This document shows, piece by piece, positions 1-64,000 of a stretch of 64,000 nucleotides of DNA. The translations under genes were made by a program, and so were the position numbers. Under the pieces are notes generated by a model that had not been told where the DNA came from, ran no database searches, and worked only from the letters and a program-made list of their open reading frames with translations. The DNA is from Spirochaetes bacterium GWF1_51_8 (GTDB lineage Bacteria > Spirochaetota > Brevinematia > Brevinematales > GWF1-51-8), in the NCBI GenBank assembly GCA_001829415.1, contig MIBE01000010.1:69926-133925 (forward strand). Direction: 5' to 3'. Numbering within the stretch: the stretch's first letter is position 1; each line of letters opens with the position of its first letter.

Positions 1-519
1 GAACAGGACAAAGCTGTGCGAGAAAAATTCCCATCCGAGGAAATAGCTGAAATAGGCAAGCTCGAAGAAGAAGAAAAGCGATACCGAGGAAACGGCATGT
101 TTCGCGAACGGGTAATATAGTTTAAAGTCGGGGAAAACCTTGACCGCGACCGTGATCGCGATAGCCATCAGGACGAACGCCCCCGCAAGAAGCGGCAGTC
201 CCACCTTGTAGTTTCCGAATGTCAATCCCAGTTTCTTGAAAACATTTTTTCCTTCCAGAAGAAGTCCGGAGAGAAACGGGATCACGAACAGGTAAATAAA
301 CGAAGATGTAAACCAGATCATATACATCCAGTAATCGAGTTCCATCTGGTTCGTCGTTTTAATCCCGAAGATGCTTTCGCGGACAAACGTGTGGACGGAT
401 GGGTCGAAGCTGAGGTATTTATAGATCATGATCGACGCTACCGCGAAGGTGAGATAGAGCAGTTCCCGAGTGAGGTAGGGCTTGATAATCCCGATCAGTT
501 TTATAAACAGTTTTTTCAT
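1..519 (-). CDS. Polytopic membrane protein of unknown function; C-terminal part lies outside the window
   Basis: Minus-strand frame stays open from ATG 519-517 (preceded by AGGGGGAAAT) to position 1. Translation MKKLFIKLIGIIKPYLTRELLYLTFAVASIMIYKYL...LAYFSYFLGWEFFSHSFVLF is mostly hydrophobic helices. Absent from the ORF track because there is no in-window stop. Confidence 0.5.
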   Translation of the reverse strand, partial: MKKLFIKLIGIIKPYLTRELLYLTFAVASIMIYKYLSFDPSVHTFVRESIFGIKTTNQMELDYWMYMIWFTSSFIYLFVIPFLSGLLLEGKNVFKKLGLTFGNYKVGLPLLAGAFVLMAIAITVAVKVFPDFKLYYPFAKHAVSSVSLFFFFELAYFSYFLGWEFFSHSFVLF

Positions 520-770
520 ATTTCCCCCTGATGTTGAAATATTATAATTGAACGGAAGGGATTTGTAAATATTATTAAAATATAACGATTTTAACTTCGA
601 TAATTTGACATTACATATGGAATAATATTAAAATACAGGACTGTTTTTTTTCAAATCTGGGGTATGATTCTCACACAAGCTTGCTAATACTAGAAGTATG
701 CATAATAGAATGGGGATGCGGTGATAAAAAAGGGACCTTATTCTATTTGACTAACGTTTTGGAGGAAGCA

Positions 771-1490
771 ATGGCAAGAATCTTGATCGTCGATGACGAT
801 AAGAACTCCGCATTGGCTATTAAAGACAGCCTGGAGTTCGAGAGCTATGAGGCGATAGTATCCCTTTCCGGAAAGGACGGGATGAACCGTGCCCTCAACG
901 AAACCTACGATCTTATTCTGCTGGATATCTTATTACCCGAGGTTGACGGATATGAAATTCTGCGCGAACTGAGGAAGATCAAAAAAGATATTCCGGTAAT
1001 CATTGTATCGGGAAAAACTTCGGACGAGGATAAAGTCTTCGGTTTGAATCTCGGCGCGGACGACTATGTTGTCAAGCCGTTCTCGATGACCGAACTCATC
1101 GCCCGTATCCGCGCGCAGTTACGCCGTGTGAATATTCTTCGCGGTTCCAGCGTCTCTCATGTCGGCCCGTATCCCGGATACGAACCTGTCACTATCAAGA
1201 TCGGAGAATCGCTTGTGTTTCTCGATAAGATGATCAGCAAGCTGAACGATGTCGAGTTCCCGTTGACCCCGAAGGAATTGGGCATCATCCGCCTTCTCTA
1301 CAAGAACCGCGGAAAGGTTGTCGGGCGCGATATGATGATGAAAGAGATATGGGGCGAAGACGTCTATGTCACCGAGCGCGTGATCGATACGAACGTCGTC
1401 TCGATCCGTAAGAAGATCGGCGATACCGGGCGCAGGGCCAAGTATATCAAGACCGTTTTCGGCGTAGGGTATAAACTGATCGAAGGCTGA
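771..1490 (+). CDS. OmpR/PhoB-family response regulator (REC plus winged-helix)
   Basis: ORF 681..1490 trimmed to ATG 771, which follows GGAGGAAGCA. REC signature MARILIVDDD...DLILLDILLPEVDGYE...VSGK. C-terminal LTPKELGIIRLL...YIKTVFGVGYKL is a winged helix. Confidence 0.85.
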   Translation: MARILIVDDDKNSALAIKDSLEFESYEAIVSLSGKDGMNRALNETYDLILLDILLPEVDGYEILRELRKIKKDIPVIIVSGKTSDEDKVFGLNLGADDYVVKPFSMTELIARIRAQLRRVNILRGSSVSHVGPYPGYEPVTIKIGESLVFLDKMISKLNDVEFPLTPKELGIIRLLYKNRGKVVGRDMMMKEIWGEDVYVTERVIDTNVVSIRKKIGDTGRRAKYIKTVFGVGYKLIEG

Positions 1491-2507
1491 TTATTCAGTT
1501 CCGGATAACGAGTCGAGCGCATGCGAAAGCCTGCGGATATCGTGATAAGTATGTTCGGTCGAGAGGAATCCGATTCTTCCGGAAAGGAAGACTCCGTGCT
1601 TCATTAATTCAGCCGTATCGACCGGCGGCTTGAGAATAAAGATCGAGCCTTTCTGCGCGGCGATATGCCGTGCGGGTATTCTGTTCCACTCCTTCGCGCC
1701 CAGCCCGTGCCTTTTATAGAACTTCAACGTTTCATTGATAGCGATTGTCTTGTACACCGGGATCAATTCGCCCATAGGCGTCTCCCTCGATGCAGACATC
1801 ACTGCCGCGCAGTCCATCCCGTTCGCGAGGATATTCCCGCAGATTGAAAAATCCGTATTCTCCGGTTTGACCATCAGTCCGACACCGTCGCGGAATGCCG
1901 TCCTGTTCTCCACCGCGATCCTGACTTTCGCGCGGTAACCCATCGGGTCAACCGGTTCGAGGTTGTTATCGAAATCCAGCGGCTCGTAAAAGAGCACGCC
2001 GTAGTCATTATCGCGGATAGCGATCCCGCTGTTCGCCGCCCCGGCGGTTTTCAGGATATCCGACAGGTAATTTGAAGTACATCCTATCGTCCCGGCGGGC
2101 AATCCGCTTAAAAGCCCCGCAACCGCCGAAGAAATACAGTTGTAGAACGAGACGCTCTTGAACCGGAAGTATTCGGAGATCGTGGCGATGAGCCGGGTAT
2201 GGAATTTATTCATCATGCCGGACTCGGTCCCGGCGGAGATGCCGTTCTTGATAAAACGGGTCAGAGTCTTGTGGTTGTGTCCGGCGATCGCGCTTCCGTG
2301 ATTGAGGTGAAAATCCGCGTACTTGTTCCCATCGATATCGTAAAGGTAAGCACCCTTCTCCTTGTTGATGATGACAGGGTAGGGCGAACGGATATTGAAA
2401 GAATTCAGTTTTTCAGTGAAACGGCGGGAGAGATTATCCTTAAATTTCAGCGGATCGGGAAAGTCGGACAAAGCATCCTCCAAAAAATAAAGCGCCGCGT
2501 TCATCAC
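1491..2507 (-). CDS. HemL-like (class III aminotransferase fold) protein, shortened and lacking the PLP-binding lysine
   Basis: KGAYLYDIDGNKYADF...AGHNH aligns by eye with the HemL N-terminal region, and FLSTEHTYHDI with the HemL C-terminus. The position equivalent to LGKIIGGG reads ICGNILANG (Asn codon at 1833-1835). The protein is 338 aa against about 426 aa for HemL. Confidence 0.6.
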   Translation of the reverse strand: MMNAALYFLEDALSDFPDPLKFKDNLSRRFTEKLNSFNIRSPYPVIINKEKGAYLYDIDGNKYADFHLNHGSAIAGHNHKTLTRFIKNGISAGTESGMMNKFHTRLIATISEYFRFKSVSFYNCISSAVAGLLSGLPAGTIGCTSNYLSDILKTAGAANSGIAIRDNDYGVLFYEPLDFDNNLEPVDPMGYRAKVRIAVENRTAFRDGVGLMVKPENTDFSICGNILANGMDCAAVMSASRETPMGELIPVYKTIAINETLKFYKRHGLGAKEWNRIPARHIAAQKGSIFILKPPVDTAELMKHGVFLSGRIGFLSTEHTYHDIRRLSHALDSLSGTE

Positions 2508-2532
2508 GCGACGCTTATTAAAAACAGTTTAA

Positions 2533-4083
2533 TTATCTGGCGTATTCGACCACACGTGTTTCGCGGATCACCGTGACCTTGATCTGACCGGGATACTTCA
2601 TCGTACCCTCGATCTTTTTCGCGATATCCCTTGCGACCATGAGCGAGGTTTCATCATTGATCTGCTCGCTATTGACAAAGATACGAATCTCGCGTCCGGC
2701 TTGGATCGCATAAGCCTTATCCACGCCCTCGATCGAGGTAGCGATACTTTCGAGGGTGTGCAGACGTTTGATATAGTCCTCGAACGATTCGCGGCGCGCG
2801 CCGGGACGAGAGGCGGAAATAGCGTCGGCGGCAACGATCAGCGATGCCTCGACAAACTTAGGCTCGACTTCGCCGTGGTGCGACGCGATCGCATTGACGA
2901 TACCTTCGTCCATCCCGTACTTGCGTACGACCTCGGCACCGGAGAGCGCATGGCTTCCGTCGCCGTTGGATTTGATCGATTTACCGATATCGTGAAGGAG
3001 ACCCGCGATCTTGGCGTTATCGATATTGCTGCCGATCTCGCCCGCGAGCATTCCGGCGATATTCGCCACTTCAATCGAGTGGAAATAAATATTCTGACCG
3101 TAACTGGTGCGGTATTTCAGTCTCCCGATATAAGGATAGAGGTCGCGGGGCAGGGTCACCTTGAGATCGATACAGGCCTGTTTGCCGAGTTCGACGATCT
3201 CCTGGTTGATTTCCTGTTCGACCTTGAGGATGATCTCTTCGATGCGTCCGGGATGAATCCGGCCGTCGACAATCAAACGCTCGAGGGCGATTTTCGCGAT
3301 TTCTCTTCGGTAGGGATCGAACGACGAAATCACCACCACTTCGGGTGTGTCGTCGATAATCAAGTCTATTCCGGCGATCGATTCGAACGCCCGAATGTTT
3401 CTACCTTCTCTTCCGATGATGCGGCCCTTCATTTCGTCGTTGGGCAGCTGTACTGTGGTAATGGTCTTTTCGGCTGTGACTTCCGCTGCATTGCGTTCGA
3501 TAGAGGCAACGATGATCTCTCTGGCTTTCGAGTCGGCTTCATCGCGAGCGTCTTCTTCGATCTGCTTGATCAGCTTGATCGAATCGCGTTTCGCTTCATC
3601 CACCATTTCGTTTAAAAGCTGCTGTTTTGCCTCTTCAGCGGTCATCTGCGCGACTTTTTCAAGTTCACGGAGGTGACGCTCGTATGCCTTCTGGAGTTCC
3701 TGTGACTTTTTCTGGAACTCCTGTTGCTGCAAAGCGAAATCTTTTTCTTTCCTTTCGAGGCCTTCGTACTTCTTATCCAGAGAATCTTCTTTTTGGATCA
3801 TTCTCCTCTGAAGCTGTTGGAGTTCGTTATTCCGTTCGTTGAACTCCCGTTCCATCTGTTTACGCTCATTAAAGATGTTGTCTTTAGCTTCGAGCAGGAT
3901 CTCCTTTTTCTTGGTTTCAGCTTCTTTCTGAGCTTCCGCCAAGACCTCTTTAAACTTTTCTTCCGCCGAATGCAACCGGTTCTTCGCATACCACATCCGA
4001 ATCCCGAAACCGGCCGCTAAACCAATTACTAGAAGAGAAGGGTACAAAGCAATTTCCAATGGTGTCATGAGTTTCCCCTTCAA
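2533..4083 (-). CDS. rny: Ribonuclease Y (N-terminal TM helix, coiled coil, KH domain, HD domain)
   Basis: 516 aa. KH motif GRIIGREGRNIRAFE and HD motif LLHDIGK...ASHHG. The long Lys/Glu-rich coiled coil after a single TM helix is typical of RNase Y. Confidence 0.93.
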   Translation of the reverse strand: MKGKLMTPLEIALYPSLLVIGLAAGFGIRMWYAKNRLHSAEEKFKEVLAEAQKEAETKKKEILLEAKDNIFNERKQMEREFNERNNELQQLQRRMIQKEDSLDKKYEGLERKEKDFALQQQEFQKKSQELQKAYERHLRELEKVAQMTAEEAKQQLLNEMVDEAKRDSIKLIKQIEEDARDEADSKAREIIVASIERNAAEVTAEKTITTVQLPNDEMKGRIIGREGRNIRAFESIAGIDLIIDDTPEVVVISSFDPYRREIAKIALERLIVDGRIHPGRIEEIILKVEQEINQEIVELGKQACIDLKVTLPRDLYPYIGRLKYRTSYGQNIYFHSIEVANIAGMLAGEIGSNIDNAKIAGLLHDIGKSIKSNGDGSHALSGAEVVRKYGMDEGIVNAIASHHGEVEPKFVEASLIVAADAISASRPGARRESFEDYIKRLHTLESIATSIEGVDKAYAIQAGREIRIFVNSEQINDETSLMVARDIAKKIEGTMKYPGQIKVTVIRETRVVEYAR

Positions 4084-4180
4084 AAATTTTAAAAGCTACA
4101 CACCCATAATTTTATAACAAATCCACGGTTAGTCAAGAAAAAGAGGGAATTATTTGATTTTCGGCAGTATTTGGGCTTAA

Positions 4181-4391
4181 TGACAAACTCATTTTATCTT
4201 TGCGTGGCATCATGGTGAGCTTGCCTGCCTTCTCCTTCGGAGAAGGAGACAGGCCGAACCATAGCCGAAGCAATCTATTTAATTACTGGATATATCAATT
4301 AAATAGACTGCTTCTACCGCGCTTCAAAAATTTTTCGTAGCGCGGTATCGCAGTGACAAAAAATCGTGCATTTCATGACTTTGTCAACACG
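4181..4391. repeat. Palindromic mini-repeat, copy 1 (long imperfect hairpin with a nested sub-hairpin)
   Basis: Arms GAAGCAATCTATTTAATT (4267-4284) and AATTAAATAGACTGCTTC (4297-4314). Outer arms TGACAAA / TTTGTCA. Nested UUCG hairpin CCTGCCTTCTCCTTCGGAGAAGGAGACAGG at 4224-4253. Related copies at 30612-30750 and 51684-51844. Confidence 0.85.
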
Positions 4392-4561
4392 CCCATTGAT
4401 GGGTTTTTATCAGATTAAAACATGAAATATAAACAGTGTATGATGAAATAACTTTACACCCGCCGCCACTCGATTCTCATGATACTATCCTATCGGGCGG
4501 TTTTTTGACGTCACGTCTTCACGGTGTTATACTATATCCCAATTACAGAAAGGAGCGGCGT

Positions 4562-5371
4562 ATGAACGAAGGCTGGAAGAAGTACTCGGAGGCCAACCGT
4601 ACCGCGTGGAACGAAGCCGCGCCCATTCACCGGAAAACGAGGCCAGTAGACCTGAACGAGTTCTTCTCGAAACCCGGCGCGTCCCTGCTCGATCCTGTCG
4701 AGACCGGAATTCTTAAGTCGTTCGGCCTCGACGGTAAGACCGTAGCGCAGCTATGCTGTAACAACGGGCGCGATCTCATCTCGATTGTCAACATCGGGGC
4801 GAAATCCGGGACGGGCTTCGATATCTCAGACGGTTTTATCGAGGAAGCCCGTGAACTCGCGAAAACCGCCCGCGCGGATTGCGAATTCGTCCGCACCGAC
4901 ATTCTCGACATCGGACATGAATACGACAACCGTTTCGATATTGTCTATATCTCCATCGGCGCGCTCGCGTGGATGCCCGATCTCGAAGTGTTCTTCGGGA
5001 TTGCCGCCCGCATCATGAGGCCCGGCGGAAATCTTTTCATCTACGAGCACCATCCGATGACTTATCTCATTCCGTTCGAGGAATCCGGGTTTGCGCCCGA
5101 GGGGCTTGTGCTGAAGCCGGAGTATTCCTATTTTAATAAGCAGACAATTGAGGGACGGGGGCTGGACTATTTCGGCTTCACTGAGTACGGCGCGTCGAAG
5201 AACTTCGAGTTCCAGCATACGTTGGGCGAGATTGTCAATTCGGTGATCGGCGCGGGGATTGAGCTATGTGAACTCAAAGAGTATCCGCACGACATCGCTA
5301 ACGGATTCAAATGGGCGGAGGAGATGGGAAAGTTCCCGCTGAGCTATACGTTGACCGGGCGGAAGAAATAA
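4562..5371 (+). CDS. Class I SAM-dependent methyltransferase
   Basis: ORF 4436..5371 trimmed to ATG 4562, which follows AGGAG. Motif I-like VAQLCCNNGRDLI, then FDIVYISIGALAWMPD and GGNLFIYEHHP, typical of the Methyltransf_11/23 fold. Confidence 0.8.
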   Translation: MNEGWKKYSEANRTAWNEAAPIHRKTRPVDLNEFFSKPGASLLDPVETGILKSFGLDGKTVAQLCCNNGRDLISIVNIGAKSGTGFDISDGFIEEARELAKTARADCEFVRTDILDIGHEYDNRFDIVYISIGALAWMPDLEVFFGIAARIMRPGGNLFIYEHHPMTYLIPFEESGFAPEGLVLKPEYSYFNKQTIEGRGLDYFGFTEYGASKNFEFQHTLGEIVNSVIGAGIELCELKEYPHDIANGFKWAEEMGKFPLSYTLTGRKK

Positions 5372-5402
5372 GGGCGGTTCTAAAAACTGCTAACATTTAT
5401 AA

Positions 5403-5999
5403 CAGGAGAGTTCTAAAAATTCTCCACGGATGCAAAACCATCTGTTCTTTCTTTCTTCAAAACCAGAAAGAAAGAACCAAAGAAAGAGGTTCCCCGCCCG
5501 ATGCCGTTCCGAAGAAGAAGGGCGCGAAACGGGAAACGCCGAAACTCGCGTTCAACTGCCAAAAAAAAGCGTTAGAAAGTCACGCTTCGGACATCGGCGT
5601 TTCTTGCCGTTCCGCTTGGTAGAAGTCACGGCATAGCGGCGGGGTTCGAACAGCCGAAGATATAACTACATGGCAGAATTGAACTTGGCTGTTTGACCCG
5701 CGCACTTTAAAGCGCTTTAAACTACCGGAAAATCCGACCAAGGGCGCATGTCCGACACAGTCCCGTTGTCGCTCAAGAGGTCATTTCATGCGAGTTGCGC
5801 CCGTCTCGGATTTTCCTGCTGTTCTCCTGAGCTTTATCAGCGCGCCGGGTAGCTTGCCCCGCGTTCCTTGCGGGGTTCTTTGCTTACTTTCTTTCTGCCC
5901 GCTCACCGCGCCTTCCGCCGATGGCGTCGGCGGACAGGGAAAGAAAGTAAGAGTGTATTCATAGATTTTCTAAAACCCTTAAGGTTTTTAGAAGTACCC
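5403..5999 (+). repeat. About 600-nt hairpin-dense non-coding element, copy A (candidate large structured RNA or non-autonomous mobile element)
   Basis: Reverse-complement match to 54055-54654. Multiple perfect stems, for example 5444-5456/5465-5477, 5533-5542/5594-5603 and 5727-5737/5806-5816, and a long-range pairing 5492-5506/5629-5644. No ORF is conserved between the copies. Confidence 0.9.
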
Positions 6000-6036
6000 A
6001 ACATTAAGTATGATATATCTTGATAGTACGCCCAAT

Positions 6037-6081
6037 GGTCACCTCCTTGCCTGCCTTCTACGAAGGTTATTAGAAGTGACC
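6037..6081. repeat. Small palindromic unit GGTCACYTCC...GAAGTGACC carrying a half copy of the GCCTGCCTTCT module
   Basis: GGTCACCTCCTTGCCTGCCTTCTACGAAGGTTATTAGAAGTGACC. The same outer arms occur at 51616-51649. The inner GCCTGCCTTCTACGAAGG matches the sub-hairpins at 4224-4253 and 30708-30733. Confidence 0.7.
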
Positions 6082-6087
6082 ATAGAA

Positions 6088-7395
6088 CTAACGCTTCCCC
6101 CATATCTTTACCACTGTCTCTTTCCCTTTTACCTTCGTCTCGCCGAGGGGCAGGAAGCAGTCCTGGAGTTCCCGAGGCAGGCATGAATAGAGCGTGTCCG
6201 TTACGATCAGCGGGTTGGCGTAGTCTTTCGTGAGTCCCTCGATCCGCGACGCGAGATTGACCGTATCGCCGATCACGGTAAACTCCTGCCTGTCCAGACT
6301 TCCGATAGTGCCGAGGAGCGCTTCGCCGTAATGGATGCCGATTCCGTTCTCGAAAACAGGCTCGCCGAGTTTAGTCCATTCGCGGTTGAGATCGGCGAGC
6401 GCCGCGCGCATCGCTATCGCCGCCCGGACCGCGTGATCGCAGGGGTACTCGAGCGGGGTCAATCCGCCGAAGTAAGCCATTACTGCGTCGCCGATAAATT
6501 TGTCGACAACCCCGCCGTGCGCGGTGATGCACTCTACCATCCGGTTGAAGTAACGGTTCAGATGCCCGACCACCTGTGTCGGTGAACGGGATTCGCTGAA
6601 GGCGGTGAACGAACGGATGTCCGAGAAGAGCACCGCGATCCGGTGTACCTCGCCGATCGTGCCGGATTTCTCGCGAATCAGCTTCTCCTTCACTTCCTCG
6701 GAAACGAATTTCCCGAAGAGCTTGCTGATGGACTGTTTCTCGTTGAGTTCGCCGAGGATTCTATAGATGAGCGATTTGAAGTGCGAGGACAGCGCCGCGA
6801 CGAGGTAGCCTGTGAAGATCATTGTCAGCGCCTTGAACATATGGAGCGGCATCGATGTCAGGTCCTGGATGACAGTCGGGCTTGCGCCGGATAGTCTGCC
6901 GAGCTCCGATGCCGCGAGCAGGGAGCATCCCGCGTATCCGATCCCGGTGAGCCATCCTCCCAGCCTCGACAGCGTCTCGTTAAACAGGAAGCCCGTCATC
7001 ACAATCAGGAAGAAGTTTAGGTAGGAGAACGGCCCTGTGATATACGCCGCGGCCCCGCCCTCGATAAAAAAGTGGCTGAGAATAAAAAGTGTAGTCGGGA
7101 TAAGGAGATAGGGGATAAAGATGCCGTAGATCAGCCGCACCGACAGCTTACCCGATCTCGCCGCGATGAAGAGGATGAAAGAAAGTATCCCGCCCGCGAA
7201 CGCCATCAAGCCGGGGATGAATACGTCGGCGATCAATCCCCACACTGTCAGGAGGAGGATGAACGCGCCGCCGCCGAGCCCCAGTATCGCGGCGAAAATC
7301 CCGCCGTTCTGGAGCACGGTGTTGACTTCTGTCCGAATTTCCCGTTCGACGATACTCCTGTCGAAATCCTTCAAATCTTTCATTTTATCCGGCAT
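6088..7395 (-). CDS. Membrane-anchored class III adenylate/guanylate cyclase
   Basis: 435 aa. N-terminal half has about 6 TM helices. C-terminal CYCc signatures VLFSDIRSFTAFSE, KFIGDAVMAYFG and FTVIGDTVNLASRIEG. Confidence 0.88.
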   Translation of the reverse strand: MPDKMKDLKDFDRSIVEREIRTEVNTVLQNGGIFAAILGLGGGAFILLLTVWGLIADVFIPGLMAFAGGILSFILFIAARSGKLSVRLIYGIFIPYLLIPTTLFILSHFFIEGGAAAYITGPFSYLNFFLIVMTGFLFNETLSRLGGWLTGIGYAGCSLLAASELGRLSGASPTVIQDLTSMPLHMFKALTMIFTGYLVAALSSHFKSLIYRILGELNEKQSISKLFGKFVSEEVKEKLIREKSGTIGEVHRIAVLFSDIRSFTAFSESRSPTQVVGHLNRYFNRMVECITAHGGVVDKFIGDAVMAYFGGLTPLEYPCDHAVRAAIAMRAALADLNREWTKLGEPVFENGIGIHYGEALLGTIGSLDRQEFTVIGDTVNLASRIEGLTKDYANPLIVTDTLYSCLPRELQDCFLPLGETKVKGKETVVKIWGKR

Positions 7396-7414
7396 CGATG
7401 CCTCCGTGGAAAAC

Positions 7415-7870
7415 TTACTGCCAGAGCAGGCAAACTCCCGCCGCGAACGCGATACCCCAGATCATCCCCGCGATCACTTCCAATGGCGAATGCCCTTTAA
7501 ATTGAGGAATCTTGCGTTCGTAGGTCTGTTTCGCCGCTTCCAACGACTTCTGCCCCATTTCGAGCGAGCATTCGACCGCGGTACGGAGTTTGAGGATGTC
7601 GTAGATCAGAATCGCGGACACCGACGCCGCGAGGGCGAACAGGGGCGATTTCCAGCCCGACGTGATCCCGACCGCGACGGCCGCCGCCACGATGAACGCG
7701 GTATGCCCCGACGGTATCCCGCCGTACTTGGAAATCTGGCGGATATCCGGCGGCTTGCCCTTGAAAATAGGCAGGATCACCTTAAATAACTGTGCGGATA
7801 CCTGAGCCGCGAGCGCGGCGGCGAGCGGTTTATTAAAGATCAGCTCCCAGAAATTCCAATCGTTCGGCAT
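7415..7870 (-). CDS. Divergent PAP2 (DUF212, acid phosphatase/haloperoxidase-related) membrane protein
   Basis: 151 aa. YGGIPSGHTAFIVAA and GHSPLEVIAG motifs with 4 hydrophobic segments. 19 nt upstream of the cyclase gene, so probably co-transcribed with it. Confidence 0.75.
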   Translation of the reverse strand: MPNDWNFWELIFNKPLAAALAAQVSAQLFKVILPIFKGKPPDIRQISKYGGIPSGHTAFIVAAAVAVGITSGWKSPLFALAASVSAILIYDILKLRTAVECSLEMGQKSLEAAKQTYERKIPQFKGHSPLEVIAGMIWGIAFAAGVCLLWQ

Positions 7871-8091
7871 AGTATTTCTCCATTGAGTGATGGAATATTA
7901 TATACCCGAAAAAACAAACGCGCAATCGGAAAAAGGAATGTAGATCGTCTTGATACACTCCGCCTTCGGCGTCATACCCGATGACCGGATCTATACGCCC
8001 CGAAGGGATCGATCTATCGATGGAAAGGGGGAAAGAAGAGATAGGTGATTCTCTTCCCTTTATCTGCGAGGGGAAGGGGATAAGAAAATGT

Positions 8092-8120
8092 AAAAAAAGC
8101 CCCGGACGGATATCCGGGGC
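8092..8120 (-). terminator. Rho-independent terminator downstream of the hydrolase gene
   Basis: The minus strand reads GCCCCGG-ATATCCGT-CCGGGGC followed by TTTTTTT. The stem is 8099-8105/8114-8120. Confidence 0.8.
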
Positions 8121-8133
8121 GTAAGTAGTACGG

Positions 8134-9165
8134 CTATTTCAGGAAGTCCGCGACTAGTGCCGCGAACTCGGCGGGTTTACCCTCGTAGGGGAAATGGTCC
8201 GCGCCCTCGATAACTTTCAGGGTCGAGTTCGGCAGGATCGACTGGTAGAACTTGCTCGCCTCGACCGGGCAAAGGTCCTTATCGCCGTGAAGGATCAGCA
8301 CCGGAATATCGACCGTTTTGACAAACTCGGCCGCGTCGAGCCGTTCGCCCGTGCTGAAGTTCGGCCCGTGTCCCGCCCATCCGCCCGTCCTGTCCATTGC
8401 GACCGGTGTCATCGGAAGCCCCATATTCGAACAGGCCGCCGCGTAGTAGATAAAAAATTCCTCGTTGAGCAGACGTAAAGTGTCTTCGGTGTGCATGAAG
8501 AGATTGCCGTAGTCGAAGTAACGTTTCATATAGTCCTGATAGTTCGAGATCATACTATCCGGCAGGTTAAACATCACGAGGTCGTAGAGGCCGGGTATCT
8601 CCTTGGGGTTCTTGATCATATGCGCCGGGGAGATCAGCACCATCTTCTCGACATGCCCGGGGAATTCCGCGGCATAAAGCGCGGCGAGGAATCCGCCGTA
8701 AGAATGCCCGATCAGGATGAGTTTATCGACATTGAGGATTTGCCTGATCTGCTCGATATCCGAAAGAAGCGCGCCCAGCCCGAGTTTCGACTCGAGTGTC
8801 GTCATGTTCTTGAAGTAGTCGGGCGAGTCGAGCACCCATACGGGACTGTCGGATTTCCCGCAGCCGCGCTGGTGGAAGTAATGGAACTGATACTCCTCCG
8901 TGAGGGGTTCGAGCCCCGTCCATTCCTTCGCGTAGGGGAAGCCCGGCCCGCCGTGAAGCACGAGCACCGGGGTGCCGTTACCCTGGCTGAAATGGTAGAG
9001 CTGGGTGCCGTCCGCCATCGTCCAGTACGGACTGGTGCTGAGTTGTTCCGGCGCGGCGATCTTCAAATCCTTGAGCTTGCCCGGCTGGTACATTCCCTGC
9101 ATCGGCCCGCAGGATGTGAGCGCGGCGAGAGTAAGAAGAATGAAGTACGGTATAAACTGTTTCAT
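8134..9165 (-). CDS. Alpha/beta hydrolase lipoprotein (proline iminopeptidase-like)
   Basis: Lipobox LAALTSCG, HGGPG oxyanion motif, nucleophile elbow GHSYGG, and C-terminal GDKD...ADHFP. Confidence 0.8.
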   Translation of the reverse strand: MKQFIPYFILLTLAALTSCGPMQGMYQPGKLKDLKIAAPEQLSTSPYWTMADGTQLYHFSQGNGTPVLVLHGGPGFPYAKEWTGLEPLTEEYQFHYFHQRGCGKSDSPVWVLDSPDYFKNMTTLESKLGLGALLSDIEQIRQILNVDKLILIGHSYGGFLAALYAAEFPGHVEKMVLISPAHMIKNPKEIPGLYDLVMFNLPDSMISNYQDYMKRYFDYGNLFMHTEDTLRLLNEEFFIYYAAACSNMGLPMTPVAMDRTGGWAGHGPNFSTGERLDAAEFVKTVDIPVLILHGDKDLCPVEASKFYQSILPNSTLKVIEGADHFPYEGKPAEFAALVADFLK

Positions 9166-9175
9166 GTTCGGCCTC

Positions 9176-9793
9176 CTATATTTTATCCATCGGCTGACGG
9201 ATGATTGTTTTCCATTTCGCGGGAATTGTTCTCCGGATATCGGTCAGGTAGATTTCATGGTGATAATCCCGGTTGCGGTATCCTTGAGCGGTGATAAAAT
9301 CGTGCAGTTTTCTGATGGTCGCGGGTTCTTCGGTGAACGGCCCCACGTGCAGGATTTGCGCGCAGAGCCCCTCGCGGTAGGGTTCGAAACGGAGCTTGCC
9401 GAGGGCGGCGGGATTTTTCTTACGGCGAACATCCTCGACCGCGCGGCCGTACATCTCGCGGGTGACGAACCCGGGCTGCAGGATCATCATCCGCCATTTC
9501 CACAAGTCGCGTTTCGACTCGGTAAAGCTTGAAAGGTCGTCCGCCCACCACAGCCCTTCGAGGGGCATCACCCCGAAATCGATTTCCGGCGGTGCTTTTT
9601 TAACCATAAACTTGATCGCGTAAGCGACCGGGTAGAGCGCGTTCAACGCCTCCATGTATTCGGCGGACTTGTTCGGATCGCCCTGTCCCTCGATAGCGAG
9701 ATAGTTCCATTCCGGGAGTTCGACAATCGACGGCTCGCCGGGCTTCTGGCCGTAAAAGTTCTTCATCTCTTTCTTCAGGTCTCTTTTTTCCAT
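9176..9793 (-). CDS. GyrI-like small-molecule-binding domain protein
   Basis: 205 aa. ELPEWNYLAIEGQGDP...YPVAYAIKF...EGLWW...GLCAQILHVGPF pattern is typical of the GyrI-like/SOUL fold. Confidence 0.7.
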   Translation of the reverse strand: MEKRDLKKEMKNFYGQKPGEPSIVELPEWNYLAIEGQGDPNKSAEYMEALNALYPVAYAIKFMVKKAPPEIDFGVMPLEGLWWADDLSSFTESKRDLWKWRMMILQPGFVTREMYGRAVEDVRRKKNPAALGKLRFEPYREGLCAQILHVGPFTEEPATIRKLHDFITAQGYRNRDYHHEIYLTDIRRTIPAKWKTIIRQPMDKI

Positions 9794-9803
9794 CTATCGC
9801 CTC

Positions 9804-10259
9804 CTATTTCCGGGACTTGCCCGTCATCGAGTCTATGTCGATACGGATCACGAGTGTCCGCGAAAGCTCGTTTTCATCGAACTCGTGCCCGCGCCCGGAG
9901 TATTTCACCATGATCGCGTTTAGCCCCGCGATCTTCTCTCCGCGCTCTTCGATAATCGAAGCACGCCCGTTCAGGACGACGCTCTCGTAGCGCAAGCCCC
10001 ATCCGCACGCGGTTTCCGATCGAACGATCGATTCGCTTGCGACGGCGGTGAACGAGACCGACGGGTTTGCGCGGATCAGCTCGAGCTTCCTGCCCTCGGG
10101 CGCGCAGTGAAGGTAGAGCCTGCCGTCCGTGTAGCCGTAGTTAAACGGGATGCAGTACGGCGTATCGCCATCGCACATCGCGAGCACCCCGTAAGGCGCT
10201 TTCATCAGTATCTCGAGGATCGCTTCGGGCGATACTATCTCACGGTCCTTTCTCCGCAT
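9804..10259 (-). CDS. Pyridoxamine 5'-phosphate oxidase-family (FMN-binding split barrel) protein
   Basis: 151 aa. MRRKDREI...YGVLAMCDGDTPYCIPFNY...LYLHCAPEGRKLE is the typical N-terminal pattern of this family. Confidence 0.75.
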   Translation of the reverse strand: MRRKDREIVSPEAILEILMKAPYGVLAMCDGDTPYCIPFNYGYTDGRLYLHCAPEGRKLELIRANPSVSFTAVASESIVRSETACGWGLRYESVVLNGRASIIEERGEKIAGLNAIMVKYSGRGHEFDENELSRTLVIRIDIDSMTGKSRK

Positions 10260-10262
10260 CGG

Positions 10263-11255
10263 TTATTTCTCCATTTCATAGTAGTTCAGCGCCGAAAGCG
10301 CCCTTAACGTCACCCATTCGCCTTCCTGTCCGTCCTTCTCCAGATTGACCGCGAGCATTCGCCTGTGGGAACGCCCGTTCGTCCACCACCCGTTCGGCAG
10401 ACGTTTGGACAGCAGTAAGTCGACTGCGTCGCCGGTGCGGCTGTCACGTACCCCCAGCTTCGCGAGGATAGTGAGGACTTCGAGGATATCGCTTTCCCAA
10501 AGATTCGGAAAGCCGAGCTCGGTCCATTTCTTCATCGCGATGCGTTCGGGATTTCGGCTGCTTTTATGAATACGGTGGATCAGGATATACTCGATTCCCT
10601 TTGTGATCGCGGCGTCAATCTTTTCGGTACGCTGTTCCGGCGGCAGTTCCGCGAACGCCTTAAGCATTTTTACTACACCTTGGTGGCAGGTATGCCGTCC
10701 CCAGCATTTCTCGAAACGGTAAAAACTTTCGCTGCCTGCCCGGACTTCGCCATCGCCGTCGTCGTAACGCTGGTAGGACGCCATCCAGTCCAGAGCCTGT
10801 TTCACACGTGGGTCGCCGCCGTATCCGAAGCGGATGAGCGCCCACACCATGTTTCCTGTCAGGCACGGGATGATGCTGTCGGTGCGGCCGCCGCCGGTAT
10901 CGCCGGAATAGGCGAATCCTCCGCTCGTTCTGTCGTAGGACGCGGAGAGCAGAAACTCACACATCGAGCGGATACGCGGGTCGCCGCCGTCGGCATAAAG
11001 ATCGGCGAGAAGGATCATATTCCAGACCGTGCCTTTATATTTGCTGCGGACATAAAAGTCCTCCGGCTGTCCCCAGTACCCGCCGGGATTTTGCTTACCG
11101 AGGATAGCGGGCACCGGCCCTTCGGACATGACCGCGCGTTTCGCCTGAACCACCGCCGGATCGTCTTCGGGGCGGCCTTCGAGAGCTGTAAGCGCCTCGT
11201 AACGGACGGACGGGTACTTCGAAGAAAGCAGTTTTTCGACGATTTCGTTATCCAT
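10263..11255 (-). CDS. Alpha/alpha-toroid (prenyltransferase/terpene-cyclase-like repeat) protein, function unknown
   Basis: 330 aa with repeated GGYWG / GGFAY / NGWW aromatic-Gly repeats. Overlaps the padR stop by 8 nt. Confidence 0.45.
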   Translation of the reverse strand: MDNEIVEKLLSSKYPSVRYEALTALEGRPEDDPAVVQAKRAVMSEGPVPAILGKQNPGGYWGQPEDFYVRSKYKGTVWNMILLADLYADGGDPRIRSMCEFLLSASYDRTSGGFAYSGDTGGGRTDSIIPCLTGNMVWALIRFGYGGDPRVKQALDWMASYQRYDDGDGEVRAGSESFYRFEKCWGRHTCHQGVVKMLKAFAELPPEQRTEKIDAAITKGIEYILIHRIHKSSRNPERIAMKKWTELGFPNLWESDILEVLTILAKLGVRDSRTGDAVDLLLSKRLPNGWWTNGRSHRRMLAVNLEKDGQEGEWVTLRALSALNYYEMEK

Positions 11256-11829
11256 CGCGGCCTCCCTCCCGGTCTATTTCAGTGATCGCTTTTTCAATGA
11301 AATCGAGCTCGTTACGAAGCTGGGAGAACGAGTGCTCGAACAATAAACGCGCGGGCAAAGGAAGGTGTTCGCCGCCCTGCGCATGGTATGTCCGTTCGAC
11401 CGATATAAGGACGGTGTTCAGCCCGTCTCGCCGTCTGCCGAGCGCCTCGATCTGCTCGGGCTTACTCAGGATCGGGATGCCCGCGAGAGCGAGATCGAAA
11501 CGGCTGTGGCGCGAGCCGGGAGACGATAACGCGGCATAGACTGCGTCCCTAAGCGCGCGGATACCCGTATCGGTCAGGCTGTAGAGCCTCGGAAGCGGGC
11601 CGCGCCCTTTCTTCTCGAGATCGAGCCTGCCGCCCGCGAAGCCCCGTTTCTTCAGCTTATCGAGCCCCATATAGATCGAGGTCGTCCCGATATCCGCCCA
11701 ACTACGGAATCCGCGTTCCTCGATCAGGGTGTCGATATCGTAACCCGAGATTTCACCCTTTTCGAGGATGATCTCCATCAGCGCGAATTCCGCGTTCGAG
11801 ATCTGATTTTCGCTATTCTTATACTTCAT
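11248..11829 (-). CDS. PadR-family transcriptional regulator
   Basis: 193 aa. Winged-helix GEISGYDI...SIYMGLDKLKKRGF...YSLTDTG. First gene of a minus-strand cluster running down to 8134. Confidence 0.85.
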   Translation of the reverse strand: MKYKNSENQISNAEFALMEIILEKGEISGYDIDTLIEERGFRSWADIGTTSIYMGLDKLKKRGFAGGRLDLEKKGRGPLPRLYSLTDTGIRALRDAVYAALSSPGSRHSRFDLALAGIPILSKPEQIEALGRRRDGLNTVLISVERTYHAQGGEHLPLPARLLFEHSFSQLRNELDFIEKAITEIDREGGRDG

Positions 11830-11864
11830 ATATGTAATATAACATATATGAAGTAAAAAGTCAA
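11824..11864 (-). promoter_or_regulatory. padR promoter with a perfect 12-6-12 palindromic operator
   Basis: Minus strand: TTGACT (11864-11859), 17 nt, TATATT (11841-11836), 6 nt, ATG (11829). Palindrome CTTCATATATGT-AATATA-ACATATATGAAG at 11824-11853 covers the -10 box and the start codon. Confidence 0.65.
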
Positions 11865-11930
11865 GGGGGTAAAAGATTTTTTTTATTTCGCGGGCGTGTT
11901 ATAATACGGAACGGTTATTCGGAGGAACGA

Positions 11931-12776
11931 ATGATAATGAGACTCTTGTCGAAGGTTTTCGGGAAGAAGAGCAAGACGCGCGTGGAAATAGCGCGCGACG
12001 CGTACGAACGGAAGGATATGAAACTGCATAAAACCGCCCACGAGCTACAGGCTATCGGTAACGAGCCGTGGCACAAGACCGGAGCGGGGCGTTATATCGG
12101 CTCGGCGGTCTACGGCGCGAGCGACGGGATCGTTACGACGTTCGCGGTAGTGGCGGGTGTCGCCGGGGCGAGTCTTTCCCCGGGCGTGGTGCTGATCCTC
12201 GGCTTCGCGAACCTCTTCGCGGACGGGTTCTCGATGGCGGTCGGCGACTACCTTTCGTCGAAATCCGAAAAAGACTATTTTAAAAGCGAGCGCGACCGGG
12301 AAGCGTGGGAAGTGGAAGTCACTCCCGAAGGGGAAACCGCCGAGATACGCGAGATTTACCGAAGGAAGGGGCTGGAAGGCGAACAGCTTGACAAGATGGT
12401 CGAGATCGTGACGGCGAACAAGGAGCTTTGGATCGAGACGATGATGCACGAAGAGCTCGGTATGATGGAAGATGGCGAGACATCGCCGATAAAAAGCTCG
12501 ATTGTCACATTCCTCTCGTTCGTGATCGCGGGTTTCATGCCGCTTGCCGCCTACGTCTTCGCATCGTACATCCCGGTGTTCCGGCAGAATCTTTTCCTTT
12601 CGGCGTCGGTCATCACGGGAGCGACCCTGTTCGCGGTAGGGGCGCTGCGTCAGAGGATCACGGCGGTCAAATGGTACCTCGGCGGGCTCGAGATGCTTCT
12701 TGTCGGCGGGCTTTCAGCGGCGGTGGCTTATTTCGTCGGCTTCCTTCTCAAAACCATTTTCGGGATCAGTGTCTGA
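11931..12776 (+). CDS. VIT1/CCC1-family iron/manganese transporter
   Basis: 281 aa. GASDGIVTTFAVVAG, FADGFSMAVGDYLS and a central acidic cytoplasmic helix region (EAWEVEVTPEGE). Confidence 0.8.
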   Translation: MIMRLLSKVFGKKSKTRVEIARDAYERKDMKLHKTAHELQAIGNEPWHKTGAGRYIGSAVYGASDGIVTTFAVVAGVAGASLSPGVVLILGFANLFADGFSMAVGDYLSSKSEKDYFKSERDREAWEVEVTPEGETAEIREIYRRKGLEGEQLDKMVEIVTANKELWIETMMHEELGMMEDGETSPIKSSIVTFLSFVIAGFMPLAAYVFASYIPVFRQNLFLSASVITGATLFAVGALRQRITAVKWYLGGLEMLLVGGLSAAVAYFVGFLLKTIFGISV

Positions 12777-13651
12777 TGAAAGTCCTCGTCCCGCGCCATT
12801 CCGGGTTTTGTCCCGGGGTCAAGACCGCCGAAAAGGAGATTTTCCGTCAACGCGAGAATTCCGGCGGGGCGATTTATGTCTTCGGCGAACTCATCCATAA
12901 CAAGAGCTATATCTCTCACCTGAGGGATAACGATATTATAACCGCGCGCGAAAGGTCGGAAATCCCGCCCGGCGCGGTGACCGCGATCCGGACTCACGGC
13001 ATGGACCGCGGCGAGGAGGAACAGCTCAGGAAATCGTTCGAGGTGATCGACCTGACATGCGTTAAAGTGAAGAAGCTCCAGGAGTTGATCCGCGGATTCT
13101 CGGATAACGGCTATCATATCGTGATCGCCGGGAAGAAAGACCACCCCGAGGTATTGGGATTAATCAGCTACGCGGAAAGCTTTACCGTGATCGAGAATCT
13201 CCGCGAGCTGGACGAATATACCGGCGGGCTTGGGGAAGGGAAGGGATATGGTAAGATCGCGGTCGTTTCGCAGACCACGTCGCCGGAAGAGCTTTTCGAT
13301 GCGGTCTGCGCGAAGATCGGTGCGGCGCTTCCCGTGGGAGTGGAGTTTAAGGCGGTCAACTCGATCTGCCCCGTGACCACCCTCCGCGAGCAATGCGCTA
13401 TCGGGCTGCAGGATGGCGCAGATATCACCTTTGTGATCGGCGACGAAAAATCTTCGAACTCCAAAAAACTATTCGAAATATTGAAACGGCGTTCGGATAA
13501 CACGTGGTTTGTCGAAGACCTTGACGGGGTGAAAAAAGTCCTTTCCGGCGGGATGGAACTGCGCCCGGAAATGACCGCCCTTGTCGTCTCGTCGTCGTCC
13601 ACTCCGGCGTTCGTCGAACAAAAAATCCGGGATTTCCTGCTCAATATTTAG
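12776..13651 (+). CDS. ispH: 4-hydroxy-3-methylbut-2-enyl diphosphate reductase
   Basis: ORF 12428..13651 trimmed to ATG 12776, which overlaps the upstream TGA. MKVLVPRHSGFCPGV, IHNKSY, VVSQTT and NSICPVT motifs supply the three Cys ligands. Confidence 0.9.
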   Translation: MKVLVPRHSGFCPGVKTAEKEIFRQRENSGGAIYVFGELIHNKSYISHLRDNDIITARERSEIPPGAVTAIRTHGMDRGEEEQLRKSFEVIDLTCVKVKKLQELIRGFSDNGYHIVIAGKKDHPEVLGLISYAESFTVIENLRELDEYTGGLGEGKGYGKIAVVSQTTSPEELFDAVCAKIGAALPVGVEFKAVNSICPVTTLREQCAIGLQDGADITFVIGDEKSSNSKKLFEILKRRSDNTWFVEDLDGVKKVLSGGMELRPEMTALVVSSSSTPAFVEQKIRDFLLNI

Positions 13652-13717
13652 CAAATGTCGATGAAAAGGATTATAATTTATCGAAGGTAAAAAAGGTTTT
13701 ATCCGGCTGGGGATACG

Positions 13718-16700
13718 ATGAACGGAATAGGCGATATAATCAGGAGCGAATGGAACAAGGCTCGAGAGGGCATCATACGGAGCCTGATTCTCAAAAATAA
13801 TTCACCGTCGATGGGCGCTTCCGATCTTGAACTTGTCCGGAACAATGCGGCGCATCCCGAAAACTTTTTCCATTATAACCTGCGCTCCACGGAATCCGTA
13901 TCGCCTTATTACCCGTTACTGGATAGCCTGTTTTCACTCATCGCATCGCGGGAAGCCGGGGATATCGAATCGGTCGTTTCCTCGGCGGGAATCTATCCCC
14001 TTCACCGGCGCATCTTTATCGATGCATACAGCCGAAGGCCGATCGTACGCGACGAGGAACTGATCGACGAGGAGCTGTCGTTCGAACGGCTGGAAATGAA
14101 GCATTCTATCCTCAACCTGTTCAATTATCTCACCGAAGGCAAGCCGTTCCTCATCCTGATAGAAAACATCCAGAATATGTCGGATTCTACTCTCGAAATG
14201 CTCGATTTCTTCCATCAGAATTCCCGCAGGGCATCGGGCTTGTTCGTTATGACCTATATTCCCGATCAGGTTTCGGTGTTCGAGAAACGCGAGTATCTCG
14301 CGAAGATCATCGAGACTGGGGGCGGCGAACGCCAGTACGAGCTTGAAACCGGGATAGACTCTCCCGGGGTGAAACCCGAAAGAAAAAAGGGCGGTACGAG
14401 CGATATCGTGAAGAGGATCGACGAGTGCGAATCACTTCTCCGTTTCTTCAACCTCCCGGAATGTAAAACACTCGCATTGGAGATATACGAGCAGATCGAG
14501 AAGGAAAGCGAGAAGGCATACGAGGAGCATAAACTCCGCCTGCTCGTGATACTCGGCGATGTGTTTAAATATCTGGGGGACTCGGGCGGCGGCCTGTTTT
14601 ACTACAACCTGCTGATCGATAACGCGAGAAAGTTCGGTCATAACGGCTACATCCTCAAGGCGATGCGGTGTATCGCATCAATTTACATAGTTCGGGGCAA
14701 CAACGAGGAAGCCCGGCACGAAGTTTCGACAGGGATAAAGTTCGCCGAACAGTACGGCAGTGATGAAGAACGGTTTTATCTTTACTTCGACCTCTACATG
14801 ATCTACCAGCAGGAGCACCGGATCGTCTATATGAGGAACGCCGCCGATACGGTCTTTTCGTTCGCGGGGCGTGTGGACAAACCCAATCATTTCGCGATGG
14901 TGTACCTTGTCGATATCTACGACCCGGACCAGGAATTCCGGCTCAATAAAAACATTTCGCGCGGTCTTTCAATCCTGCGGAAGATCAAGAACCGTTTCCG
15001 TCTCGCGAAATACCACCACCAGGTGGGCGCGATGCGGATCTACACGGGCAGCCACAAGGAAGGGCTGAAAGACCTGAAGAAAGCGAGGAAAATATTTTAC
15101 CAGCTCGGCGAGTTCAAGTTCGCGCAGAAGATCAATAACAGCCTCGGGTATTACTATTTTATCCGGGGGCTTTACGCCGATTCCGTCAAAACGTTTTTCA
15201 AGGCGCTCGACCTTGTGTCGCGTGATAAGGATTTTTACGAGGCGACGATCACCGTCTTTAACATCGCGTTCCTGTTCTTTTATATCTTCGAGTACCGACT
15301 CGCTTTGGAGTATTTCGAGTACCTGATATCCATGATGAAGTCCCTCGAACTCCGGTTTATCCCGTACCACCCGATAGAAGAGGTCTACCTGTTCTGCGCG
15401 ATCATTCTGCTGAAACTCGGTTCGGCGGGTGAAGCGGAATACTACTTCAAGCTGTCCCGGAAAAGAATCACCTCGTCGAATACCCGGCTAGAAGACTGGG
15501 CGGAACCGAGGCTTTGGGTGAAGTATTATCTGGGACTCCGTCACGGCGAGGATTCTTATTTCGCGGGTATCATAAAAACGCTGGAACAGCCCCGGAGCAA
15601 TGTTTACTTTATTACAGTCGCCCCGCACCTTTACCTCGAATACGCCCGGTTTATCCGGGACAAACTGGGCGATCCGGAACGCGCGGCCGCAGTTATCGAG
15701 AGGGGGCTGGAAGTCTGCCGCATGAACGACCGGCATCCGTTCGACAGGTACCTTCTGAGAGAGCTCAATCGGGATATTCGGATTCCCCCGATGACCGTCG
15801 CATCGGGGAAGACCGAGATGCTTTCCTCGATGATCAACACGATCGAGTACGACCGGAACCAGAACAAAATCCATTCGCTGATCGACAGAATCCATTTCCT
15901 GAACACATTCCAGGCCATGATCGACGGGCTGCGGAGCAGGGAAGCGATTCTCAGGAAATCGTTCACTCTCATCACGGAAAACCTGATCGTCGAGAGATCG
16001 TTCGTCGTATTCGTGAGCGCACAGGGAGAGATGATCTTCGACAGTTCGATCGATAAGGACAGCGAGGAGAAGGTCCGTTCGATGATGCGGGTCCTGCTCC
16101 GTTACCCCTCGTACTTCTGCGAAGAGGTCGTGGAGGAACCCGAGCTGAAGGTCGTCAATCCGTTCGGTTTCCATTCCGTCGCGTCGTTCGTGATCGACGA
16201 GAGCATACGGGGAAAGCACTTTTTCCTCTATGCCACGCTGAGCGTCGAACGGAGGATCGGCCCCGAGGACTATCAAATCCTATCTCTGTTATCCAAGCAG
16301 ATCGTGTTCGCGCTTGAAAAGAACAACCTCTATGAGGAACTCGAGAACGAACGGAACGATCTCCTGCACCGGAATAAGATTATCGATAACGAGCTGGAGA
16401 TGGCGAAAAAGATACAGCTGAATATGATCCCGCGTCATAGTCCGAGGCCGGGTATCGCCTACTTCTACCTGCCGATGGAGCAATTGGGCGGCGACTTCTT
16501 CGACTTTATCCAGATCGGCCCGGACAGGATCGGGGTGTTTATTTCCGACGTTTCCGGACACGGAGTCCCCGCGGCGTTCGTGACGTCGATGATCAAGAGT
16601 TTTATCCTCCAAACCACGCTCCATGACGATCCCGCGCAGATGCTCCAGCAGTTGAACCAGTCGCTATTTAACCAGACGGCCGGATTGTTCATCACGGCGT

Positions 16701-17143
16701 TCTACGGAATTATCGACTTCTCCGGCCTGACACTCCGTTTCGCCAACGCCGGGCATAATATGCCGTTCTTTCTCCGCAAAGAGAAAGGTGAAGTGACGTT
16801 AACTCAAATACCCAGTTACCACAACGGGATGCCGATAGGGGTTTTTTCCACACAGGAAATGGCGGATATCAAAAGAGAATTTGAGAACCAGCAGATCGCG
16901 CTGGCAAAGGACGATAAGCTGATCTTCTACACGGACGGATTGACCGAAGCGATTAATATTATGAGTCCCGATTCTGCCGAGCAGAAGATCGACTACGAGA
17001 ATACCCGGCTGACGGAAACCCTCATTTCAGGATGGGGGCTTGATTCGAATGCGTTTCTGGAGAAGATATTCGCGGATTTGGTGGAATTCAGAGGAAGCGA
17101 AAACTTCGACGACGATATCTGCATCATCTGCATCCATGTCTGA
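13718..17143 (+). CDS. Large multidomain SpoIIE/PP2C serine phosphatase (N-terminal region lacking a P-loop, TPR-like repeats, GAF-like region, PP2C)
   Basis: 1141 aa. C-terminus has GGDFFDF, SDVSGHGVPAAF, NAGHN, YTDGLTEA and DDICIICI. The middle is helical-repeat rich. I saw no Walker A motif at the N-terminus. Confidence 0.8.
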   Translation: MNGIGDIIRSEWNKAREGIIRSLILKNNSPSMGASDLELVRNNAAHPENFFHYNLRSTESVSPYYPLLDSLFSLIASREAGDIESVVSSAGIYPLHRRIFIDAYSRRPIVRDEELIDEELSFERLEMKHSILNLFNYLTEGKPFLILIENIQNMSDSTLEMLDFFHQNSRRASGLFVMTYIPDQVSVFEKREYLAKIIETGGGERQYELETGIDSPGVKPERKKGGTSDIVKRIDECESLLRFFNLPECKTLALEIYEQIEKESEKAYEEHKLRLLVILGDVFKYLGDSGGGLFYYNLLIDNARKFGHNGYILKAMRCIASIYIVRGNNEEARHEVSTGIKFAEQYGSDEERFYLYFDLYMIYQQEHRIVYMRNAADTVFSFAGRVDKPNHFAMVYLVDIYDPDQEFRLNKNISRGLSILRKIKNRFRLAKYHHQVGAMRIYTGSHKEGLKDLKKARKIFYQLGEFKFAQKINNSLGYYYFIRGLYADSVKTFFKALDLVSRDKDFYEATITVFNIAFLFFYIFEYRLALEYFEYLISMMKSLELRFIPYHPIEEVYLFCAIILLKLGSAGEAEYYFKLSRKRITSSNTRLEDWAEPRLWVKYYLGLRHGEDSYFAGIIKTLEQPRSNVYFITVAPHLYLEYARFIRDKLGDPERAAAVIERGLEVCRMNDRHPFDRYLLRELNRDIRIPPMTVASGKTEMLSSMINTIEYDRNQNKIHSLIDRIHFLNTFQAMIDGLRSREAILRKSFTLITENLIVERSFVVFVSAQGEMIFDSSIDKDSEEKVRSMMRVLLRYPSYFCEEVVEEPELKVVNPFGFHSVASFVIDESIRGKHFFLYATLSVERRIGPEDYQILSLLSKQIVFALEKNNLYEELENERNDLLHRNKIIDNELEMAKKIQLNMIPRHSPRPGIAYFYLPMEQLGGDFFDFIQIGPDRIGVFISDVSGHGVPAAFVTSMIKSFILQTTLHDDPAQMLQQLNQSLFNQTAGLFITAFYGIIDFSGLTLRFANAGHNMPFFLRKEKGEVTLTQIPSYHNGMPIGVFSTQEMADIKREFENQQIALAKDDKLIFYTDGLTEAINIMSPDSAEQKIDYENTRLTETLISGWGLDSNAFLEKIFADLVEFRGSENFDDDICIICIHV

Positions 17144-17148
17144 TAGAA

Positions 17149-18030
17149 TTACTTCCAGTATTTGCCGTAGAGAAGCTCGAGTTTTTTCTTAGCGTCAGGC
17201 GAGACCGTGCTCATATCGGTCATCACCGCGAACCGGGCGGCGTTCGTGCACCCGCAGGCGCGTTCTTCACCGAGACCCTGCAGGACGAGCGGCAGGACGG
17301 AGTTGATCGTTTTGTTGTTTTCCTTCATATGCCCGAGCACCATCCCCACGCCGACTTCCTCGGTATCCTCGCGCCAACTGTCATAGTCGGTCGCCATCGC
17401 GATAGTGATATAGCACATTTCCGCTTCACGCGCGAGTTTCGCCTCGGGCAGGGCAGTCATCCCGATAATACCCGCGCCCCAGCTTTTATAAAGACGGCTC
17501 TCGGCGCGTGTGGAGAACTGCGGCCCTTCCATCACCACCAGCGTCTCGTCAGTGAATAGTTTTTTATCCGGGGACTTTGCGCGGAAGTAATCGCCGATGA
17601 TCCGTGCGGCTTGCGCTCTTGTTTCTTCGCAGAACGGGTCGGCGAACGCGATATGGCCGACAATCCCGCCGCCGAAAAAGGTGGACGGGCGGTTTTTCGT
17701 CCTATCGACGATCTGGCGGGGCAGGATGAAGTCGGTCGGTCGAATCTCTTCCTTGAGACTGCCGACCGCGCTGACGGAAACGATCTTTTCCACCCCGAGC
17801 ATCTTGAACGCATAGATATTCGCGAGCTGGGGAACTTCCGACGGGGTATAACGGTGAGTCCGGCCGTGACGCGGAAGGAATGCCGCCTTGCGGCCGCCCA
17901 GTTCGCCGATCACGATCTTGTCGGACGGTTTCCCGAACGGCGTATCGATATCCAGTTCCTCGATTATTTTCAGGCCGTCGAGCGAGTACACTCCGCTCCC
18001 GCCGATCACTCCGATACGGATGGTTTCCAT
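17149..18030 (-). CDS. mtnP: S-methyl-5'-thioadenosine phosphorylase
   Basis: ORF 17149..18138 trimmed to METIRIGVIGGSG (ATG 18030). FLPRHG, SAVGSL and MTALPEAKLAREAE motifs. The upstream 36 aa are Arg/Gly-rich and overlap tsaE. Confidence 0.88.
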   Translation of the reverse strand: METIRIGVIGGSGVYSLDGLKIIEELDIDTPFGKPSDKIVIGELGGRKAAFLPRHGRTHRYTPSEVPQLANIYAFKMLGVEKIVSVSAVGSLKEEIRPTDFILPRQIVDRTKNRPSTFFGGGIVGHIAFADPFCEETRAQAARIIGDYFRAKSPDKKLFTDETLVVMEGPQFSTRAESRLYKSWGAGIIGMTALPEAKLAREAEMCYITIAMATDYDSWREDTEEVGVGMVLGHMKENNKTINSVLPLVLQGLGEERACGCTNAARFAVMTDMSTVSPDAKKKLELLYGKYWK

Positions 18031-18458
18031 GCAAAATCTCCTTCGACCAGGATTATTCTCTCTTTCTCCGCCGCGCCCATTCGGACGGTGACACGGTAGA
18101 TATTTCCCTCGATCAGCGGTTCGGCCGTCTCGGGCCATTCGATCAGCGTGTAGTCCGCGCGCGAGATCATATCCTCTATGCCTAATTCGGCCGCTTCTTC
18201 GGCGGTCTTGAGGCGGTAGAGGTCGTAGTGCAGTATGGTAAGCTGATCGTTTTTATACTCATTGAGCAGGGTGAAAGTTGGGCTGGAGACGAGGGTTCCG
18301 GGAAAGTACGAGTTGATGAAGCCGCGCGAGAAGCAAGTCTTCCCTGCGCCGAGGTCGCCTGTTAGCAGGACGATACTGCCCCGTGGGAGCATCCCCGCGT
18401 AGTCCGCGCCGATACTTTCGGTCTGCGGAGGATTGTTCGAGATGTACTCAATATCCAA
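18006..18458 (-). CDS. tsaE: tRNA t6A37 biosynthesis ATPase TsaE
   Basis: 150 aa. LTGDLGAGKT P-loop, SPTFTL and HYDLYRL motifs. Overlaps the mtnP start by 25 nt. Confidence 0.88.
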   Translation of the reverse strand: MDIEYISNNPPQTESIGADYAGMLPRGSIVLLTGDLGAGKTCFSRGFINSYFPGTLVSSPTFTLLNEYKNDQLTILHYDLYRLKTAEEAAELGIEDMISRADYTLIEWPETAEPLIEGNIYRVTVRMGAAEKERIILVEGDFAWKPSVSE

Positions 18459-19929
18459 CTTGGTAAACCTCTATCGGCTTGGATTTCCCCTTGACCGAGA
18501 TCGGGTCGAGCTTTGCGATATGCGCTTTGTTCGGCAGATGGTCGTAGACCGCGCGCGAGATGATGATATGGTCTTGCCCCGCCGCGCCGCACAAACGGGC
18601 CGACAAGTTGACCTCGTCGCCGATGACGGTGAAGTCCTTACGGTCCTTCGAGCCGATACTTCCTCGGACTACGAGCCCAGTATTGATCCCGATCCCGACA
18701 TGGACGGTGATGAGGCCTTTTTGCTTTCTATCATTATTCATCTTCGCGATTGTTTTCTGGACGGCGATAGCGGCGGCGACCGCGCGCTGGCATTTCTGGT
18801 TATCGCTGAATACCGCGACTATTTCATCGCCGACAAACTTGTCGATATCGCCCTCGAAGTGCCGGATGATCTGAGTCTGAACATCGAGGAAGAGGTTGAG
18901 GATATCGACCACCTGCTGGGGATCCATCGTTTCACTCATCGCCGTAAATCCCCGGATATCCGAGAAAAACATCGCCACTTCGACACGTTCGGTACGCCCA
19001 TGCATCAATGATTCATGCTCTTCATTCAAAGAAACCGAATTCTGAATCATCTTGACGGTAGAAGTAGAAACGAACTTCTGCATCTCGAGCTTTTCACGGA
19101 TCGAGAGCACCATCTCGTTGAATGTGCTCGCGAGAATACCGATCTCGTCATGGTACGGAAGCTCGATTTTTGCGTTGAGATCACCCTCGCCGAAACGTCT
19201 CACCATCTGAGTGAGCTTGAGGATCGGCTTGACTATCGAGTTGGCGCCCCGAATAGAGATCAATATCCCGATAATAATAATAGCGCCGGTAATCAGCGCG
19301 ATCAGGCCGCGTATCTTGTCTATCTCACGGTCGATCAGTTCTTTTGAGAAGCGGAGCAGGATCAGCCCGATTTGTTTATTATTCAGTTCCTCGATCTTGA
19401 CCGGGATAGCGTATTCGAACCCGGGAGTGATTCCCTGCGAGTTCGTGAACGACAGTGACTGCGGATTGAGGTAAAATCCCGTGATTTTGGAATACTTTGT
19501 TTCGAGCGCGGCGACCTCGTTGGAGGAAGGCGATACCCCCGCATAGAGGTGCAGTTTCTCGAGCGCGGCGGTGAGGATTCCGGTGTAGCCGATATAGAGG
19601 ATGCCCTCCGTGTCCTTGAGCGACAGGATAGCGTCCTGGGTCATCGAACGGGAGTCGAAATTCATCGAGACGGTGCGCGAGAGGTCGGTGACGATTTTCT
19701 GGGACAACTGGTGGGTCTTCTGAATCAGCACCTGTTCCATATTGATCGTGATGATCGCCCCGATAGGAAGTGCGACAAGCAGGATGATCACTATTTCAAA
19801 AAGAATGACTTTCAGCTTGATTTTTTTAGCGATATACTCGAAAAACGCGACCAAGAAGAATTTCCTTCGTTCCGCCGCCGCGCTCTCGTTTTTTAAGATC
19901 GGTTCTTTAACCTGAATTCCATTCCCCAT
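18448..19929 (-). CDS. Membrane sensor adenylate/guanylate cyclase with HAMP domain
   Basis: 493 aa. Two TM segments flank a periplasmic-type domain. HAMP region (PILKLTQMVRRFGEGDL...DEIGILASTFNEM). CYCc signatures (MFFSDIRGFTAMSE, KFVGDEIVAVF, FTVIGDEVNLSARL). Confidence 0.88.
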   Translation of the reverse strand: MGNGIQVKEPILKNESAAAERRKFFLVAFFEYIAKKIKLKVILFEIVIILLVALPIGAIITINMEQVLIQKTHQLSQKIVTDLSRTVSMNFDSRSMTQDAILSLKDTEGILYIGYTGILTAALEKLHLYAGVSPSSNEVAALETKYSKITGFYLNPQSLSFTNSQGITPGFEYAIPVKIEELNNKQIGLILLRFSKELIDREIDKIRGLIALITGAIIIIGILISIRGANSIVKPILKLTQMVRRFGEGDLNAKIELPYHDEIGILASTFNEMVLSIREKLEMQKFVSTSTVKMIQNSVSLNEEHESLMHGRTERVEVAMFFSDIRGFTAMSETMDPQQVVDILNLFLDVQTQIIRHFEGDIDKFVGDEIVAVFSDNQKCQRAVAAAIAVQKTIAKMNNDRKQKGLITVHVGIGINTGLVVRGSIGSKDRKDFTVIGDEVNLSARLCGAAGQDHIIISRAVYDHLPNKAHIAKLDPISVKGKSKPIEVYQVGY

Positions 19930-20084
19930 ATCCGGTCCTAACTATAGTGTGTCTATTATATCCCGAACCCCGATTTTTTGCAAAGAATAGGCTTTGAAAC
20001 AATAGTAAAACAAAACCGGATTTTACTTGACAGAATGGTATAATAATGTACATTATAAATATAGGAAAAAACAGGGGGACAAAA

Positions 20085-20936
20085 ATGAGCGAAATCAGAA
20101 AACCGGCCGTCGCGAGCATGTTCTATCCTGACGAAAAGATCAATCTGAAAAAAATGATCAATACCTTCCTGTCGAATGTACCCGACGATGTGACCGAGTA
20201 CTTCATTAAAAAACGTATCGATAACCTTTTCGGGATTATTTCACCCCACGCCGGATATGTCTATTCCGGTTCTGTCGCCGCTCACGCTTACGCGTTACTG
20301 AAGCAGAAGGCGGTCGATACGATCATTCTCATCGGCCCGAGCCATTACAACCAGTTCTCCGGGTACGCGCTGACCCATTTTTCCGCGTTCGAGACACCGC
20401 TCGGCGAAATCCCGGTGGATGAAAAGCTGACGGCGATCATCAACGAAAGGGGGCGTAACGTTTTCGAGTATGTCGATACGGCGCATATCCGCGAGCACAG
20501 TATCGAAGTGCAGCTGCCGTTCCTGCAAACCACGCTTATCAATAACTTCAAGATCGTCCCTATCCTGATGGGCGAGCAGACCATTTCCAATGTCACCCTC
20601 GGCGCGGATATCCTGAAAGACGTGCTCTCGACCTACGATAAAAGCTATCTGATCGTCATATCGAGCGACCTGTCGCATTACTACAGCGACGAAGCCGCGC
20701 ATAAACTCGACGACCGCTTCCTCGAGATAGTCGAGGGGATGGACGCGCAGAAGCTGATGCAGGCGCTGTCTGTGGGCGAGACCGAGGCGTGCGGGGGCGG
20801 CCCGGTCGCGGTTTTGCTGGAGCTCGCGAAGAAGATGAGTCGCGGCTCGATCAGGAACCTTGTCTACAACAACTCCGGCGACACGTCGGGCGATTATTCG
20901 CGTGTGGTTGGGTACCTCGCTTCCGCGGTTTGGTAG
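20085..20936 (+). CDS. MEMO1-family protein (AmmeMemoRadiSam system protein B)
   Basis: ORF 20046..20936 trimmed to ATG 20085, which follows AGGGGGA. RKPAVASMFYP, SPHAGYVYSG, DLSHY and GGGP motifs. Confidence 0.82.
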   Translation: MSEIRKPAVASMFYPDEKINLKKMINTFLSNVPDDVTEYFIKKRIDNLFGIISPHAGYVYSGSVAAHAYALLKQKAVDTIILIGPSHYNQFSGYALTHFSAFETPLGEIPVDEKLTAIINERGRNVFEYVDTAHIREHSIEVQLPFLQTTLINNFKIVPILMGEQTISNVTLGADILKDVLSTYDKSYLIVISSDLSHYYSDEAAHKLDDRFLEIVEGMDAQKLMQALSVGETEACGGGPVAVLLELAKKMSRGSIRNLVYNNSGDTSGDYSRVVGYLASAVW

Positions 20937-21101
20937 CCCGTACTGTCAACGATACGGCCGGGCGTCCTTTTACTCATCCCGTTTTTATCCTTCACGCCGG
21001 TATTCCGGTAGAATATGTTTGATTCTCAATACCCGCGCAGACCGCGCGGAAGAAAAACCTAGACGTTCTCGGGAGTATCGTATGCGAAGCAGGGAGTGCG
21101 G

Positions 21102-21608
21102 TTACTTCCGGTAGATCCCGGTGATCTCGCCGTAGTACACACGGTGATAGTCCGAGCCGTGGTAGTTCTTTTCGATCCCATCGTCAAGGAAATTCGCGGG
21201 GACGAGATCGTGAAAGTAGATCTTTCGGCATTCGATAATCAGGTCGGACTCCGCGAAACAGATTGTGCCGTTATCGGTCTCGAGCGCAGTCAGTTTACAG
21301 TCGCGGGTCTTGTCCACGTCGCGCCCGGAAAACGATCCGCAGAAATTGAGCGCTTCGCGGTATGTCTCGGGAAAGAACGAGAGGGTGAAGAGGGTGTTTG
21401 TTTCGAGCAGGCCGTAGGTATGACGGCTCGGGCGGACATACACCGTGACTACCGGCTTGAACCACAGGACGCCGAACGTGCCCCAGCTCGCGGTCATCAT
21501 ATTGTGCTGTTCCTTGTTCCCCGCGCCGATCAGCATCCATCTCGTGCCGATCATCTCGAACGGGTTGCCGGTCAACTCTTCCGGCCGGATAGATTGAAAT
21601 CCTTTCAT
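21102..21608 (-). CDS. Flavin reductase-like FMN-binding domain protein
   Basis: 168 aa. NPFEMIGTRWMLI...NMMTASWG...VRPSRHTY pattern of the flavin reductase-like domain. Confidence 0.75.
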   Translation of the reverse strand: MKGFQSIRPEELTGNPFEMIGTRWMLIGAGNKEQHNMMTASWGTFGVLWFKPVVTVYVRPSRHTYGLLETNTLFTLSFFPETYREALNFCGSFSGRDVDKTRDCKLTALETDNGTICFAESDLIIECRKIYFHDLVPANFLDDGIEKNYHGSDYHRVYYGEITGIYRK

Positions 21609-21616
21609 ACTCGCCC

Positions 21617-22297
21617 CTAATTGACTAAGTAAACCTGGTACTCTTTCGCGACAAGGTTCTGTTTGTTGTCGCGGTCGGTTTTATAGAACGCGATCACGTA
21701 CTCGCCCTCGGGATAGTCGGTCAGGTCGAGACGCAGTTCGGGGTCGTCGACCGGCTGGCTGAAAACCAGTTCGCGATTCGGTCCGTATATCTCGAGTGTG
21801 TAATCGTATCCCTTCTCGCATCCGTCGATATAAAGATCGACCGGCGTATTCTTCAGGCGGCAGACGTTCTCGAACGGGTAGACGCTGAGAGTGCCCTTCA
21901 GCTTGGACATCTCGAAATCGTCGTAATGATATACCGCGCCGTTCTTTGCGCGGATGATCAGTTCGATCTTCTTATCCAGCATCGACTTTTTCAGGAGCGG
22001 TATCTGGAGAAACACGAGCGATTGATCGTCGAACCGGAACTCCATATCACCCGCCTTGGGCTTGATCGCGGCGGTCTCGCCCGCGCAGAGGATTTCTATC
22101 GAGGCGACGTCCTTCCATACGGCATTCCGCGCTTCGATCCAGAATCCGATCACGGACTCTTTCTGTTTCCCGGTACAACGTGTCTTACACCCGTACTCGA
22201 TCCTGAAAGAATCGCTGTTGAGGTAATTACCCGCACCGCACCCGCTTAAAATGAAAGCGGATGCGATGAAAAAGAGCGATAAAAGACGAATCATCAA
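21617..22297 (-). CDS. Hypothetical lipoprotein
   Basis: 226 aa. Signal plus lipobox FILSGCG. No recognisable catalytic motif. Confidence 0.6.
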   Translation of the reverse strand: MMIRLLSLFFIASAFILSGCGAGNYLNSDSFRIEYGCKTRCTGKQKESVIGFWIEARNAVWKDVASIEILCAGETAAIKPKAGDMEFRFDDQSLVFLQIPLLKKSMLDKKIELIIRAKNGAVYHYDDFEMSKLKGTLSVYPFENVCRLKNTPVDLYIDGCEKGYDYTLEIYGPNRELVFSQPVDDPELRLDLTDYPEGEYVIAFYKTDRDNKQNLVAKEYQVYLVN

Positions 22298-22374
22298 AGG
22301 CTCCGATTTTTATCTACATTATCGGAGTTTTATGAAAAGCCTCGAGTATTACCGCCCTTCTTGACGGGTCAGGC

Positions 22375-22653
22375 TCATTTATCCTGTATGACGATAGGTT
22401 TCCCTTCGGTAAAAGCCTTGGCGACTTTTTTCCTTGCCCTGTCATAGATACGGGTGAGGGTAGGACGGGAAACTCCCATTCTCTCGGCGGCCTCTTCCTG
22501 GAAGAGGTCTTCATAGTCGCAGAGCCTGATCGATTCGTACTCTTCGAGCAGAAGCTGCACCTCGTCATGCGGATCGATTTTTACCCCCTGCGGCTTGAAC
22601 ACTGAAACCTTGGGCGGGCCCTGAATAATCCGGGCTTTTTTTTGTCTGGACAT
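22375..22653 (-). CDS. DUF134-family small DNA-binding (HTH) protein
   Basis: ORF trimmed to MSRQKKARI (ATG 22653). F.P.G motif, and EEAAERMGVSRPTLTRIYDRARKKVA is a sigma-70 region-4-like HTH typical of DUF134. Confidence 0.75.
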   Translation of the reverse strand: MSRQKKARIIQGPPKVSVFKPQGVKIDPHDEVQLLLEEYESIRLCDYEDLFQEEAAERMGVSRPTLTRIYDRARKKVAKAFTEGKPIVIQDK

Positions 22654-22673
22654 ACGCACCACCTTATAAAAAA

Positions 22674-24602
22674 TTATTTCTCCAATACTTGTCTCGCCAA
22701 TCCCCATTCGTTATTCGATATCCGCTCGGGGATGAACCTGTCGGCGGGGGGCTTGTACACCGCCGGGTAGCCTATCGGCAAGAGCGAAAACGGAATTATC
22801 CCGTCCGGTATCGAGAGCAGTTTTCTTAAGCCCCCGACACGATCCTCCCTGGGATAAACACCGAGCCAAACGGAACCCAATCCGAGGATTTGAGCTTCCA
22901 GCAGCATATTCTCCGTAGCCGCGGAACAATCCTGCACCCAATATCCGGCGTGCTTCTCGAGCGAGGGGTCGCCGCATACCAATACCGCCACAGGCGCTTC
23001 CAGTATCATATTCGAATGGGGGTGAATATCCGGAACTCGGTCGAGTGTCTCGCGCCGGTCTATCACTACAAAATGCCACGGCTGCTGGTTTCCCGCGGAC
23101 GGCGCGGCCATTCCCGCACGGAGGATCAGATCGATCATTTCCGACGGGACCTGCTCGGGACGGTAGTGCCGGATACTGCGCCGTGTATAGATCGCGCAAA
23201 GGGACGGCTGTTCTTCCGATCCGGTGGTATAGCACATCGTCTTGATTTCTTCATAGCTTTGCGGAGGAGCCTTCTCCGGGTTTCCTTTCACTTCTTTATT
23301 CCGCAGAAGGACTTCCACACGGTTCCTGCCGCGGTTTTTCGCGGCATAAAGTGCGTTGTCCGCCCGCTTGATGAGTTCGTCGACACTCTCGCCGCCGATC
23401 AGCTGGGTGACGCCGAAACTGCATGTGATCGGTTCCGCGCACTCCGTTTCGAGTTGGGATATCTTAAACCGCAGGCGTTCCGCGATCAGCGTCGCCTCGG
23501 CAATCCCGGTTTCGGGCAGGCAGATCACGAACTCCTCGCCGCCGTACCTGCCGAATATATCTTCCGTCCGGATGCTGTTCCGGATCAGTTTGACGATCTG
23601 CAGGATGGCCTTATCGCCCGTCTGGTGTCCGTAGGTGTCGTTGACACGTTTGAAGAAGTCGATATCGAAAAGCGCAAGCGAGAGGGTGTGGTTATAACGT
23701 GTCGAACGGTGAACCTCGGACTGGAGTTCGTCGAGGAACTTTTTCCGGTTGTAGATCCTTGTCAACGGGTCCTTCATCGATAGCTCATGGTAGAGCGACT
23801 TGATGGTTTCCAGAAGGGTGATGTCGTTAAACGACAGCAGGTATTGTCCGTTGTCCGGAATCGACGTGATATGCACGAGGAACGTATGGGCGTCCTCGGG
23901 CCCGTCGTCCGGCCCCTTGAGGTACATAGTAAAATCGAGGCCGGGGTGCTGGGCGATTTCCGCAAACCAGACCGGAAACTTCTTTTTCGAATAGAAATCC
24001 TTTTCCTTGGGAGAAAGGTAATCGTCGAGGGTTTTTCCGCTCCGCTGAAATTCCTCGAACGACGCGAACCCCATGAAGGTCAGGAATGTCTGATTAAGTT
24101 TGACGATATCCTGCCCGTCGGTGATCATCAGGAACGACGGGATAACATCCATGATCGTCTGGAGAAGGCGGTTAGCGGTATCGAGTCTGTTCTGCTCGGT
24201 CAAAAGGATCGCGACCTCGGTGAGCGAGTCGACCAGCCGGTTCTGGCTGATAGGCTTCTTGATATAACGGTCGATGCCGAGTTCGATGGCCTCGATCAGG
24301 AACTCTTCGTCGTTATAGCCGGTAGTGATGATGATCGGGACTTTACGGAGCTTCTTGATCTCCTTGATCATCTCGAGACCGTCCATGACCGGCATTCGGA
24401 TATCGGTGATGACTATATCGGGATTTTTTTCTTTGAATAGGGCAAGGCCTTCCTCGCCGTTGGGAGCGCTATAGATTTCCCGGACTCGCCGTTTCAGGAT
24501 ACGCTCCATACTCTCACGGACAAGCGGTTCGTCTTCGACAAGCAGAATATCGATCCGGCTCAGACAATCGTGAACATTCGGGATAATTCGCTTTTTTTTC
24601 AT
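22674..24602 (-). CDS. Response-regulator diguanylate cyclase fused to a C-terminal nitroreductase domain (REC, PAS-like, GGDEF, nitroreductase)
   Basis: 642 aa in a single frame. REC (ILLVEDEP...DIVITDIRMPVMDG), GGDEF (RYGGEEF, NRGRNRV), then RRSIRHY...APSAGNQQPWHFVVI...LGLGSVWLG, a classic nitroreductase. Confidence 0.85.
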   Translation of the reverse strand: MKKKRIIPNVHDCLSRIDILLVEDEPLVRESMERILKRRVREIYSAPNGEEGLALFKEKNPDIVITDIRMPVMDGLEMIKEIKKLRKVPIIITTGYNDEEFLIEAIELGIDRYIKKPISQNRLVDSLTEVAILLTEQNRLDTANRLLQTIMDVIPSFLMITDGQDIVKLNQTFLTFMGFASFEEFQRSGKTLDDYLSPKEKDFYSKKKFPVWFAEIAQHPGLDFTMYLKGPDDGPEDAHTFLVHITSIPDNGQYLLSFNDITLLETIKSLYHELSMKDPLTRIYNRKKFLDELQSEVHRSTRYNHTLSLALFDIDFFKRVNDTYGHQTGDKAILQIVKLIRNSIRTEDIFGRYGGEEFVICLPETGIAEATLIAERLRFKISQLETECAEPITCSFGVTQLIGGESVDELIKRADNALYAAKNRGRNRVEVLLRNKEVKGNPEKAPPQSYEEIKTMCYTTGSEEQPSLCAIYTRRSIRHYRPEQVPSEMIDLILRAGMAAPSAGNQQPWHFVVIDRRETLDRVPDIHPHSNMILEAPVAVLVCGDPSLEKHAGYWVQDCSAATENMLLEAQILGLGSVWLGVYPREDRVGGLRKLLSIPDGIIPFSLLPIGYPAVYKPPADRFIPERISNNEWGLARQVLEK

Positions 24603-24607
24603 AATTC

Positions 24608-24636
24608 AATTTAAAGAACAAAAGGCGTTTTGTCAA
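24608..24636 (-). promoter_or_regulatory. Sigma-70-type promoter of the REC-GGDEF-nitroreductase gene, probably giving a leaderless mRNA
   Basis: Minus strand: TTGACA (24636-24631), 17 nt, TAAATT (24613-24608), 5 nt, ATG (24602). No Shine-Dalgarno sequence. Confidence 0.5.
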
Positions 24637-24671
24637 GCGGAGTCTTACCATAAAGAGGTTTAATCCATTGA

Positions 24672-26216
24672 TTATTTCGGTTCGTAGACCATGATGCTGA
24701 TATCGTCCTCGAAGGTCTTCTGCCCGTAGATTTCACGGAGATGATGAACGGTTTTTTCTATCATATCGGTCGGATTTAGAGATTTATATTGCTCGACAAG
24801 GTTTAAAATATAGCTGACACCGAGGAGATCCCCGGTTTTGGAGTCCTGTATCTCGAAAAGCCCGTCGGTGAAGAGGAAAATCCTGTCGTCAATCTCGAGC
24901 TGGATTTGCCCGGTGTCCCATTTGTGCTCGGTGAAGATCGGCGAGATAAAACTGCTGCGGTTCCCGACCATCTCGACCCGGCGCGGATTGTAGATTATAA
25001 ACGGCGGATGCCCGGCTCGTGTATAGTATAGCATTCTTTCTTCCGGATCGATCAGCAGGACGGACATTGTGATGAAATATCCCTCGATCAGGTAGTCGTT
25101 GAGCTCGACCGCGACCTTTTCCAGAAGGGTCTGGGTGTCGATCACCCCGGCGAGAATAGTGCGGATAATACCGCGCATGAGAAATGTGAAGAGCGCCGCG
25201 ATCAGGCCGTGCCCGGAAACGTCGCCGGAAATGATGAAGATCAGCTCGTCGATCTTGATGATCTCGAGGTAGTCCCCCCCGATCTCCTCGCAGGGGTAAT
25301 AGCTGGTGTAGATACGGTAAAGCTCGTTGTCGATCATCCTCTCGGGTTCCATCGACTGCTGGAGCCGCGCCGCGAATTTCAGTTCTGTCCTTATCTTTTC
25401 GTTAAACTGCTTGAGCTGGTTCTGGGTCTCTTTCTGCGAGGTGATATCCTGCAAGGTCGCCAGATACCCGGAAAGCCCGTCCGCGTCTTCGTTCTTCAGA
25501 CGGTTGATCGCGACGGAGAAATAGCTGACGCAGTCCTTGTTGGAGATGTCGGGTATTTTACAGAAATCCATCTTCTTCTCATACTTCACCGAGCCCGTCG
25601 AATGGAGGATTTCGGCCGATTCGAGAGTGATGAACGGGCTGTCGAACAGCTTAATCGTACGGAAATGGGCCGGATCGGCGATACCGAAAAATGTGATAAA
25701 GATGTCGTTGATATAGGCGGGGGAGCCGTTCTCGTCGTAGATCGCGATCCCGATCGGAGCCTGGGTGTAGATACTCTTGAGCTTTGCCTCGTTCTCACGG
25801 AACTCACGGGCGAGACGGTGACGTTCGGCGGCATAGGTGATCGAACGGGTCAGCGAACTGTAATCGGCATTATCCTTGATGAGACAGTCCTGCGCGCCCA
25901 TGTTGACCGCATCCATTGCCGGGCCGTGGGCTTCGCTGCCCGAGAGGATAATCGTCGGGATTTTCTGGACATATTCCGCGAGGAATACGAACGCTTCGGA
26001 GCCTTGTTTTTCTTCCGGGAGGAGGTCGAGTAGAATCAGGTCGAACTGCTCCTCGTTCAGGGCTTTCCGCGCGGCGTTCAGTTTGTCAAATATAGTGAAC
26101 TGAAAATCGAACCTAACGTTTTCCCCGGCGGGCGGGTTCTCGAGAATCCCGATAATCTGCTCGGCGTCCCTCGGATTGCTTTCTATAAACGCGATTTTTA
26201 CTACTTTGTTATTCAT
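24672..26216 (-). CDS. Response regulator, PAS, SpoIIE/PP2C phosphatase (RsbU-like)
   Basis: 514 aa. REC (DLILLDLLP), a PAS-like middle region, and C-terminal GGDYLEI, GDVSGHG, RAGHPP, FTDGLFE and DDISIMV. Confidence 0.85.
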   Translation of the reverse strand: MNNKVVKIAFIESNPRDAEQIIGILENPPAGENVRFDFQFTIFDKLNAARKALNEEQFDLILLDLLPEEKQGSEAFVFLAEYVQKIPTIILSGSEAHGPAMDAVNMGAQDCLIKDNADYSSLTRSITYAAERHRLAREFRENEAKLKSIYTQAPIGIAIYDENGSPAYINDIFITFFGIADPAHFRTIKLFDSPFITLESAEILHSTGSVKYEKKMDFCKIPDISNKDCVSYFSVAINRLKNEDADGLSGYLATLQDITSQKETQNQLKQFNEKIRTELKFAARLQQSMEPERMIDNELYRIYTSYYPCEEIGGDYLEIIKIDELIFIISGDVSGHGLIAALFTFLMRGIIRTILAGVIDTQTLLEKVAVELNDYLIEGYFITMSVLLIDPEERMLYYTRAGHPPFIIYNPRRVEMVGNRSSFISPIFTEHKWDTGQIQLEIDDRIFLFTDGLFEIQDSKTGDLLGVSYILNLVEQYKSLNPTDMIEKTVHHLREIYGQKTFEDDISIMVYEPK

Positions 26217-26246
26217 ACGAATTCCCGGTAAGAAATGCTTTCAATT

Positions 26247-26275
26247 ATCATACAGGAAGAGGCTTTGTTTGTCAA
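26247..26275 (-). promoter_or_regulatory. Sigma-70-type promoter of the REC-PAS-SpoIIE gene
   Basis: Minus strand: TTGACA (26275-26270), 17 nt, TATGAT (26252-26247). ATG at 26216. Confidence 0.5.
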
Positions 26276-26287
26276 TGAAGCGCGTGT

Positions 26288-27562
26288 TTAGTTCCCGTAG
26301 CGTATCTTGTCGAGCCAGTCGCGTATCTTCTTCTCGAAACCGAGATCGCCGGGCTCGTAATACTGCACGTCCTTCTCGGTATACTTCTCGTTGACGAAAT
26401 GGTTCGGAAAGCCATGGGGATACTTGTACCCGACACCCTTGCCGAAATCCTTCTCCGCCTCGAAAACGGCGTTCTTGAGATAGGGCGGTACTTTCATCGT
26501 GTTGCCGTTACGGATTTCCTCGCGGGCCTTATTGATACAGAGGACGGAATTGCTCTTGGGCACACCCGCGAGCAGAAGGGTCGTTTCCGACAGCACGAGC
26601 TGGGCTTCAGGCAGGCCGATGAACTGGCAGGCCTGATAACACGCGACAGCCACGGGGAGGGCTTCGGGATAGGCGAGGCCGATATCCTCGCTCGCGAGTA
26701 TAATCAACCGGCGTGCGATAAAAAGCGGGTCTTCGCCGCTCTCGAGCATCATCCCGAGGTAATAGATCGCGGCGTCGGGCGCGCTTCCCCGCACCGACTT
26801 GATGAACGCTGAGATGACGTCGTAATGTCCCTCTTCGGAGGAGTAACGCGTCTCCGCTTTCTGGAGGATGTTGAGGATGCCTTCCTCGGTGACCCTGTAT
26901 GTCTCAGCCGCACCCTGCGAGAGCACGGACAACTCGAGGGTGTTGAGCATCATCCTCGGGTCGGGCGTGTACTCGATCAGCTTCTCCCGCGCCCCGGACT
27001 CAAACTCGATGCTGAGCTTCTTCAGCGAGGCGTCTTCGGCAAGGGCGCGCTGGAGTATCTTGTCCATATCCTCTCTGCCGAGTATCTTGAATTCGTAGAT
27101 GAAAAGCCGCGAACGGAACGCGGGCTGGATGATGAAATAGGGGTTTTCGGTGGTCGCGCCGATCAGCGTAACGATACCATTCTCCATAGCGGACAGAAAC
27201 GCGTCCTGCTTGGGTTTGATCAGGCGGTGGATTTCGTCGATGAAGACGACTGTCTTTTCCCCGGCGAGGCTCCGTTGTTCCGCGCTGTAGATGATCTTCC
27301 GGATTTCGTCGTTGTCGAGGGTGAGGGCGTTACACAGCGCGAAGTAATACTTCAACTCGCGCGAAAGGATTTCCGCGAGACTGGTTTTCCCGGTGGCGGG
27401 CGGGCCGTAGAAGATCATCGAGTGCAGGATGCGGTTTTCCAGCATCGTGGCGATAGGCTTGCCCTTTGCCGTGAGATGGGTCTGTCCGACAAACTCATCC
27501 AATGTCTTGGGCATCATCCGCCGCGAGAGAGGCAGGTTGGCGTTTTGAAAGAGCTCCATCAA
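26288..27562 (-). CDS. rarA: Replication-associated recombination protein A (AAA+ ATPase)
   Basis: 424 aa. GPPATGKTS Walker A, VFIDEIHR Walker B, ATTENP, and a MgsA C-terminal domain (HYDVISAFIKSVRGS). Confidence 0.9.
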   Translation of the reverse strand: MMELFQNANLPLSRRMMPKTLDEFVGQTHLTAKGKPIATMLENRILHSMIFYGPPATGKTSLAEILSRELKYYFALCNALTLDNDEIRKIIYSAEQRSLAGEKTVVFIDEIHRLIKPKQDAFLSAMENGIVTLIGATTENPYFIIQPAFRSRLFIYEFKILGREDMDKILQRALAEDASLKKLSIEFESGAREKLIEYTPDPRMMLNTLELSVLSQGAAETYRVTEEGILNILQKAETRYSSEEGHYDVISAFIKSVRGSAPDAAIYYLGMMLESGEDPLFIARRLIILASEDIGLAYPEALPVAVACYQACQFIGLPEAQLVLSETTLLLAGVPKSNSVLCINKAREEIRNGNTMKVPPYLKNAVFEAEKDFGKGVGYKYPHGFPNHFVNEKYTEKDVQYYEPGDLGFEKKIRDWLDKIRYGN

Positions 27563-28221
27563 TCCCTCGGATCGAGAATGGCGATCTCTTCCTGGAAGAT
27601 TTTCAGCTTATAATCGAAGTCCTTGCTCCAATGCTGGAAGTAGGTCGGGCCGAACACGATAGGCGCGATCTGGTAGAGTCGTTTCCATACGACCGCGCAC
27701 ATCTCCCGTATTTCCCATTGGGCATGCGGGCTGACCCGGAGGTCGATGATATGGAGCCATTCCCGGAAATTCGCGGTGATCGTCAGCGATGTCGGGGTGG
27801 CGTTCGGCAGAAGAAAACGCGCGTCTTCCTTGCGGATACCCATTTCGAGCAGGAGACGATAGCCTTCCTGTAAACTTTTCATCGCACCCTCGTAGAGCGC
27901 GAGAGCTTGGGGGCTTGCGGCGACCGAATCCGGCACGATATATTCGAAATGCGACTCGGTGACATAACGCTGGGAGCGCTGGGTGAAACTCGCGATCCGG
28001 TGCCGCACCAACTGGTGGGATGCCGCGCGGGATATCCCGTCGATATAGAAACTCGCCCATGAGTGTTCGAAAATGGAAAGATGCCCGTTCTTCATCAAGG
28101 TCGGCAGAAAGCTCTTGTAGGAATCCTCGCTGATCTTGCTATGGGAGTCGTAGCAGATTCGGGCGTTAAACTCGATATTCTTCTCCGGGTCCGGATTGTA
28201 AGACCGTAACTCAACATTCAT
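27559..28221 (-). CDS. thyX: FAD-dependent thymidylate synthase
   Basis: 220 aa. ThyX motif RHRIASFTQRSQRY. Its stop overlaps the rarA start by 4 nt (27559-27562). Confidence 0.92.
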   Translation of the reverse strand: MNVELRSYNPDPEKNIEFNARICYDSHSKISEDSYKSFLPTLMKNGHLSIFEHSWASFYIDGISRAASHQLVRHRIASFTQRSQRYVTESHFEYIVPDSVAASPQALALYEGAMKSLQEGYRLLLEMGIRKEDARFLLPNATPTSLTITANFREWLHIIDLRVSPHAQWEIREMCAVVWKRLYQIAPIVFGPTYFQHWSKDFDYKLKIFQEEIAILDPRD

Positions 28222-28230
28222 CTTTCCCTC

Positions 28231-28250
28231 GTTCGTTCGTTCGTTCGTTC
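28231..28250. repeat. Tetranucleotide microsatellite (GTTC)x5 in the thyX 5' region
   Basis: GTTCGTTCGTTCGTTCGTTC lies directly upstream (minus-strand sense: GAACx5) of the GAGGGAAAG-ATG of thyX. Confidence 0.9.
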
Positions 28251-28263
28251 GATATTTATCCGT

Positions 28264-29016
28264 TTACCTGTTTCTCAGTTTTGTCAGGAGGCGAAGAATT
28301 TCAAGGTAGAGCCAGATCAGCGTCATCATCAGGCCGAACGCGCCGTACCATTCGTAATACTTCGGAAGCGAGCCCTGCGAGCCCTGTTTGATGAACTCGA
28401 AGTCGAGGAGCAGATTGAGCGCGGCGATAATACAGACGACCGCGCTGATCCCGATCCCGAGCGGGCTCGATTCGTGCAGGAACGGCATCCCGCCGCCGAA
28501 GAGGCGCATGATCATGTTGACGCCGTACATCAATGCTACGCCCGCGGTCGCGGCGAAGATGCCGGTGCGGAGCCCGTTCGTCACCTTGATGATCCCGGTC
28601 GCGTAGATGAAGAGCATCGCCGCGAAGATACATAACGTGATCATGACGGCCTGTATGACTATTCCCTTAAACTGCATTTCTACGAACGCCGACAATGTGC
28701 CGAGGACGACGCCTTCCGCGACCGCGTAGATCGGCGAGAGGTAAGGAGCGGCTTTCTTCGCGAAGATGATGACCACGCCGAGAATAGCCGCGAGGATCGA
28801 ACTGCCGATCAGGACGGGCATCACCATGTCGAGGTATTCGCCCTTGAAGAACATATTCCACACGAACCCCGCGGGTAGAAGGAGCAGGACGAAAAGAAGC
28901 AGAGTTTTCAGCATCGTGCCCTGAAGGGTCATGACGCTCCCGCCTTCTATCGTCTCCGCGCCGGACTCGAACGTACTCTTCATGAACGCCGGATTGCCCG
29001 ATTTAAAAAGGTTCAT
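28264..29016 (-). CDS. Bax inhibitor-1/YccA-family membrane protein
   Basis: 250 aa with 7 TM segments. The C-terminal LGAFGLMMTLIWLYLEILRLL is typical of BI-1. Confidence 0.85.
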   Translation of the reverse strand: MNLFKSGNPAFMKSTFESGAETIEGGSVMTLQGTMLKTLLLFVLLLLPAGFVWNMFFKGEYLDMVMPVLIGSSILAAILGVVIIFAKKAAPYLSPIYAVAEGVVLGTLSAFVEMQFKGIVIQAVMITLCIFAAMLFIYATGIIKVTNGLRTGIFAATAGVALMYGVNMIMRLFGGGMPFLHESSPLGIGISAVVCIIAALNLLLDFEFIKQGSQGSLPKYYEWYGAFGLMMTLIWLYLEILRLLTKLRNR

Positions 29017-29125
29017 TTTTTCCTCCTGAATTTGTCCGGGTTAATTATACTATTCCCCGGGTTTCTTCGCAATAATCCGTTTTAAGATTGAGACAGGTTT
29101 CAAGAATTCGGTTTGGGGAGACCGC

Positions 29126-29815
29126 TTATCCCTTGGTGAGTTCGGCGATCTTCCATTTTCCGTTGATCTTTTTCAATGTCGCGTGAAGGCTGTATTCGAG
29201 ATAGATATTTTCCGCCAGGACATATCCTTCCATGCCGCCGTATGTCCTCACCTTGTAATAGATATTATTATCATCTCCCGGGGTGTATTGAAGCACGATT
29301 AATACTTCGTAGGATACGGATTTTAGGATTTTCCCTTTTTTGTCGGGATTCTTGTAGACCGGCGTATTCTTCATATTTGCGATACAAGGCTGGGCGCACA
29401 CATTCTTAACGGCATCCATTACTTGCGGGAACGCGCCGTACCAATAGGGGATAAGATATGCGTTTTTTGAGCCCTTAGCAAAGTCTCCGCCCCGCGACAA
29501 AATTTGCTCAAAGCCGTTCCAGAAAAACGGGTCGCCCGGGTCTTCATCGAGACCGAAATATTCGATAAAGCCGGCAATTCCCGGCTTTTCGGCTTTGGAA
29601 TAAAAAATATCCTTCGCGCATACCGATTTCAGTCCTTCGATATCTTTTTCCTGAACGATTGATTTCAGCTCATCGATAAATACCTTTAACGACAGATCGG
29701 AGCCCGATTTATCTTGAGGCTCTATTATTACCTGCTTAAATTCCTTGGACGATCCCGCTCCGGAATACGAAACAAGTAAAACCGTAAAGACGATAGCCCC
29801 AAAAAACCTCATCAT
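29126..29815 (-). CDS. Secreted hypothetical protein
   Basis: 229 aa with an N-terminal signal peptide MMRFFGAIVFTVLLVSYSGAG. The C-terminal part (PVYKNPDKKGKILK...YYKVRTYGGMEGYV) looks SH3b-like. Confidence 0.55.
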   Translation of the reverse strand: MMRFFGAIVFTVLLVSYSGAGSSKEFKQVIIEPQDKSGSDLSLKVFIDELKSIVQEKDIEGLKSVCAKDIFYSKAEKPGIAGFIEYFGLDEDPGDPFFWNGFEQILSRGGDFAKGSKNAYLIPYWYGAFPQVMDAVKNVCAQPCIANMKNTPVYKNPDKKGKILKSVSYEVLIVLQYTPGDDNNIYYKVRTYGGMEGYVLAENIYLEYSLHATLKKINGKWKIAELTKG

Positions 29816-29963
29816 TCATTACCCCTTGATACAATCTCATCCTTTCCCGATATGATTCGATACAGTATACCATTCCCGCTCCTTCTTTGCAAAAAACCGG
29901 ATTGTGATTCGCGATTGAAGAAGCACACCGCGATTTCCGATATATACACCCAGGGGATTTGAC

Positions 29964-30548
29964 ATGGAATGGTGGGCGTTCTTTTTACAAAGCGATCTAT
30001 TCAAATGGGGCTTACTGCCGCTTTTGATCTTCTGCGGGCGGCTCTGCGATGTCAGCCTCGGCACGATGCGCGTCATCTTTATCGGGAAAGGATACCGTTT
30101 CCTCGCACCGCTGATCGGTTTCTTCGAGGTGATGATCTGGCTTCTCGCGATGAGGCAGATCATGGGAAATCTCGACAATCTTGTTTACATGGTCGTCTAC
30201 GCGGCAGGTTTCGCGATGGGCAACTTCCTGGGCATCTATATCGAGAAACGGCTTTCTCTCGGGATGGTGCTTGTGCGGGTGATTGCCCGTGATGACTGCG
30301 GCGAACTCATCGATTTCCTGAGGCAGAATAAATTCGGAATCACCGTTCTCGATGGCGGGGGCGCGACCGGGCCTGTCAAACTGATCTTCTCCGTGATGGA
30401 ACGCAAGCAGGTGGAAGCGTATATCGATCTCGTGGAAACATTCAATCCGGGAACGTTTTTTACGGTCGAGGATATGCGGCTTGTCCACAGCCATTTCTTC
30501 CCGGTGAAAAGAGAGAAAACCGGCCGTCCGTTCATCAAGAGAAAATAA
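29964..30548 (+). CDS. UPF0316/DUF2179-family membrane protein
   Basis: 194 aa. Three TM helices, then a DUF2179-like soluble domain (GITVLDGGGATGP...FFTVEDMR). Confidence 0.75.
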   Translation: MEWWAFFLQSDLFKWGLLPLLIFCGRLCDVSLGTMRVIFIGKGYRFLAPLIGFFEVMIWLLAMRQIMGNLDNLVYMVVYAAGFAMGNFLGIYIEKRLSLGMVLVRVIARDDCGELIDFLRQNKFGITVLDGGGATGPVKLIFSVMERKQVEAYIDLVETFNPGTFFTVEDMRLVHSHFFPVKREKTGRPFIKRK

Positions 30549-30611
30549 TGAATCAAAGGCACTTCTAAAAACTCGTAAATAATAGGGAATTATCATACAT
30601 ATGAGGAATAG

Positions 30612-30750
30612 CCTTGTCATTGCGAGTGTAGCGAAGCAATCTATTTCATTATTCGAAAATAAATTACACCGATTGCTTCTACCGCGCTTCAATAAGTTTC
30701 TGTAGCGCCTGTCTACCTTCGGTAGAAGGCAGGCGGTATCGCAATGATAA
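30612..30750. repeat. Palindromic mini-repeat, copy 2
   Basis: GTCATTGCGAG...GCGAAGCAATCTATTTCATT...GATTGCTTCTACCGCGCTTC...CGGTATCGCAATGA. Nested hairpin CCTGTCTACCTTCGGTAGAAGGCAGG at 30708-30733, here in the opposite arm compared with copy 1. Confidence 0.85.
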
Positions 30751-30810
30751 AATAATTTCTTTCTTCTTTAACAGTACTCGATCACTCACGAGTTTTAAAA
30801 CTGCTTATTA

Positions 30811-31773
30811 TCAATTCTGCACGAGCCCCATCACCGGACGGTAGAACCAGACCTGCCCGGACGTCTTGTAGTTCAGGTCGAGCTCGCTCACAAGCACCGT
30901 CTTCTTATTCATCACATTCTGGTGCGCCACTTCGTAATGGAGTTTACCGAGCACCTTATAGACTATCGCCGTATGATCGGGACTGCCGTAGGTCTCCCAT
31001 GTCGTTCCGTTTTTCGTCTTGATCGTGATCTTCACCGTACTGAACTGGATGATGTCACCGGGCAGGATTTCGTCCTTTTCAGGATCGAGCGGAATACCGA
31101 AATCGGTCGTCCTCACCCAATCCGCGCTGAAGAGATCGAGCGCCGCCTGAGCGAGGTCCCAGCACTCGCCGCGTCCGACCTGCTGGCCCATGTTGGCGTC
31201 GACAAATGCGAGGACGTACGGATTGAGGAAGAGCTTCTTCTTATCCTGCGGGATATCCTTCTCGGACTGCACTCCGAATGCCGCGAGGGCCTGGAAGGTT
31301 TTCGCGTCGATACTGTCCGCGCCGAAAACGGTCACCTTGTAATTCCCAGCCCCGTCCTTCAGGAGATAGTAGACATTGAAATTCCCGTCCCAATCCGGCA
31401 TGAATTTGATATCGTGGGACTTTCCGCCGGAGCTTTTTATCTGGATCCAGAGAATCTTATACTTGGTCCAGCCCGCGAACGGCAGGGAGTAGCCGATCAC
31501 CGAGGGCACGGGCGAGAGTTTGAGGGTGTCCTCACCGCCGAGGTAGACCTGCACGGGCGCGCTTTTACTGTTCTGGTACTTGTCATGGTCGGGCGGCAGC
31601 GGCGATTTGACCGCCTTACCCCCAGTCTTTCCTGTCAGGTCGAAACCCTGCGCGATTTTATCCTGCGCCGAGGCGGTGTCTGACGGCTTGTCCTGCTTCT
31701 TGACAGCCTGCCCGCCGCAGGACAGTGTCGATAGCGCAATCAGAATTCCCGTGAACAACGATAAACCTTTCAT
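30811..31773 (-). CDS. Lipoprotein with a possible C-terminal papain-fold (CHAP/NlpC-P60-like) domain
   Basis: 320 aa. Lipobox ALSTLSCG. Candidate catalytic pair GECWDLA ... SPDHTAIV. The domain call is tentative. Confidence 0.45.
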   Translation of the reverse strand: MKGLSLFTGILIALSTLSCGGQAVKKQDKPSDTASAQDKIAQGFDLTGKTGGKAVKSPLPPDHDKYQNSKSAPVQVYLGGEDTLKLSPVPSVIGYSLPFAGWTKYKILWIQIKSSGGKSHDIKFMPDWDGNFNVYYLLKDGAGNYKVTVFGADSIDAKTFQALAAFGVQSEKDIPQDKKKLFLNPYVLAFVDANMGQQVGRGECWDLAQAALDLFSADWVRTTDFGIPLDPEKDEILPGDIIQFSTVKITIKTKNGTTWETYGSPDHTAIVYKVLGKLHYEVAHQNVMNKKTVLVSELDLNYKTSGQVWFYRPVMGLVQN

Positions 31774-31802
31774 TTCACCGTCCCTCCGCTGTTAGTATAA
31801 AA

Positions 31803-31831
31803 ATCTTACGGGAGGAAGCGGGATTTGTCAA
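31803..31831 (-). promoter_or_regulatory. Sigma-70-type promoter of the lipoprotein gene
   Basis: Minus strand: TTGACA (31831-31826), 17 nt, TAAGAT (31808-31803). GGAGGGA Shine-Dalgarno precedes ATG 31773. Confidence 0.5.
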
Positions 31832-31849
31832 GCGGCGGGCGAAAACTCG

Positions 31850-32569
31850 TCAGTTGAGCCGGGTGCGGAATTTCAGATACCCGAGGATGAGAAACAAAAA
31901 ATGACTCGCGAACCCAAGAAGGAGCACGGGCAGAAAGACTTCCCATCCGGCGGAGAGCGACTCGAACGATTTACCCGCCCAGAACGACGGCATGATCCCG
32001 CCGATATACTGGAGCGGCGATTTCGTGAAAAACGGGACGCACATCGGCAGGAAGAACACGCCGTCCAGCTTTGCCAGCGCCAGTCCCTCGACTTTGTTGC
32101 TCGCGAACGAGCTGAGGAATAGCGTCACGATCGGCGCCTCGAGTGAAGTCATGAGCGCGACCGGGATGAACCGGATAAAGTCGAATTGCATCAGCCCTAT
32201 GAACGGGGTCAGCGCGAGCACCATCACAAGACTCGTCAGTGTCGGGATGGATAACTTGTACCAGACATAACCCATCTTGCCGAGCGGGGTCACCGCGAGG
32301 GCGGTCAATGTGTTCTCGTCACGGTCGTCAAGGAGCATGAACCCGATCACGAACCCGTACATCGACGGGACGATCACCGGGAAGAACGCGGTGATAAGGG
32401 GGTAGTAGTCCCGAAGTTCGAAATAGGGCGCGGCAAGTTCCCTGAGCGGCGGAATTCCAAACTTGAAGACGAGCGCGATCAGGATCGGCGCTAACGTGAT
32501 CGCGATCAGGATGCTGTCACGGCTGATACTTTTAATATCGGTTTTCAGTAATGCGGCTATTCTTTTCAT
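31850..32569 (-). CDS. ABC-2-type transporter permease
   Basis: ORF 31850..33022 trimmed to MKRIAALLKTDIK (ATG 32569, overlapping the upstream stop as ATGA). Six TM segments. Confidence 0.75.
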   Translation of the reverse strand: MKRIAALLKTDIKSISRDSILIAITLAPILIALVFKFGIPPLRELAAPYFELRDYYPLITAFFPVIVPSMYGFVIGFMLLDDRDENTLTALAVTPLGKMGYVWYKLSIPTLTSLVMVLALTPFIGLMQFDFIRFIPVALMTSLEAPIVTLFLSSFASNKVEGLALAKLDGVFFLPMCVPFFTKSPLQYIGGIMPSFWAGKSFESLSAGWEVFLPVLLLGFASHFLFLILGYLKFRTRLN

Positions 32570-33279
32570 TTTTTCTCCCCTTGAACATGGACAATCCCAT
32601 CTTCGACACGTTTTCTCGCCCATAGGAACGTCCCGATGTTCCATACCGCCATCACGGCGTAGGCCGCGGCGATACGGAGAGGTTCGATCTTCGACGGATC
32701 GAACGCGCCGCCTATCAGGGTGATGGACGCCCATGTCGGGAACGCCCAGAAAACGTAGGATGTCAGGACGCCGTAGTAGTCGAGCGCGGGTACGAAGAAG
32801 AGTGTCAGATACACGACAGCCGTGAGGAAGTAGGCATTGACACTTTTTACCCTGCTCACCGCGACGATCCCGATCTGGATGAACACGGTCGATGTCAGAA
32901 GGATGCCGGTGAGGAAGAGCGCCCAGTTGAACCCGAGGCCGACCGAAGTAACCGCGATGAGCGAGCTTGTCACAAGCGCGAGCGCGGAAAGCGAAAGATC
33001 TTTCGCGGCGATGTATTCCCACACACGGATCGGTGTGACGAAAAGGTTCTGGAGGGTGTTCTCGTCCTTTTCCATCAGGATCAGTCCGCCGATAAAGGCG
33101 AAGCCCAGTACCGACGGGTCGGTGAAAACGATCAATGCGGCGATGGGCGCCCGTGCGGACGGCTCGATGAGATTGAGCATGACGATGTAGAGTGCTGTCA
33201 GCACGGTGTAAGCGTAGTAGAACCCGTGGCGGAAGTGCAGGACGAACTGGTAGCTTAAGACCGCGATGAAACGAGTCAT
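32566..33279 (-). CDS. ABC-2-type transporter permease
   Basis: 237 aa, six TM segments. 4-nt overlaps with both neighbouring genes. Confidence 0.75.
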   Translation of the reverse strand: MTRFIAVLSYQFVLHFRHGFYYAYTVLTALYIVMLNLIEPSARAPIAALIVFTDPSVLGFAFIGGLILMEKDENTLQNLFVTPIRVWEYIAAKDLSLSALALVTSSLIAVTSVGLGFNWALFLTGILLTSTVFIQIGIVAVSRVKSVNAYFLTAVVYLTLFFVPALDYYGVLTSYVFWAFPTWASITLIGGAFDPSKIEPLRIAAAYAVMAVWNIGTFLWARKRVEDGIVHVQGEKK

Positions 33280-34151
33280 GACGCCTCCCCGGGAACGGCG
33301 CCCAGTTCGCGGCCGGTGAGCTTAATGAAGATATCCGCGAGCGATGCTTCCTGCGAATGGATTGTTTCGATCTTCTCGTTTTTCAGGATGTCGAGGAACT
33401 TTTTGTTTCCCCCGATCCCGTCGAAGTCGAACTCCTCGCTTTTTACCGTAGAGTTATTCCGGTACTCGACACGGACGGTCTTCCGTCCGTACTTGATTTT
33501 CAGCTCACGGGGGGAATCCGCCGCCGAGATAGTGCCGTCCACAATGAACGCCACACGGTCGCAGAGTTCGTCGGCATCGGTCATATTATGGGTGGTCAGG
33601 AAAACGGTTTTACCGGAGGCCTTCTTTTCGAGGATGATATCCTTTATAATCCGGGCGTTGACAGGATCGAGCCCGGAGGTGGGTTCGTCGAGGAAAAGGA
33701 GATCGGGCATATTGAGCAGCGAACGGCAGAAGTTCAGGCGCATCTTCATTCCTTTGGAATAGTTCGCCACCCGGACATCGCGGTCGTCGTATAGCCCGAC
33801 ACGCTTCATCAGTTCCGAGGGGTTCTCGGTCCTGCCGGAGTAGAGCGACGCGAAGAAACGGAGGTTCTCGATACCGGTCAGTTTGCCGAACAGGTTGGGG
33901 AACTCGAACGAGACCCCGATATGTTCGTAGAACTCCGGGCCAGCCTTTCCTGCTTCGGTGCCGTTGACAATAGCGGCTCCGGCGTACCCTCGCAGGATGC
34001 CGATGATAATCTTCTGGGTGGTCGACTTACCCGCGCCCGACGGCCCGAGGAAGCCGAATATCTCGCCCGGCTCGATATTGAAGTTTAAGCCGCGTACCGC
34101 CTCGGCCGGCGCGCCGGGGTAGGCGTAATGCAAATCCTTAACGTTTATCAT
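33276..34151 (-). CDS. ABC transporter ATP-binding protein
   Basis: 291 aa. Walker A GPSGAGKST, signature YSKGMKMRL, Walker B LLFLDEPTSGLD. Confidence 0.92.
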   Translation of the reverse strand: MINVKDLHYAYPGAPAEAVRGLNFNIEPGEIFGFLGPSGAGKSTTQKIIIGILRGYAGAAIVNGTEAGKAGPEFYEHIGVSFEFPNLFGKLTGIENLRFFASLYSGRTENPSELMKRVGLYDDRDVRVANYSKGMKMRLNFCRSLLNMPDLLFLDEPTSGLDPVNARIIKDIILEKKASGKTVFLTTHNMTDADELCDRVAFIVDGTISAADSPRELKIKYGRKTVRVEYRNNSTVKSEEFDFDGIGGNKKFLDILKNEKIETIHSQEASLADIFIKLTGRELGAVPGEAS

Positions 34152-34159
34152 GAAACCTC

Positions 34160-34759
34160 CTATTCTCTGATAAGCGAATCGCAGACGATGTCGATGAAGA
34201 GATCGAGTACCTTGTCGAAAACATTTTCTCCGATTTCCTTCTTATGCAGGAGTGAGAAGAACATGAGCTTCAACAAGCCGGAAATGGCCTCGGGGGCAAT
34301 ATGCTTTTTATCGTCGCGCAGAAGCGATAAAAACGCCGTGATATTATGGTCTGCGTCGTTCTTCAAATGCGCCTCGACTCGTTCTGGGGGAAGCCGCCGG
34401 AGAAGATTTGTGTATTCGTCCTTATCGGTGACAACCCTGAAAATCGGCTCTTTCTCCACCGCCTCCATCTGGTAGCGCAGGAATTTCTTCATCGTCTCCC
34501 TCGGCTTGAACGGTTCACGGAAAAACTCATTGACGACGGCGTCCCTGTTTTTTGCTTCGAGTTCTTCCATAATATCCATAAAGAGTTCTTCCTTGGAATC
34601 GTAGAAGATGTAGAACGAGCCCTTGGCGATCCCGGCGGCCTTCGCGATATCTTCGATATTGGTGCGCTTGATCCCGTAGGCGGAAAAAAGCTCCTTTCCG
34701 GACTTCATGATATCGCGGCGGATCAGTTCCCGTTCTTCCGGCTTGAACGCTCTCGGCAT
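34160..34759 (-). CDS. TetR/AcrR-family transcriptional regulator
   Basis: ATG 34759 (GAGGAG lies 5 nt upstream). HTH FSAYGIKRTNIEDIAKAAGIAKGSFYIFY. First gene of the ABC operon. Confidence 0.88.
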   Translation of the reverse strand: MPRAFKPEERELIRRDIMKSGKELFSAYGIKRTNIEDIAKAAGIAKGSFYIFYDSKEELFMDIMEELEAKNRDAVVNEFFREPFKPRETMKKFLRYQMEAVEKEPIFRVVTDKDEYTNLLRRLPPERVEAHLKNDADHNITAFLSLLRDDKKHIAPEAISGLLKLMFFSLLHKKEIGENVFDKVLDLFIDIVCDSLIRE

Positions 34760-34773
34760 AGACACTCCTCGCA

Positions 34774-34833
34774 GTGACTAAATATAATAAATAGTCACAG
34801 AGATATTGTAGCATATCCTTTCCCCGGTGTCAA
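34774..34833 (-). promoter_or_regulatory. tetR-ABC operon promoter with palindromic operator
   Basis: Minus strand: TTGACA (34833-34828), 17 nt, TACAAT (34810-34805), then the inverted repeat GTGACTA-N11-TAGTCAC (34774-34798) between the -10 box and the Shine-Dalgarno sequence. Confidence 0.6.
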
Positions 34834-34839
34834 GGGGCA

Positions 34840-34875
34840 GGAAAAGAAAAAGGCGCCTTTTTTACGGGCGCCTTT
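34840..34875 (-). terminator. Rho-independent terminator of the cupin-purD-phosphoesterase operon
   Basis: Stem AAAGGCGCC/GGCGCCTTT (34849-34857/34867-34875), followed on the minus strand by TTCTTTTCC. Confidence 0.55.
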
Positions 34876-35061
34876 CCTTATCAATCGAAGGAGGTGTATA
34901 CGCTTGTTTTGAGGAGGAGCGGGGACACAGTGGGTGTGTGCCCCCGCGATGTATGTGTTATTCGGTGTGTTGTTTTCATATATATCAGACGCCGAAACGC
35001 GGGATCGGTTAGACGAGGTGGAAATATTTTTAGCGCAGATTACTGATGGTAAAACAGCGGT

Positions 35062-36168
35062 TTACTTCTTAAGCTGAAACGTGTCCACCGTCTCGTTCTG
35101 GAGCGTGTGCGCCGTGACAGTGATCGAATCGCTAGCGACATCGAACAGCGTAAACACGTTCTTCGCGTGATACTCAAACTGGCGGTACGGGTTATCGCTT
35201 CCCGGGGTATCGGTGATCGGCGAGACGCTCCCGCCCGTGATATACAAGATCCCGTTCTTTACCGAACGCTCGTACAGGTTGTCCATCCCGTTAATCACGA
35301 GATCGACCTTGTATTGCTCGAGTAACGGGATCAGTGTCGCGTGGATCTGCGGCATGGATTTATCGTTCTTCTTGGCGGTGGTCGAGAACGGCGCGTGATG
35401 GAACACGACGATCTTCCATTTAGACTTCGCGGTTTTCAGTTCCTCGACAAGCCAGATATACTGCGCGGAATCCTTTTCGAGGTACATCCCGGTATTGAGC
35501 ACGATCACCGTCGCGTAGGGAAGTTCGTAGGAGTAGAACGGGAAACGTTTATTGGATACATCGAAAAGCTTTTCCCAAATTTGGCCGTAATAATCCTTTA
35601 CCCCGACTACCGGCATAAACACACAACCCTTGAAAAGCTTTTCCCCGGCGGTGAAGAATTTCTGCCATTCGTCAAAATTGTAGCTGTCTTTCGTGAGGTT
35701 ACCGGGTATGATGAAAAAGTTCGGTGCGAACTGCTTGACGGTTTCGCTCATCTTCGAGAAATCGTTCAAACTCTCCGCGGTATCGCCGAACACGGCGAAA
35801 CGGAACTTGTCGGCCGGGAACATCGAGAGGCAGGACTGCTTTCCGTGGAACTGCGGGATCAGGGACTCGATTGTGAACTGGTAGTTCTTCGAGGGTTCGA
35901 CCTTGACCGGAAACGCATGAAACTTAACCTTGTTTTCTTTCTTTACAAAGACGATCTTACCGTCATGTATCTTGAGATTGAATTTTTCTTTCTTTCCGGT
36001 GAAGTAAGCGACCGTTACGCTTTTAGCCTTTTTACTGGAATAGGTCATATACGGCCCGAAGCCGGAAGTGATGTTCTGCGCGAATGCATGGCCAGCGAAA
36101 AGCCCCGGTACCAGCACTCCGATAATGACCGCGATCTTTAACCAAATCCCTTTTAAAACCGTAAACAT
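35062..36168 (-). CDS. Calcineurin-like metallophosphoesterase (purple acid phosphatase-like), secreted
   Basis: 368 aa with a signal peptide. FAVFGDT, PGNLT, VFHHAP and NGMDNLYER motifs. Confidence 0.8.
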   Translation of the reverse strand: MFTVLKGIWLKIAVIIGVLVPGLFAGHAFAQNITSGFGPYMTYSSKKAKSVTVAYFTGKKEKFNLKIHDGKIVFVKKENKVKFHAFPVKVEPSKNYQFTIESLIPQFHGKQSCLSMFPADKFRFAVFGDTAESLNDFSKMSETVKQFAPNFFIIPGNLTKDSYNFDEWQKFFTAGEKLFKGCVFMPVVGVKDYYGQIWEKLFDVSNKRFPFYSYELPYATVIVLNTGMYLEKDSAQYIWLVEELKTAKSKWKIVVFHHAPFSTTAKKNDKSMPQIHATLIPLLEQYKVDLVINGMDNLYERSVKNGILYITGGSVSPITDTPGSDNPYRQFEYHAKNVFTLFDVASDSITVTAHTLQNETVDTFQLKK

Positions 36169-36177
36169 GATGCCGCC

Positions 36178-37470
36178 TTATTTGATGTTATTGTTCTTGA
36201 TCGCCTTCAAACCCTTTGCGCCGATGTCCTTACGGTAGTACTTGCCGGCGAAATCGATCTTCGCGGCCTTCTCGTACGCGCGGCGGATCGACTGTTCGAG
36301 GGTCGTCCCCAGCGCGGATACGCAGAGCACCCTGCCGCCGTTAGTGACTACGCGCCCGTCGGATAACGCCTTCGTACCGGCATGGAAGACGAAACAGTTG
36401 GTTTCATCGCCGAAGCTCCCCGCAAGCGGATCGCCCTTCCGGTAGCTGTCGGGATACCCTTCCGCCGCGATCACCACACCCGTGCAGTAGCCGTCGTAGT
36501 AACCGAATGTCAGCCGCGACAGTTCCTCGTGCATACACGCCCAGACCGCGGTAAGGAAATCAGTCTCGAGGAGCGGCAGGATCACCTGCGCCTCGGGGTC
36601 GCCCAGACGGACATTATACTCGATTACCGACGGCCCGCTCGGCGTGAGCATCAGCCCGAAGTAAAGGATTCCTGTGTACGGATTGCCCTCTTTGGCCATC
36701 CCGGCGACGGTCGGTTTGATGATGTTCTCTTCTATCATTGTCCGTGTCACGCTATCGAGAAACGGCACCGGGGCGTATGCGCCCATCCCTCCGGTGTTCG
36801 GCCCTTCGTCGCCGTCGAAGATGCGCTTATGGTCCTGAGCGGACGCGAGCCACCTGTAGTCCTTGCCGTCGGTCAGGATGAACACGCTGACTTCTTCGCC
36901 CTCGAGGAGGTCTTCCACGACAATCCTGTTCCCGGCGTCGCCGAACTCGCGTTTGACCATAATTCTATTGATCGAATCCAATGTTTCCTGTACCGTCTTA
37001 TTGACTATGGCGCCCTTTCCCGCCGCGAGTCCGTCGGTCTTGACAACGAACGGCTTCCCAGCTCCCGCGACATACTCGACCGCGGCCTTGGGGTCGTCGA
37101 ATATCCTGAAGCGCGCGGTAGGGATGGTATTCCGGGCGAGGAATTCCTTCATGAACGATTTGCTTCCCTCGAGCTGGGCGGCCTTCTTGGTCGGCCCGAA
37201 CGTCTTGATCCCTTCGCGGCGCAGACAATCGACTATGCCGTCCACAAGCGGAGTTTCCGGCCCAACGATCACAAGATCGATCTCGGCGTCCTCGCAGAAG
37301 TCGATGACCTCGCCGAACGGGTACTCCAATGACAGGAGGATATTTTCGCCGTACTTGAGAGTTCCGCCGTTGCCGGGAGAGATAAAGACCTTCCGCACCA
37401 ACGGGCTTCGTGCGACCGACCATGCGATCGCGCTTTCGCGTCCGCCGCTCCCGATTACCAGGATATTCAT
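36178..37470 (-). CDS. purD: Phosphoribosylamine--glycine ligase
   Basis: 430 aa. MNILVIGSGGRE, ATP-grasp core (VVKTDGLAAGKG), GPNTGGMGAY and VIEYNVRLGDPE. Confidence 0.95.
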   Translation of the reverse strand: MNILVIGSGGRESAIAWSVARSPLVRKVFISPGNGGTLKYGENILLSLEYPFGEVIDFCEDAEIDLVIVGPETPLVDGIVDCLRREGIKTFGPTKKAAQLEGSKSFMKEFLARNTIPTARFRIFDDPKAAVEYVAGAGKPFVVKTDGLAAGKGAIVNKTVQETLDSINRIMVKREFGDAGNRIVVEDLLEGEEVSVFILTDGKDYRWLASAQDHKRIFDGDEGPNTGGMGAYAPVPFLDSVTRTMIEENIIKPTVAGMAKEGNPYTGILYFGLMLTPSGPSVIEYNVRLGDPEAQVILPLLETDFLTAVWACMHEELSRLTFGYYDGYCTGVVIAAEGYPDSYRKGDPLAGSFGDETNCFVFHAGTKALSDGRVVTNGGRVLCVSALGTTLEQSIRRAYEKAAKIDFAGKYYRKDIGAKGLKAIKNNNIK

Positions 37471-37484
37471 CGATTACCTGCCTT

Positions 37485-37769
37485 TTATTTGGATAGTTCC
37501 CCGAAAAAGTAATGTTTCCTGACGTCCTCGATCACTTCCCAGACGCATTTTAGGCCTTTCGGGAATGTCACGATATCGCCCTTTCCGAATTCGACGCTTT
37601 CACCGCCGGGTTTTGAGGTGACCTTGACTTTACCCTCGAGGAAGTAGCAGATTTCCTGCTCGTCGTATTCCCAGTCGAAAACGCTCTTTTCTTTCTCCCA
37701 GATCGGCCATTTCCGTACGCCGAGTTCCTGGAGTTTCTCGGGGGTGGCTTTCTCGACTTTGGCTACCAT
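37485..37769 (-). CDS. Cupin (DUF861/EutQ-like) small protein
   Basis: 94 aa. WPIWEKE...FDWEYDEQEICYFLEGKVKV...GDIVTFPKGLKCVWEV. Confidence 0.75.
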   Translation of the reverse strand: MVAKVEKATPEKLQELGVRKWPIWEKEKSVFDWEYDEQEICYFLEGKVKVTSKPGGESVEFGKGDIVTFPKGLKCVWEVIEDVRKHYFFGELSK

Positions 37770-37793
37770 TCGCGCCTCCTTCGAATCGGTATT

Positions 37794-37822
37794 ATTGTAA
37801 GAACAACGGCGTTTTTTTTCAA
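37794..37822 (-). promoter_or_regulatory. Sigma-70-type promoter of the cupin-purD operon
   Basis: Minus strand: TTGAAA (37822-37817), 17 nt, TACAAT (37799-37794). GAAGGAGG Shine-Dalgarno precedes ATG 37769. Confidence 0.5.
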
Positions 37823-37872
37823 GCGGAGGGAAGGAGTATTTTAGGCATAGGACGCAGGCGGAGGGTTTTGTA

Positions 37873-38040
37873 TTATTCGCCCGGCGCGTACTTTATCAGC
37901 TCCTCGATGACCGCGAGGGGTTCGGCTGCCTCGAACGAAAAGACCGGGTTGGGCAATGCGGACAGGGCGGCGGTTAGGCCTTCCGGGGTAAGCCGGATAC
38001 TTCGCCCGGGATCGCCGGGATTGAACATGAAACGTTCGAG
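37873..38040 (-). pseudogene. Detached 3'-terminal fragment of a ybaK-like gene (duplicate of 39052-39161 plus an alternative C-terminus)
   Basis: The minus-strand frame reads ...LERFMFNPGDPGRSIRLTPEGLTAALSALPNPVFSFEAAEPLAVIEELIKYAPGE*, with the stop at 37873-37875. 37931-38040 matches 39052-39161 with 4 mismatches in 110 nt. Confidence 0.8.
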
Positions 38041-38994
38041 CTATTTCTGTATGATATCCACCGTTTTTGCATATTGGTTACAGTATTCGCCACGGTCGGG
38101 ATCGAAGTATTTATGCTTGATGTTTTTCCCGTCGGGATAATCGTTATGCCCGCTTTTGGATAACACCGGGTCGTCCTTGGTCACATCAACGATATGCCAT
38201 GCTCCGTCGTAGTAAACTTCGTTCCACCCGTGAATACTCTTAGTTACACCGTTCTCTTTTTTCACACCCAGTATGCATTTAGCGGGGATCCCTATCGCAC
38301 GGCATAATGCGGCGGTTAGCGAACTGTATCCCCGGCAGACAGCCTTTCCAGTCTGCAGCACCTGCAACGCCGTATCCTCACTGTCCGGATCGGAATGGTA
38401 ACTGCAATGCTTCGCGACCCAGTCGTGGATGGCAAGGACTTTTTCCTTTTCCATCGAGAGCCCCATGGTTATTTCCTGCACCTGCTTAATTATTGCAGGA
38501 TCGAGCGATTGTACCCAATAGGAGGGTACCAGGTACGACAAGTTGTTGGTATTGATATTAATAATATAAAATTTCGCCATCCTTATCCAGACACCTTTAT
38601 CGTCCGGCCCAGCCAAAAGGGTTATCCGATAGCTTCCCTGATTGAGCTTGAAAAATATTGTATATTCGAAAAATCCCGGACCCTCCTGGAAATATTTAAT
38701 TCCTACGCCGGATGTTTCATGAAATACGGAGACCGCCATCTTTGGATAGGGATTAGCTAATAGATTGGTGCCGGAAATCGTGAAATAACCGTCCGCGCGG
38801 TTGGTCATCCCCCAGTCTCCGTTAATAGTGCCCCATTCACCATACTTTGTCTGGTGGTACATTTTTCCCGTGCCCACCGTGCCGAGATACCCGTTCAAAT
38901 GATACCCGCCAGGAAGTGTAATTCCGAAGTTTTGTTCCGCGCCAAGAGGTAAAGTCATAATGCATAATAAGAAAACAAGGATAGATAGTTGCAT
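38041..38994 (-). CDS. Secreted transglutaminase-like cysteine protease-fold protein (cassette gene)
   Basis: 317 aa with a signal peptide. Cys-His-Asp triad context CRGYSSL ... HGWNEVYYDGAWHIVDVTKDD. The stop codon abuts the 110-bp repeat. Confidence 0.8.
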   Translation of the reverse strand: MQLSILVFLLCIMTLPLGAEQNFGITLPGGYHLNGYLGTVGTGKMYHQTKYGEWGTINGDWGMTNRADGYFTISGTNLLANPYPKMAVSVFHETSGVGIKYFQEGPGFFEYTIFFKLNQGSYRITLLAGPDDKGVWIRMAKFYIININTNNLSYLVPSYWVQSLDPAIIKQVQEITMGLSMEKEKVLAIHDWVAKHCSYHSDPDSEDTALQVLQTGKAVCRGYSSLTAALCRAIGIPAKCILGVKKENGVTKSIHGWNEVYYDGAWHIVDVTKDDPVLSKSGHNDYPDGKNIKHKYFDPDRGEYCNQYAKTVDIIQK

Positions 38995-39008
38995 GTCGGA
39001 ATCCCTCG

Positions 39009-39527
39009 TCAGTTCGATATTTTTTTAATAATTATACCGGATTCTCCGGATTCGAACGTAAAGACCGGGTTGGGCAAAACGGACAGGGCGGCGGTCAGGC
39101 CTTCCGGGGTAAGCCGGATACTTCGCCCGGGATCGCCGGGATTGAACATGAAACGTTCGAGGGTGAAAATTTCGCGGTCGATATAGATCGGAATGGTGCC
39201 GGATGTGTGGCCGAACGGCGGAACGGAACCCGGGCGGCATCCAGTGTTCGCGGAAACTTCTTCGTCGGTCGCGAAACGGATATCCTTTGTGCCGAACTCC
39301 TTTTTGAACATCCGGGCCTTGATCTGCTTTCCGGCGGTCGTCACCACGAGGTAAAACTTACCCTTCGCGTGAAAAAGGATGTTCTTGCTTCCGGCGCCTA
39401 TGGTCCAGCTTTGGAGGGCCCGTTCGCGCGCGGAGTCGTCGGTAGTGACGACCGCGGCGTGCTCTATCTCGTCATAGGGGATATCCGACTTCTTCAGGAT
39501 AGAAACGATTTTGTCATAGACCGTCAT
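39009..39527 (-). CDS. YbaK/ProX-type aminoacyl-tRNA editing domain protein
   Basis: 172 aa. KNILFHAKGKFYLVV and GCRPGSVPPFG motifs. The last 14 aa are encoded by the unique sequence between the repeat and the cassette gene. Confidence 0.8.
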   Translation of the reverse strand: MTVYDKIVSILKKSDIPYDEIEHAAVVTTDDSARERALQSWTIGAGSKNILFHAKGKFYLVVTTAGKQIKARMFKKEFGTKDIRFATDEEVSANTGCRPGSVPPFGHTSGTIPIYIDREIFTLERFMFNPGDPGRSIRLTPEGLTAALSVLPNPVFTFESGESGIIIKKISN

Positions 39528-40174
39528 CAGGGTTTTACCTTGAGTATATAGTCGCGCGAGAAATTATTGCCCCAGTAAGTTTCGGAGCCGATCATGCAGG
39601 AAAGGTAGAAGTGGATGAAGTCGGCGTTTTTCAGGTCCTTGATCCGCACCGTGAAGGTATAGATCGATGCGCCGAATTGCGCCGGGAGGTCGTGGGAGAA
39701 TACCGCCGCGGTCTCCTGCACGCTCTGCCATTTGTCAGTCGTGAAGAACACCTTGACCTCGGAGATCTCGCCGGACTTGCGGATACCGATCCTGCCCGAA
39801 AAAACCGCGCCGTTGATGGAAGCGTCGATCAGGTAGATCGCACCGGATTGAATCATGATCTCCGGCATATCGTTCGAGATGAGATAATAACTGCCGTTGT
39901 TGTCGTCGATAAATACGTCGCTGCCGTTACGGTACTCGATTACGAACGGGAGCCCGTTGGGGGGAACGTCGCCGATCTCGAAAACGGCATGCCAGCATTC
40001 CTGGTTGTCGCCGGTGAACCCCGCGTAACCCGCGAGGCAATACTCCGCGCCGGTGACCGGATTTTTGATACAAACCCGTTTTTCGAACCCGAGATTTTCT
40101 ACTTCGGCGTAGATTTCGATTTTTAATTTGCCGCTTACTTTTTTAAATAAAGCATACGCGAGTTGAATACTCAT
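39527..40174 (-). CDS. Tandem CBM21-like (glycogen/starch-binding type) domain protein
   Basis: ORF trimmed to MSIQLAYALF (ATG 40174). Two repeats resemble the CBM21 consensus: VENLGFEKRV...FVIEYRNGSDVFIDDNNGSYYLI and VKVFFTTDKWQS...YLSCMIGSETYWGNNFSRDYIL. Confidence 0.5.
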   Translation of the reverse strand: MSIQLAYALFKKVSGKLKIEIYAEVENLGFEKRVCIKNPVTGAEYCLAGYAGFTGDNQECWHAVFEIGDVPPNGLPFVIEYRNGSDVFIDDNNGSYYLISNDMPEIMIQSGAIYLIDASINGAVFSGRIGIRKSGEISEVKVFFTTDKWQSVQETAAVFSHDLPAQFGASIYTFTVRIKDLKNADFIHFYLSCMIGSETYWGNNFSRDYILKVKP

Positions 40175-40247
40175 GGTACGCTCCGTATATTTTTTACGAG
40201 CTATTATATTTGAGCGGGTGAAAAATATCAAATCCCGGCGTAAGGAA

Positions 40248-40496
40248 TTATTCTTCAATCAGAAAGGAGTTCTTTTCGAGCACATCGACAAGGAAATCGA
40301 GGTCGGCACCGTCGCCGGCCTGAAACGAGATTTTTTTGCCGCGGTAATGGATATCCCTGACCTTCGGGTCGCTCGCGAGGATTCCCTTCACACGCGCAAA
40401 CTTCTCCTCGTCGAGCTCGTCCCGGAACTTGATGATGACCATGCTCGAAGCGTGTCCCTTGATCTCTTTGCGTTCGCGGCGGTATTTACATCCCAT
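40248..40496 (-). CDS. Small hypothetical protein
   Basis: 82 aa. GAGGTG Shine-Dalgarno precedes ATG 40496. No recognisable motif. Confidence 0.4.
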   Translation of the reverse strand: MGCKYRRERKEIKGHASSMVIIKFRDELDEEKFARVKGILASDPKVRDIHYRGKKISFQAGDGADLDFLVDVLEKNSFLIEE

Positions 40497-40587
40497 TTAT
40501 CACCTCTTCCATAGTATCGGACGAACGGGGCGGAATTTGATTTTTTTCGCTTTCTCTCTTATCCTAACATCCGCGCGAGGAGCTGTT

Positions 40588-41892
40588 ATGAAAGCGTCTA
40601 TCCTGACTATCGGCAACGAGTTACTCGACGGCCGGATAGTCGACACCAACTCGACCTATATCGAACGCGAACTGCTCGGCGCCGGAGTGATCACAGCCGC
40701 GAAACTCGCTGTGCGCGACGGTATTCCCGAAATCAAAGAGGCGCTCGCTTTTCTCGCGGAGCGTTCGGAAGTACTAGTCATCACGGGGGGACTCGGGCCT
40801 ACAGTCGACGACTTGACCCGTGAGGCGGTAGCGGAATTCCTCGGCCGGAAGATCGGGTTTGACGAGCAGGTCTACGAGCAGGTCAAGGTGTTTTTCACAC
40901 GGATCGGCCGCACGCCGCCGGAAGGAAACCGCCGTCAGGCATTCGTAATAGAAGGCTCGGAAGTGCTGAAGAATCCCAAGGGCACCGCGCCCGGATTTTA
41001 TATAGACACGACATGGAACGGCAGGCCGCTCAGGATCGCGTCGTTCCCCGGAGTACCATCAGAGCTCAAGGGAATGCTCGGGTTTCTCACCGGGAAGCTC
41101 CGCGCGGAACAGTCCGTTCCCGAATGGGGGCCGACGGTGTATGCCAGAACGATGGGATTGCCCGAGGGGCTTCTCAACGACAAGGTGAAGGAGATTTTAC
41201 CCCCAGGCGTCGGGTTCGGGACGATCGCGATGATGGGGTTAGTCGATCTGAGGTTCGATTTCGCCGATCTGTCGGTGGCTCCCGAAACCGCGCACGCGGC
41301 TATCCGCGAACTAATGGAAGCGTCGCCTTTTATCCGGCGGAAGGTTTACTCCTACGATCCCGATATTACACTCGCGCGGGCGGTGGTGGACGGAATGCGC
41401 GCACAGGGAAAGACCCTTGTCACGGCGGAGTCGTGCACCGGCGGGATGATCGCGGCGGCGGTTACGGATATCGCGGGGAGCTCGGAAGTCTATTACGGCG
41501 GAGTCAATGTCTATTCCGATATGCTGAAGGAAAAATTGCTCGGCGTACCGGGCGAAACGATAAAAGAATACGGCGCGGTCAGTTTCGAGACTGCGTTCGC
41601 GATGCTCGAAGGTTTGAAAAAGATTTCCGATTCCGATTACCGGATCGCGGTCACCGGAATCGCGGGGCCGTCGGGCGGAAGCGAGGCGAAACCTGTCGGG
41701 ACGGTGTATATCGGGTTCGGCGACAGAAACGGCGGGTTTGTGATGCGTTTTCTCTTCCCGGGCGACAGGCCGTGGATACGGACGAACTCGGTATCGAAAT
41801 CGTTGGAAATAGTCTACGACGCCCTGACATACGGACGGGCGGATATAGAGAGATTCGGCGCGAAAGAAGTCCGCGCCTCAAACGGAGGATAA
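40588..41892 (+). CDS. cinA: CinA-family protein (MoCF-binding domain plus PncC nicotinamide-nucleotide amidohydrolase domain)
   Basis: ORF trimmed to MKASILTIGNELLDGRIVDTNS (ATG 40588). C-terminal TAESCTGGMIA and GGVNVYS motifs. Confidence 0.88.
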   Translation: MKASILTIGNELLDGRIVDTNSTYIERELLGAGVITAAKLAVRDGIPEIKEALAFLAERSEVLVITGGLGPTVDDLTREAVAEFLGRKIGFDEQVYEQVKVFFTRIGRTPPEGNRRQAFVIEGSEVLKNPKGTAPGFYIDTTWNGRPLRIASFPGVPSELKGMLGFLTGKLRAEQSVPEWGPTVYARTMGLPEGLLNDKVKEILPPGVGFGTIAMMGLVDLRFDFADLSVAPETAHAAIRELMEASPFIRRKVYSYDPDITLARAVVDGMRAQGKTLVTAESCTGGMIAAAVTDIAGSSEVYYGGVNVYSDMLKEKLLGVPGETIKEYGAVSFETAFAMLEGLKKISDSDYRIAVTGIAGPSGGSEAKPVGTVYIGFGDRNGGFVMRFLFPGDRPWIRTNSVSKSLEIVYDALTYGRADIERFGAKEVRASNGG

Positions 41893-41893
41893 T

Positions 41894-42433
41894 ATGGAAC
41901 AGACTCAAAATAAAGAAAGCAACACGAAGATGATCGTCGCTCTCACTGCGGGGATTGTTCTCTTTCTCGGCGGAGCGGCGGCGTTGGTTGCGTGGCGTAA
42001 CGGTATCTTCCTGATCCCCGTAGCCCTCGGGATAGCGTCGGTACTGTACAGCGCGCTGTCGGGCAGGGCGGAACGGAAAGCGAACACCGTCTCCGAGGAA
42101 AACGCCCCACGTGCCAAGACAGACTGGACTCTCCTTAAGTACTACCTGATCATGGCGGGGATACTGGTGGCCGAGATCGGACTGCTGTACCTTGTGTTTA
42201 TGATACAGGCCGCCGGAAAATTAATCTATGTCCTGTCCGCGCTCGCCGTGTTTATCGGTATCGCGGTATTCCTGATCGTCGTCCGTATCCGTGAACGCGC
42301 CAAGGTCAAGCCGGTATCGGAAGTCCTCGGCGGATACCTCCGTGTGACAGCATGGGTGACCGTCGCGCTCTTCGGGCTGTTCGTGGTGCTCATCCTCGTG
42401 AAATCCGCGTCCCTCTTCGCGATTTTCCATTAG
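41894..42433 (+). CDS. Hypothetical membrane protein (4 TM)
   Basis: 179 aa. Hydrophobic segments; the start is 2 nt after the cinA stop. Confidence 0.55.
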   Translation: MEQTQNKESNTKMIVALTAGIVLFLGGAAALVAWRNGIFLIPVALGIASVLYSALSGRAERKANTVSEENAPRAKTDWTLLKYYLIMAGILVAEIGLLYLVFMIQAAGKLIYVLSALAVFIGIAVFLIVVRIRERAKVKPVSEVLGGYLRVTAWVTVALFGLFVVLILVKSASLFAIFH

Positions 42434-42491
42434 CGTTTTATTTCCCGCGCTTCTCTTCCGATAATACTAACGTAGTACTGCTGGAGGAGCA

Positions 42492-42977
42492 ATGAATCCA
42501 ATCGATATCGCCGTATTCGTCATCCTGATAGCCGGGTTTATCTGGGGCTTTTCTAAGGGATTTATCTATATGATCTTCAGCCTGCTCGCGATCATCGCGG
42601 GGGTCTTTGCGTCGGGAAAACTCGCCCCGCTTATCATGCCGTACATTTTCGGCGATCAGCCCTCGCAGGTCGGGTATATCGTGATCTTCATCGTCGTTTT
42701 CATCGTCATCTATTTTATCGTGAAGAAGCTGACCTATCTCATCCTTGACGTGGTGGAGTTCCTCGAGCTCGAATGGCTCGATTCGCTATTGGGCGGGGTG
42801 ATCGGCCTCGCGCAGTTCCTGATCATCGCGGGGGTGTTGGTCAACCTCGCGCAGGGAACCGGGCTTCTTCAACTAATCCCGCAGGATAACGAGATCAAGT
42901 TCGCGTACGTGGTCTCCGCCACCTCGCGCAACGTCATCGACTTCATCGCCGGGAATATCGGCCAGGTAAAAATCTAA
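42492..42977 (+). CDS. cvpA: CvpA-family membrane protein
   Basis: 161 aa. N-terminal MNPIDIAVFVILIAGFIWGFSKGF is typical of CvpA. Four TM segments. Confidence 0.75.
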   Translation: MNPIDIAVFVILIAGFIWGFSKGFIYMIFSLLAIIAGVFASGKLAPLIMPYIFGDQPSQVGYIVIFIVVFIVIYFIVKKLTYLILDVVEFLELEWLDSLLGGVIGLAQFLIIAGVLVNLAQGTGLLQLIPQDNEIKFAYVVSATSRNVIDFIAGNIGQVKI

Positions 42978-43031
42978 ACAATTTCTCGCCCGAAGTTTGC
43001 CCATTTCAGAATCCTTGCTTATCCTATTGCG

Positions 43032-43511
43032 ATGGAGGATTCGATGAGAAATCTGCTGTCCAAGTTCAGCCTGAAAACGCAGACTCCCGTGCTGATCGTG
43101 AACCCGCCCGCGGAGTTCGCCGAGGGCCTCGCCGAATTCGAGGCGGCGACCGAGGTACACGGCGTTCCCGACGCCGGGACGAAATACGGCTTCGCGCTCC
43201 TTTTCGCGAAGGACGCCGCCGAACTGGAAAAGTACGCACCCGCCGTTCTGAATTCCTACGAGGGCGACGCGGTACTCTGGTTTGCTTATCCGAAAAAGAC
43301 GTCGAAGAAGTACAATTCCGACCTTTCACGCGACGAGGGCTGGAGGGTGCTCGGCAACGCCGGACTCGAGCCGGTCAGCCAGATCGCGGTCGACGACGAC
43401 TGGTCGGCGGTCCGTTTCCGCGCGGTGGGGTATATTAAGAAAATGATCCGGCCGGAGGGCGGGATGCTGAGCGAAGCCGGACGCGCCCGTGCGAAGAAAG
43501 ATAAAAAGTGA
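43032..43511 (+). CDS. Conserved hypothetical cytoplasmic protein
   Basis: 159 aa. Codon usage matches neighbouring genes. No motif that I can name. Confidence 0.5.
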   Translation: MEDSMRNLLSKFSLKTQTPVLIVNPPAEFAEGLAEFEAATEVHGVPDAGTKYGFALLFAKDAAELEKYAPAVLNSYEGDAVLWFAYPKKTSKKYNSDLSRDEGWRVLGNAGLEPVSQIAVDDDWSAVRFRAVGYIKKMIRPEGGMLSEAGRARAKKDKK

Positions 43512-43984
43512 CCAATCCCATACTCGGGTTTTTCCGAACTATCGGCCTATTCGTCGCCGGACGGGTAAAGTATCATACCGGAAGTAAGGGGCAAGTCCTC
43601 ACCATGGACGACGGTAAGAAGTTCACCGTATTCCGCCATGTCGTGATCCGTCCGGGGAAAAACGCGCCCGAGCCGCAGGCTGTGTTCGTTGTCCGTTTCC
43701 GCCCGAAGAAAATGTCCGTCCGCGCGAATATCCGTTTCTCCCTCCTCCCGATGATGATCTTTATGGGGTTTTCCGGCTTCCGTTCTAAGTACTGGGCGGT
43801 GGATTACGAGACCGGATTGTGCCAGGGGCTTTACGAATGGCAGACGGCCGCCGATGCGGAGAACTACAGCCGTTCGGTCGCGATGCGGTTCATGGCAAAA
43901 CGTTCCGACCCTGTGTCCGTTGAATGGAGGATAGTGGAAAAAGGAAAAGATAAGAAAAGTTTATTTGAGCTTAAAGACAAATAA
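43508..43984 (+). CDS. Hypothetical protein
   Basis: 158 aa. 4-nt overlap with the upstream gene suggests translational coupling. Confidence 0.5.
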   Translation: MTNPILGFFRTIGLFVAGRVKYHTGSKGQVLTMDDGKKFTVFRHVVIRPGKNAPEPQAVFVVRFRPKKMSVRANIRFSLLPMMIFMGFSGFRSKYWAVDYETGLCQGLYEWQTAADAENYSRSVAMRFMAKRSDPVSVEWRIVEKGKDKKSLFELKDK

Positions 43985-44167
43985 TCTCCAAGTAAGAATG
44001 CGTTTGCGATTCAGGCGGGAATGCGGTTTCCACGCCGGATTTGGGCTGTACTTCAATTCCACCAGGCCGAGGATGACGCCGATCACACAGATGAACGCGG
44101 ATAATCATAAAAAAGGTGAAAGAAACGGATTTACCCGAGATTGAAGAGATTATCAAGGAGAAGAGGA

Positions 44168-44428
44168 ATGATTTCATCGGCGAATGGAATAAGCATTTCG
44201 GAATATGAGGTCACAAATATCGAACGATTAGGATTTTGGCTGTATGTCGACGATACGGAATATTTCGTCAGTTTCGACCGGTTTCCCGCATTTAAAAACG
44301 CGCCCGTGGGGCAAATTCTGAATGTAAAACGCCTCGACCCTTCGCAATTCAACTGGCCCGATCTGGATATCGACGTCGATATCGAATCGTTGAGCGCACC
44401 GGACAAGTATCCGTTGGAATATAAGTAG
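44168..44428 (+). CDS. DUF2442-family small protein
   Basis: ATG 44168 follows AAGGAG. GFWLYVDDTEYFVSFDRFPAFKNAP...NWPDLDIDVDIESL is typical of DUF2442. The sequence just upstream reads like the C-terminal remnant of a DUF4160 partner (..FIGEWNKHFGI*). Confidence 0.65.
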   Translation: MISSANGISISEYEVTNIERLGFWLYVDDTEYFVSFDRFPAFKNAPVGQILNVKRLDPSQFNWPDLDIDVDIESLSAPDKYPLEYK

Positions 44429-44509
44429 AAAAAATCCGCATGAGTATTGTTATCGCATGGAGACTGCGGTAAGGCCGATGCGGCAGGCTTACTGTATTAA
44501 TAAAACTTC

Positions 44510-44588
44510 TTACAAAAACCTTTCGTCGAAAAACCGTTTCGCTTCCTTCACCAGCCTCTCGCGCTTCCCGAACAGCACCTTCGCGGGG
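44510..44588 (-). pseudogene. Detached duplicate of the last 79 nt of the DinG-like helicase gene
   Basis: Matches 45457-45535 with 3 mismatches. The minus frame reads ...AKVLFGKRERLVKEAKRFFDERFL*, against ...FFNERFL* in the intact gene. Confidence 0.85.
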
Positions 44589-44615
44589 CGTTTTTTTATT
44601 TCGGCAGGCGGGGTA

Positions 44616-44653
44616 TAAGAAAAACGGGAAAAGTAATTATCATACTTTTCCCG
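44616..44653 (-). terminator. Rho-independent terminator of the cassette gene
   Basis: Stem CGGGAAAAGTA/TACTTTTCCCG (44625-44635/44643-44653), followed on the minus strand by TTTTTCTT. Confidence 0.7.
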
Positions 44654-44676
44654 TAAGGTTTGTTAATACGATCGGG

Positions 44677-45273
44677 TTACCATGTGATGATATAGGTACA
44701 ACTGTTAGTCCCGTTCTTTCGACAAGGCGCCGAATCAAGATGGGTGACTGAAGCTTTCAGTTCGAATTTTTTTGCCATTGCGGTGATGATTCCTTTATCA
44801 AAATCGCAGGGATAGGGATTGTTGCATTCGCTGATTATCATATTTTTACTGCTCAATCTCTCGAAGCCGTAATGCCCGATACCTTCCTTCATGTTTCCGG
44901 TGCTCGGATCGAAGAGCGGAATATTGTTTTTCCGGTGATTCATATGATACGCGACGTCGATAGATTTTATAGCGGTATCGATATCCTTGACCCACGGGGG
45001 AAAGATCGCGTTTTCAGGTATTTTTAATCCTATTTGGAAGAGAGTCCCGCTTCCTACTTCCTTTCCGATATTTTCGAATGCTTTCAGCCATTTTTCCTGA
45101 GAATACCATGCATCTTTGTTAATCACCGCTACGCCATCGGAACCTTTTTCTCCGATTCCCTGTTCAAGCAGATACTTTGATGCCATAATTTTAAAATTCC
45201 TGAACCCGTCAACAATAGAAAATACCGTCGTACCGTTTACCTCGATTCCGTTTTCAAATACCCTGTACTGCAT
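44677..45273 (-). CDS. Hypothetical protein (cassette gene controlled by the GTTTCTAT operator)
   Basis: 198 aa; MQYRVFENGIEVNGTTVF...CTYIITW. No motif that I recognise. GGAGGAAGG Shine-Dalgarno precedes the ATG. Confidence 0.6.
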   Translation of the reverse strand: MQYRVFENGIEVNGTTVFSIVDGFRNFKIMASKYLLEQGIGEKGSDGVAVINKDAWYSQEKWLKAFENIGKEVGSGTLFQIGLKIPENAIFPPWVKDIDTAIKSIDVAYHMNHRKNNIPLFDPSTGNMKEGIGHYGFERLSSKNMIISECNNPYPCDFDKGIITAMAKKFELKASVTHLDSAPCRKNGTNSCTYIITW

Positions 45274-45310
45274 ACCTTCCTCCGGATATAGAATTCAATT
45301 GAAAACACTG

Positions 45311-45377
45311 ATAGAAAAACATAGTAACATGTTTCTATACATAGAAACATGTTACTATGCATAGAAACATTTGTCAA
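45311..45377 (-). promoter_or_regulatory. Promoter plus tandem palindromic operators of the cassette gene
   Basis: Minus strand: TTGACA (45377-45372), 17 nt, TAACAT (45354-45349). Palindromes GTTTCTATACATAGAAAC (45331-45348) and GTTACTATGCATAGAAAC (45351-45368), plus a degenerate unit at 45311-45328. Confidence 0.65.
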
Positions 45378-45456
45378 GGAAATTTGTGATTTGTATCGAT
45401 TGATAAAGAAAAACAGAGGCATATTACAGAGAAATGTTAATACAAGCGGAGCGGGA

Positions 45457-47937
45457 TTATAAAAACCTTTCGTTGAAAAACCGTTTCGCTTCCTTCACCA
45501 ACCTCTCGCGCTTCCCGAACAGCACCTTCGCGGGGGGGAGCGAGTTCAAAAAGTTACTGCCGTAGTTCTTCGTCTTCAAGCGGTTGTCCATGATCGCGAT
45601 CACGCCTTTGTCGGTCTTACTGCGGATCAGGCGGCCCATTCCCTGCTTGAGGCGGAGGATCGCGCGGGGCAGGCTGAAGCTGATGAACGAGTTGACACCC
45701 TTCGAGTCTAAGAGCGCGACCTTCGCGCGGTAGATCGGGTCGTCGGGATTGTCGAACGGGAGTTTCTCGATGATAACGCAGCGGAGGTTGTCGCCCCGGA
45801 TATCGATCCCCTCCCAGAAGCTCGATGTCGCGAAGAGGACGCTGTAGCCCCGGCTCTTCATCGTGTCGAGCAGGAGGTTGCGCGCGCGTTCGCCCTGACG
45901 GATCGGGAGGAGGCCGTGCTCCATCAGCTCGTTCTTCAGGAGGCCGTACATCTCGGTCAGCCGGAGGTAGGATGTGAACAGCGCGAGGACACCGCCCTGG
46001 CTCGCGAGGCAGAGGTCGCGGACAAACCCGGTCTTCTCGCCGGTCACCTTGCTGTGCTCCCCGCCGTCCTCGAGGATATAGATTTCCGCTTGTTTCCGGT
46101 AGTCGAACGGCGAGGGGAGCGAGAGTTCGAGCATCTCCTTGTTCGACGCCAAGTTCAGTCCGGTGCTCATCCGGAAATAATCGAACTTTTTATTGACCGA
46201 GAGCGTCGCCGAGGTGAAGATCGTGAAGTCCTTCTTGCCGAAGATCGAGTTCGCGAGGAAATCGCCGACCTCGAGCGGGCTGAAGGAGAAACGGATGTTC
46301 TTCGGGGTGACCTCTATCCATCGCACCTGCTCGGGCGTGGTTTCGGAGAGGAAGACCGTGTTGAAGATATCGCTCATCTCGATCAGGGTGTCGATCCGCG
46401 AACGGACGATACGGACGATGTCGGTATACGAGTTGTCGGTCGCGCTGTCGAACAACCGGTTCATGAGCGATGTCAGTTCCCCGACAAACTTATTGAGCAT
46501 GCCGAAGAGCGACTGGAGCTTGTCGCGCAGGTATGCGAAGTCTTTCGTGCCCCGGTAGACGTCGTCGATCCCGATTGTCGACGAGAACTCCGATCCCTTC
46601 CGTAAAACCTTCATAAACTCGTCGAAAAGCTCGTGCGACACACCCGCGACCGTTTTCAGCAGGTTGAGGAGCTGTTCGTAACTTTCGACCAGCTCGGGAT
46701 GCGCATGGATACCGCCCTTCCTCGCTACCAGAGTAATCAAGCCCGATTCACTGCTGTCGCGGCGCTTCTTGAAATAGAGCTTACGCAGGTGGTAAAAGAG
46801 GCTCTGGAACGAGAAGCTCCGGGAGAGCGAACGGAGCGCGGTGTCTTCTATATGGTGCGCTTCGTCGAACACGATTCCGGAGTAGAACGGCATGACGTTG
46901 CGGTAGGACTGGATATCGATCGACGAGAAGACGAGCGAATGGTTCGCGATGACGATCTGCGCCTTTTCCGCGCCGAGCCTCGCTTTATAATAGAAACACG
47001 CGCTGTAGTAACGGCACCGTTTGCGGTCGCACATCATGCTCTCGCTTCTGATCTCTTCCCATATCTCTTCCTTGACCTGCTCGGGGTACTCCCCACGGGT
47101 ACCGTTATGCCCGCTCCGCGACCAGAGCTCGATATCGTGCAGGAGCAGGCCCTCGTTCTCGCTCTCGAACAGGGAACTTTGTGTATCCTTGTCGCGCAGG
47201 AGGTCTGTGAGCCGTTTCCGGCAAAGGTAGTTTCCACGTCCGACCAATACCGCGTGATAGAGCGGTTTATTCAGGTACTTCATCACGACCCGTTCGACGA
47301 TCTGCATATCCTTTTCCGCGATCTGCTGCTGGAGATTGATCGTGTGGGTGGAGATCATCACGCGTTTTTTATTCTCTACCGCCCAAAGCGCGGCGGGGAT
47401 AAGGTACGAAAGTGATTTCCCGGTGCCCGTCCCGGCTTCACAGAGCAGTATCTTCGAGTCGTTGACAGCCCAGACAACGTGCGCGACCATATCGATCTGC
47501 TCGCCGCGCGGTTCGAAGTTCGCGATATTCTCCGAAAGGACGCCGTGGTCGCCGAACAGCCCCAGCACTTCCTCGTCCTTGAGGTAGACCCGCGAACGGG
47601 GCTGGAGGACGATATTGACCTCGGTGCATTCGTTATTGACGATATAGAAGCCGACCATCCTGTTCGCGAGAAGCGATGAGAGTTCGATATCTTCCACCGA
47701 CGGCACGGTGTTCCCCGACGGGTGATTGTGGATGACGACGTCGCCGGACAACGCTTCCATCATCGAGATGACGGTCGCGTCCTCGCTCCCGAACGACATC
47801 GGCGAGACCTCGACGGCTTTCCCGCTCCGGTCGACACTGCCGGAGAACGAGACTTCGTTGCCGCCGTTCTTGTCGATATATTCTACGATAGTCCTGATCG
47901 CGTCTTCGGAAAGGACCTGAGCTGCGTTTACTTTCAT
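45457..47937 (-). CDS. dinG: DinG/XPD-family Fe-S DNA helicase with an N-terminal RadC-like JAB/MPN domain
   Basis: 826 aa. JAMM motif HNHPSGNTVPSVED (47689-47730). Walker A AGTGTGKS, DEAH box VFDEAHH, four Cys of an XPD-type cluster (LCRK, MMCD, RCRYY, SACFY), and a C-terminal helicase_C_2-like region. Confidence 0.85.
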   Translation of the reverse strand: MKVNAAQVLSEDAIRTIVEYIDKNGGNEVSFSGSVDRSGKAVEVSPMSFGSEDATVISMMEALSGDVVIHNHPSGNTVPSVEDIELSSLLANRMVGFYIVNNECTEVNIVLQPRSRVYLKDEEVLGLFGDHGVLSENIANFEPRGEQIDMVAHVVWAVNDSKILLCEAGTGTGKSLSYLIPAALWAVENKKRVMISTHTINLQQQIAEKDMQIVERVVMKYLNKPLYHAVLVGRGNYLCRKRLTDLLRDKDTQSSLFESENEGLLLHDIELWSRSGHNGTRGEYPEQVKEEIWEEIRSESMMCDRKRCRYYSACFYYKARLGAEKAQIVIANHSLVFSSIDIQSYRNVMPFYSGIVFDEAHHIEDTALRSLSRSFSFQSLFYHLRKLYFKKRRDSSESGLITLVARKGGIHAHPELVESYEQLLNLLKTVAGVSHELFDEFMKVLRKGSEFSSTIGIDDVYRGTKDFAYLRDKLQSLFGMLNKFVGELTSLMNRLFDSATDNSYTDIVRIVRSRIDTLIEMSDIFNTVFLSETTPEQVRWIEVTPKNIRFSFSPLEVGDFLANSIFGKKDFTIFTSATLSVNKKFDYFRMSTGLNLASNKEMLELSLPSPFDYRKQAEIYILEDGGEHSKVTGEKTGFVRDLCLASQGGVLALFTSYLRLTEMYGLLKNELMEHGLLPIRQGERARNLLLDTMKSRGYSVLFATSSFWEGIDIRGDNLRCVIIEKLPFDNPDDPIYRAKVALLDSKGVNSFISFSLPRAILRLKQGMGRLIRSKTDKGVIAIMDNRLKTKNYGSNFLNSLPPAKVLFGKRERLVKEAKRFFNERFL

Positions 47938-47949
47938 TCGTTCCCCGGA

Positions 47950-50550
47950 TTATAGGTAATGCACGAGGTCTTCCTGCTTGATGAGGACCTCACGGGGCTT
48001 GCCGCTCGATTTGGCGGCGGCGAGGATACCCATCCCGTCCATCGCTTCCATGATTCGCGAGGCGCGGTTGTAGCCGACACGGAACTTACGCTGGATGAAC
48101 GACGCCGATATCTCGCCGTACTCGACCGCGAGCTTCAGCGCTTCGCCGAACAGCGGATCGTCCTTGAAGTCCGCCTCGTGCGCGAGATGCTCGTCGTGAG
48201 TCCGGGTCATCAGCTCCTCGAAGTCGATCTTGTAGTCGGCGCTCCCGTTCCGTTTCAGTTCGGTCGAGATGCGCTTGATGTCCTGGTTCGAGACGTAGGG
48301 CGCCTGGATACGGAACATATCGTTGAACGCCGGGGTCAGGAAGAGCATATCGCCTTTGCCGAGCAGTTTCTCAGCCCCGCTCCTGTCGAGGATCGTGCGC
48401 GCGTCGGTCTGTGTGCTCACCCGGAACGCGATACGCGACGGGAAATTCGCCTTGATAAGCCCGGTGACTACATCCACCGAAGGACGCTGGGTCGCGACGA
48501 CAAGATGAATACCCACCGCGCGGGCCATTGCCGCGATACGGGAAATCACCTTTTCCGTCTCCTTGGGCGAACGGAGCATCAGGTCGGCGAACTCGTCGAT
48601 CACGATCACGATATACGGAAGTTCTTCCATCGGCTCCTCGCCGTCCTTCTTCCGCGTCTTGTTGATCTTCTTCGCCTGTATGTTGTAGTCGGAGATGTTG
48701 CGGACATTCATCTCGCTGAGCACCTTGTAACGCCTGTCCATTTCACTGACCGCCCATTCGAGGGCGAGCAGCGCTTCCTCGGGCTGGGTGATGACAGGGG
48801 CGAGCAGGTGCGGGATGCCGCCGAACAGTTCGAGTTCGACCATCTTCGGATCGATCATGATGAACTTCAATTCGTTCTCGCGCCGTTTGAATACAAGCCC
48901 CGCGATCAGCGAACTGACATAGACGCTCTTACCGCTTCCGGTCGTACCGGCGATCAACAGATGGGGCATATCGATCAAATCCTCTACTATAATATTGCCC
49001 GTGATATCCATCCCGAGGATGAGAGGAAGGATGGCGTCGTTATCGCGGAACTCGCCGCTTTCGATGATGTTGCGGAGCACGATATTCCGGCGGTACTTGT
49101 TCGGCACTTCGACCCCGATGATGCTCCGGTTGCCGATAGGTGCGACGATCCGGATATTGGTCGCGCCGAGGTTGAGCGCGATGTCGTCCTGTAACGTGAC
49201 GATATTGCGGAGTTTCAGCCCGACCGGCGGAACCATCTCGTAACGGGTGATGACCGGGCCGCGCGTGTAGCCTGTGACGCGGATATCTATCTTGAAGCTC
49301 CTGAACGTGCTTTCGATGATCCCGCTAACTTCCTTGACCTCGCGCTGGTCGTCCTCGTAGGAATGCGTCTCGAGGCTTTGGTCGAGGATACTGCTTTCCG
49401 GGAAGAGGAACGGCTCGGTCTCGTCGTCATAGATATCTTTCAGCGATACGGTCTTGGGCTTCTTCTGCTTCTTGAACTCGTGGTAATCCGCCTCACCTAC
49501 AATGTCCTCGGCGTTCTCGGTGTCGAGCGGGGGAAGTGTCTCCGGTACCGGCTCGGCCTTATGGTCGGGTGTGAACGGCGGCTCGTCGGGCGGTATTTCC
49601 ACGGCGGCGGGCCGGTGGGGCTCGTCGATCATCGCGGGTACGGACTCGATGTCAGGCCCGGTTTCTTTGACGGGGGCCTTGCCCTCGTCGAAAAGGAGCG
49701 AGTCGAACTTCCTGCCTATCCCGAGCAGTATCCTTTCCTTCTCGCGCGGGTTGGATAGAAACGACGGGAGGTTCGCGCCGTCGGGCTTGACTATCCCGGA
49801 GTCGTTCGCGGCCGGCGGCCTGAGGAAATCGGGCTCCGGCATCCGGGGCGCCGGAGCGCTTTCAAATATATCTTCAAGATCGGCGGAGGGCTTCTCGCCC
49901 TGGCGGTATACTTTAGGATGAATCGCGTGCGGATCGATCAGGACGTCGGTCTCGGCTTCGCCGCGTTTCTCGCCCCTGATGATGAGGCCGAACAGGTGGA
50001 ACGGCGCAAGCGCGATCTGCCCGATAGTCCGCGCGAAGAAGAACGCCGCGAACCGGAAGAGCTTCATCGTGCCCGAAAGCGACAGAAGGAACATGAGCGA
50101 GAATATTCCGATCAGCACATACGGATGGATGATCTCGGAGAGGCTGTTCATAAGCCCGATGCCAAGCATTCCTTTATCTATAAACGAGAGATTGCCGAAG
50201 AGGAGCGCGGTTAATGCCGACAGGCTGATGGACGCGATCGTGAAAAGGCTCGCCTTGAGGAGTATGCGCCCGGTTTTGGCGCGGATCAGGATATTGAGGC
50301 CGATCACGAGGATCGCGAAATCCACGAGGAAACCCGCGACCCGTCCGTAAGTGATGACGAAGAACGAGGAGACGCTTGCGCCGATATCGCCCGCGATATT
50401 CTCGACCGGGCGGTTTACTTTGGATACGAAGAACGCGGAGTCGTTAGGCGTAAAGCTGGCTAACGACAGCAGTAAAAACGCCGCGAATCCGATGAACAGG
50501 TATCCGGTAACGATACTCGGCAGGTGAAAGACGCGCTCCTTTTCCTCCAT
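47950..50550 (-). CDS. ftsK: DNA translocase FtsK/SpoIIIE
   Basis: 866 aa. N-terminal TM helices, a Pro-rich linker, the motor domain (AGTTGSGKS, VIVIDEFADL), and a gamma winged helix (QRKFRVGYNRASRIME). Confidence 0.95.
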   Translation of the reverse strand: MEEKERVFHLPSIVTGYLFIGFAAFLLLSLASFTPNDSAFFVSKVNRPVENIAGDIGASVSSFFVITYGRVAGFLVDFAILVIGLNILIRAKTGRILLKASLFTIASISLSALTALLFGNLSFIDKGMLGIGLMNSLSEIIHPYVLIGIFSLMFLLSLSGTMKLFRFAAFFFARTIGQIALAPFHLFGLIIRGEKRGEAETDVLIDPHAIHPKVYRQGEKPSADLEDIFESAPAPRMPEPDFLRPPAANDSGIVKPDGANLPSFLSNPREKERILLGIGRKFDSLLFDEGKAPVKETGPDIESVPAMIDEPHRPAAVEIPPDEPPFTPDHKAEPVPETLPPLDTENAEDIVGEADYHEFKKQKKPKTVSLKDIYDDETEPFLFPESSILDQSLETHSYEDDQREVKEVSGIIESTFRSFKIDIRVTGYTRGPVITRYEMVPPVGLKLRNIVTLQDDIALNLGATNIRIVAPIGNRSIIGVEVPNKYRRNIVLRNIIESGEFRDNDAILPLILGMDITGNIIVEDLIDMPHLLIAGTTGSGKSVYVSSLIAGLVFKRRENELKFIMIDPKMVELELFGGIPHLLAPVITQPEEALLALEWAVSEMDRRYKVLSEMNVRNISDYNIQAKKINKTRKKDGEEPMEELPYIVIVIDEFADLMLRSPKETEKVISRIAAMARAVGIHLVVATQRPSVDVVTGLIKANFPSRIAFRVSTQTDARTILDRSGAEKLLGKGDMLFLTPAFNDMFRIQAPYVSNQDIKRISTELKRNGSADYKIDFEELMTRTHDEHLAHEADFKDDPLFGEALKLAVEYGEISASFIQRKFRVGYNRASRIMEAMDGMGILAAAKSSGKPREVLIKQEDLVHYL

Positions 50551-50551
50551 G

Positions 50552-51379
50552 CTATATTATCCCCATCGCCCCCAGGACAATCGCCGTGATCCCGATAGCG
50601 AAACAGTAAAACGAGAAAATCCAGAACTTTCCGGACTCTACGATTTTAAGTAAAAGTTTCAGCGCGAGGAATCCCACCCCGAACGCGACTACGAAGCCGA
50701 TGATGTACGGCAGTTTCGGCAGAAGCCCGTCGGCGGGACATGCGGCCTGCGGATCGAACCATTCGAGGAGATTGACCGCGAGGATGGCGGGTAACGAGAT
50801 CAGGAACGACAGCCGCCCCGCGAACTTGCGTTCCGCGCCGAGATAGAGCGATGTCGCGATTGTGGTGCCCGAACGCGACACACCCGGAAGGATTGCGACG
50901 CCCTGCGCGACGCCCAGTACGAGCGCTCTCAGGAAGCCGAAGTTGTTCTCGGTGCGTTCGCTTTGCCGGACGAATTTCGTCACGAGCAGGATGGTTCCCG
51001 TCACGAGGAGACACGCGCCGACAATGACCGCGCTTTGAGTCAGGCTCTCGAATTTATCCTTCAGAAATATCCCCATGAATCCCGTAGGGATGCTCGCGAT
51101 AATGATATATAAAACCATCTTCAGTTCGCCGTTCATTTTCTTCTCACGGACAGCCTGGGGAATAGTGCCGAGCGATTTGAAGAGCTTGGCGATCTCGTCC
51201 CAGAATACGAAGATAGTGGCGAACATAGTCCCGAAATGGACGATGGCGAAGAAACGGAGGTCGGCGGTGCCCGGCCCGAACAGTTTATCCGCAAGGGCGA
51301 GATGCCCCGAACTTGAAATAGGTAAAAACTCGGTCAGTCCCTGCACGACCGCGAGAATGATCGACTGTAGTATATCCAT
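50552..51379 (-). CDS. uppP: Undecaprenyl-diphosphate phosphatase
   Basis: ORF trimmed to MDILQSIILAVVQGLTEFLPISSSGHL (ATG 51379). PGVSRSGTTI motif. Confidence 0.9.
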   Translation of the reverse strand: MDILQSIILAVVQGLTEFLPISSSGHLALADKLFGPGTADLRFFAIVHFGTMFATIFVFWDEIAKLFKSLGTIPQAVREKKMNGELKMVLYIIIASIPTGFMGIFLKDKFESLTQSAVIVGACLLVTGTILLVTKFVRQSERTENNFGFLRALVLGVAQGVAILPGVSRSGTTIATSLYLGAERKFAGRLSFLISLPAILAVNLLEWFDPQAACPADGLLPKLPYIIGFVVAFGVGFLALKLLLKIVESGKFWIFSFYCFAIGITAIVLGAMGII

Positions 51380-51615
51380 ATTCCTCTCCCGATTATTATG
51401 AGATATATTGTATTTCAAAACCCCTTTTTTATCAATTACTGGCAGATAATATTATGAAGCGAATTATTTTCGCGGATTTCTGGTATAAATCCGGTTCCGG
51501 TTCTATAATATATCCGGTTCGAAGGGGATCTTCATTTAAAAATCAAAAATCAGGGCGGTTCTGAGAACCTTGCCTCTTCCGCGGTCAATGAAAAACTCTT
51601 ATTAAGACGCCCGAA

Positions 51616-51649
51616 GGTCACTTCCTTTAATTTGTAGTTAAAAGTGACC
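51616..51649. repeat. Small palindromic unit GGTCACTTCC...AAGTGACC
   Basis: GGTCACTTCCTTTAATTTGTAGTTAAAAGTGACC. The same outer arms occur at 6037-6081. Confidence 0.7.
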
Positions 51650-51683
51650 GCAAATCAATAACGCCGGGTATCATAGGGGTTTG

Positions 51684-51844
51684 TTGACAAACTTGTCTTG
51701 TCATTGCAAGGCGTCATGGGGAGCTTGCCGAAACATAGCCGAAGCAATCTATGTTATTAACTGATTAATAATTACATAGACTGCTTCACCGCTTCGCGTT
51801 TCGCAGTGACAAGAAATCTATTTAATACCGGCTTCGTCAACACG
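51684..51844. repeat. Palindromic mini-repeat, copy 3 (no nested sub-hairpin)
   Basis: TTGACAAAC...GTCATTGCAAG...GAGCTTGCCGAAACATAGCCGAAGCAATCTATG...CATAGACTGCTTCACCGC...GCAGTGACAAG...CGTCAACACG. Collinear with copy 1 apart from the missing 30-nt module. Confidence 0.85.
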
Positions 51845-51892
51845 ACCATAGGTTCCGGGGGGAACCGATATATCTGTAATCCGGGGAGATCG

Positions 51893-52819
51893 ATGACACT
51901 GGAAAGTCTTGTCGCGAATATTCTTGCGTTCATTTTCGGCGGTATTGGGCTGATCGTGACCCTGTTTTTAGGCATCCGGCACAAAAAGGATGTAATCTGG
52001 ATTTATTTCGCGATCCAGCTCTCCTTGGTGGGATACCTAATCGCGGGATTCGTGATCGATTTTAACACGCTTGCCGAAACACCCGATATGCTCCTGAGCC
52101 GTATTCTGCACTCGATACGCAGTCTCAACATTTTTATCTTTCCGCTGTTCTTCCACACCATCTTCGAGATGAAACACCGAATCATCAGGAATTCCGCCTT
52201 TCTCACCCTCACTATTCTCAATATCCTTCTCGCCGTGTCGCCGTTCTACTACGATACCGCCGCAGCGTCGTTCGGATGGGGTTTCTTTCTCGTGAACGCC
52301 TGCGAATTGGGTTCGATACTCTACATACTGGGCATCACGATTGCCAACCTGAAAAAGCTCGACCGGAGCAGGGTGCAGGCCGTATTCGTGTTCTTTTCCT
52401 GCCTGATGATCACCCAGCTCATTTTCCGTTTCGGGACGGAATACCTCGGATGGTTCGACCGGACGACGCTGTTCCTTGTCAAGGAGAGTTTTATCAACCC
52501 GGTGCTGTACTTCCTGTGGAAGCTCGCGTTCCTCTGGATGATCTCCGACGTGATTATGCTGAAGGAGACTCAGCCGTGCACGACAGACGAACGGGACGGG
52601 TGCAAATCCGTTCTGACCGGCAGGGAAATGGAAATATCCGCGCTGTTGGTCGACGGTAAGAAAAACCGGGAGATCAGCGGCCTGCTGGGGATTTCGGAAT
52701 TGACAGTGAAGACGCATATCAAGAATATCTACGCGAAGGCCGGGGTGAAAAACCGTGTCGGCCTCAGTCATTATATAAATCCGCCGGAAAATAAACCGTT
52801 GAAGCAAAACGGAGTCTAA
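51893..52819 (+). CDS. Polytopic membrane protein with a C-terminal LuxR-type HTH
   Basis: ORF trimmed to ATG 51893. About 7 TM helices, then LTGREMEISALLVDGKKNREISGLLGISELTVKTHIKNIYAKAGV. Confidence 0.75.
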   Translation: MTLESLVANILAFIFGGIGLIVTLFLGIRHKKDVIWIYFAIQLSLVGYLIAGFVIDFNTLAETPDMLLSRILHSIRSLNIFIFPLFFHTIFEMKHRIIRNSAFLTLTILNILLAVSPFYYDTAAASFGWGFFLVNACELGSILYILGITIANLKKLDRSRVQAVFVFFSCLMITQLIFRFGTEYLGWFDRTTLFLVKESFINPVLYFLWKLAFLWMISDVIMLKETQPCTTDERDGCKSVLTGREMEISALLVDGKKNREISGLLGISELTVKTHIKNIYAKAGVKNRVGLSHYINPPENKPLKQNGV

Positions 52820-52926
52820 TCGTGTGTGCCGCCGAAGGATAAAAGCCCCCGATTCTTGAGAATAGTTTCTATCGGGATTATAATATTAGGTCGATAAAGA
52901 GAATATAAAATAACGAGGAATTCGAC

Positions 52927-53049
52927 ATGGAACAATCCGGTAACTTGATAGTAAAAATCGTGGTGGGAGTCATTCTCGCCGTACTGTTAGTACTGATGCT
53001 CGTGCCGCAGGATTTCTGGCTCGGCCTTTCGATGAAATATTTCCAGTAA
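52927..53049 (+). CDS. Possible 40-aa single-TM micro-protein
   Basis: ATG follows GAGGAA. MEQSGNLIVKIVVGVILAVLLVLMLVPQDFWLGLSMKYFQ*. Ends 9 nt before the next gene. Below the ORF-track size cutoff. Confidence 0.3.
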   Translation: MEQSGNLIVKIVVGVILAVLLVLMLVPQDFWLGLSMKYFQ

Positions 53050-53058
53050 GGAAAGCGG

Positions 53059-54024
53059 ATGGCTGAAGGGCTAACATTTTATTCGAAATCCGAACTCATC
53101 TGCCCTGTCTGCGGAGTAGGTCATAAACGTGAGGAAATGCTCACCGGGCGCGGGAGATTCAACGCCGGGGCGTTATCCAACGAGCTCCGCCGCAGTTATA
53201 TCGCCACCCAGAAGTTCGGTGAAGTCAATCCCCTGATTTATCCTGTCGCGGTCTGCCCGAGCTGTCTGTTCGCGGCGGACAAGGACGATTTTACCAAAGT
53301 CCCCCCGAAATCGGTAGAACAGCTTCTCGAACTCCAGCAGGTTCGCGGGAAGTATATGCTGAAAATTTTCGGCATGGTTCCGGATTTTGTCGGCCCGCGC
53401 GAACTGATCAGCGGCATCGGAAGCTATATCCTCGCGATCAGTTCTTCGCCTTTTCTCGATAAACGCAAACAAGCCCCGACTATAAAAATGGGTATCTATT
53501 CGCTCCGGACTGCATGGCTGATGATCGACTTGTTCAGGCAGACTAACGAGCCGAAGTATCAGGAGCTGTCCGACCTGTTCTACCGGAAGGCCTCGGAGTT
53601 CTACGAGCAGGCGCTCGAACTTCAGTCGAAGGGCATCGAGCCTCTCGACGGCGCTAGATGGCTCGGGCCGGATACGGATTACAATTTCGGGTATGACGGC
53701 TTCCTCTATATCGACGCCGTCCTCAAGTATAAAACCGCCGTGTTTATGGAAGACCCGATCGAACGTGTGAAGTGCTACGAAGGGGTGAAGCGCATCCTGT
53801 CCAAGGTGTTCGGTATCGGGCGTAAGGCTAAGGACAAGCCCGAGATACTGCTCAACCTTTCCCGCGAAGTATACGATAAGATCGGTGAAGAAGTGGAGAA
53901 ATTGAAGGAATCGCTGGGCGACCTCAACGAGCTCGAGAACCTCGAGCAGGCTGTTGAGGAAGCCGCGAAACAAGCCGCTAAGGAAGACGCCCAAGCGTCC
54001 GCCGAAGCGCCCGCCGAAGAATAA
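53059..54024 (+). CDS. DUF2225-family protein (zinc ribbon plus helical domain)
   Basis: 321 aa. CPVCG...CPSCLFA zinc-ribbon pairs at the N-terminus and an acidic/Ala-rich tail. Confidence 0.7.
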   Translation: MAEGLTFYSKSELICPVCGVGHKREEMLTGRGRFNAGALSNELRRSYIATQKFGEVNPLIYPVAVCPSCLFAADKDDFTKVPPKSVEQLLELQQVRGKYMLKIFGMVPDFVGPRELISGIGSYILAISSSPFLDKRKQAPTIKMGIYSLRTAWLMIDLFRQTNEPKYQELSDLFYRKASEFYEQALELQSKGIEPLDGARWLGPDTDYNFGYDGFLYIDAVLKYKTAVFMEDPIERVKCYEGVKRILSKVFGIGRKAKDKPEILLNLSREVYDKIGEEVEKLKESLGDLNELENLEQAVEEAAKQAAKEDAQASAEAPAEE

Positions 54025-54054
54025 TATACTCACGGACGAGTGATAATGCCTGAC

Positions 54055-54654
54055 GGGTAGTTATAAAAACCTTAAGGATTTTAGAAAACTATAAATATAC
54101 TCTTACTTTCTTTCTGAGCGGGCACCGCGCCTTCCGCCAGCCTTCCATCTCAGAAGGAAAGTGAACAGGACGATGGCGTCGGCGGACAGGGAAAGAAAGT
54201 AACAAAGAACCCCGCAAGGAACGCGGGGCAAGCTATCCGCCGCGCTGATAAAGCTCAGGGGAAGAGCCGGAAAATCCGGAAAAGGCATAACTCCTCCCTT
54301 CGGTCGTCGAACAAATGCCTTTTCTTCGGATTTCCCGGGAGTTTGAAGCGCTTTAAAGTGCGCGGACAAAACAGCCAACTTCAGTCACCTATTCATGTCT
54401 TCGGCTGTTCGAACCCCGCCGCTATGCCGTGACTTCTACCAAGCGGAACGGCCAGAAACGCCGATGTCCGAAGCGTGACTTTATATCGCTTCTTTTGGCG
54501 GCCGACCGCGAGTTTCGGCGTTTCCCGTTTCGCGCCCCTCTTCTTTGGAACGGCATCGGGCGGGGAACCTCTTTCTTTCGTTCTTTCTTTCTGGGTTTGC
54601 AGAAAGAAAGAACAGTGGGTTTTACATCCTTGGAGATTTTTTTGAACTCTCCTG
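54055..54654 (-). repeat. About 600-nt hairpin-dense non-coding element, copy B (reverse orientation relative to copy A)
   Basis: The reverse complement aligns end to end with 5403-5999. It carries a 33-nt insertion (54139-54171) and an oppositely oriented IR-flanked segment (54103-54203). Confidence 0.9.
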
Positions 54655-54719
54655 ATGAAATCTAAAATTTATATATTGCTTTTTCGTACGCTCTATTTTT
54701 AATATAAACGGAGGAAAAA

Positions 54720-56123
54720 ATGTCCCAGCGCATCGCATTCGATTATAATAATATGATGGCTGATAATATCGGCACGAGGATGGGGATCAGTTCCGAACGG
54801 CTCGCGAGTTTCGCGAAGATCACCGCTAAGGCGCATGAAGATATGCTCCGCCGCCGTAAGGCGAACGAGCTCCCGTTCTACGATCTTCCTTACCAGAAAG
54901 ACCTTGTCAAACGGCTGCAGACCGCCGCGAAGGAATATATCGGTAAGTTCGACACTCAGGTCGTGATCGGGATAGGCGGTTCGGCGTTAGGCCCGCTCGC
55001 CCTCCAGACCTCGTTACGCAACTGTTTCTGGAACGAGCTTCCCGCCGGAAAACGGAACGGGATGCGCACTTATTATACGGATAACGTCGATCCCGACTGG
55101 ACGAAAGAGCTCATGGAACTGATCGACCCTAAGAACACCCTGTTCCTGATCGTCACCAAATCCGGGAGCACGTCCGAGACCATCACGACGTTTTTCATTC
55201 TCCAAAAGTTCCTAATCGAAGCGGTGGGCGAGGCCGAGTACAAAAAGCACCTCGCGTTCGTGACCGACCCGTCGAAAAGCATCCTCAAGGAGATCGCCGA
55301 GAAGGAGAACATCCCGTGGTTCCCGATCGAACCTCTTGTCGGTGGACGTTTCTCCGTGCTGACGCCGGTGGGGCTGTTTCCCGCGGCGCTGATGGGGATC
55401 GATATCGAGAAACTGCTCGCGGGTGCGGCCGAGATGGACAAATGGACGTCTACCGCCGAACTTCACAACAACCCCGCGTACCTCTACGCCGTGCTTCAAT
55501 ACCTCGCGTATCAGAACGGCGCGCCTATTTCCGTGCTGATGCCTTATTCCAATAAAATGTCCCGCCTCGCGGACTGGTATGTCCAGCTTTGGGCGGAAAG
55601 CCTCGGGAAGAAGTTTACTCTCGACGGCAATATCCATTTCCAGGGCCCGACACCGCTGAAAGCGGTCGGCGCGACAGACCAGCACTCGCAGGTTCAGCTT
55701 TTCAAGGAAGGCCCTTATGATAAAGTCGTCACGTTTATCCGCGTGGAGAATTTCGAGCACTCGTTGAAAATCCCATCGCTCTACAGCGAATACAAGGGGA
55801 TCAACTATCTCGGCGGGCATACGATGAACGAGCTATTCGACGCGGAGCAGAAGGCCACCGAGGTCGCGCTCGCGAAGGAAGGCCGCCCGAGTATCACGAT
55901 CACCGTGCCGAAAGTGGACGAGTTCACGATGGGGCAATTGATCTATCTCTTCGAGGTGGCGACGGTCTTTTCCGGCTATCTCTATCAGCTCGATCCGTTA
56001 GACCAGCCCGGGGTGGAAGAGGGGAAGAACTTCACCTACGGACTGCTGGGACGCGCCGGATACGAAGATAAAAAGAAGGAATTCGATGGAATTTATAAGA
56101 AAAACAAGGATTATATTCTTTAG
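54720..56123 (+). CDS. pgi: Glucose-6-phosphate isomerase
   Basis: 467 aa. IGIGGSALGP, VTKSGSTSET and GGRFSVLT motifs. GGAGGAAAAAA precedes the ATG. Confidence 0.93.
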   Translation: MSQRIAFDYNNMMADNIGTRMGISSERLASFAKITAKAHEDMLRRRKANELPFYDLPYQKDLVKRLQTAAKEYIGKFDTQVVIGIGGSALGPLALQTSLRNCFWNELPAGKRNGMRTYYTDNVDPDWTKELMELIDPKNTLFLIVTKSGSTSETITTFFILQKFLIEAVGEAEYKKHLAFVTDPSKSILKEIAEKENIPWFPIEPLVGGRFSVLTPVGLFPAALMGIDIEKLLAGAAEMDKWTSTAELHNNPAYLYAVLQYLAYQNGAPISVLMPYSNKMSRLADWYVQLWAESLGKKFTLDGNIHFQGPTPLKAVGATDQHSQVQLFKEGPYDKVVTFIRVENFEHSLKIPSLYSEYKGINYLGGHTMNELFDAEQKATEVALAKEGRPSITITVPKVDEFTMGQLIYLFEVATVFSGYLYQLDPLDQPGVEEGKNFTYGLLGRAGYEDKKKEFDGIYKKNKDYIL

Positions 56124-57981
56124 CCTGCTCTGCGCGATGATGGCGTCGGGAAACCTGAATGCTCAGGACCCGACCGCCTACCTGAACGAAGGCATCCAGC
56201 TCTACCAGGAAGAACGTTACTACCAGGCGCTCGACTCGTTCCGTAACGCGCTCAAGCTGAATCCGTACTACGGTCTGGCATACCGTTATCTCGCGGAAGT
56301 CTATTTCGCGATAGGCGCGTATAACGAGAGTCTCGATACCGCGGTGACCGCACTCAAGTACGCGCATAACAATATCGACGCCATGCTCCTCGTGGGGAAC
56401 AGTTACCGTGAGCTCGGGCGGAACAAGGAAGCGGAAGACTACTATAATACTATCCTGAAGCTATTCCCCGCAAACTCGGATGTCTACCGGAATATGGGGA
56501 TACTTTACCTGAAGCTCAACAAGATGCCGCAGGCATACGATTTTCTGCAGAAAGCGGTGAGACTCGCGCCGGAATTCTGGCTCGGGTATGTCTCGCTCGG
56601 AGATTATTATTACCAGCTCGGTAAGGAAAAGGACGCGGAATTGAACTACCAGCAGGCGTTCGACCTGAACTCCCGCGACCGTCTGGCGTTTTTCTATCTC
56701 GCGGATTTCTACTACAAGACCGGGCGTTATAACTCCGCGATCACCCTTCTTGAAAAAGGCGAAATACTATTCGAGAATTTTATCTCCGGGATCAATCTCC
56801 TGGGCGACTGTTACCTTAAGACCGGGAATAACCCGAAGGCGGTGGAGAAGTACCAGTGGCTGCTCGACGCCGAGTTCAAGAAGAGCGATGATTTCCTCAA
56901 ATGGACCTACTATAAGATAGCCTACGCGAGTGAAAAGATATCCGCCGAGACGGCGCTCGAGAACTACCGTAAGTCCTATGAGTTCGATACGAAGAACCAG
57001 ATGATCCGTTACTCGATGGAATCGTTCGTCGCGAAAAGTTTCCCTATCGACGCGGAGATCAGGACGGAACTCGGGCAAATCTATTTTAAGCTGGCGCAGG
57101 CGGAATACTCGGCGGGGAATATGGTCTGGTATCTCCTGCACCTGAAACGGACGGTCTATCTCAATCCGTTCCATTCGGACGCGAGGATGAAGATCGTAGA
57201 GTACTACGAGTTCAGGAAGGATTACCTGCGGGCTTACGAAGAGCTCAAGGCGAGTTTCATTGTCGATAAGAACTACAAGATCAAGGATAAACTGGCGGCG
57301 TACGACTGGAAAATCCAGAACAAACAGCTTGCTCTGCCGAAAGCGGAGTACTACCAGTACAAGGGCGTGCTGATTACCGACAGCGATTATTTCAATTTTA
57401 ATACCGTATTTCCTGAAATAATATTATTCTATTCTAAGTATTTTGAAAAGTTTAAGTTTACGATACTCGATTACCGAAAAAAAGATGGAATAAACAATGT
57501 TCTCGAGTTTATACGGAAGAATAATTACAATTTCTTCGTACTCGTGGAGATGACCGGAAAACACGATGTGATCAAGTTCACGGTGTACGATAATGTCGGG
57601 AAAGAGGTGGAAGCGCTCTCGATCAACTTCAAACCCGATAAGCTCGACGGGGCGATAGACCGGTTTCTTACATGGATGGACACGGTGTTTCCGTCGGTGG
57701 GTTTTGTGAAGAACGAGATGTCCAAGGGTAAGTTTCAGCTCAGTTTGGGAAAGAACAATGGGGTGAAGCCCGGGGACCAGTACATGGTGTTCGATATGCA
57801 GACGGATATCAAGCAGTATGCGATCCTGAAAATCGATACCGCGGATACGTTCGAATCGGTGGGAAGTGTCGTGACGAATATGGGAAAGATTTACGACAGT
57901 CTCAAAAGCAAAAAGATAATAAAAAACGATTCCATATTGAAAAAACACTTGACAAAACTGAAAAGGATTTTAGTATATTAA
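56086..57981 (+). CDS. Secreted TPR-repeat protein
   Basis: 631 aa. Signal peptide MEFIRKTRIIFFSLLCAMMASGNLNAQ and multiple TPR units (YYQALDSFRNALKLNP...). The start overlaps the pgi end by 38 nt; an alternative start is possible. Confidence 0.7.
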   Translation: MEFIRKTRIIFFSLLCAMMASGNLNAQDPTAYLNEGIQLYQEERYYQALDSFRNALKLNPYYGLAYRYLAEVYFAIGAYNESLDTAVTALKYAHNNIDAMLLVGNSYRELGRNKEAEDYYNTILKLFPANSDVYRNMGILYLKLNKMPQAYDFLQKAVRLAPEFWLGYVSLGDYYYQLGKEKDAELNYQQAFDLNSRDRLAFFYLADFYYKTGRYNSAITLLEKGEILFENFISGINLLGDCYLKTGNNPKAVEKYQWLLDAEFKKSDDFLKWTYYKIAYASEKISAETALENYRKSYEFDTKNQMIRYSMESFVAKSFPIDAEIRTELGQIYFKLAQAEYSAGNMVWYLLHLKRTVYLNPFHSDARMKIVEYYEFRKDYLRAYEELKASFIVDKNYKIKDKLAAYDWKIQNKQLALPKAEYYQYKGVLITDSDYFNFNTVFPEIILFYSKYFEKFKFTILDYRKKDGINNVLEFIRKNNYNFFVLVEMTGKHDVIKFTVYDNVGKEVEALSINFKPDKLDGAIDRFLTWMDTVFPSVGFVKNEMSKGKFQLSLGKNNGVKPGDQYMVFDMQTDIKQYAILKIDTADTFESVGSVVTNMGKIYDSLKSKKIIKNDSILKKHLTKLKRILVY

Positions 57982-58007
57982 GGGTATAATTCTTGAGGAG
58001 GATATTG

Positions 58008-60314
58008 ATGGATTCCAGCTTGTTTTTCTGGATAGAAGCCATCATCGCCGTATTCATGGGCTTATTGATGATACTTAATTACTTGAATTATAAAAAGAAA
58101 ACCGACACGGCTGATATATTTAAATCGCTTTTCTTCGTATTCATATTAATTCTTGTAAAGTCGGCTGTTTATATAGGAATTAACTTCACCGACGTGCTCT
58201 GGTTCGCGTTCGAAAAAGACAACGCGGTCGTAGTCGGCGATATCATTTTCGGTATCATCAAGCCCGAATACAACATGCCGAACCAGGTTCCCCCTCTGCC
58301 GGTGTATGAACTCAAGTTCTTCATCTGGCAGATCATGGAAACCCTCTTTATCATCGGATTGAGCTATGTCTTCATCCTCCGCCGCAAAAAAGCGGAAACG
58401 GACAAGGTCGGCGGCATCCGTATGATGAAGTGGCTCCAGGTAATCCTGCTCGCTCTTATCGCGCTCACGGTCGGTCTCCTTTCCATGCAGTCCCAATCCG
58501 CGGTACGTATCACGGAAGCGGTCAAGGAAAACACGGGCAACAACAGCGAAAAGTTCTTTGTGACCGAGAACGGGTGGGAAGTGATCGATCTCAGCACCGA
58601 TGACCCCGCGCCTTACCAGTTATTGAAGGACAAGGATAAAGAGACCCTGAGCGTAACGATGAACCTCTACGACTCCGGCATACCCGCGATTGAATTTATC
58701 AAAGGCTGGGCCGGGCGCGCTGTGCTCGTGCTCTGGAAAGTGCTCCTCATGGTCTTCGCGTTGCTCGCGATATCGTCAACGTTCGGGTATATCGCGAACC
58801 TGCTCGAATATATCGATAAGAACAAGAAGATACTCTATATTTACCTGTTCCTCCAGATCGTAGTCTATATCGGATCGACCGCTGTCAGTTATTACTCGAG
58901 CGGCATGGTCTGGTTCGCGATCGACCTATTGGGCCTCATCCTGTTCTCGGTATTCGCATACCGTGTGCACTCGCAGTACATCCATGATATCGAAGAAGCA
59001 GTGGAGAGCCTCGCGAACGAACGCGACCTGATCATCAAGTTGATGAAGGATATCAGCGCGATCATCGGCGCGGGTGAATTCGACCTCGATACGATCGTCA
59101 AGCAGATCGTGGATGCGTGTGTGACCGGCGCGAACTGCCGTGGGGGAACCGTGTTCCTTCGCGATGAAGTCACGAGCCGTCTCAATGTCAAGTATGTCAA
59201 CGGGCTTTATCCGCCGACCCGCTCGTTCAAGATGCTCGCCGGGATGACATTGACGGAATCCGTTATTATAGAAAAGCTGAAAAGTGAAAAGATAGCAGTG
59301 GGTGAAGGCCTTCTGGGTAAGGTCGCCGAGAGCGGCGAATTGATCTACATCCCGGATACGTTGAAGGACGAGTCGTTCGTACAGACTATTCCCGATACGA
59401 TGCTCGTGACCTCGTTCATCGCCGTGCCGTTGAAGAGCCAGGACGAAGTATTCGGCGTACTGTCTGTTGTCGATGACGCCCGCTCTTTCCTAGAAAGCGA
59501 CGTGAGCTTGATCGAGACCCTCGGAGAACAGGCCGCTATCACTATCAAACAGATCCAGATGTATAAAGAAATATTAGACAAGAAACAGGCTGAAAAGGAA
59601 TTGAGCGTTGCGGGTGAAATTCAGTCCTCGCTCACGCCTCATTCGTTCCCCGAAGCCGACAAGTATGAGATGTTCGCGTTCTCTATCCCCGCGAAAGGGG
59701 TAGGCGGCGACTACTACGATTACATCGATTTCGGAAATAACAAGATCGCGGTCACGATGTTCGACGTATCGGGAAAAGGCGTTCCCGCGGCTCTCATCAT
59801 GGTGATGATCCGGAGTATCTTACGCACCATCGCGTCACTCGACGAGGACACGAAGGACGTATTGACCAAGCTGAATAACACGATTTCGGAAGAAATAGTA
59901 GAAGACCGTTATGCAACTGGATTTTACTTGCTATTTGACGCGGAAAGGGGTATAATGAGTTATACCAATGCAGGTCACGGCCCGCTTTGTTTATACCGCA
60001 AGAGCAAGGACACATTCGAGTTTTTGGATACGGACGGGATGCCTGTGGGTATCATGTCGGGAATCGAGTTTGGACAGAACTATACGACTCTTGAAAAAGG
60101 GGACATCGCAATCCTCTACACCGATGGTATCACCGAAGCTATGAACCTGGAGCATGAGGAATACGGTATGGATAGCATGCAGGAAGTGGTAAGAGCTTGT
60201 AAGAATATGCCCGCTCAGGAAATAGCGAATAGAATTCTTGACGGTGTAAATCATTTTGTAAAATCTGCGCCGCAGCATGATGATGAAACATTACTTGTGT
60301 TGAAGATGAAATAA
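58008..60314 (+). CDS. Membrane-anchored GAF-SpoIIE/PP2C phosphatase
   Basis: ATG 58008 follows GAGGAGG. Multiple TM helices, a GAF-like region (GGTVFLRDE...LLGKVAESGE...AVPL), then GGDYYDY, FDVSGKGVPAAL, NAGHGP, YTDGITEA and DDETLLVL. Confidence 0.85.
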   Translation: MDSSLFFWIEAIIAVFMGLLMILNYLNYKKKTDTADIFKSLFFVFILILVKSAVYIGINFTDVLWFAFEKDNAVVVGDIIFGIIKPEYNMPNQVPPLPVYELKFFIWQIMETLFIIGLSYVFILRRKKAETDKVGGIRMMKWLQVILLALIALTVGLLSMQSQSAVRITEAVKENTGNNSEKFFVTENGWEVIDLSTDDPAPYQLLKDKDKETLSVTMNLYDSGIPAIEFIKGWAGRAVLVLWKVLLMVFALLAISSTFGYIANLLEYIDKNKKILYIYLFLQIVVYIGSTAVSYYSSGMVWFAIDLLGLILFSVFAYRVHSQYIHDIEEAVESLANERDLIIKLMKDISAIIGAGEFDLDTIVKQIVDACVTGANCRGGTVFLRDEVTSRLNVKYVNGLYPPTRSFKMLAGMTLTESVIIEKLKSEKIAVGEGLLGKVAESGELIYIPDTLKDESFVQTIPDTMLVTSFIAVPLKSQDEVFGVLSVVDDARSFLESDVSLIETLGEQAAITIKQIQMYKEILDKKQAEKELSVAGEIQSSLTPHSFPEADKYEMFAFSIPAKGVGGDYYDYIDFGNNKIAVTMFDVSGKGVPAALIMVMIRSILRTIASLDEDTKDVLTKLNNTISEEIVEDRYATGFYLLFDAERGIMSYTNAGHGPLCLYRKSKDTFEFLDTDGMPVGIMSGIEFGQNYTTLEKGDIAILYTDGITEAMNLEHEEYGMDSMQEVVRACKNMPAQEIANRILDGVNHFVKSAPQHDDETLLVLKMK

Positions 60315-60344
60315 CAAAATAGGATAATATTTCAGGAGGACCTT

Positions 60345-60683
60345 ATGGAAATAAACAGAAGAGAGTCGGGCGACGTCGTCATCTTTGACATCAACGGTGA
60401 AATCGACCTCTATAATGCCCCGGAAATTAAAGAAAAAATCAAAGAAGAAATGAATAACGGAAAAGTGAATATTATTATCAACCTCGATAAAGTAAGCTAT
60501 ATCGATAGCTCCGGTATCGGCGTGTTGATTTCCAGCCTTTCCAACCTGAAAAAGGTCGGCGGTGCGTTGAAACTGATAAATGTTTACGCGTCCGTCAGAA
60601 AGGTTTTCGAATTGACGAAACTCACCAGTTTCTTCGAGATCCACGATAGCGAAGACGACGCATTAGCGGCGTTCAATAACTAA
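60345..60683 (+). CDS. STAS-domain anti-sigma-factor antagonist (SpoIIAA/RsbV-like)
   Basis: 112 aa. YIDSSGIGVLIS contains the phosphorylatable Ser context. Lies directly downstream of the PP2C gene. Confidence 0.88.
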   Translation: MEINRRESGDVVIFDINGEIDLYNAPEIKEKIKEEMNNGKVNIIINLDKVSYIDSSGIGVLISSLSNLKKVGGALKLINVYASVRKVFELTKLTSFFEIHDSEDDALAAFNN

Positions 60684-60777
60684 TCGGGACCACGGTTAAA
60701 TGGGTGTATCTTTTGTGTCCGTCTCCTTTTGTTTTGCTTGAGTTCGATCTCTCGGGAATATTTACATTTCATATAGA

Positions 60778-60804
60778 AGAGGCTTGAAAAGGCCTCTTTT
60801 TTTA
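60778..60804 (+). terminator. Rho-independent terminator after the STAS gene
   Basis: AGAGGCT-TGAAAA-GGCCTCT followed by TTTTTTT. Confidence 0.8.
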
Positions 60805-60824
60805 TTTTCAAAACGAAAAAAGCC

Positions 60825-60871
60825 TTTACAGGATTTATAATCCTTTATATAATGTTTCTATGTATAGAAAC
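60825..60871 (+). promoter_or_regulatory. trpR-like/trpB2 promoter with palindromic operator
   Basis: TTTACA (60825-60830), 17 nt, TATAAT (60848-60853), immediately followed by GTTTCTATGTATAGAAAC (60854-60871). Confidence 0.65.
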
Positions 60872-60884
60872 GGCAGACGTGGCA

Positions 60885-61160
60885 ATGGATCTTTATGACG
60901 CGTTTCTCAGTATTGAGAATAAAGGGGACATCGAAAAACTGTTCGACGAACTGTTTACGCCGTCGGAGAAGAAAAGACTCTTATTGAGATGGAGACTGCT
61001 CGGGATGCTTAGGCGCCGGACGCCGCAAAGGAAGATTGCGTCGGAATTGGGGATTAGCCTCTGCAAGATCACCCGCGGCGCGGGGATACTCAGGAAAAAA
61101 GATTCGTTATTATATAGAATACTCAGTGAAGGAGATAAAGATGGAAATTCAGAAGATTGA
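60885..61160 (+). CDS. TrpR-like (YerC/YecD family) DNA-binding protein
   Basis: ORF 60852..61160 trimmed to MDLYDAFL (ATG 60885). [20 protein letters not shown]...[18 protein letters not shown] is the TrpR-family HTH pattern. Confidence 0.75.
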
Positions 61161-62496
61161 TCTCGCCCAGAAAGATATGCCGCGCAAGTGGTATAATATC
61201 CAGGCCGATCTGCCCAAACCTCTCGATCCGCCGTTAGGCCCCGACGGGAATCCTGTCACCCCGCAGCAGCTTGCGGCGATTTTCCCGATGGGTGTTATCG
61301 AGCAGGAAGTATCCACGGAGCGTTGGATCGATATCCCCGAAGATGTTCTCGACGTTTATGCCCGTTGGAGACCCGCGCCAATTTTCCGCGCTATTCATCT
61401 TGAAAAAGCGCTCGGCACTCCCGCGAAAATATACTATAAATATGAAGGTTGTTCGCCCGCCGGATCGCACAAGCCGAATACCTCGGTCGCGCAGGCGTAT
61501 TACAATAAGAAGGAAGGCGTTAAGCGTATAACGACCGAAACCGGAGCAGGTCAGTGGGGCAGCGCGCTTGCGCTTGCCGGCGCTCTCTTCGGTATCGAAG
61601 TCCGGGTCTATATGGTGCGCACCAGCTACGACTCCAAACCCTACCGCAAGATGATGATGAGCACATGGGGCGCGGAATGTTTCCCCAGCCCGAGCGATAA
61701 GACGGAATACGGCCGCAAGGTACTTGCGCAGGACCCGAATTGTCCCGGAAGCCTCGGAATGGCTATTTCGGAAGCTGTCGAAGAAGCGGCGTCCCGTAAG
61801 GATACCAATTACTCCCTCGGAAGCGTGCTGAACCATGTCCTCATGCACCAGACAATCATCGGTCTCGAGTGTAAGGCACAGCTCAAGCAGATCAACGTCT
61901 ATCCCGATGTCGTGATCGGATGTGTCGGCGGCGGAAGCAACTTCGCCGGCATCGCATTTCCTTATCTTTATGACAAATTGACCGAAAATAAAAAGGTGGA
62001 TATTATCGCCGTCGAGCCGCGTTCGTGCCCGACGATCACGAAGGGTATCTACGATTACGATTTCGGCGATACAGCCGGGATGGCGCCGATTGTGAAAATG
62101 TACACGTTGGGGCATACGTTTATGCCGCCGGCCATTCACGCGGGCGGGCTCCGTTACCACGGTATGGCGCCGCTGGTAAGCGCACTCGCCAACCAGAAAC
62201 TGATCGAAGCGCGCGCGTATCACCAGACGGAAGTGTTCGAAGCGGGCGTACTCTTTGCGAGAACTGAGGGAATGGTTCCCGCGCCGGAAACCACCCATGC
62301 CTTGAAATGCGCTATCGAAGAAGCGAAAAAGGCGAAAGAGGAAGGAAAAGAGAAGACCATCCTGTTCAATTTCAGCGGTCACGGTATTTTCGATTTGGCT
62401 TCCTACGACAAATTTTTGAGCGGACAGCTCGAAGATTACGAGTATCCTGAAGAAGAGATACAACGAGCCCTAAAAATATTACCTTTTAAGAACTAA
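61141..62496 (+). CDS. trpB: Tryptophan synthase beta chain, TrpB2 type
   Basis: ORF trimmed to [20 protein letters not shown] (ATG 61141). [10 protein letters not shown] carries the PLP Lys, with [11 protein letters not shown] and [11 protein letters not shown]. Overlaps the trpR-like stop by 20 nt. Confidence 0.88.
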
Positions 62497-62499
62497 TTG

Positions 62500-62529
62500 A
62501 AAAGGGGCGTTAAGCCCCTTTTCTTTTTT
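62500..62529 (+). terminator. Rho-independent terminator after trpB2
   Basis: AAAAGGGGC-GTTAA-GCCCCTTTT followed by CTTTTTT. Confidence 0.8.
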
Positions 62530-62647
62530 GGGCGGTTTTTAAAACGCATAACAGTCTTGAATTGAGTATGTTATTCAAATAAATCGCCAAATGGTCATAT
62601 AATAAAAAATCAGTATTTGAAATGACCATGAGATTGTGGAGGGGAAA

Positions 62648-64000
62648 ATGAAAGATCACGATGTCAATGGGAAAACTCTGCTGATCATAGGCGCGGGCCT
62701 TCTCCAAATTCCCGTTATCGAACGGGCTAAAGAGCTCGGTATCGATACGGTTGTGGCCGACGCCAATCCGAACGCGATAGGGGTGAAGACCGCCGGGCAT
62801 TTTATCCGTTCCAGCACGCTCGACGCGGAAGGGACGGTCTACGAGGCCGAGAAGTTCAGCGAGAGCGTGAAGAAGATCGACGGCGTGCTTACTGTCGGCA
62901 CGGACGCTTCGTACACTGTGGCGATGGCCGCGAAGAAGCTCGGACTTCCAGGGATCGACCCTGAGGTAGCTCTCCGAGCCACGGATAAGTACCTGATGCG
63001 CAAAGCCCTGCGCGCCGAGAACGTCCCGGTACCCGACTTCGAAATTGTCGACGCATACAATAAAGCCATCGAAATCTACGAGAAGCTCGAAGGCGACTGC
63101 GTGATCAAGCCGGTCAGCAGTATGGGCGCGCGCGGTGTCAGGCGTATCATCCATCTCGACGACCTGAAAGAGGCTTACGAGACAGCAAAATCCTTCTCCC
63201 AAAGCGGAAAGGTTGTCATCGAGAAATATATCGAATCTCCCGAACTCAGCATCGATTCATTGATCTATAACGGGCAGATCATGATTACCGGCATCGCGGA
63301 CCGGATCATCGAATACGATCCCTTCTTCGTGGAGACCGGGCATATCATGCCGTCGGAACTCCCGGAAGAACAGCTCAATTACGCGGTAGAGATATTTGAA
63401 AAGGGTGTCCGCGCGATAGGCATCACGAACGGCGCGGCGAAGGGCGATATCAAGATATCGTCGAGCGGGTGCTTTATCGGCGAGATCGCGGCGAGACTCT
63501 CCGGCGGCTTCATGTCGACCTATACCTATCCTTATTCGTCAGGCGTAGACCTCATGAAGAACGTCATCTATATCGCGCTCGGGCTTGCCCCGGTCGACCT
63601 CCAGCCCACGAAGGACTGGGTGTCTATCGAACGCGCGATAATCGCGCCTCCCGGGGTCATCTCCCGGATCGAGGGGCTGGACGAGGCGAAGAAGATCAAG
63701 TATGTCAAAAACGTGATGTTCGATTCCAAGGTCGGCGACAAGATTCTTTCCCCGCGCAATAACCTCGACAAGTCGGGGCATATTATTGTCGCGGCTCCGA
63801 CCCGTCACGAGGCGATCATCGCATCTCATAAGGCGATACAGGCGATCAAAGTCCTGACTGTCGAGGACGACGACCAGAAGATACCCCAGCTCGAAATGGA
63901 CGAGTACGCGAGGCAGCAGTTCAACGGGCGATGCTTTGTCTGCGAGGACTGTAACGGTATCCGCTGCAGGGGTATGCTCCCCGGGATGGGCGGTATCGGC
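62648..64000 (+). CDS. ATP-grasp enzyme with a Cys-rich C-terminal extension (possibly an FMN-dependent oxidoreductase domain); 3' end lies outside the window
   Basis: ATG 62648 follows GGAGGGGAAA; the frame stays open to 64000 (451 codons, checked by hand). LLIIGAGLLQ, VIKPVSSMGARGV and the ATP-grasp core are present. The last residues CFVCEDCNGIRCRGMLPGMGGIG resemble the N-terminus of anaerobe-type FMN alpha-hydroxy-acid oxidoreductases. Missing from the ORF track because there is no in-window stop. Confidence 0.7.
   Translation, partial: MKDHDVNGKTLLIIGAGLLQIPVIERAKELGIDTVVADANPNAIGVKTAGHFIRSSTLDAEGTVYEAEKFSESVKKIDGVLTVGTDASYTVAMAAKKLGLPGIDPEVALRATDKYLMRKALRAENVPVPDFEIVDAYNKAIEIYEKLEGDCVIKPVSSMGARGVRRIIHLDDLKEAYETAKSFSQSGKVVIEKYIESPELSIDSLIYNGQIMITGIADRIIEYDPFFVETGHIMPSELPEEQLNYAVEIFEKGVRAIGITNGAAKGDIKISSSGCFIGEIAARLSGGFMSTYTYPYSSGVDLMKNVIYIALGLAPVDLQPTKDWVSIERAIIAPPGVISRIEGLDEAKKIKYVKNVMFDSKVGDKILSPRNNLDKSGHIIVAAPTRHEAIIASHKAIQAIKVLTVEDDDQKIPQLEMDEYARQQFNGRCFVCEDCNGIRCRGMLPGMGGIG

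Follow-up and report, generated by a model that had tools for sequence, protein, structure and literature searches.

Points of Comparison Among Described Systems

The Correia elements of Neisseria, the enterobacterial ERIC/IRU sequences, and the pneumococcal BOX and RUP repeats are non-coding, multicopy, and intergenic, occur in either orientation, and often lie at the 3′ ends of genes. They form stable hairpins when transcribed, are modular or mosaic in construction (BOX having A, B, and C boxes), and are absent from orthologous sites in relatives. In these respects they resemble a hairpin-dense element of ~600 nt whose host is the uncultured groundwater spirochaete 'Spirochaetes bacterium GWF1_51_8', a Brevinematales MAG. 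They differ in measuring 100–200 nt, in having clear terminal inverted repeats, and usually in a target duplication, whereas the spirochaete element spans ~600 nt, carries no more than a 9–10-nt inverted end motif without a consistent duplication, and contains about 16 constrained helices, long-range ones among them. With MITEs the element has in common that it is short, ORF-less, multicopy, and subject to presence/absence differences. Published work on repeats in Brevinematales and on the structure of bacterial MITEs supplied general background only, and we know of nothing on the mobile DNA of this barely studied spirochaete order.

Similarly, REP/BIME sequences, which RAYT (TnpA-REP) transposases mobilize, are palindrome mosaics found in both orientations and between convergent genes, as the element is, and we count as further likeness that they have terminator or mRNA-stabilizing effects and are thought to move as single-stranded hairpins. 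REP units, however, are GC-rich palindromes of 20–40 nt with GTAG or CGTC heads and hundreds of copies, whereas here the whole 600 nt is the repeat unit and its modules do not stand alone in ~100 kb. The PATEs derived from IS200/IS605 and the omega-RNA/HEARO scaffolds share with the element the lack of ORFs, of inverted terminal repeats, and of target duplications, as well as dispersal and subterminal hairpins, and some PATEs carry a conserved structured RNA; the element departs from them in that it has no conserved target motif, orientation bias, HEARO match, or linked tnpA, tnpB, or iscB, and in that the terminal hairpins at its two ends are unlike one another.

The large structured RNAs OLE, ROOL, GOLLD, and raiA resemble the element in size (~600 nt), in their many helices and variable peripheral hairpins, in lacking an ORF, and in showing two-sided pair changes. 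Those RNAs occur across many genera, and which of their strands is transcribed is clear, whereas the element matches no covariance model, is confined to one species, gives no sign of a favored strand, and contains hairpins whose interiors are flipped in the DNA itself. Finally, ORF-less class C group II introns are likewise non-coding, mobile, highly structured, and ~0.5–0.6 kb long, and their insertion downstream of terminator hairpins counts as a likeness. Unlike them, the element has no domain V and no GUGYG 5′ end, and it produces no Rfam group II match even at E<10.

Copies and Genomic Setting

Within the window (the whole 64-kb stretch of DNA that was analyzed), positions 5403–5999 on the plus strand (copy A) and 54055–54654 on the minus strand (copy B) hold the same ORF-less element in opposite orientation (blastn: 78% over 632 columns, E 3e-148), and across the first 262 nt the two are identical at 240 of 261 positions. 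The preliminary description of this DNA, which had reported two intergenic ~600-nt copies in opposite orientation, nearly identical over the first ~260 nt and with no ORF conserved in frame, is borne out on each point, every reading frame being shifted by indels between copies. Copy A is full length, runs from CAGGAGAG... at its left end to ...ACCC at its right, and was aligned with copy B and with the metagenome copies L009, L006/L007, and L008 (nhmmer E 5e-199). Copy B, also full length, lies between a DUF2225 gene (53059–54024) and PGI, the glucose-6-phosphate isomerase gene (54720–56123). Neither blastn nor nhmmer found a third copy within the window. Metagenome contigs, whose loci were searched with nhmmer profiles, yielded four additional copies, three of full length (L009, L006/L007, and L008:2130–2790) and one diverged (L008:938–1209), which is ~65% identical and consists of the 5′ domain alone. 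At least six copies are thus in hand, at five unrelated loci, in either orientation, and intergenic. A further contig from the metagenome scan, L005, was rejected as a chance match within an ABC-transporter gene.

As far as the genome-collection scan and the sampled relatives reach, the family is seen in one species only. A 20-mer from its invariant block had no match among 185,579 species genomes, and ~70 kb sampled from relatives held no copy, nor did the sequence beyond the window edges that was reached through the edge proteins (+5.3 kb and −2.7 kb). Around the closest relatives of RNase Y (74% identity) there was neither synteny nor a copy. The GC content of the element is about that of the genome.

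The spacer between DUF2225 and PGI measures 695 nt in the window versus 55 nt and ~100 nt in two related Brevinematales genomes (PGI 85% identical), where the site of copy B is empty. In three other assemblies of the same organism contigs begin right at PGI, and L007 begins inside a copy; contigs that break at the element are the pattern of an assembly-breaking repeat. The neighbors of the six copies are housekeeping genes only, convergent around three of the six and divergent around none. In five of six, element and upstream gene point the same way, and copy B is antisense to the operon around it. GC skew is weakly positive across the entire window, yet A and B, the only two copies that bear on this point, face opposite ways.

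Anatomy of the Element

The whole element comprises about 16 nested inverted-repeat helices. On the plus strand of copy A, H1 is a 13-bp hairpin, GTTCTTTCTTTCT / AGAAAGAAAGAAC, at 5444–5477 (arms 5444–5456 and 5465–5477), with a stem that is invariant in full copies and a variable loop (TCAAAACC in copy A, GCAAACCC in copy B). Ten of 11 H1 pairs never vary, and the outermost G-C has become C-G in the diverged copy. A purine linker conserved in all copies, AAAGAAAGAGG (5479–5489, plus strand), follows and adds a third occurrence of the GAAAGAAAG-type motif. GAAAGAAAG is found nine times within A and B together; the rest of the 64-kb window has it just twice.

Next on the same strand comes the 5′ domain (5492–5644), whose multibranch fold has as its closing stem the long-range helix P1, formed by CCCCGCC..ATGCCG (5492–5506) with CGGCAT..GGCGGGG (5629–5644). 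Within the domain lies the inner helix GAAACGCCGA/TCGGCGTTTC (5533–5542/5594–5603). In the diverged copy, P1 and the inner helices persist by way of two-sided pair changes; in L008:2130–2790 the interior of the domain has been swapped for other hairpins while the closing helices remain. The 3′ strand of P1, a junction, and the 5′ strand of the next hairpin together make up a 31-nt plus-strand block, GGCATAGCGGCGGGGTTCGAACAGCCGAAGA (5630–5660), that is identical in all five full-length copies, an identity to be read with the caveat that the metagenome copies were retrieved with a 20-mer from inside this very block. The hairpin that it opens, H4 (GAACAGCCGA / TTGGCTGTTT, 5648–5697, plus strand), has the core ACAGCC/GGCTGT (5650–5655/5687–5692), a loop that varies by indels, and ten pairs of which none is variable, with two invariant G-U pairs on the element strand.

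A perfect 16-nt palindrome, TTTAAAGCGCTTTAAA, at 5706–5721 of copy A has a second half that varies in other copies. The long plus-strand hairpin at 5727–5816 (columns 388–411 with 491–512) combines the outer stem GGAAAATCCGA/TCGGATTTTCC with the inner stem GGGCGCA/TGCGCCC, of which three pairs are changed on both sides with respect to the other copies. Indels make its apical part variable, among them an insertion of 52 nt shared by L006/L007 and L008. H9, the GC hairpin GCCCCGCGTTCCTTGCGGGGT with a T-rich tail (5856–5886), is terminator-like on the element strand, plus in copy A; in L008 it is absent from its usual place, and an inverted version adjoins GAAAGAA in the 5′ part. H10 (arms CTTACTTTCTTTC / GAAAGAAAGTAAG, 5883–5951, plus strand) has the same arm core as H1: both have CTTTCTTTC/GAAAGAAAG arms, ordered alike, H10 enclosing 9–130 nt among the copies. 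Its interior carries a 33-nt module (5906–5938) that is reverse-complemented and on the other side of TGCCCGCTCA in copy B (54102–54203) and L006/L007 and is absent from L008; in both forms it abuts the GAAAGAAAG arm in the same relative orientation. Between copies, then, hairpin modules have been flipped, relocated, inserted, or lost. That H9 and the 33-nt module are small mobile hairpins in their own right was considered and rejected, as the window and same-organism loci (~100 kb) show neither of them apart from the element.

The stems listed at the outset (H1, P1, GAAACGCCGA/TCGGCGTTTC, ACAGCC/GGCTGT, GGAAAATCCGA/TCGGATTTTCC, and the CCCCGC hairpin) all lie where they had been placed. Two characterizations need revision. 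The inner stem of the long hairpin, described as perfectly paired in both copies and completely different in sequence, is indeed paired in both, but its positions are homologous and differ by a change of stem length and three two-sided pair changes (A-T to G-C twice and T-A to C-G once, at columns 406/496, 410/492, and 411/491). Likewise, the loops of the ACAGCC/GGCTGT and long hairpins, said to be unrelated, are alignable at either end and owe most of their differences to indels.

Constraint on the Fold

Compared with shuffled sequences, the element folds far better (z = −7.3 for A, −6.0 for B, and −8.3 for the opposite strand of A). Between A and B, 4 of 136 paired columns carry substitutions as against 15 of 121 unpaired columns, and in every pairwise comparison substitutions are two- to twenty-fold rarer where bases pair. 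Two-sided pair changes number 8/58 and 12/144, above the 1.9 and 4.6 of shuffles and the 1–3 of slid controls, in counts that rest on five to six sequences from which the structure itself was derived. The diverged copy retains 50 of 54 pairs, and of its 13 changed pairs nine still pair. With stems conserved, two-sided changes above controls, and pairing upheld in this sixth copy, the helices are under selective constraint rather than in neutral decay. The earlier proposal of selection on a fold is thereby upheld, and the further copies that it had called for, once collected, do not diverge at random with respect to the helices.

Whether the fold serves RNA or DNA is a separate matter. The consensus folds with −137.4 kcal/mol on the plus strand and −138.9 kcal/mol on the minus strand, G-U cells number 46 (plus) versus 31 (minus), and changes that leave a wobble split about 6:3 between the strands. 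No sigma-70-like promoter was seen upstream of copy A or B, and none is conserved. Terminator-like hairpins occur on both strands, H9 on one and H1, which scores as such when read on the opposite strand, on the other. No feature considered here, then, appears to mark the fold as RNA. The preliminary description had pointed to a GC hairpin followed by a T-rich run, and a terminator scan flags it in both copies; its suggestion of A-plus/B-minus as the transcribed strand finds no support in the equal folding energies, the wobble split, or the promoter search, and the RNA nature of the fold is not shown by any of these or by the single-species range.

Ends and Flanks

At the right end two ~11-nt arms with a short spacer form the palindrome TTCTAAAACC-CTTAA-GGTTTTTAGAA (5967–5993). 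The motif TTCTAAAAA at the left end (5411–5419) and in the left flank (5378–5387) is inverted relative to the right end (5993) and occurs once more in the window. The flanking instance, TTCTAAAAAC on the plus strand, lies beyond the aligned left end of A at a distance of 25 nt, matches the right-end arm perfectly over 10 nt in inverted orientation, and may or may not be part of the element. The inverted terminal match is confined to this 9–10-nt TTCTAAAAA(C) motif, the outermost bases (CAGGAGAG and ACCC) not being inverted repeats, and the hairpins at the extreme ends (5405–5425 and 5967–5993) are unlike each other. The left boundary is ragged among copies, and the left flanks end in TATAA, TTCAT, TAGTA, and GCGCAG, with no conserved 4–5-nt target. 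Copies A and B have no target-site duplication, as had been said of them. Direct repeats bracket two other copies, one of 42 nt (35 of 42 identical) at L009 and the 6-nt ATAGTA at L006/L007, repeats whose lengths and offsets disagree and which do not amount to a target duplication of fixed length.

Coding Capacity and Database Matches

Covariance models of Rfam 15 gave no match at gathering threshold in the whole window, in a test that took in OLE, ROOL, GOLLD, HEARO, raiA, group I and II introns, RNase P, tmRNA, 6S, and SRP. At E<10 the interval 5300–6100 returned only eukaryotic miRNA/snoRNA-type noise, all below 17 bits. These results agree with the earlier failure to place the element by eye in a known RNA family. 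ARAGORN found no tRNA or tmRNA, and a tRNA-like element around GGGGTTCGAAC was rejected on that result and on the absence of a complementary T-stem. Blastn revealed no similarity to phage and plasmid collections. Viral contigs scanned with a 17-mer of the element gave nothing, and a 19-mer, GGTTCCCCGCCCGATGCCG, matched nothing there beyond a coding region within an intein-like gene, by chance.

On the protein side, a chimeric six-frame pseudo-protein of the element, compared with a collection of 5.8 billion proteins in search of spurious ORF calls, had no match. A small arginine-rich ORF (ATG at 5500, with a strong ribosome-binding site) was rejected on account of frameshifts, mostly non-synonymous changes, and a length ranging from 10 to 44 aa among copies, and a type I toxin-antitoxin locus was rejected because the small hydrophobic ORF is not conserved. 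A transposase had been proposed as something to look for, tnpA and tnpB in particular; no transposase is present anywhere in the 64-kb window, and no transposase, recombinase, reverse transcriptase, tnpA, tnpB, or iscB adjoins any of the six copies.

What the Element May Be

We tentatively favor, with somewhat less than even confidence, the reading of the element as a mobile repeat that is non-autonomous, fits no established class, and relies on folding as a single strand. With similar reserve, the family might be described as previously undescribed, species-restricted, ~0.6-kb non-coding dispersed repeats, their mobility included. The mobile reading gains weight from the empty site in relatives, the assembly breaks, the inverted and relocated modules, and the flanking direct repeats. 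Dispersal over unrelated loci beside housekeeping genes, a TTCTAAAAA motif inverted at the ends and nearly missing elsewhere, strands that fold equally well, the lack of a conserved promoter or Rfam family, and the narrow range also count in its favor. An enzyme encoded elsewhere would move the element, and its recognition sites would be the TTCTAAAAA(C) motifs, inverted at the ends, and/or the pair of CTTTCTTTC/GAAAGAAAG hairpins on either side of the core; 11-spacer-11 palindromes like that at the right end are of the kind bound by recombinases and transposases. The element would pass through, or be read in, a single-stranded state, and it is because of this state that the fold would matter. 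After insertion at gene 3′ ends it may be co-transcribed, and H9 on one strand and H1 on the other could then serve as a two-way stop or insulator. Such a mobile repeat would be unusually long and intricately folded, and its flipped and relocated modules could reveal how such mosaics arise.

Several observations sit uneasily with mobility. A convincing terminal inverted repeat longer than 9–10 nt is absent, A and B lack a target duplication, the left boundary is ragged, and the copies number only six, with no linked transposase, recombinase, or reverse transcriptase. The modules that seem to move are not separate repeats in ~100 kb of genome. Further, helix constraint extends over almost all 600 nt, long-range closing helices included, which is more like a structured RNA; known DNA transposons require far less structure at their ends.

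The main rival, rather less likely than not, is a multicopy family of genes for a large structured non-coding RNA acting in trans, or in cis as a 3′-UTR or intergenic element. The ~250-nt 5′ domain would then form the core that carries the function, with variation tolerated in the peripheral hairpins as in other large bacterial RNAs, and spread would occur by duplication or on a mobile carrier. Stems conserved relative to loops, two-sided changes (8 and 12) in excess of shuffled (1.9, 4.6) and slid (1–3) controls, closing helices that stay while peripheral hairpins swap, and a diverged copy consisting solely of the 5′ domain with 50 of 54 pairs intact are all what this reading would lead one to expect, as are the two invariant G-U pairs of H4 and the terminator-like hairpin near the 3′ end on the proposed strand and the co-directional upstream gene at five of six copies. 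Yet folding energy has no strand asymmetry, wobble changes split about 6:3, a promoter-like site upstream is absent, copy B is antisense to its host operon and its site is empty in relatives, and the family is limited to one species, unlike the widespread known large RNAs. Reverse-complementing a hairpin interior, moreover, alters the RNA sequence and leaves the DNA palindrome unchanged, and template switching in DNA palindromes can yield two-sided changes in one step, so such changes do not prove an RNA. Slightly less likely is the bolder proposal that the element represents a new class of RNA, large (~0.6 kb), structured, and either mobile in its own right or borne on a mobile unit. Its specific form, to which we give equally little credence, has an autonomous ~250-nt multibranch 5′ domain closed by CCCCGCC.ATGCCG/CGGCAT..GGCGGGG, preceded by an invariant polypyrimidine/polypurine hairpin, and belonging so far to a Brevinematales groundwater lineage. 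Were the element an RNA, the large structured RNAs would gain a new member, one whose 5′ domain is compact, conserved independently, and open to probing or structure solution.

A non-autonomous IS200/IS605-type element (PATE) is improbable; such an element would use subterminal hairpins to move as single-stranded DNA, and it might also provide the guide-RNA scaffold of a TnpB or IscB nuclease encoded elsewhere. The preliminary description had raised an alternative of this style, and of it the mobile element has gained weight while the IS200/IS605 assignment fails, because the left end adjoins no conserved target and the orientations of two copies within a single replichore are opposed. Selection on single-strand folding, the lack of long terminal inverted repeats and of target duplication at A and B, hairpins near both ends with H1 and H10 sharing arm sequence in the same orientation, and modules whose orientation relative to the adjoining GAAAGAA(AG) is the same on both strands would all suit a PATE. 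Against this stand left ends without a common tetra- or pentanucleotide (TATAA, TTCAT, TAGTA, GCGCAG), window copies that face opposite ways under GC skew of one sign, dissimilar terminal hairpins, HEARO and other Rfam models without a match, and no tnpA, tnpB, or iscB beside any copy.

A neutrally decaying, functionless relic of a duplicated or foreign segment (an old prophage, a plasmid, or a single-strand origin region) would account for the few copies and narrow distribution, the ragged left ends, and the many indels and rearrangements, but is very improbable given the absence of phage or plasmid similarity, a genome-like GC content, paired-column substitutions two- to twenty-fold rarer than unpaired ones, and a most diverged copy that keeps its helices through two-sided changes.

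For those who work with this organism the element has a practical side as well, since it breaks metagenome assemblies of GWF1_51_8 and splits DUF2225-PGI, which in relatives is a tight two-gene unit.

The element and its copies

Window positions 5403-5999 (+; copy A) and 54055-54654 (-; copy B) hold the same element, as the preliminary description proposed. The two copies align end to end with MAFFT (blastn: 78% identity over 632 columns, E 3e-148), the near-identity claimed for the first ~260 nt is borne out by 240/261 identical positions across the initial 262 nt, and blastn finds no third copy within the window. Each copy is intergenic and lies in the sole gap of ~700 nt without genes in its surroundings. 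When every copy is translated in six frames, no frame is preserved among them, and the Rfam search matched no family, again as had been surmised.

Read 5' to 3' in copy A coordinates, the element begins with a weak hairpin (5405-5425). Next comes the 13-bp hairpin H1 (5444-5477), with one polypyrimidine and one polypurine arm, both invariant, and after it the purine linker AAAGAAAGAGG. A multibranch 5' domain of ~150 nt is closed by the long-range helix 5492-5506/5629-5644, whose 3' strand begins a 31-nt block identical in all five full copies (5630-5660); then come hairpin H4 (5648-5697) and a second domain, which includes a palindrome of 16 nt (5706-5721) and a hairpin of 90 nt (5727-5816). 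The order is completed by the GC hairpin H9 and its T-rich tail (5856-5886), by H10 (5883-5951), with the same arm sequence as H1, and by a terminal palindrome (5967-5993). Motifs GAAAGAAAG and TTCTAAAA are enriched in the element and nearly absent from the remaining window, and an inverted TTCTAAAAA(C) motif marks the element ends, the right end being an 11-spacer-11 palindrome. Palindromes that lack a spacer are abundant in the element (TTCGAA, 5644-5649; TTTAAAGCGCTTTAAA, 5706-5721; CCTTAAGG, 5977-5984); such palindromes cannot form RNA hairpins and are typical of dimeric-protein binding sites. A strong ribosome-binding-site-like AAAGAGG stands 11 nt before the ATG of an arginine-rich ORF (MPFRRRRARNGKRRNS..., 5500-5622); frameshifts vary its length from 10 to 44 aa among copies, the differences are mostly non-synonymous, and the ORF and its equivalents are probably non-coding.

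The window's RNase Y gene and its counterpart in 'Spirochaetes bacterium GWF1_51_8' are identical (100%; next best, 74%), more distant matches lying in Brevinematales, Brevinema and Thermospira, and a contig identical to the window's is also present in groundwater metagenome assemblies (SRR1658472/PRJNA268031). A metagenome scan with one 20-mer as probe returned four true homologues (contigs L006, L007, L008 and L009): a full copy (L009:2231-2805), a rearranged copy (L008:2130-2790), and a single copy seen in two data sets (L006 and L007, both of which end within it). A profile search added a sixth, diverged copy of the 5' domain only (L008:938-1209, E 4e-18). All copies come from the GWF1_51_8 species, and possibly from one single genome, because L007 and L009 were drawn from JGI data set 3300025009, in which contigs identical to the window are present as well. 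A 20-mer of the most conserved block occurs in none of 185,579 species-representative genomes, ~70 kb sampled from the nearest relatives contains no copy, and searches of the element for phage or plasmid similarity and for tRNA or tmRNA were negative. On L008, a polysaccharide deacetylase gene (1252-2070) lies between the short and full copies, which share one orientation, and the whole (938-2790) resembles a composite unit in which a gene is bracketed by two element copies; where H4 would have its 3' arm, the short copy has a second, directly oriented AACAGCC instead.

Selection on the fold

The fold of the element is under selection. In every pairwise comparison the substitution rate is lower in paired than in unpaired columns (copy A versus copy B, 4/136 against 15/121, p 0.004; other copy pairs reach p 1e-9, a figure partly inflated by the ragged 5' end). 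Likewise, 8/58 pairs of the 5'-domain alignment are changed on both sides, where shuffles give 1.9 +/- 1.2 and slid partners 1-3, and 12/144 in the full alignment against 4.6 in shuffles, these helix statistics resting on 5-6 related sequences from which the structure itself was derived. The short copy L008:938-1209 forms 50/54 pairs though about one-third of its unpaired positions differ, and 9/13 of its changed pairs remain paired, six via changes on both sides; in L008:2130-2790, other hairpins substitute for the 5'-domain interior and the closing helices are retained.

Every stem listed in the preliminary description is present, at the coordinates given there. Its account of the variable parts needs correction: the inner stem of the long hairpin, held to be completely different in copies A and B, is homologous, with three pairs altered on both sides (columns 406/496, 410/492 and 411/491), and the supposedly unrelated loops can be aligned at either end, most of their differences being indels. 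Single-strand folding is far more favourable than in dinucleotide shuffles, with z -7.3 for copy A and -6.0 for copy B, and the opposite strand of copy A folds equally well (z -8.3).

Signs of insertion and mobility

In several respects the element behaves like inserted or mobile DNA. The copies are dispersed among unrelated housekeeping genes, 3/6 between convergent and 0/6 between divergent genes. The DUF2225-PGI (glucose-6-phosphate isomerase) spacer that holds copy B measures 695 nt in the window but 55 nt in Brevinematales DeMMO6_14 and ~100 nt in GWF1_49_6 (PGI 85% identical), an empty site. Copy B is also the exact break point of three other assemblies, and L007 starts within a copy. 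Further, the copies are rearranged at the DNA level. Copy B and L006/L007 carry the reverse complement of a 33-nt module (5906-5938), placed on the opposite side of TGCCCGCTCA; forward or reversed, the module adjoins a GAAAGAAAG arm with unchanged relative orientation, and L008 is without it. The H10 interior takes three states (compared at 5906-5938, 54139-54190 and L008:2675-2705). In copy A and L009 it is forward and follows GCCCGCTCA; in copy B and L006/L007 it is reverse-complemented, precedes TGCCCGCTCA and is interrupted by an insert of 32 or 61 nt; in L008 it is absent. The pattern is suggestive of a flip, or of an insertion made independently beside either GAAAGAAAG arm. H9 is not at its usual place in L008, where an inverted version sits beside GAAAGAA in the 5' part, and L006/L007 and L008 share a 52-nt insertion between GTCCGACGAC and GTCGGACGAC.

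The L009 copy is bracketed by a 42-nt direct repeat (35/42 identical; L009:2164-2206 and L009:2777-2819) consisting of the terminal-palindrome spacer and right arm together with 21 nt of flank, up to the downstream gene's ribosome-binding site; a very long target duplication, a tandem-copy remnant and att-like recombination are possible origins. The L006/L007 copy is flanked by ATAGTA. Several findings speak against mobility: no target duplication is consistent across copies, the left boundary is ragged, no enzyme is linked to any copy, and the moved modules were not found as stand-alone repeats in ~100 kb of this genome.

The most favoured reading, though a tentative one, is a new family of non-autonomous mobile repeats that rely on folding as single strands. 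They would be moved, by way of a single-stranded intermediate, by an enzyme encoded elsewhere that acts on the TTCTAAAAA ends and/or the CTTTCTTTC hairpins; copies inserted at the 3' ends of genes would be co-transcribed and serve as two-way terminators or insulators. Dispersal, the empty site, selected helices and DNA-level rearrangements are shown by the data; the enzyme, the intermediate and the terminator role are inferred.

Two flanks carry promoter-like sequence. The 65 nt from copy B to the PGI start codon (54655-54719) have no counterpart in related genomes and contain, by eye, TTGCTT-17-TTAATA, which a promoter scan did not call; it is possible that PGI acquired a new promoter once the insertion had separated it from DUF2225. 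At 5987-6014 an outward-facing sigma-70-like site (TTTAGA-16-TATGAT, 9/12) spans the right end of copy A, the -35 falling within the terminal palindrome and the -10 in the flank; it is not conserved at other copies and would amount to a hybrid promoter such as some insertion sequences create.

RNA, DNA, or both

The preliminary description proposed a selected RNA or single-stranded DNA fold, and suggested the plus strand of copy A and the minus strand of copy B as the transcribed ones. Selection on the helices stands; neither an RNA fold nor that choice of strand is supported by the analysis. Both strands are nearly equal in consensus energy (-137.4 versus -138.9 kcal/mol). The strand preferred by single-copy folding energies alternates between copies, wobble-leaving substitutions favour the proposed strand by only about 6:3, no sigma-70-like promoter was found upstream of copy A or copy B, and terminator-like hairpins occur on the proposed strand (H9) and on the opposite one (H1). 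A single template switch between the arms of a DNA palindrome can alter both sides of a pair, and changes of this type therefore do not discriminate RNA from DNA.

The main rival, possible if doubtful, is a multicopy structured RNA with the 5' domain as its core. Constraint runs along the whole element, beyond what known DNA transposons require, and this breadth, like the 5'-domain-only copy, is better explained by such an RNA than by a mobile repeat; an RNA accounts less well for the flipped modules, the narrow distribution, copy B being antisense and the missing strand signal. Both readings could hold at once, since a mobile element may exert its effect by way of its transcript, and a new large mobile structured RNA is conceivable, albeit unlikely. 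The IS200/IS605-style alternative raised earlier, a non-autonomous derivative (PATE), is possible but improbable: the left flanks hold no conserved target and the window copies are oppositely oriented on one replichore. Neutral decay of a dead repeat, already argued against in the preliminary description, is very hard to credit when substitutions avoid stems and pairs change on both sides.

Known systems and the rest of the window

In its workings the element comes closest to structured MITE-like repeats (Correia, ERIC, BOX) and REP/BIME mosaics, although its length is three to five times theirs, the ends that define them are missing, and its selected fold is far more elaborate. Its size and helix count recall the large ornate RNAs, yet it matches none of them, and both their wide distribution and their strand signal are missing.

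No tRNA, rRNA or Rfam-recognisable RNA was found in the 64 kb window. The large gaps at 37471-38040 and 43985-44676 appear by eye to hold small genes and are not additional copies. A small DUF2442 protein gene (44141-44428, +; Pfam E 2.5e-12) lies in an apparent 690-nt gene-free gap. From ~6 kb to 40 kb almost all genes are on the minus strand, and GC skew is weakly positive throughout the window.

What the first reader, a model, noticed from the sequence alone, without database searches (positions are those of the whole stretch)
37873..39161. Single-gene cassette (transglutaminase-like protein) inserted into the 3' end of a ybaK-like gene, bracketed by 110-bp direct repeats
37931-38040 and 39052-39161 are direct repeats of 110 bp with 4 mismatches; the 64 nt at the high-coordinate end of each repeat are identical. 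They correspond to the 3' coding region of the YbaK/ProX-like gene. Between them lies exactly one gene (38041-38994, minus strand), encoding a secreted transglutaminase-like Cys-His-Asp protein. Its stop codon abuts the downstream repeat, and its own TATAAT-containing upstream region lies at 38995-39051. The intact ybaK-like gene (39009-39527) now ends with 14 codons read from sequence unique to the upstream junction (..FTFESGESGIIIKKISN*). The detached downstream copy continues in frame to a different, more natural-looking terminus (..FSFEAAEPLAVIEELIKYAPGE*, stop at 37873-37875). So a 1.0-kb promoter-plus-gene unit has been integrated into the end of a host gene, together with a long duplicated or supplied copy of the target. 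These repeats are far longer than transposase target-site duplications. They look more like attL/attR of a site-specific integration, yet no integrase accompanies the cassette. The same architecture recurs 6 kb away at the DinG-like gene (see the next finding).
Basis: seen in the sequence. Interest (0 to 1): 0.6.

Follow-up and report, generated by a model that had tools for sequence, protein, structure and literature searches.

The report
Stacked alternative ends of ybaK gene
A housekeeping gene (ybaK) in an uncultured spirochaete carries two alternative 3' ends in tandem with a transglutaminase-like gene between them, which is most likely a scar of homology-guided gene exchange between strains that do and do not carry that gene, not the footprint of a new integrase-driven mobile cassette.

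Summary
There is a 123-nt direct repeat (92%; 110 nt at 96%, first 65 nt identical). It brackets one Transglut_core gene at the 3' end of a YbaK/tRNA_edit gene. A detached, in-frame ybaK 3' end lies downstream.

The sister genome L025 has ybaK followed directly by the cupin gene (an empty site). Its YbaK tail matches the detached tail (10/15 residues; 0/2000 shuffles reach the score).

The gene does not look like a roaming cassette, though. The only close homolog (L004, 64%) sits at the same ybaK-cupin position in the other clade. Its divergence is typical of the flanking genes. L004 also keeps about 10 codons of its own sister's (L026) native tail downstream, at a different junction.

No recombinase lies in the 64 kb. 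The ybaK and DinG sites share no core motif.

Best explanation: the locus has two forms, with and without TGase, each with its own ybaK tail. One homologous crossover plus one non-homologous join, or a small circle integrating by homology, stacked both ends. This is the 'C-terminal displacement' pattern known from rhs and T6SS effector loci, here on housekeeping genes. Interest is modest.

The parts
39162..39527 (-). Unique 5' part of the ybaK-like gene (codons 1-122)
   Evidence: ORF 39009-39527; Pfam tRNA_edit E=2e-23. The protein is P0001, named in NCBI as from Spirochaetes bacterium GWF1_51_8.
39039..39161 (-). Proximal repeat copy B. It is part of the intact ybaK and encodes LERFMFNPGD...PNPVFTFE.
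   Evidence: It is 106/111 identical to copy A but only 83/111 identical to the sister L025.
39009..39050 (-). Current AT-rich YbaK tail (..SGESGIIIKKISN, stop at 39009-39011). It contains the hairpin CCGGAGAATCCGG and a TATAAT.
   Evidence: The tail is a ybaK-tail homolog closest to L026's (score 23, 0/2000) and unlike the detached tail (2/13).
38041..38994 (-). Transglutaminase-like gene, 317 aa, with a hydrophobic N-terminal signal-like segment
   Evidence: Pfam Transglut_core E=1.1e-24. The only close homolog is in L004, at the same position. It is 63.7% identical, within the range of the flanking genes.
37918..38040 (-). Distal repeat copy A, a detached ybaK 3' fragment. It starts directly after the TGase TAG stop and is in frame with it.
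37873..37917 (-). Displaced native YbaK tail (..AAEPLAVIEELIKYAPGE, stop at 37873-37875)
   Evidence: It matches L025's native tail PAESLAIIEKLAPGA at 10/15 (score 38, 0/2000 shuffles).
37770..37872 (-). Spacer holding the cupin-purD promoter (TTGAAA-17-TACAAT, 37822-37794). It has about 55 nt more than L025/L026, where the ybaK stop overlaps the -35 box.
45457..45535 (-). Second site: proximal repeat copy, the last 26 codons plus stop of the DinG-type helicase gene
   Evidence: Its 3 differences from the distal copy are all derived GC-to-AT changes relative to L004 (sequences).
44589..45456 (-). Second-site cargo. It comprises a promoter (-35 at 45377-45372) overlapped by palindromes (45320-45369), a 198-aa gene (44677-45273), a terminator hairpin (44652-44626 plus a T run), and a short spacer.
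   Evidence: GC is 42% against about 57% in the flanks. The gene belongs to a large uncharacterised family. It is absent from L004.
44510..44588 (-). Second site: distal detached copy of the DinG 3' end including the stop codon
   Evidence: It matches L004's DinG end at all 3 variable positions.

Best explanation
The ybaK-cupin junction has two forms in this group of Brevinematales-like spirochaetes. The 'empty' form is ybaK followed directly by cupin. The 'filled' form is ybaK with a different 13-14-codon tail, followed by a transglutaminase-like gene.

In this genome the 3' ends of both forms are stacked in tandem. DNA of one form recombined with a chromosome of the other using ybaK (or cupin/purD) homology on one side only. 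The other side was closed by a non-homologous join, TGase stop | ybaK codon 123. Equivalently, a 1,121-bp circle (ybaK 3' segment + tail + TGase) integrated by a single Campbell-type homologous crossover.

The result keeps ybaK intact with the tail linked to TGase and shunts the native end downstream as a silent fragment. This is the 'C-terminal displacement' architecture. The same process acted at the DinG gene 6 kb away, with a different, horizontally acquired cargo.

Shown: the anatomy, the empty sites in sister genomes, the orthology of the detached tail, and the absence of a recombinase and of a shared core. Inferred: the recombination route, and which of the two forms was resident.
For: (1) Empty sites exist. 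L025 and L026 have CBM21-ybaK-cupin with 48-49-nt spacers and no TGase trace.

(2) The four genomes form two sister pairs: window with L025 (71-88% aa) and L004 with L026 (79-96%). Each pair has one filled and one empty member.

(3) The detached tail matches the sister's native tail (10/15, 0/2000 shuffles). The current tail is a different ybaK-tail allele.

(4) L004 repeats the pattern. Its current tail is unlike that of its sister L026 (4/14, although 29/37 just upstream). After TGase and 50 nt it keeps the last ~10 codons of the L026-type tail (..SIIRKLDDTT* against ..AVIDKLDVTT*; blastn 62/74, E=4e-11). So the right junction is at a different place.

(5) In both filled genomes, divergence from the empty sister begins right after the conserved ..PNPVxxFE, where homology for a crossover ends.

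(6) The two copies are 95.5% identical to each other but only 75% identical to L025. So the stacking, or the last homogenisation, is recent compared with the split from L025, and both copies come from close relatives.

(7) TGase is 63.7% identical to L004's. This is within the range of the flanking genes (54-86%), and the gene is GC-poor in both genomes. Only these two close homologs exist. TGase has therefore long been tied to this locus and is not roaming.

(8) No integrase or transposase lies in the window. The two sites share no motif beyond chance. The cargo genes are not on phages or small mobilisable plasmids.

(9) Homologs of the DinG-site cargo in other genomes lack flanking host-gene repeats.

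(10) The same architecture and a circle-plus-homologous-recombination model were published for rhs (PMC2935791). An HFIR model was published for T6SS effectors (PMC5361080).
Against: - The right junction falls exactly after the TGase stop codon, and both sites duplicate the 3' end of the gene immediately upstream. That looks more orderly than random illegitimate joining, although selection for intact genes would filter outcomes this way.
- No intact empty-site allele of this species was found, and no reads could be examined.
- Only four genomes inform the history, so the direction of the event (TGase incoming, or the ybaK fragment incoming) is unresolved.
- All 4 mismatches among the first 110 nt lie after position 65 (chance about 0.03). 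This needs gene conversion or uneven divergence as an extra assumption.
- A recombinase encoded outside the 64-kb window cannot be excluded.
Confidence: 0.6

Rival explanations
1. Site-specific integration. The 1.1-kb and 0.95-kb units are integrase-less cassettes, like cis-mobilizable elements. A tyrosine or serine recombinase encoded elsewhere moves them. The repeats are attL and attR, and the element supplies a surrogate 3' end.
For: The units target a gene's 3' end with a replacement end. The repeats have sharp left boundaries. There are two examples within 6 kb in the same orientation.
Against: No recombinase lies in the cassettes or in the 64-kb window. No common core or boundary motif links the two sites (score 7 against 8.0+/-1.2 for shuffles). 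L004's event has a different junction. TGase has no other homes. Homologs of the 198-aa gene lack such flanks.
Confidence: 0.12
2. A single ancient insertion-duplication in the common ancestor of both clades. The empty genomes arose by repeat-mediated precise excision. The repeats and the detached end are kept fresh by gene conversion and by recombination with empty alleles in the population.
For: TGase divergence mirrors genome divergence. Both filled genomes break from their sisters at the same ..FE point. Recombination between the repeats would restore exactly the empty form. The mismatches are clustered.
Against: A non-functional 56-codon fragment would have to stay open and 73-76% identical to L025's functional tail region for as long as the clades have existed. 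L004 has no long repeat left, so L026 could not have arisen from an L004-like state. The tails of the two filled genomes are only weakly alike (4/13; 59/2000 shuffles reach the score).
Confidence: 0.2
3. Local tandem duplication of the ybaK 3' end followed by divergence, with no exchange between strains.
For: The direct repeats are in register and the detached copy is in frame.
Against: Both the sister and the outgroup genomes lack TGase. The two tails are unalignable while the adjacent 110 nt are 96% identical. The current tail is closest to the other clade's tail.
Confidence: 0.04
4. Assembly artefact that merges a strain with TGase and a strain without it.
For: This is a metagenome-assembled genome. 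The 65-nt identical segment breaks k=31 unitigs.
Against: The novel junction TGase-stop|ybaK is present in an independent Logan unitig. A separately assembled JGI contig crosses both repeats and both sites at 100% identity.
Confidence: 0.04

Closest known systems
C-terminal displacement at rhs loci (Jackson et al. 2009, PMC2935791); also the orphan CdiA-CT and MafB modules cited there
   Same: An intact gene is followed by a dissociated fragment made of a near-identical stretch of the gene's conserved 3' region plus a different tip. A new tip and a linked downstream gene are inserted, and the old tip is shunted downstream and silent. The proposed route is a small circle (core fragment + tip + intervening gene) that integrates by homologous recombination. 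The core fragments vary in length.
   Different: Here the genes are housekeeping genes (a YbaK-type deacylase and a DinG-type helicase), not polymorphic toxins. The 'tip' is only 13-18 codons and has no toxin or immunity logic. There is a single displacement per locus, not a string of them. No selection for tip diversity is evident.
Homology-facilitated illegitimate recombination (de Vries & Wackernagel 2002; Prudhomme et al. 2002), as invoked for T6SS effector displacement in Vibrio cholerae (PMC5361080)
   Same: A one-sided homologous anchor is combined with a non-homologous join at the other end. Non-homologous DNA is acquired next to a conserved gene, and a 3' remnant of the previous gene end is left downstream.
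   Different: Classical HFIR usually deletes recipient DNA between the anchor and the illegitimate joint. Here recipient sequence is retained as a duplicate. Natural competence of this organism is unknown.
Campbell-type insertion-duplication (single crossover of a circular molecule carrying a short homologous segment), as used in insertion-duplication mutagenesis
   Same: It yields exactly this product: the insert flanked by direct repeats equal to the homologous segment, one copy from the donor and one from the recipient. The product is reversible by repeat recombination.
   Different: That is a laboratory construct with plasmid vectors. A natural 1.1-kb non-replicating circle is hypothetical here.
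Integrase-less elements flanked by att sites at 3' ends of genes (cis-mobilizable elements derived from ICEs/IMEs)
   Same: Direct repeats at the 3' end of a conserved protein-coding gene, a surrogate 3' end, and no integrase inside.
   Different: There is no conserved att core, no cognate integrative element nearby, and only about 1 kb holding a single cargo gene. The junction varies between relatives. This comparison rests on my own knowledge.

Membership tests
C-terminal displacement / insertion-duplication by homologous recombination | An intact gene followed downstream by a detached fragment that repeats the gene's conserved 3' region and carries a different terminal tip | tested here: met
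   Copies B and A are 106/111 identical. The tails share 2/13 residues.
C-terminal displacement / insertion-duplication by homologous recombination | The detached tip is the former native end, shown by relatives that carry it attached | tested here: met
   L025's intact YbaK tail matches the detached tail at 10/15 (0/2000 shuffles). L026's tail matches L004's remnant.
C-terminal displacement / insertion-duplication by homologous recombination | Donor and recipient share high identity in the anchor, and the length of the retained fragment varies between events | tested here: met
   Identity in the anchor is 95.5%. The retained fragments are 168 nt (window ybaK), about 30 nt (L004) and 79 nt (DinG).
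C-terminal displacement / insertion-duplication by homologous recombination | A circular or linear recombination intermediate, and dependence on RecA | not testable with these tools
   This needs read data or experiments. The Logan unitig graph is compatible with a circle but equally with the integrated form.
Site-specific integrative element (attL/attR) | A cognate tyrosine or serine recombinase in the element or nearby | tested here: not met
   Pfam scans of the 50 distinct window ORFs submitted (nearly all of at least 150 aa) found none. The rest of the 190-kb contig and the genome were not available.
Site-specific integrative element (attL/attR) | A conserved core or crossover sequence shared by independent insertions | tested here: not met
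   Local alignment of the two repeats and of the junctions is no better than shuffles. The L004 junction is at another position.
Transposable element with target-site duplication | A transposase, terminal inverted repeats, and a short fixed-length duplication | tested here: not met
   There is no transposase. The duplications are 79 and 123+ nt and differ in length. No terminal inverted repeats were reported in 36-41 kb.
Integron gene cassette | An attC hairpin site at the cassette end and an intI/attI platform | tested here: not met
   There is no intI. The TGase stop abuts the repeat with no attC-like element. There are no Rfam hits.
Diversity-generating retroelement (template/variable repeat pair) | A reverse transcriptase, with mismatches confined to adenines of the template repeat | tested here: not met
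   There is no RT. The mismatches are G/A, T/C, T/A and A/T.

The most novel reading that the evidence does not exclude
These are members of an unrecognised class of minimal, integrase-less single-gene circles of about 1 kb. Each carries the 3' end of a conserved host gene as its homing sequence. The circles cycle between excised and integrated states by repeat recombination and spread between strains. That would make ybaK and dinG 3' ends dedicated docking sites in this lineage.
Probability: 0.1. Interest if true: 0.7.

Novelty: new member of a known kind. Interest (0 to 1): 0.35.

Why it matters
If the reading is right, the C-terminal displacement route is not special to toxin loci such as rhs, cdiA and T6SS effectors. 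It would be a generic by-product of one-sided homologous exchange, able to add accessory genes behind ordinary housekeeping genes while keeping them intact.

Such scars mark strain-variable loci in uncultured lineages. They give a datable record of gene gain, because the divergence between the two copies can be measured. They also warn annotators that short ORFs such as the 51-aa 'gene' called here are displaced gene ends.

This does not open a long-standing question, and no new machinery is implied by the evidence in hand.

Tried and rejected
- DGR-type template/variable repeats: rejected. The mismatches are not adenine-specific and there is no RT.
- Circular form from the 1,116-bp Logan contig: uninformative. 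Its ends are what a k=31 unitig gives at a 65-nt repeat.
- Intact empty-site allele of the same species: none found. The next YbaK is 76% identical. Exact-protein look-ups of the flanking cupin and 82-aa proteins returned only contigs 100% identical to the window.
- TGase as a widespread mobile cargo: rejected. There are 2 close homologs, and the third (37%) lies in an unrelated paralog array.
- Flanking host-gene repeats around homologs of the 198-aa cargo (L028-L030): none.
- Shared core motif between the two sites: none.
- Cargo genes on phages or plasmids: only distant hits on non-mobilizable replicons for the 198-aa protein, and partial (at most 55% coverage), low-identity TGase-domain hits on mostly non-mobilizable plasmids.
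- Defence annotation (PADLOC): none.
- A longer decayed ybaK remnant in L004's spacer: not significant (143/1000 and 585/1000 shuffles reach the score).
- tRNA or Rfam elements at the sites: none.
- One NCBIfam call failed on a bad coordinate and was not repeated.
- A paralogous ybaK in the same MAG as the source of the fragment: no such protein appears in the database search.

Full report
**Observation.** The repeat finder reports 37918-38040 and 39039-39161 as a 123-nt direct repeat at 92%. blastn reports the inner 110 nt with 4 mismatches. In gene orientation the first 65 nt are identical. Four mismatches follow at positions 66, 83, 84 and 103, then five mismatches in positions 111-117. After that the two sequences are unalignable.

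Between the copies lies one ORF, 38041-38994 (-), 317 aa, Pfam Transglut_core E=1.1e-24. The upstream gene 39009-39527 (-) is a YbaK-type tRNA_edit protein, E=2e-23. The TGase TAG stop is immediately followed by copy A, in the same frame. Copy A reads on to ..FSFEAAEPLAVIEELIKYAPGE*.

A second structure of the same design sits at the DinG-type helicase gene. Copies of 79 nt at 96% lie at 44510-44588 and 45457-45535. They include the stop codon and enclose a 198-aa gene. A tblastn scan with the last 60 residues of all 152 ORFs of at least 90 aa found detached 3' copies only for these two genes.

**Is it an artefact?** The window belongs to 'Spirochaetes bacterium GWF1_51_8' (name attached to P0001). 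A separately assembled JGI contig is 100% identical across both sites. Logan unitigs contain the two novel junctions: tail-TGase-TAG|CTCGAA.. in L003, and copy A through to cupin in L032. The k=31 graph by itself cannot tell the integrated form from an empty site plus a 1,121-bp circle. The long contigs do resolve it as integrated.

**Comparative evidence.** Scans with a restored YbaK found Brevinematales relatives. Pairwise identities of up to eight neighbouring proteins put the four informative genomes into two sister pairs: window with L025 (71-88%) and L004 with L026 (79-96%).
- L025 and L026 have CBM21-ybaK-cupin with 48-49-nt spacers, the ybaK stop overlapping the cupin -35 box, and no TGase trace.
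- L004 has the same order as the window, with a 317-aa TGase gene between ybaK and cupin.
- The more distant L008 is empty.

So each sister pair contains one filled and one empty site.

**The tails.** After the conserved ..PNPVxxFE:
- The window's detached tail (AAEPLAVIEELIKYAPGE) matches L025's native tail (PAESLAIIEKLAPGA) at 10/15, score 38; no shuffle in 2000 reaches it.
- The window's current tail (SGESGIIIKKISN) shares 2/13 with the detached one. Its best match is L026's native tail, from the other clade (score 23, 0/2000). The detached piece is therefore the lineage's native ybaK end, and the current tail is another ybaK-tail allele linked to TGase.
- L004 repeats this. Its current tail differs from its sister L026's (4/14, against 29/37 just upstream).
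- Fifty nucleotides after L004's TGase stop, its spacer carries the last ~10 codons of the L026-type tail (SIIRKLDDTT* against AVIDKLDVTT*), continuous with the cupin promoter (blastn 62/74, E=4e-11).
- L004 has no long repeat. An attempt to recognise a longer decayed remnant there failed.

**Age and origin.** TGase is 63.7% identical between the window and L004. This is within the range of the flanking genes (54-86%), and the gene is GC-poor in both genomes. Among the 5.8 billion protein sequences searched, only these two close homologs exist. TGase has therefore long been tied to this locus and is not a roaming cassette.

In contrast, copies A and B are 106/111 identical to each other, while each is only 83/111 identical to L025. 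The region encoded by A is as similar to L025's functional protein as the rest of YbaK is. So the stacking, or the last homogenisation of the copies, is recent relative to the split from L025, and both copies come from close relatives.

**The DinG site.** All three differences between the copies are derived GC-to-AT changes in the proximal copy. The distal copy matches L004's DinG end (sequences). The cargo has 42% GC against about 57% in the flanks. It has its own promoter overlapped by palindromes, and its own terminator.

The cargo belongs to a large uncharacterised family: over 900 hits at E<=1e-5, 57-71% identity among the listed top hits, several phyla, and no Pfam, PADLOC or PDB match. 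Three homologs examined are solitary genes in unrelated neighbourhoods, with no host-gene repeats around them. L004 lacks the gene. The duplication is thus a property of the insertion event in this lineage, not of the gene family.

**Mechanism.** A site-specific integrase model is not supported:
- Pfam scans of the window's ORFs (50 distinct ORFs, nearly all of at least 150 aa) found no recombinase or transposase.
- The two repeats and their junctions share no motif beyond chance (7 against 8.0+/-1.2 for shuffles; 117/500 for the junctions).
- The L004 junction lies elsewhere.
- Neither cargo occurs on phages or small mobilisable plasmids.

The anatomy is what a single homologous exchange plus one non-homologous join produces. 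That could be a small circle (ybaK 3' segment + tail + TGase) integrating by a Campbell-type crossover. It could also be a linear fragment anchored by homology on one side (HFIR). The direction is open. Either TGase with its tail entered an empty chromosome, or a fragment of an empty allele (ybaK 3' end to cupin) entered a filled chromosome, anchored on the cupin/purD side. Both give the same product.

This is the architecture published as C-terminal displacement for rhs, with the same circle model (PMC2935791). It was also attributed to HFIR for T6SS effector-immunity modules (PMC5361080). That only 3'-end events are seen is expected from selection, since they leave the host gene intact.

**Uncertainties.**
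- Only four genomes inform the history.
- No empty allele of this species and no reads were available.
- The clustering of mismatches in the distal part of the repeat (chance about 0.03) suggests some gene conversion.
- The exact abutment of copy A to the TGase stop codon is tidy enough that a trans-acting recombinase cannot be fully dismissed.
- A rival in which one ancient insertion is maintained as a polymorphism, with excision through the repeats, remains plausible (about 0.2).

**Verdict.** The insertion/displacement reading is supported, and the att-site reading is not. This is a new example, on housekeeping genes, of a known recombination scar. Interest is modest (0.35).

Noticed in passing
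window 5403-5999 and 54054-54653: An inverted repeat of about 600-630 bp at 78% identity, 48 kb apart. It looks mostly non-coding. Its nature is unknown.
   Followed up: partly
window 4294-4343, 30632-30708, 51740-51787: A recurrent intergenic palindromic motif (GAAGCAATC...GATTGCTTC), followed in two copies by CTACCGCGCTTCAA. It may be a REP-like or regulatory element.
   Followed up: no
window 44677-45273 (-) and upstream 45320-45377: The 198-aa DinG-site cargo belongs to a large, strongly conserved uncharacterised family: over 900 hits, 57-71% identity among the top hits, about 197-200 aa, many phyla, with no Pfam, PADLOC or PDB match. Its promoter is overlapped by three TAGAAACATGTTTCTA-like palindromes.
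   Followed up: partly
L004 10523-11476 compared with window 38041-38994: In the only close TGase homolog the catalytic-motif cysteine is replaced. The window has GKAVCRGYSS and L004 has GKAVFWGYCS. L004's copy may be inactive or may use a shifted cysteine.
   Followed up: no
window 38041-38043 / 37873-38040: The TGase TAG stop is in frame with the detached ybaK fragment. Readthrough would append 56 residues. The chance of being in frame is 1 in 3.
   Followed up: no
window 37912-37927 (contigs L033-L035): Three short contigs from other Rifle assemblies all start within 15 nt of the point where similarity between copies A and B ends. They also end within 85 nt of each other in purD. They may come from the same reads, or this may mark a strain-variation boundary.
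   Followed up: partly
window 37823-37872: About 55 extra nucleotides lie between the displaced ybaK stop and the cupin -35 box. In L025 and L026 the ybaK stop overlaps the -35.
   Followed up: no
window 42978-44509: The DinG-cvpA interval is a variable spot. The window has two unannotated ~159-aa genes and a DUF2442-like small gene. L004 has about 590 nt of non-coding DNA, and L026 has an unrelated 186-aa gene.
   Followed up: partly

Follow-up and report, generated by a model that had tools for sequence, protein, structure and literature searches.

Housekeeping gene ends displaced by single foreign genes at two sites of a spirochaete genome: possible scars of homology-facilitated illegitimate recombination

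Two described classes of rearrangement resemble the structures analyzed here. In "insertion with long target duplication" (Nobusato et al. 2000; Furuta, Abe & Kobayashi 2010, PMC2853133), restriction-modification genes form the cargo of the published cases, whose flanking repeats are taken as a duplicated target; criterion (i) of Furuta et al. requires that the insert hold homologs of both the R and the M gene (PMC2853133). Double-strand breaks made by the restriction-modification system are the suspected cause (PMC2853133), and the duplication has been hypothesized for restriction-modification genes to come from staggered breaks that are filled in after ligation. At Rhs, CDI and T6SS effector loci, displaced C-termini and orphan 3' ends have been ascribed to homology-facilitated illegitimate recombination (PMC5361080; Kirchberger et al. 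2017).

We analyzed a window of 64,000 nucleotides from Spirochaetes bacterium GWF1_51_8, in which two genes are each followed by a cargo gene and then by a detached copy of the host gene's own 3' end, the common layout that an earlier note on this DNA had pointed out. All features of both sites lie on the minus strand. The host gene of the first site (45457-47937) is an open reading frame for an 826-aa DinG/YoaA-like helicase with a RadC/JAB-like N-terminus (Pfam Helicase_C_2 2.8e-45, DEAD_2 and a weak RadC match; NCBIfam YoaA/DinG), 74% identical to its counterpart in the syntenic relative L014. The last 25 helicase codons and the TAA stop make up the gene-attached copy of a 79-nt direct repeat (45457-45535), and the detached copy (44510-44588) keeps its reading frame and stop intact. 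The reported repeat with three mismatches is confirmed: the copies agree at 76 of 79 positions (self-BLAST E = 5e-30), and their products end in ...RFFNERFL and ...RFFDERFL before the stop, the differences being two synonymous changes and one N/D exchange. On the coding strand the mismatched bases are T, A and A in the attached copy and C, G and G in the detached one. The similarity breaks off precisely at the stop codon at one end and, at the other, at a C-run in the helicase, where the detached copy meets the insert (...AAAAAAACG/CCCCGCGAAGG). The detached copy is probably the recipient's original helicase end. The stretch 3' of its stop (44429-44509) contains, by RNA folding, a hairpin CCGCAU...AUGCGG followed by U6, with a z-score of only -0.4; it may conceivably be the helicase's original terminator, common to the convergent DUF2442 gene.

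Assembly chimerism, which the earlier note had named as a possible undoing, is excluded, as contigs from several assemblies cross both repeats and the insert. Four independent assemblies read through both helicase-site junctions, and the contigs that span both repeat copies and the insert (L005, L006, L007, L008, L017 and L019) come from JGI, ENA and Logan assemblies of different samples. L005, L007, L017 and L019 are 100% identical to the window, and L006 (99.2%) and L008 (99.9%) differ from it by gaps only, with zero mismatches. Some short-read contigs end within the repeats, as expected of a real repeat.

Between the helicase repeats lies a low-GC unit of 868 bp, in which the promoter, tandem operators and 198-aa gene announced by the earlier note were all found by promoter scan, operator pattern and ORF analysis. 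The leader (45274-45456) holds a ribosome-binding site, a sigma-70-like promoter TTGACA-17-TAACAT (45377 down to 45349) and two overlapping 22-nt palindromic operators ATGTTTCTATnnATAGAAACAT (45329-45350 and 45349-45370). A rho-independent terminator with a 12-bp stem and a T-run follows the gene at 44624-44654 (dG -17.1, z -3.1), so that its reported position of 44616-44653 was essentially right. The operator pattern matches three times in the window, against 0 matches expected by chance. The third copy (60852-60873, plus strand) lies directly upstream of a TrpR-family repressor gene (60885-61160, plus strand; Pfam Trp_repressor 6.8e-15), which is followed by a TrpB-like gene (61036-62496, plus strand; NCBIfam 6.5e-225). 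This TrpR-family gene, 15 kb from the operators of the 198-aa gene, likely encodes their regulator, as judged from the shared operator sequence. The match suggests that the unit is wired into a regulon of this clade and is not autonomous, contrary to what had been proposed, and that the donor came from this clade too, a requirement of exchange by homology. In composition both cargo genes are foreign, with GC3 below that of their flanking genes: GC3 is 0.48 for the 198-aa gene and 0.55 for the transglutaminase gene of the second site, against 0.81 for the helicase and 0.65-0.81 for flanking genes, and GC is about 0.35-0.45 in the inserted unit versus 0.57 in the helicase.

The 198-aa protein (44677-45273) belongs to an uncharacterised family; its homologues, 197-204 aa long, number more than 900 and are spread over many phyla. 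The earlier note had called it unknown, which holds for Pfam (including HNOB) and NCBIfam models and at the sequence level for PDB sequences, where no match was found, and no longer holds for its fold. The AlphaFold model (pLDDT 96.7) matches H-NOX proteins, which are of similar size (about 190 aa), over its full length, and the top 38 Foldseek matches in the PDB are all H-NOX or sGC (E 1e-5, TM about 0.6). Unlike H-NOX proteins, the cargo protein lacks a Pfam HNOB match and shares just 10-16% identity with them, so that the likeness is one of fold only. H-NOX domains are recognized by a match to HNOB and by a proximal His with a Y-x-S-x-R heme-binding motif; the cargo's family is marked by an invariant His/Asn/His/Arg motif of its own, along with several cysteines, and H110, H113 and R114 are among its invariant residues. 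Genes adjoining its homologues encode histidine kinase, MCP, SpoIIE and cNMP-binding proteins. By its predicted fold, the cargo may thus be an H-NOX-like, sensor-like protein.

At the second site the host gene (39009-39527; Pfam tRNA_edit 2e-23) encodes a 172-aa protein with a YbaK-like tRNA-editing domain, and the cargo (38041-38994; Pfam Transglut_core 1.1e-24) a 317-aa secreted transglutaminase-like protein. A 110-nt repeat occurs attached to the gene (39052-39161) and detached from it (37931-38040), the copies being 96% identical; as drawn by the repeat tool it is longer, 123 nt at 92%. The whole detached end (37873-38040), labeled by a gene caller as a 51-aa ORF in L019, comprises the repeat copy and a GC-rich tail B (...FEAAEPLAVIEELIKYAPGE, then stop) of host-like composition. 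The attached gene ends in a different tail A (39009-39053; FESGESGIIIKKISN, then stop), the last 14 codons and stop, which is AT-rich: a hand count gives G or C at about 4 of 13 third positions. Contrary to the earlier description, then, the attached copy is not a plain repeat followed by unrelated DNA: its end is an AT-rich, homologous version of the true gene end, a donor-type tail homologous to the genuine ends of the tRNA-editing gene in L014 (FEEGESGAIIEKLDAAT, then stop) and L016. That tail A is AT-rich yet homologous to real gene ends indicates that the incoming DNA brought its own gene end, which in turn suggests that the left join was in register and driven by homology. No separate promoter precedes the transglutaminase gene, whose ATG comes 14 nt past the tRNA-editing stop and whose own stop abuts the detached repeat; hence the cargo at this site is not the self-contained unit it had been taken for.

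Syntenic relatives in the Brevinematales supplied the empty-site comparison that the earlier note had proposed. L014 has the same gene order from FtsK to PurD and lacks both cargo genes; its tRNA-editing gene has a cupin gene directly downstream, so that the second case has a clean empty site in this relative. L016 lacks the 198-aa gene at the helicase site and has the transglutaminase gene at the same site as the window, as an orthologue of 66% identity whose divergence is the same as that of its neighbors. Over the whole block from the tRNA-editing gene through tail A to the transglutaminase gene, the window is collinear with L016 (68% nucleotide identity), and in BLAST from the tRNA-editing gene the L014 alignment reaches 39021 whereas that of L016 continues into the transglutaminase gene. 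After the transglutaminase gene, L016 retains a vestige of about 30 nt of the old tail, which suggests the same kind of scar in a second lineage. At the helicase site the relatives have a single gene end and no 198-aa gene, and their intergenic DNA downstream is unrelated to that of the window, so a base-exact empty site is absent from the relatives compared. These comparisons show both units to be insertions relative to the syntenic relatives.

The earlier note had suggested a dedicated or new mechanism that targets gene 3' ends, and nothing points to one. Across the approximately 50 ORFs of the 64-kb window we found no integrase (including Phage_integrase domains) or other recombinase domain, transposase, reverse transcriptase or tRNA, and the two cassettes have no shared end motif or core sequence and no terminal inverted repeats. 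The right joins lie at arbitrary points, just past the transglutaminase stop and, at the helicase C-run, past the cargo terminator, and no extended homology is seen at either junction, TAG/CTCGAACG or ...AAAAAAACG/CCCCGCG. That the L016 transglutaminase sits at the same site with neighbor-like divergence also counts against a dedicated integration mechanism. Repeat divergence is 3.6-3.8% in both cases. The 5' parts of the two repeats are free of mismatches for 34 nt and 44 nt, and in both repeats the mismatches become denser in the direction of the gene end, with a bias to A and T in the attached copy; this polarity is only weakly significant (roughly p = 0.02 by our own estimate for both repeats combined).

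We give an even chance to the reading that both structures are scars of gene acquisition by homology-facilitated illegitimate recombination, recurrent and not the work of a dedicated element. DNA of a related genome, in which an accessory gene directly followed a conserved housekeeping gene, would have entered this lineage and, at one of its ends, crossed over homologously within the 3' end of the gene common to both. Its opposite end, having no homologous partner, would have been joined illegitimately a little upstream of the recipient's own stop, 79 nt from it in the helicase and about 168 nt from it in the tRNA-editing gene. This would leave a working gene whose end is of donor or chimeric origin, followed by the cargo and, behind it, the recipient's old end as a detached near-copy. 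Repeats that are identical in their 5' part and carry AT-biased mismatches towards the gene end would show the pattern of such a recipient/donor chimera. The homologous anchor is seen in the second case, where tail A is diverged but homologous, runs on into the cargo without a break and is collinear with L016; at the helicase, the three AT-biased differences are compatible with one. A donor genome or conspecific empty-site allele was not found, this organism's assemblies being essentially identical to the window, and we therefore infer the donor and recipient roles, and with them the direction of transfer, and the crossover position from these patterns. Classical experiments on homology-facilitated illegitimate recombination mostly gave insertion with deletion, not duplication, so that an extra assumption is needed: the short duplication would have arisen via two sister copies or a template switch. 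RecA recombination between the repeats could remove the cargo with precision and make the gene whole again.

A single RecA-dependent crossover with a small circle carrying the cargo and one gene 3' end (Campbell-type integration) would produce direct repeats with no illegitimate join and would need no recombinase gene. It also accounts for the homologous gene end carried by the insert, and the 3.6-3.8% divergence fits alleles of one related population. The circles, about 0.95 kb for the helicase and 1.1 kb for the second case, could come from repeat-by-repeat excision in a sister genome. We consider this unlikely: both copies would then be chimeras with mismatches on either side, yet the first 34 and 44 nt are mismatch-free, and in the second case the circle would have to combine a host-identical 5' part with a tail that is only about 50% identical. 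Neither is there an evident route for forming and transferring a non-replicating 1-kb circle, and no contig hints at one beyond ordinary repeat-induced assembly breaks.

Somewhat less probable again is a true long target-site duplication, in which breaks staggered by 79-168 nt would be filled in after ligation of foreign DNA and the mismatches would be later drift. The structures do fit the published class of inserts shorter than 20 kb with repeats longer than 30 bp and no mobility genes (PMC2853133), and the 5' parts of both repeats are identical, but the homology of tail A indicates that the left join was homology-guided and not a blunt insertion. It would also be strange for drift of 3.6-3.8% to be restricted to the 3' part and to favor A and T in the very copy that is under selection, and the cargo, not being a restriction-modification system, offers no self-encoded nuclease for the breaks.

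Integrative elements at gene 3' ends typically bring a surrogate end, with repeats that end at the stop as they do at the helicase, and tail A resembles such an end. The repeats might accordingly be attL and attR of elements whose tyrosine or serine integrase targeted the 3' ends of these genes and was lost or acts in trans, the element supplying the gene end. That reading is improbable, given that no integrase occurs in the inserts or the 64-kb window, that the inserts are just 0.87 kb and about 1.0 kb with one gene each, and that repeats with no common core would call for two different specificities; the neighbor-like divergence of the L016 transglutaminase fits locus-bound exchange. A further reading, which we hold to be very doubtful, is recombinase-free mobility recurrent across Brevinematales, with single-gene units that carry a surrogate housekeeping 3' end as a homology address label, circularize to about 1 kb through recombination of repeat with repeat and are re-inserted by host RecA at the same gene of related genomes; the transglutaminase units here and in L016 would then be independent insertions and the repeats working parts. 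The near-identical 3'-end copy downstream superficially resembles a variable/template repeat pair, but a diversity-generating retroelement or other templated variation, with the detached copy as template repeat for the helicase C-terminus, is effectively refuted by the mismatch pattern (T/C, A/G and A/G on the coding strand, not confined to template adenines, two of three synonymous) and by the missing reverse transcriptase in the window, and a complete unrelated gene lies between the copies.

The structures look like the product of a known, though poorly understood, process of gene acquisition with one homologous and one illegitimate join, and not like a new kind of mobile element, and comparison with the established systems is in keeping with the earlier view that this is no integron, transposon or integrase-borne island. 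Integron cassettes are likewise single-gene units in fixed orientation, but there is here no intI, no attI and, where the cassette ends, no imperfect palindrome resembling attC. The 198-aa unit has its own promoter and terminator, its 3' end shows a plain terminator hairpin and no inverted relation to the other end, and the flanks are host gene copies, not attC. An IS element or transposon is rejected, with no terminal inverted repeats, no transposase and a duplication of 79-110 nt versus the 2-14 bp expected. Islands and prophages borne by integrases at gene or tRNA 3' ends share repeats that reach the gene end, just as here the direct repeats of 79 nt and 110 nt contain the stop codon or come close to it, and an insert-supplied replacement end; they differ in that the inserts here are of about 1 kb, each with a single non-recombinase gene (H-NOX-like or transglutaminase-like) and no integrase, and have no core common to the two cases.

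Rhs, CDI and T6SS loci are alike in using a conserved gene body as homologous anchor for an incoming new end and a linked downstream gene, with the old end pushed downstream and persisting as a fragment that shares some conserved sequence (PMC5361080). Those, however, are polymorphic toxin systems under diversifying selection that form arrays, whereas here ordinary housekeeping genes serve as anchors (for a DinG-like helicase and for a YbaK-like deacylase), the incoming ends are equivalent in function to those they displaced, and each site shows one displacement. With insertion with long target duplication our cases share a short foreign segment of atypical GC, the lack of a mobility gene, target repeats of tens to hundreds of bp and an empty site in a related genome, and some published repeats overlap the 3' end of the upstream gene (PMC2853133). 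An insert below 20 kb, repeats above 30 bp and a single-copy empty site are all present at the transglutaminase site (by comparison with L014); at the helicase, the relatives offer a single gene end and no 198-aa gene, with unrelated DNA downstream. The differences are that the cargo here is a sensor-like gene and a transglutaminase gene in place of R and M homologs, and that one attached copy ends in a diverged homologous allele, pointing to a homologous crossover. The architecture has been described before, both as insertion with long target duplication (PMC2853133) and as displaced or orphan 3' ends (PMC5361080).

The 3' end of the helicase gene is present twice at the helicase site. When the window was compared with itself at high sensitivity, 44510–44588 paired with 45457–45535 over 79 nt, with 76 identical positions (E = 5e-30), exactly at the coordinates and with the three mismatches claimed in the earlier note. 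The 45457–45535 copy is the 3' end of the ORF of an 826-aa DinG/YoaA-type helicase (45457–47937, minus strand), and on the coding strand both copies specify PAKVLFGKRERLVKEAKRFF(N/D)ERFL followed by a stop codon. Two of the three differences are synonymous (TTG/CTG and TTA/TTG) and the third exchanges Asn for Asp (AAC/GAC); at all three sites the attached copy, still part of the helicase gene, has A or T, whereas the detached copy, stranded downstream behind the cargo gene, has G or C. The similarity is bordered sharply by the helicase stop codon on one side and by a C-run on the other (...GCTCCC/CCCCGCG in the helicase, ...AAAAAAACG/CCCCGCG in the detached copy). The helicase itself is a fusion of a weakly matching RadC/JAB-like N-terminal segment (HNHPSG motif) to the DinG/YoaA-type helicase, an arrangement kept in Brevinematales and Geobacter-like homologues.

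Between the two copies lie 868 bp that hold a 198-aa ORF (44677–45273, minus strand), a promoter ahead of it (TTGACA-17-TAACAT, 45377 to 45349), two overlapping 22-nt palindromes in that promoter (ATGTTTCTATnnATAGAAACAT, 45329–45370; none expected by chance), and a terminator with a 12-bp stem (44624–44654), so that all parts of the expression unit described earlier were located. GC content is 0.33–0.45 across this unit versus 0.55–0.63 in the helicase, and GC3 is 0.48 versus 0.81. An assembly chimera, raised previously as a possible source of the junctions, is excluded by read-through of both junctions in six assemblies: contigs from several independent assemblies and samples span both repeat copies and the insert with 0 mismatches to the window, four of them being 100% identical to it and two (L006 and L008) differing by gaps only. 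Some short-read contigs end inside the repeats, as expected of a genuine repeat. Both the helicase and the 198-aa protein have identical counterparts in the metagenome-assembled genome "Spirochaetes bacterium GWF1_51_8", and the nearest relatives of the helicase are found in Brevinematales.

The companion case, placed earlier at 37873–39161, is likewise real. Here a transglutaminase gene is enclosed by a 110-nt repeat of 96% identity (37931–38040 and 39052–39161) derived from the 3' end of a YbaK-like tRNA-editing gene. The present, attached gene end reads ...PNPVFTFESGESGIIIKKISN before its stop, and the detached copy runs to a stop of its own (...PNPVFSFEAAEPLAVIEELIKYAPGE). Comparison with the corresponding ends in two syntenic Brevinematales relatives, L014 (...PNPVYIFEEGESGAIIEKLDAAT) and L016 (...PNPVSIFEISENGVSIEKAGRQ), indicates that each of the two window tails is a homologue of the genuine gene end. 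By hand count, the attached tail is AT-rich like the cargo (G/C in ~4/13 third codon positions) and the detached tail is GC-rich like the host (~14/18); upstream of the tails, both copies of the 110-nt repeat resemble the host. The insert therefore carried its own copy of the neighboring gene's end, and the left junction, being in register, was guided by homology. An insert that merely landed in a duplicated target is contradicted by this private version of the gene end. The right junction is an arbitrary point: the repeat directly adjoins the TAG with which the transglutaminase gene ends (..GAAATAG/CTCGAACG). The transglutaminase gene starts 14 nt past the host gene stop, at a Shine-Dalgarno-like GAGGGA, and has no promoter of its own; this cassette is therefore not self-contained, and the layout of a self-contained gene, proposed for both cases, fails for the second.

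The window, L014 and L016 share the gene order FtsK, helicase, CvpA, 177–179-aa gene, CinA, small ORF, CBM21, tRNA-editing, cupin and PurD, and comparative genomics, suggested earlier as a way to find empty sites, did find them. L014 (GCA_013177895.1; helicase 74% identical) lacks both cargo genes: the helicase gene there has 563 bp of non-coding DNA behind it, and its tRNA-editing gene encodes 174 aa, with the cupin gene 48 nt downstream. L016, a JGI metagenome contig, lacks only the 198-aa gene and carries a 301-aa transglutaminase, 66% identical to that of the window, at exactly the same site between the tRNA-editing gene and cupin. In BLAST alignments through the helicase, the match to either relative ends at the stop codon and restarts only at CvpA. 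Through the tRNA-editing gene, the match to L014 extends to 39021, inside the present tail, and restarts 31 nt before cupin, while L016 matches the window without a break from CBM21 via the tRNA-editing gene and transglutaminase to the transglutaminase stop. At a distance of 53 nt past that stop, L016 has ATTATCCGGAAATTGGATGATACAACTTGA, which aligns with the genuine last ten codons of the L014 gene (ATTATCGAAAAACTGGATGCCGCAACTTGA) and the DNA after them. This vestige of the tRNA-editing gene end, ~30 nt within the region 6907–7010, represents by this alignment an older and now decayed form of the scar seen in the window. Purely ancestral, vertical descent of the transglutaminase was weighed, as the gene has diverged from L016 to the same extent as its neighbors, but such descent leaves both the 96% repeat beside a ~50%-identical tail and the low GC3 unexplained without ad hoc gene conversion; we retain it only as part of the history, as an old locus-bound polymorphism.

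Neither L014 nor L016 has a counterpart of the 2.5 kb between the helicase and CvpA (198-aa unit, detached end, DUF2442 gene and two unknown genes), and this gap is thus a variable hotspot for accessory DNA. The DUF2442 gene, with a low GC3 of 0.53, and the two unknown genes (158 and 159 aa) occupy 43032–44428 on the plus strand, between the detached helicase end and CvpA. A likeness, noted by eye, of the DNA after the attached helicase stop to the relatives' native intergenic DNA, which if true would have shifted the insert boundary, was dropped because the local alignment lacked significance (z = 1.4). The same intergenic region of L016 contains a 35-nt repeat, AAAGGGGTGTTTTTCCATCCCTAATATCCCTAATT, at 1668–1702 and 1754–1788, and by eye the corresponding region of L014 holds a similar sequence, GGGGTGCTTTTCTATCCCTAACTTGCC. 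Scans for closer relatives or empty-site alleles returned one 53% relative and more distant ones among genomes and one 31% relative among metagenomes, and exact-protein look-ups with the DUF2442 and cupin neighbors recovered the same clone only.

No machinery of mobility was detected. A Pfam search of ~50 ORFs covering the window revealed no integrase, transposase, resolvase or reverse transcriptase, and the window contains no tRNA, tmRNA or Rfam family. Neither unit has terminal inverted repeats, and when the junction regions and unit ends of one case were aligned locally with those of the other, in either orientation, the scores did not exceed those of shuffled sequence. Integrons, IS elements or transposons and integrase islands thus fail on the defining features tested here (recombinase, attC, terminal inverted repeats, shared core), in line with the earlier statement that no standard signature of these kinds is present; diversity-generating retroelements fail as well, given mismatches that show no adenine specificity and the lack of a reverse transcriptase. 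A protein-level scan of gene tails against downstream DNA (tblastn) detected only these two detached gene tails in the window and none in 128 kb of other loci. Repeats of other kinds also occur. Two copies of a ~600-nt non-coding element, inverted relative to each other and 78% identical, are separated by 48 kb (5403–5999 and 54055–54654) and have no conserved ORF or Rfam match. A ~100-nt core of this element, which includes a CTTTCTTTC...GAAAGAAAG hairpin, also occurs between helicase and CvpA in L014 (10618–10696) and L016 (1405–1504). The element looks like a dispersed repeat family. A palindromic intergenic repeat of 50–78 nt, GAAGCAATCTAT...ATAGACTGCTTC, has three copies (4253–4343, 30632–30708 and 51727–51792) that are ~82–84% identical.

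The 198-aa cargo protein has >900 homologues of 197–204 aa across phyla (56–71% identity), and sequence searches of Pfam, NCBIfam and the PDB gave no match. The AlphaFold model, computed from 64 homologues, reaches a pLDDT of 96.7, and its best structural matches in the PDB are all H-NOX domains (E 1e-5, TM ~0.6, full length). The earlier proposal to examine this protein by HMM and structure prediction thus yielded no family model and a confidently predicted H-NOX-like fold, pointing to a large H-NOX-fold family so far uncharacterised. H110, N112, H113 and R114 are invariant, and there are cysteines at C150, C184 and C192. Genes adjoining the homologues encode a histidine kinase, MCP, SpoIIE phosphatase, cNMP-binding protein and TonB-receptor, suggesting a role in small-ligand sensing, and the modeled protein is likely a sensor of this kind. 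The family was found in no phages and on only ten plasmids, all large (megaplasmids). Five other loci of the family (L011, L012, L024, L027 and L031) lack a duplicated 3' end of a neighboring gene. One of these, L027 from an unrelated genome, has a 53-nt direct repeat (85%; 4168–4220 and 5095–5147) that brackets a single CvfB-like gene directly downstream of the 198-aa homologue and is intergenic rather than a gene end. In the window, the 22-nt palindrome of the 198-aa promoter recurs at 60852–60873, directly upstream of a TrpR-family repressor gene (60885–61160, plus strand; Pfam 6.8e-15) that is followed by a gene for a TrpB-like PLP enzyme (region 60852–62496). This shared operator apparently places the H-NOX-like gene in a TrpR-type regulon, hinting at a connection with tryptophan or indole and offering a testable lead on cargo function. 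Given the common operator, the unit must also have originated, or spent a long time, in a genome with the same regulator, consistent with exchange of the unit within the clade.

We see about an even chance that both structures are scars of recombinational gene acquisition with one-sided homology, the simplest account to fit all the observations. The donor would be a related genome that already had the accessory gene immediately 3' of the conserved one. Its DNA would cross over homologously within the 3' end of the conserved gene, and the far end of that DNA would be attached by an illegitimate join to the recipient, a little way before the stop codon of the recipient's gene, leaving the original gene end stranded behind the cargo; at the helicase site a terminator-like hairpin and U-run may also have been stranded after the detached end. 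The short duplication would require a template switch or two target copies, such as sister chromosomes, as exemplified by transformation-induced merodiploidy (PMC3784515). Thus we infer the direction of transfer, the crossover position and the origin of the short duplication. The first 34 or 44 nt of the repeats are identical and mismatches gather towards the gene end in both, a combined pattern that by our own estimate (p about 0.02) slightly favors such a crossover; together with the AT bias of the attached copy, this polarity faintly suggests a recipient/donor chimera from a lower-GC donor. The similar divergence of the two repeats (3.8% and 3.6%) and the 6.5 kb between the scars are compatible with two events from one donor population, and equally a single imported fragment (44588 to 38041) with two heterologous ends could be envisaged. 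The main rivals to one-sided recombination are Campbell-type integration of a small circle, a true target duplication, and an integrase system that has decayed or acts in trans. The observation of the earlier note is confirmed and its reading supported in part: a recurrent process at gene 3' ends, as proposed there, is plausible, but what the evidence favors is recombination scars of an already known kind and not a new integration system.

The locus provides a well-controlled natural example, in an uncultivated Brevinematales spirochaete, of accessory genes entering a core chromosomal region without mobile-element machinery, and it offers for comparison a relative with an empty site, another with an occupied site, and a donor-type gene end. 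Owing to the flanking repeats, the insertions can be reversed precisely, and this may account in part for presence/absence polymorphism of single genes. Descriptively, both cases fit "insertion with long target duplication" in their short inserts, atypical GC, lack of a mobility gene, repeats >30 bp and an empty site in a relative. Such insertions were described for restriction-modification genes, with the mechanism left open, and in some published cases the repeat overlaps the 3' end of the upstream gene (PMC2853133). The nearest mechanistic model is the 3'-end displacement seen in Rhs, CDI and T6SS loci, where DNA arriving with a new gene end and a gene linked to it is anchored by the conserved body of the gene, and the former end is left as an orphan; the displacement is ascribed to homology-facilitated illegitimate recombination (PMC5361080). 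Unlike in those systems and in the restriction-modification cases, the anchors here are ordinary housekeeping genes, and the cargo has nothing to do with toxins or restriction. The present case widens insertion with long target duplication beyond restriction-modification genes and ties it to homology-anchored recombination.
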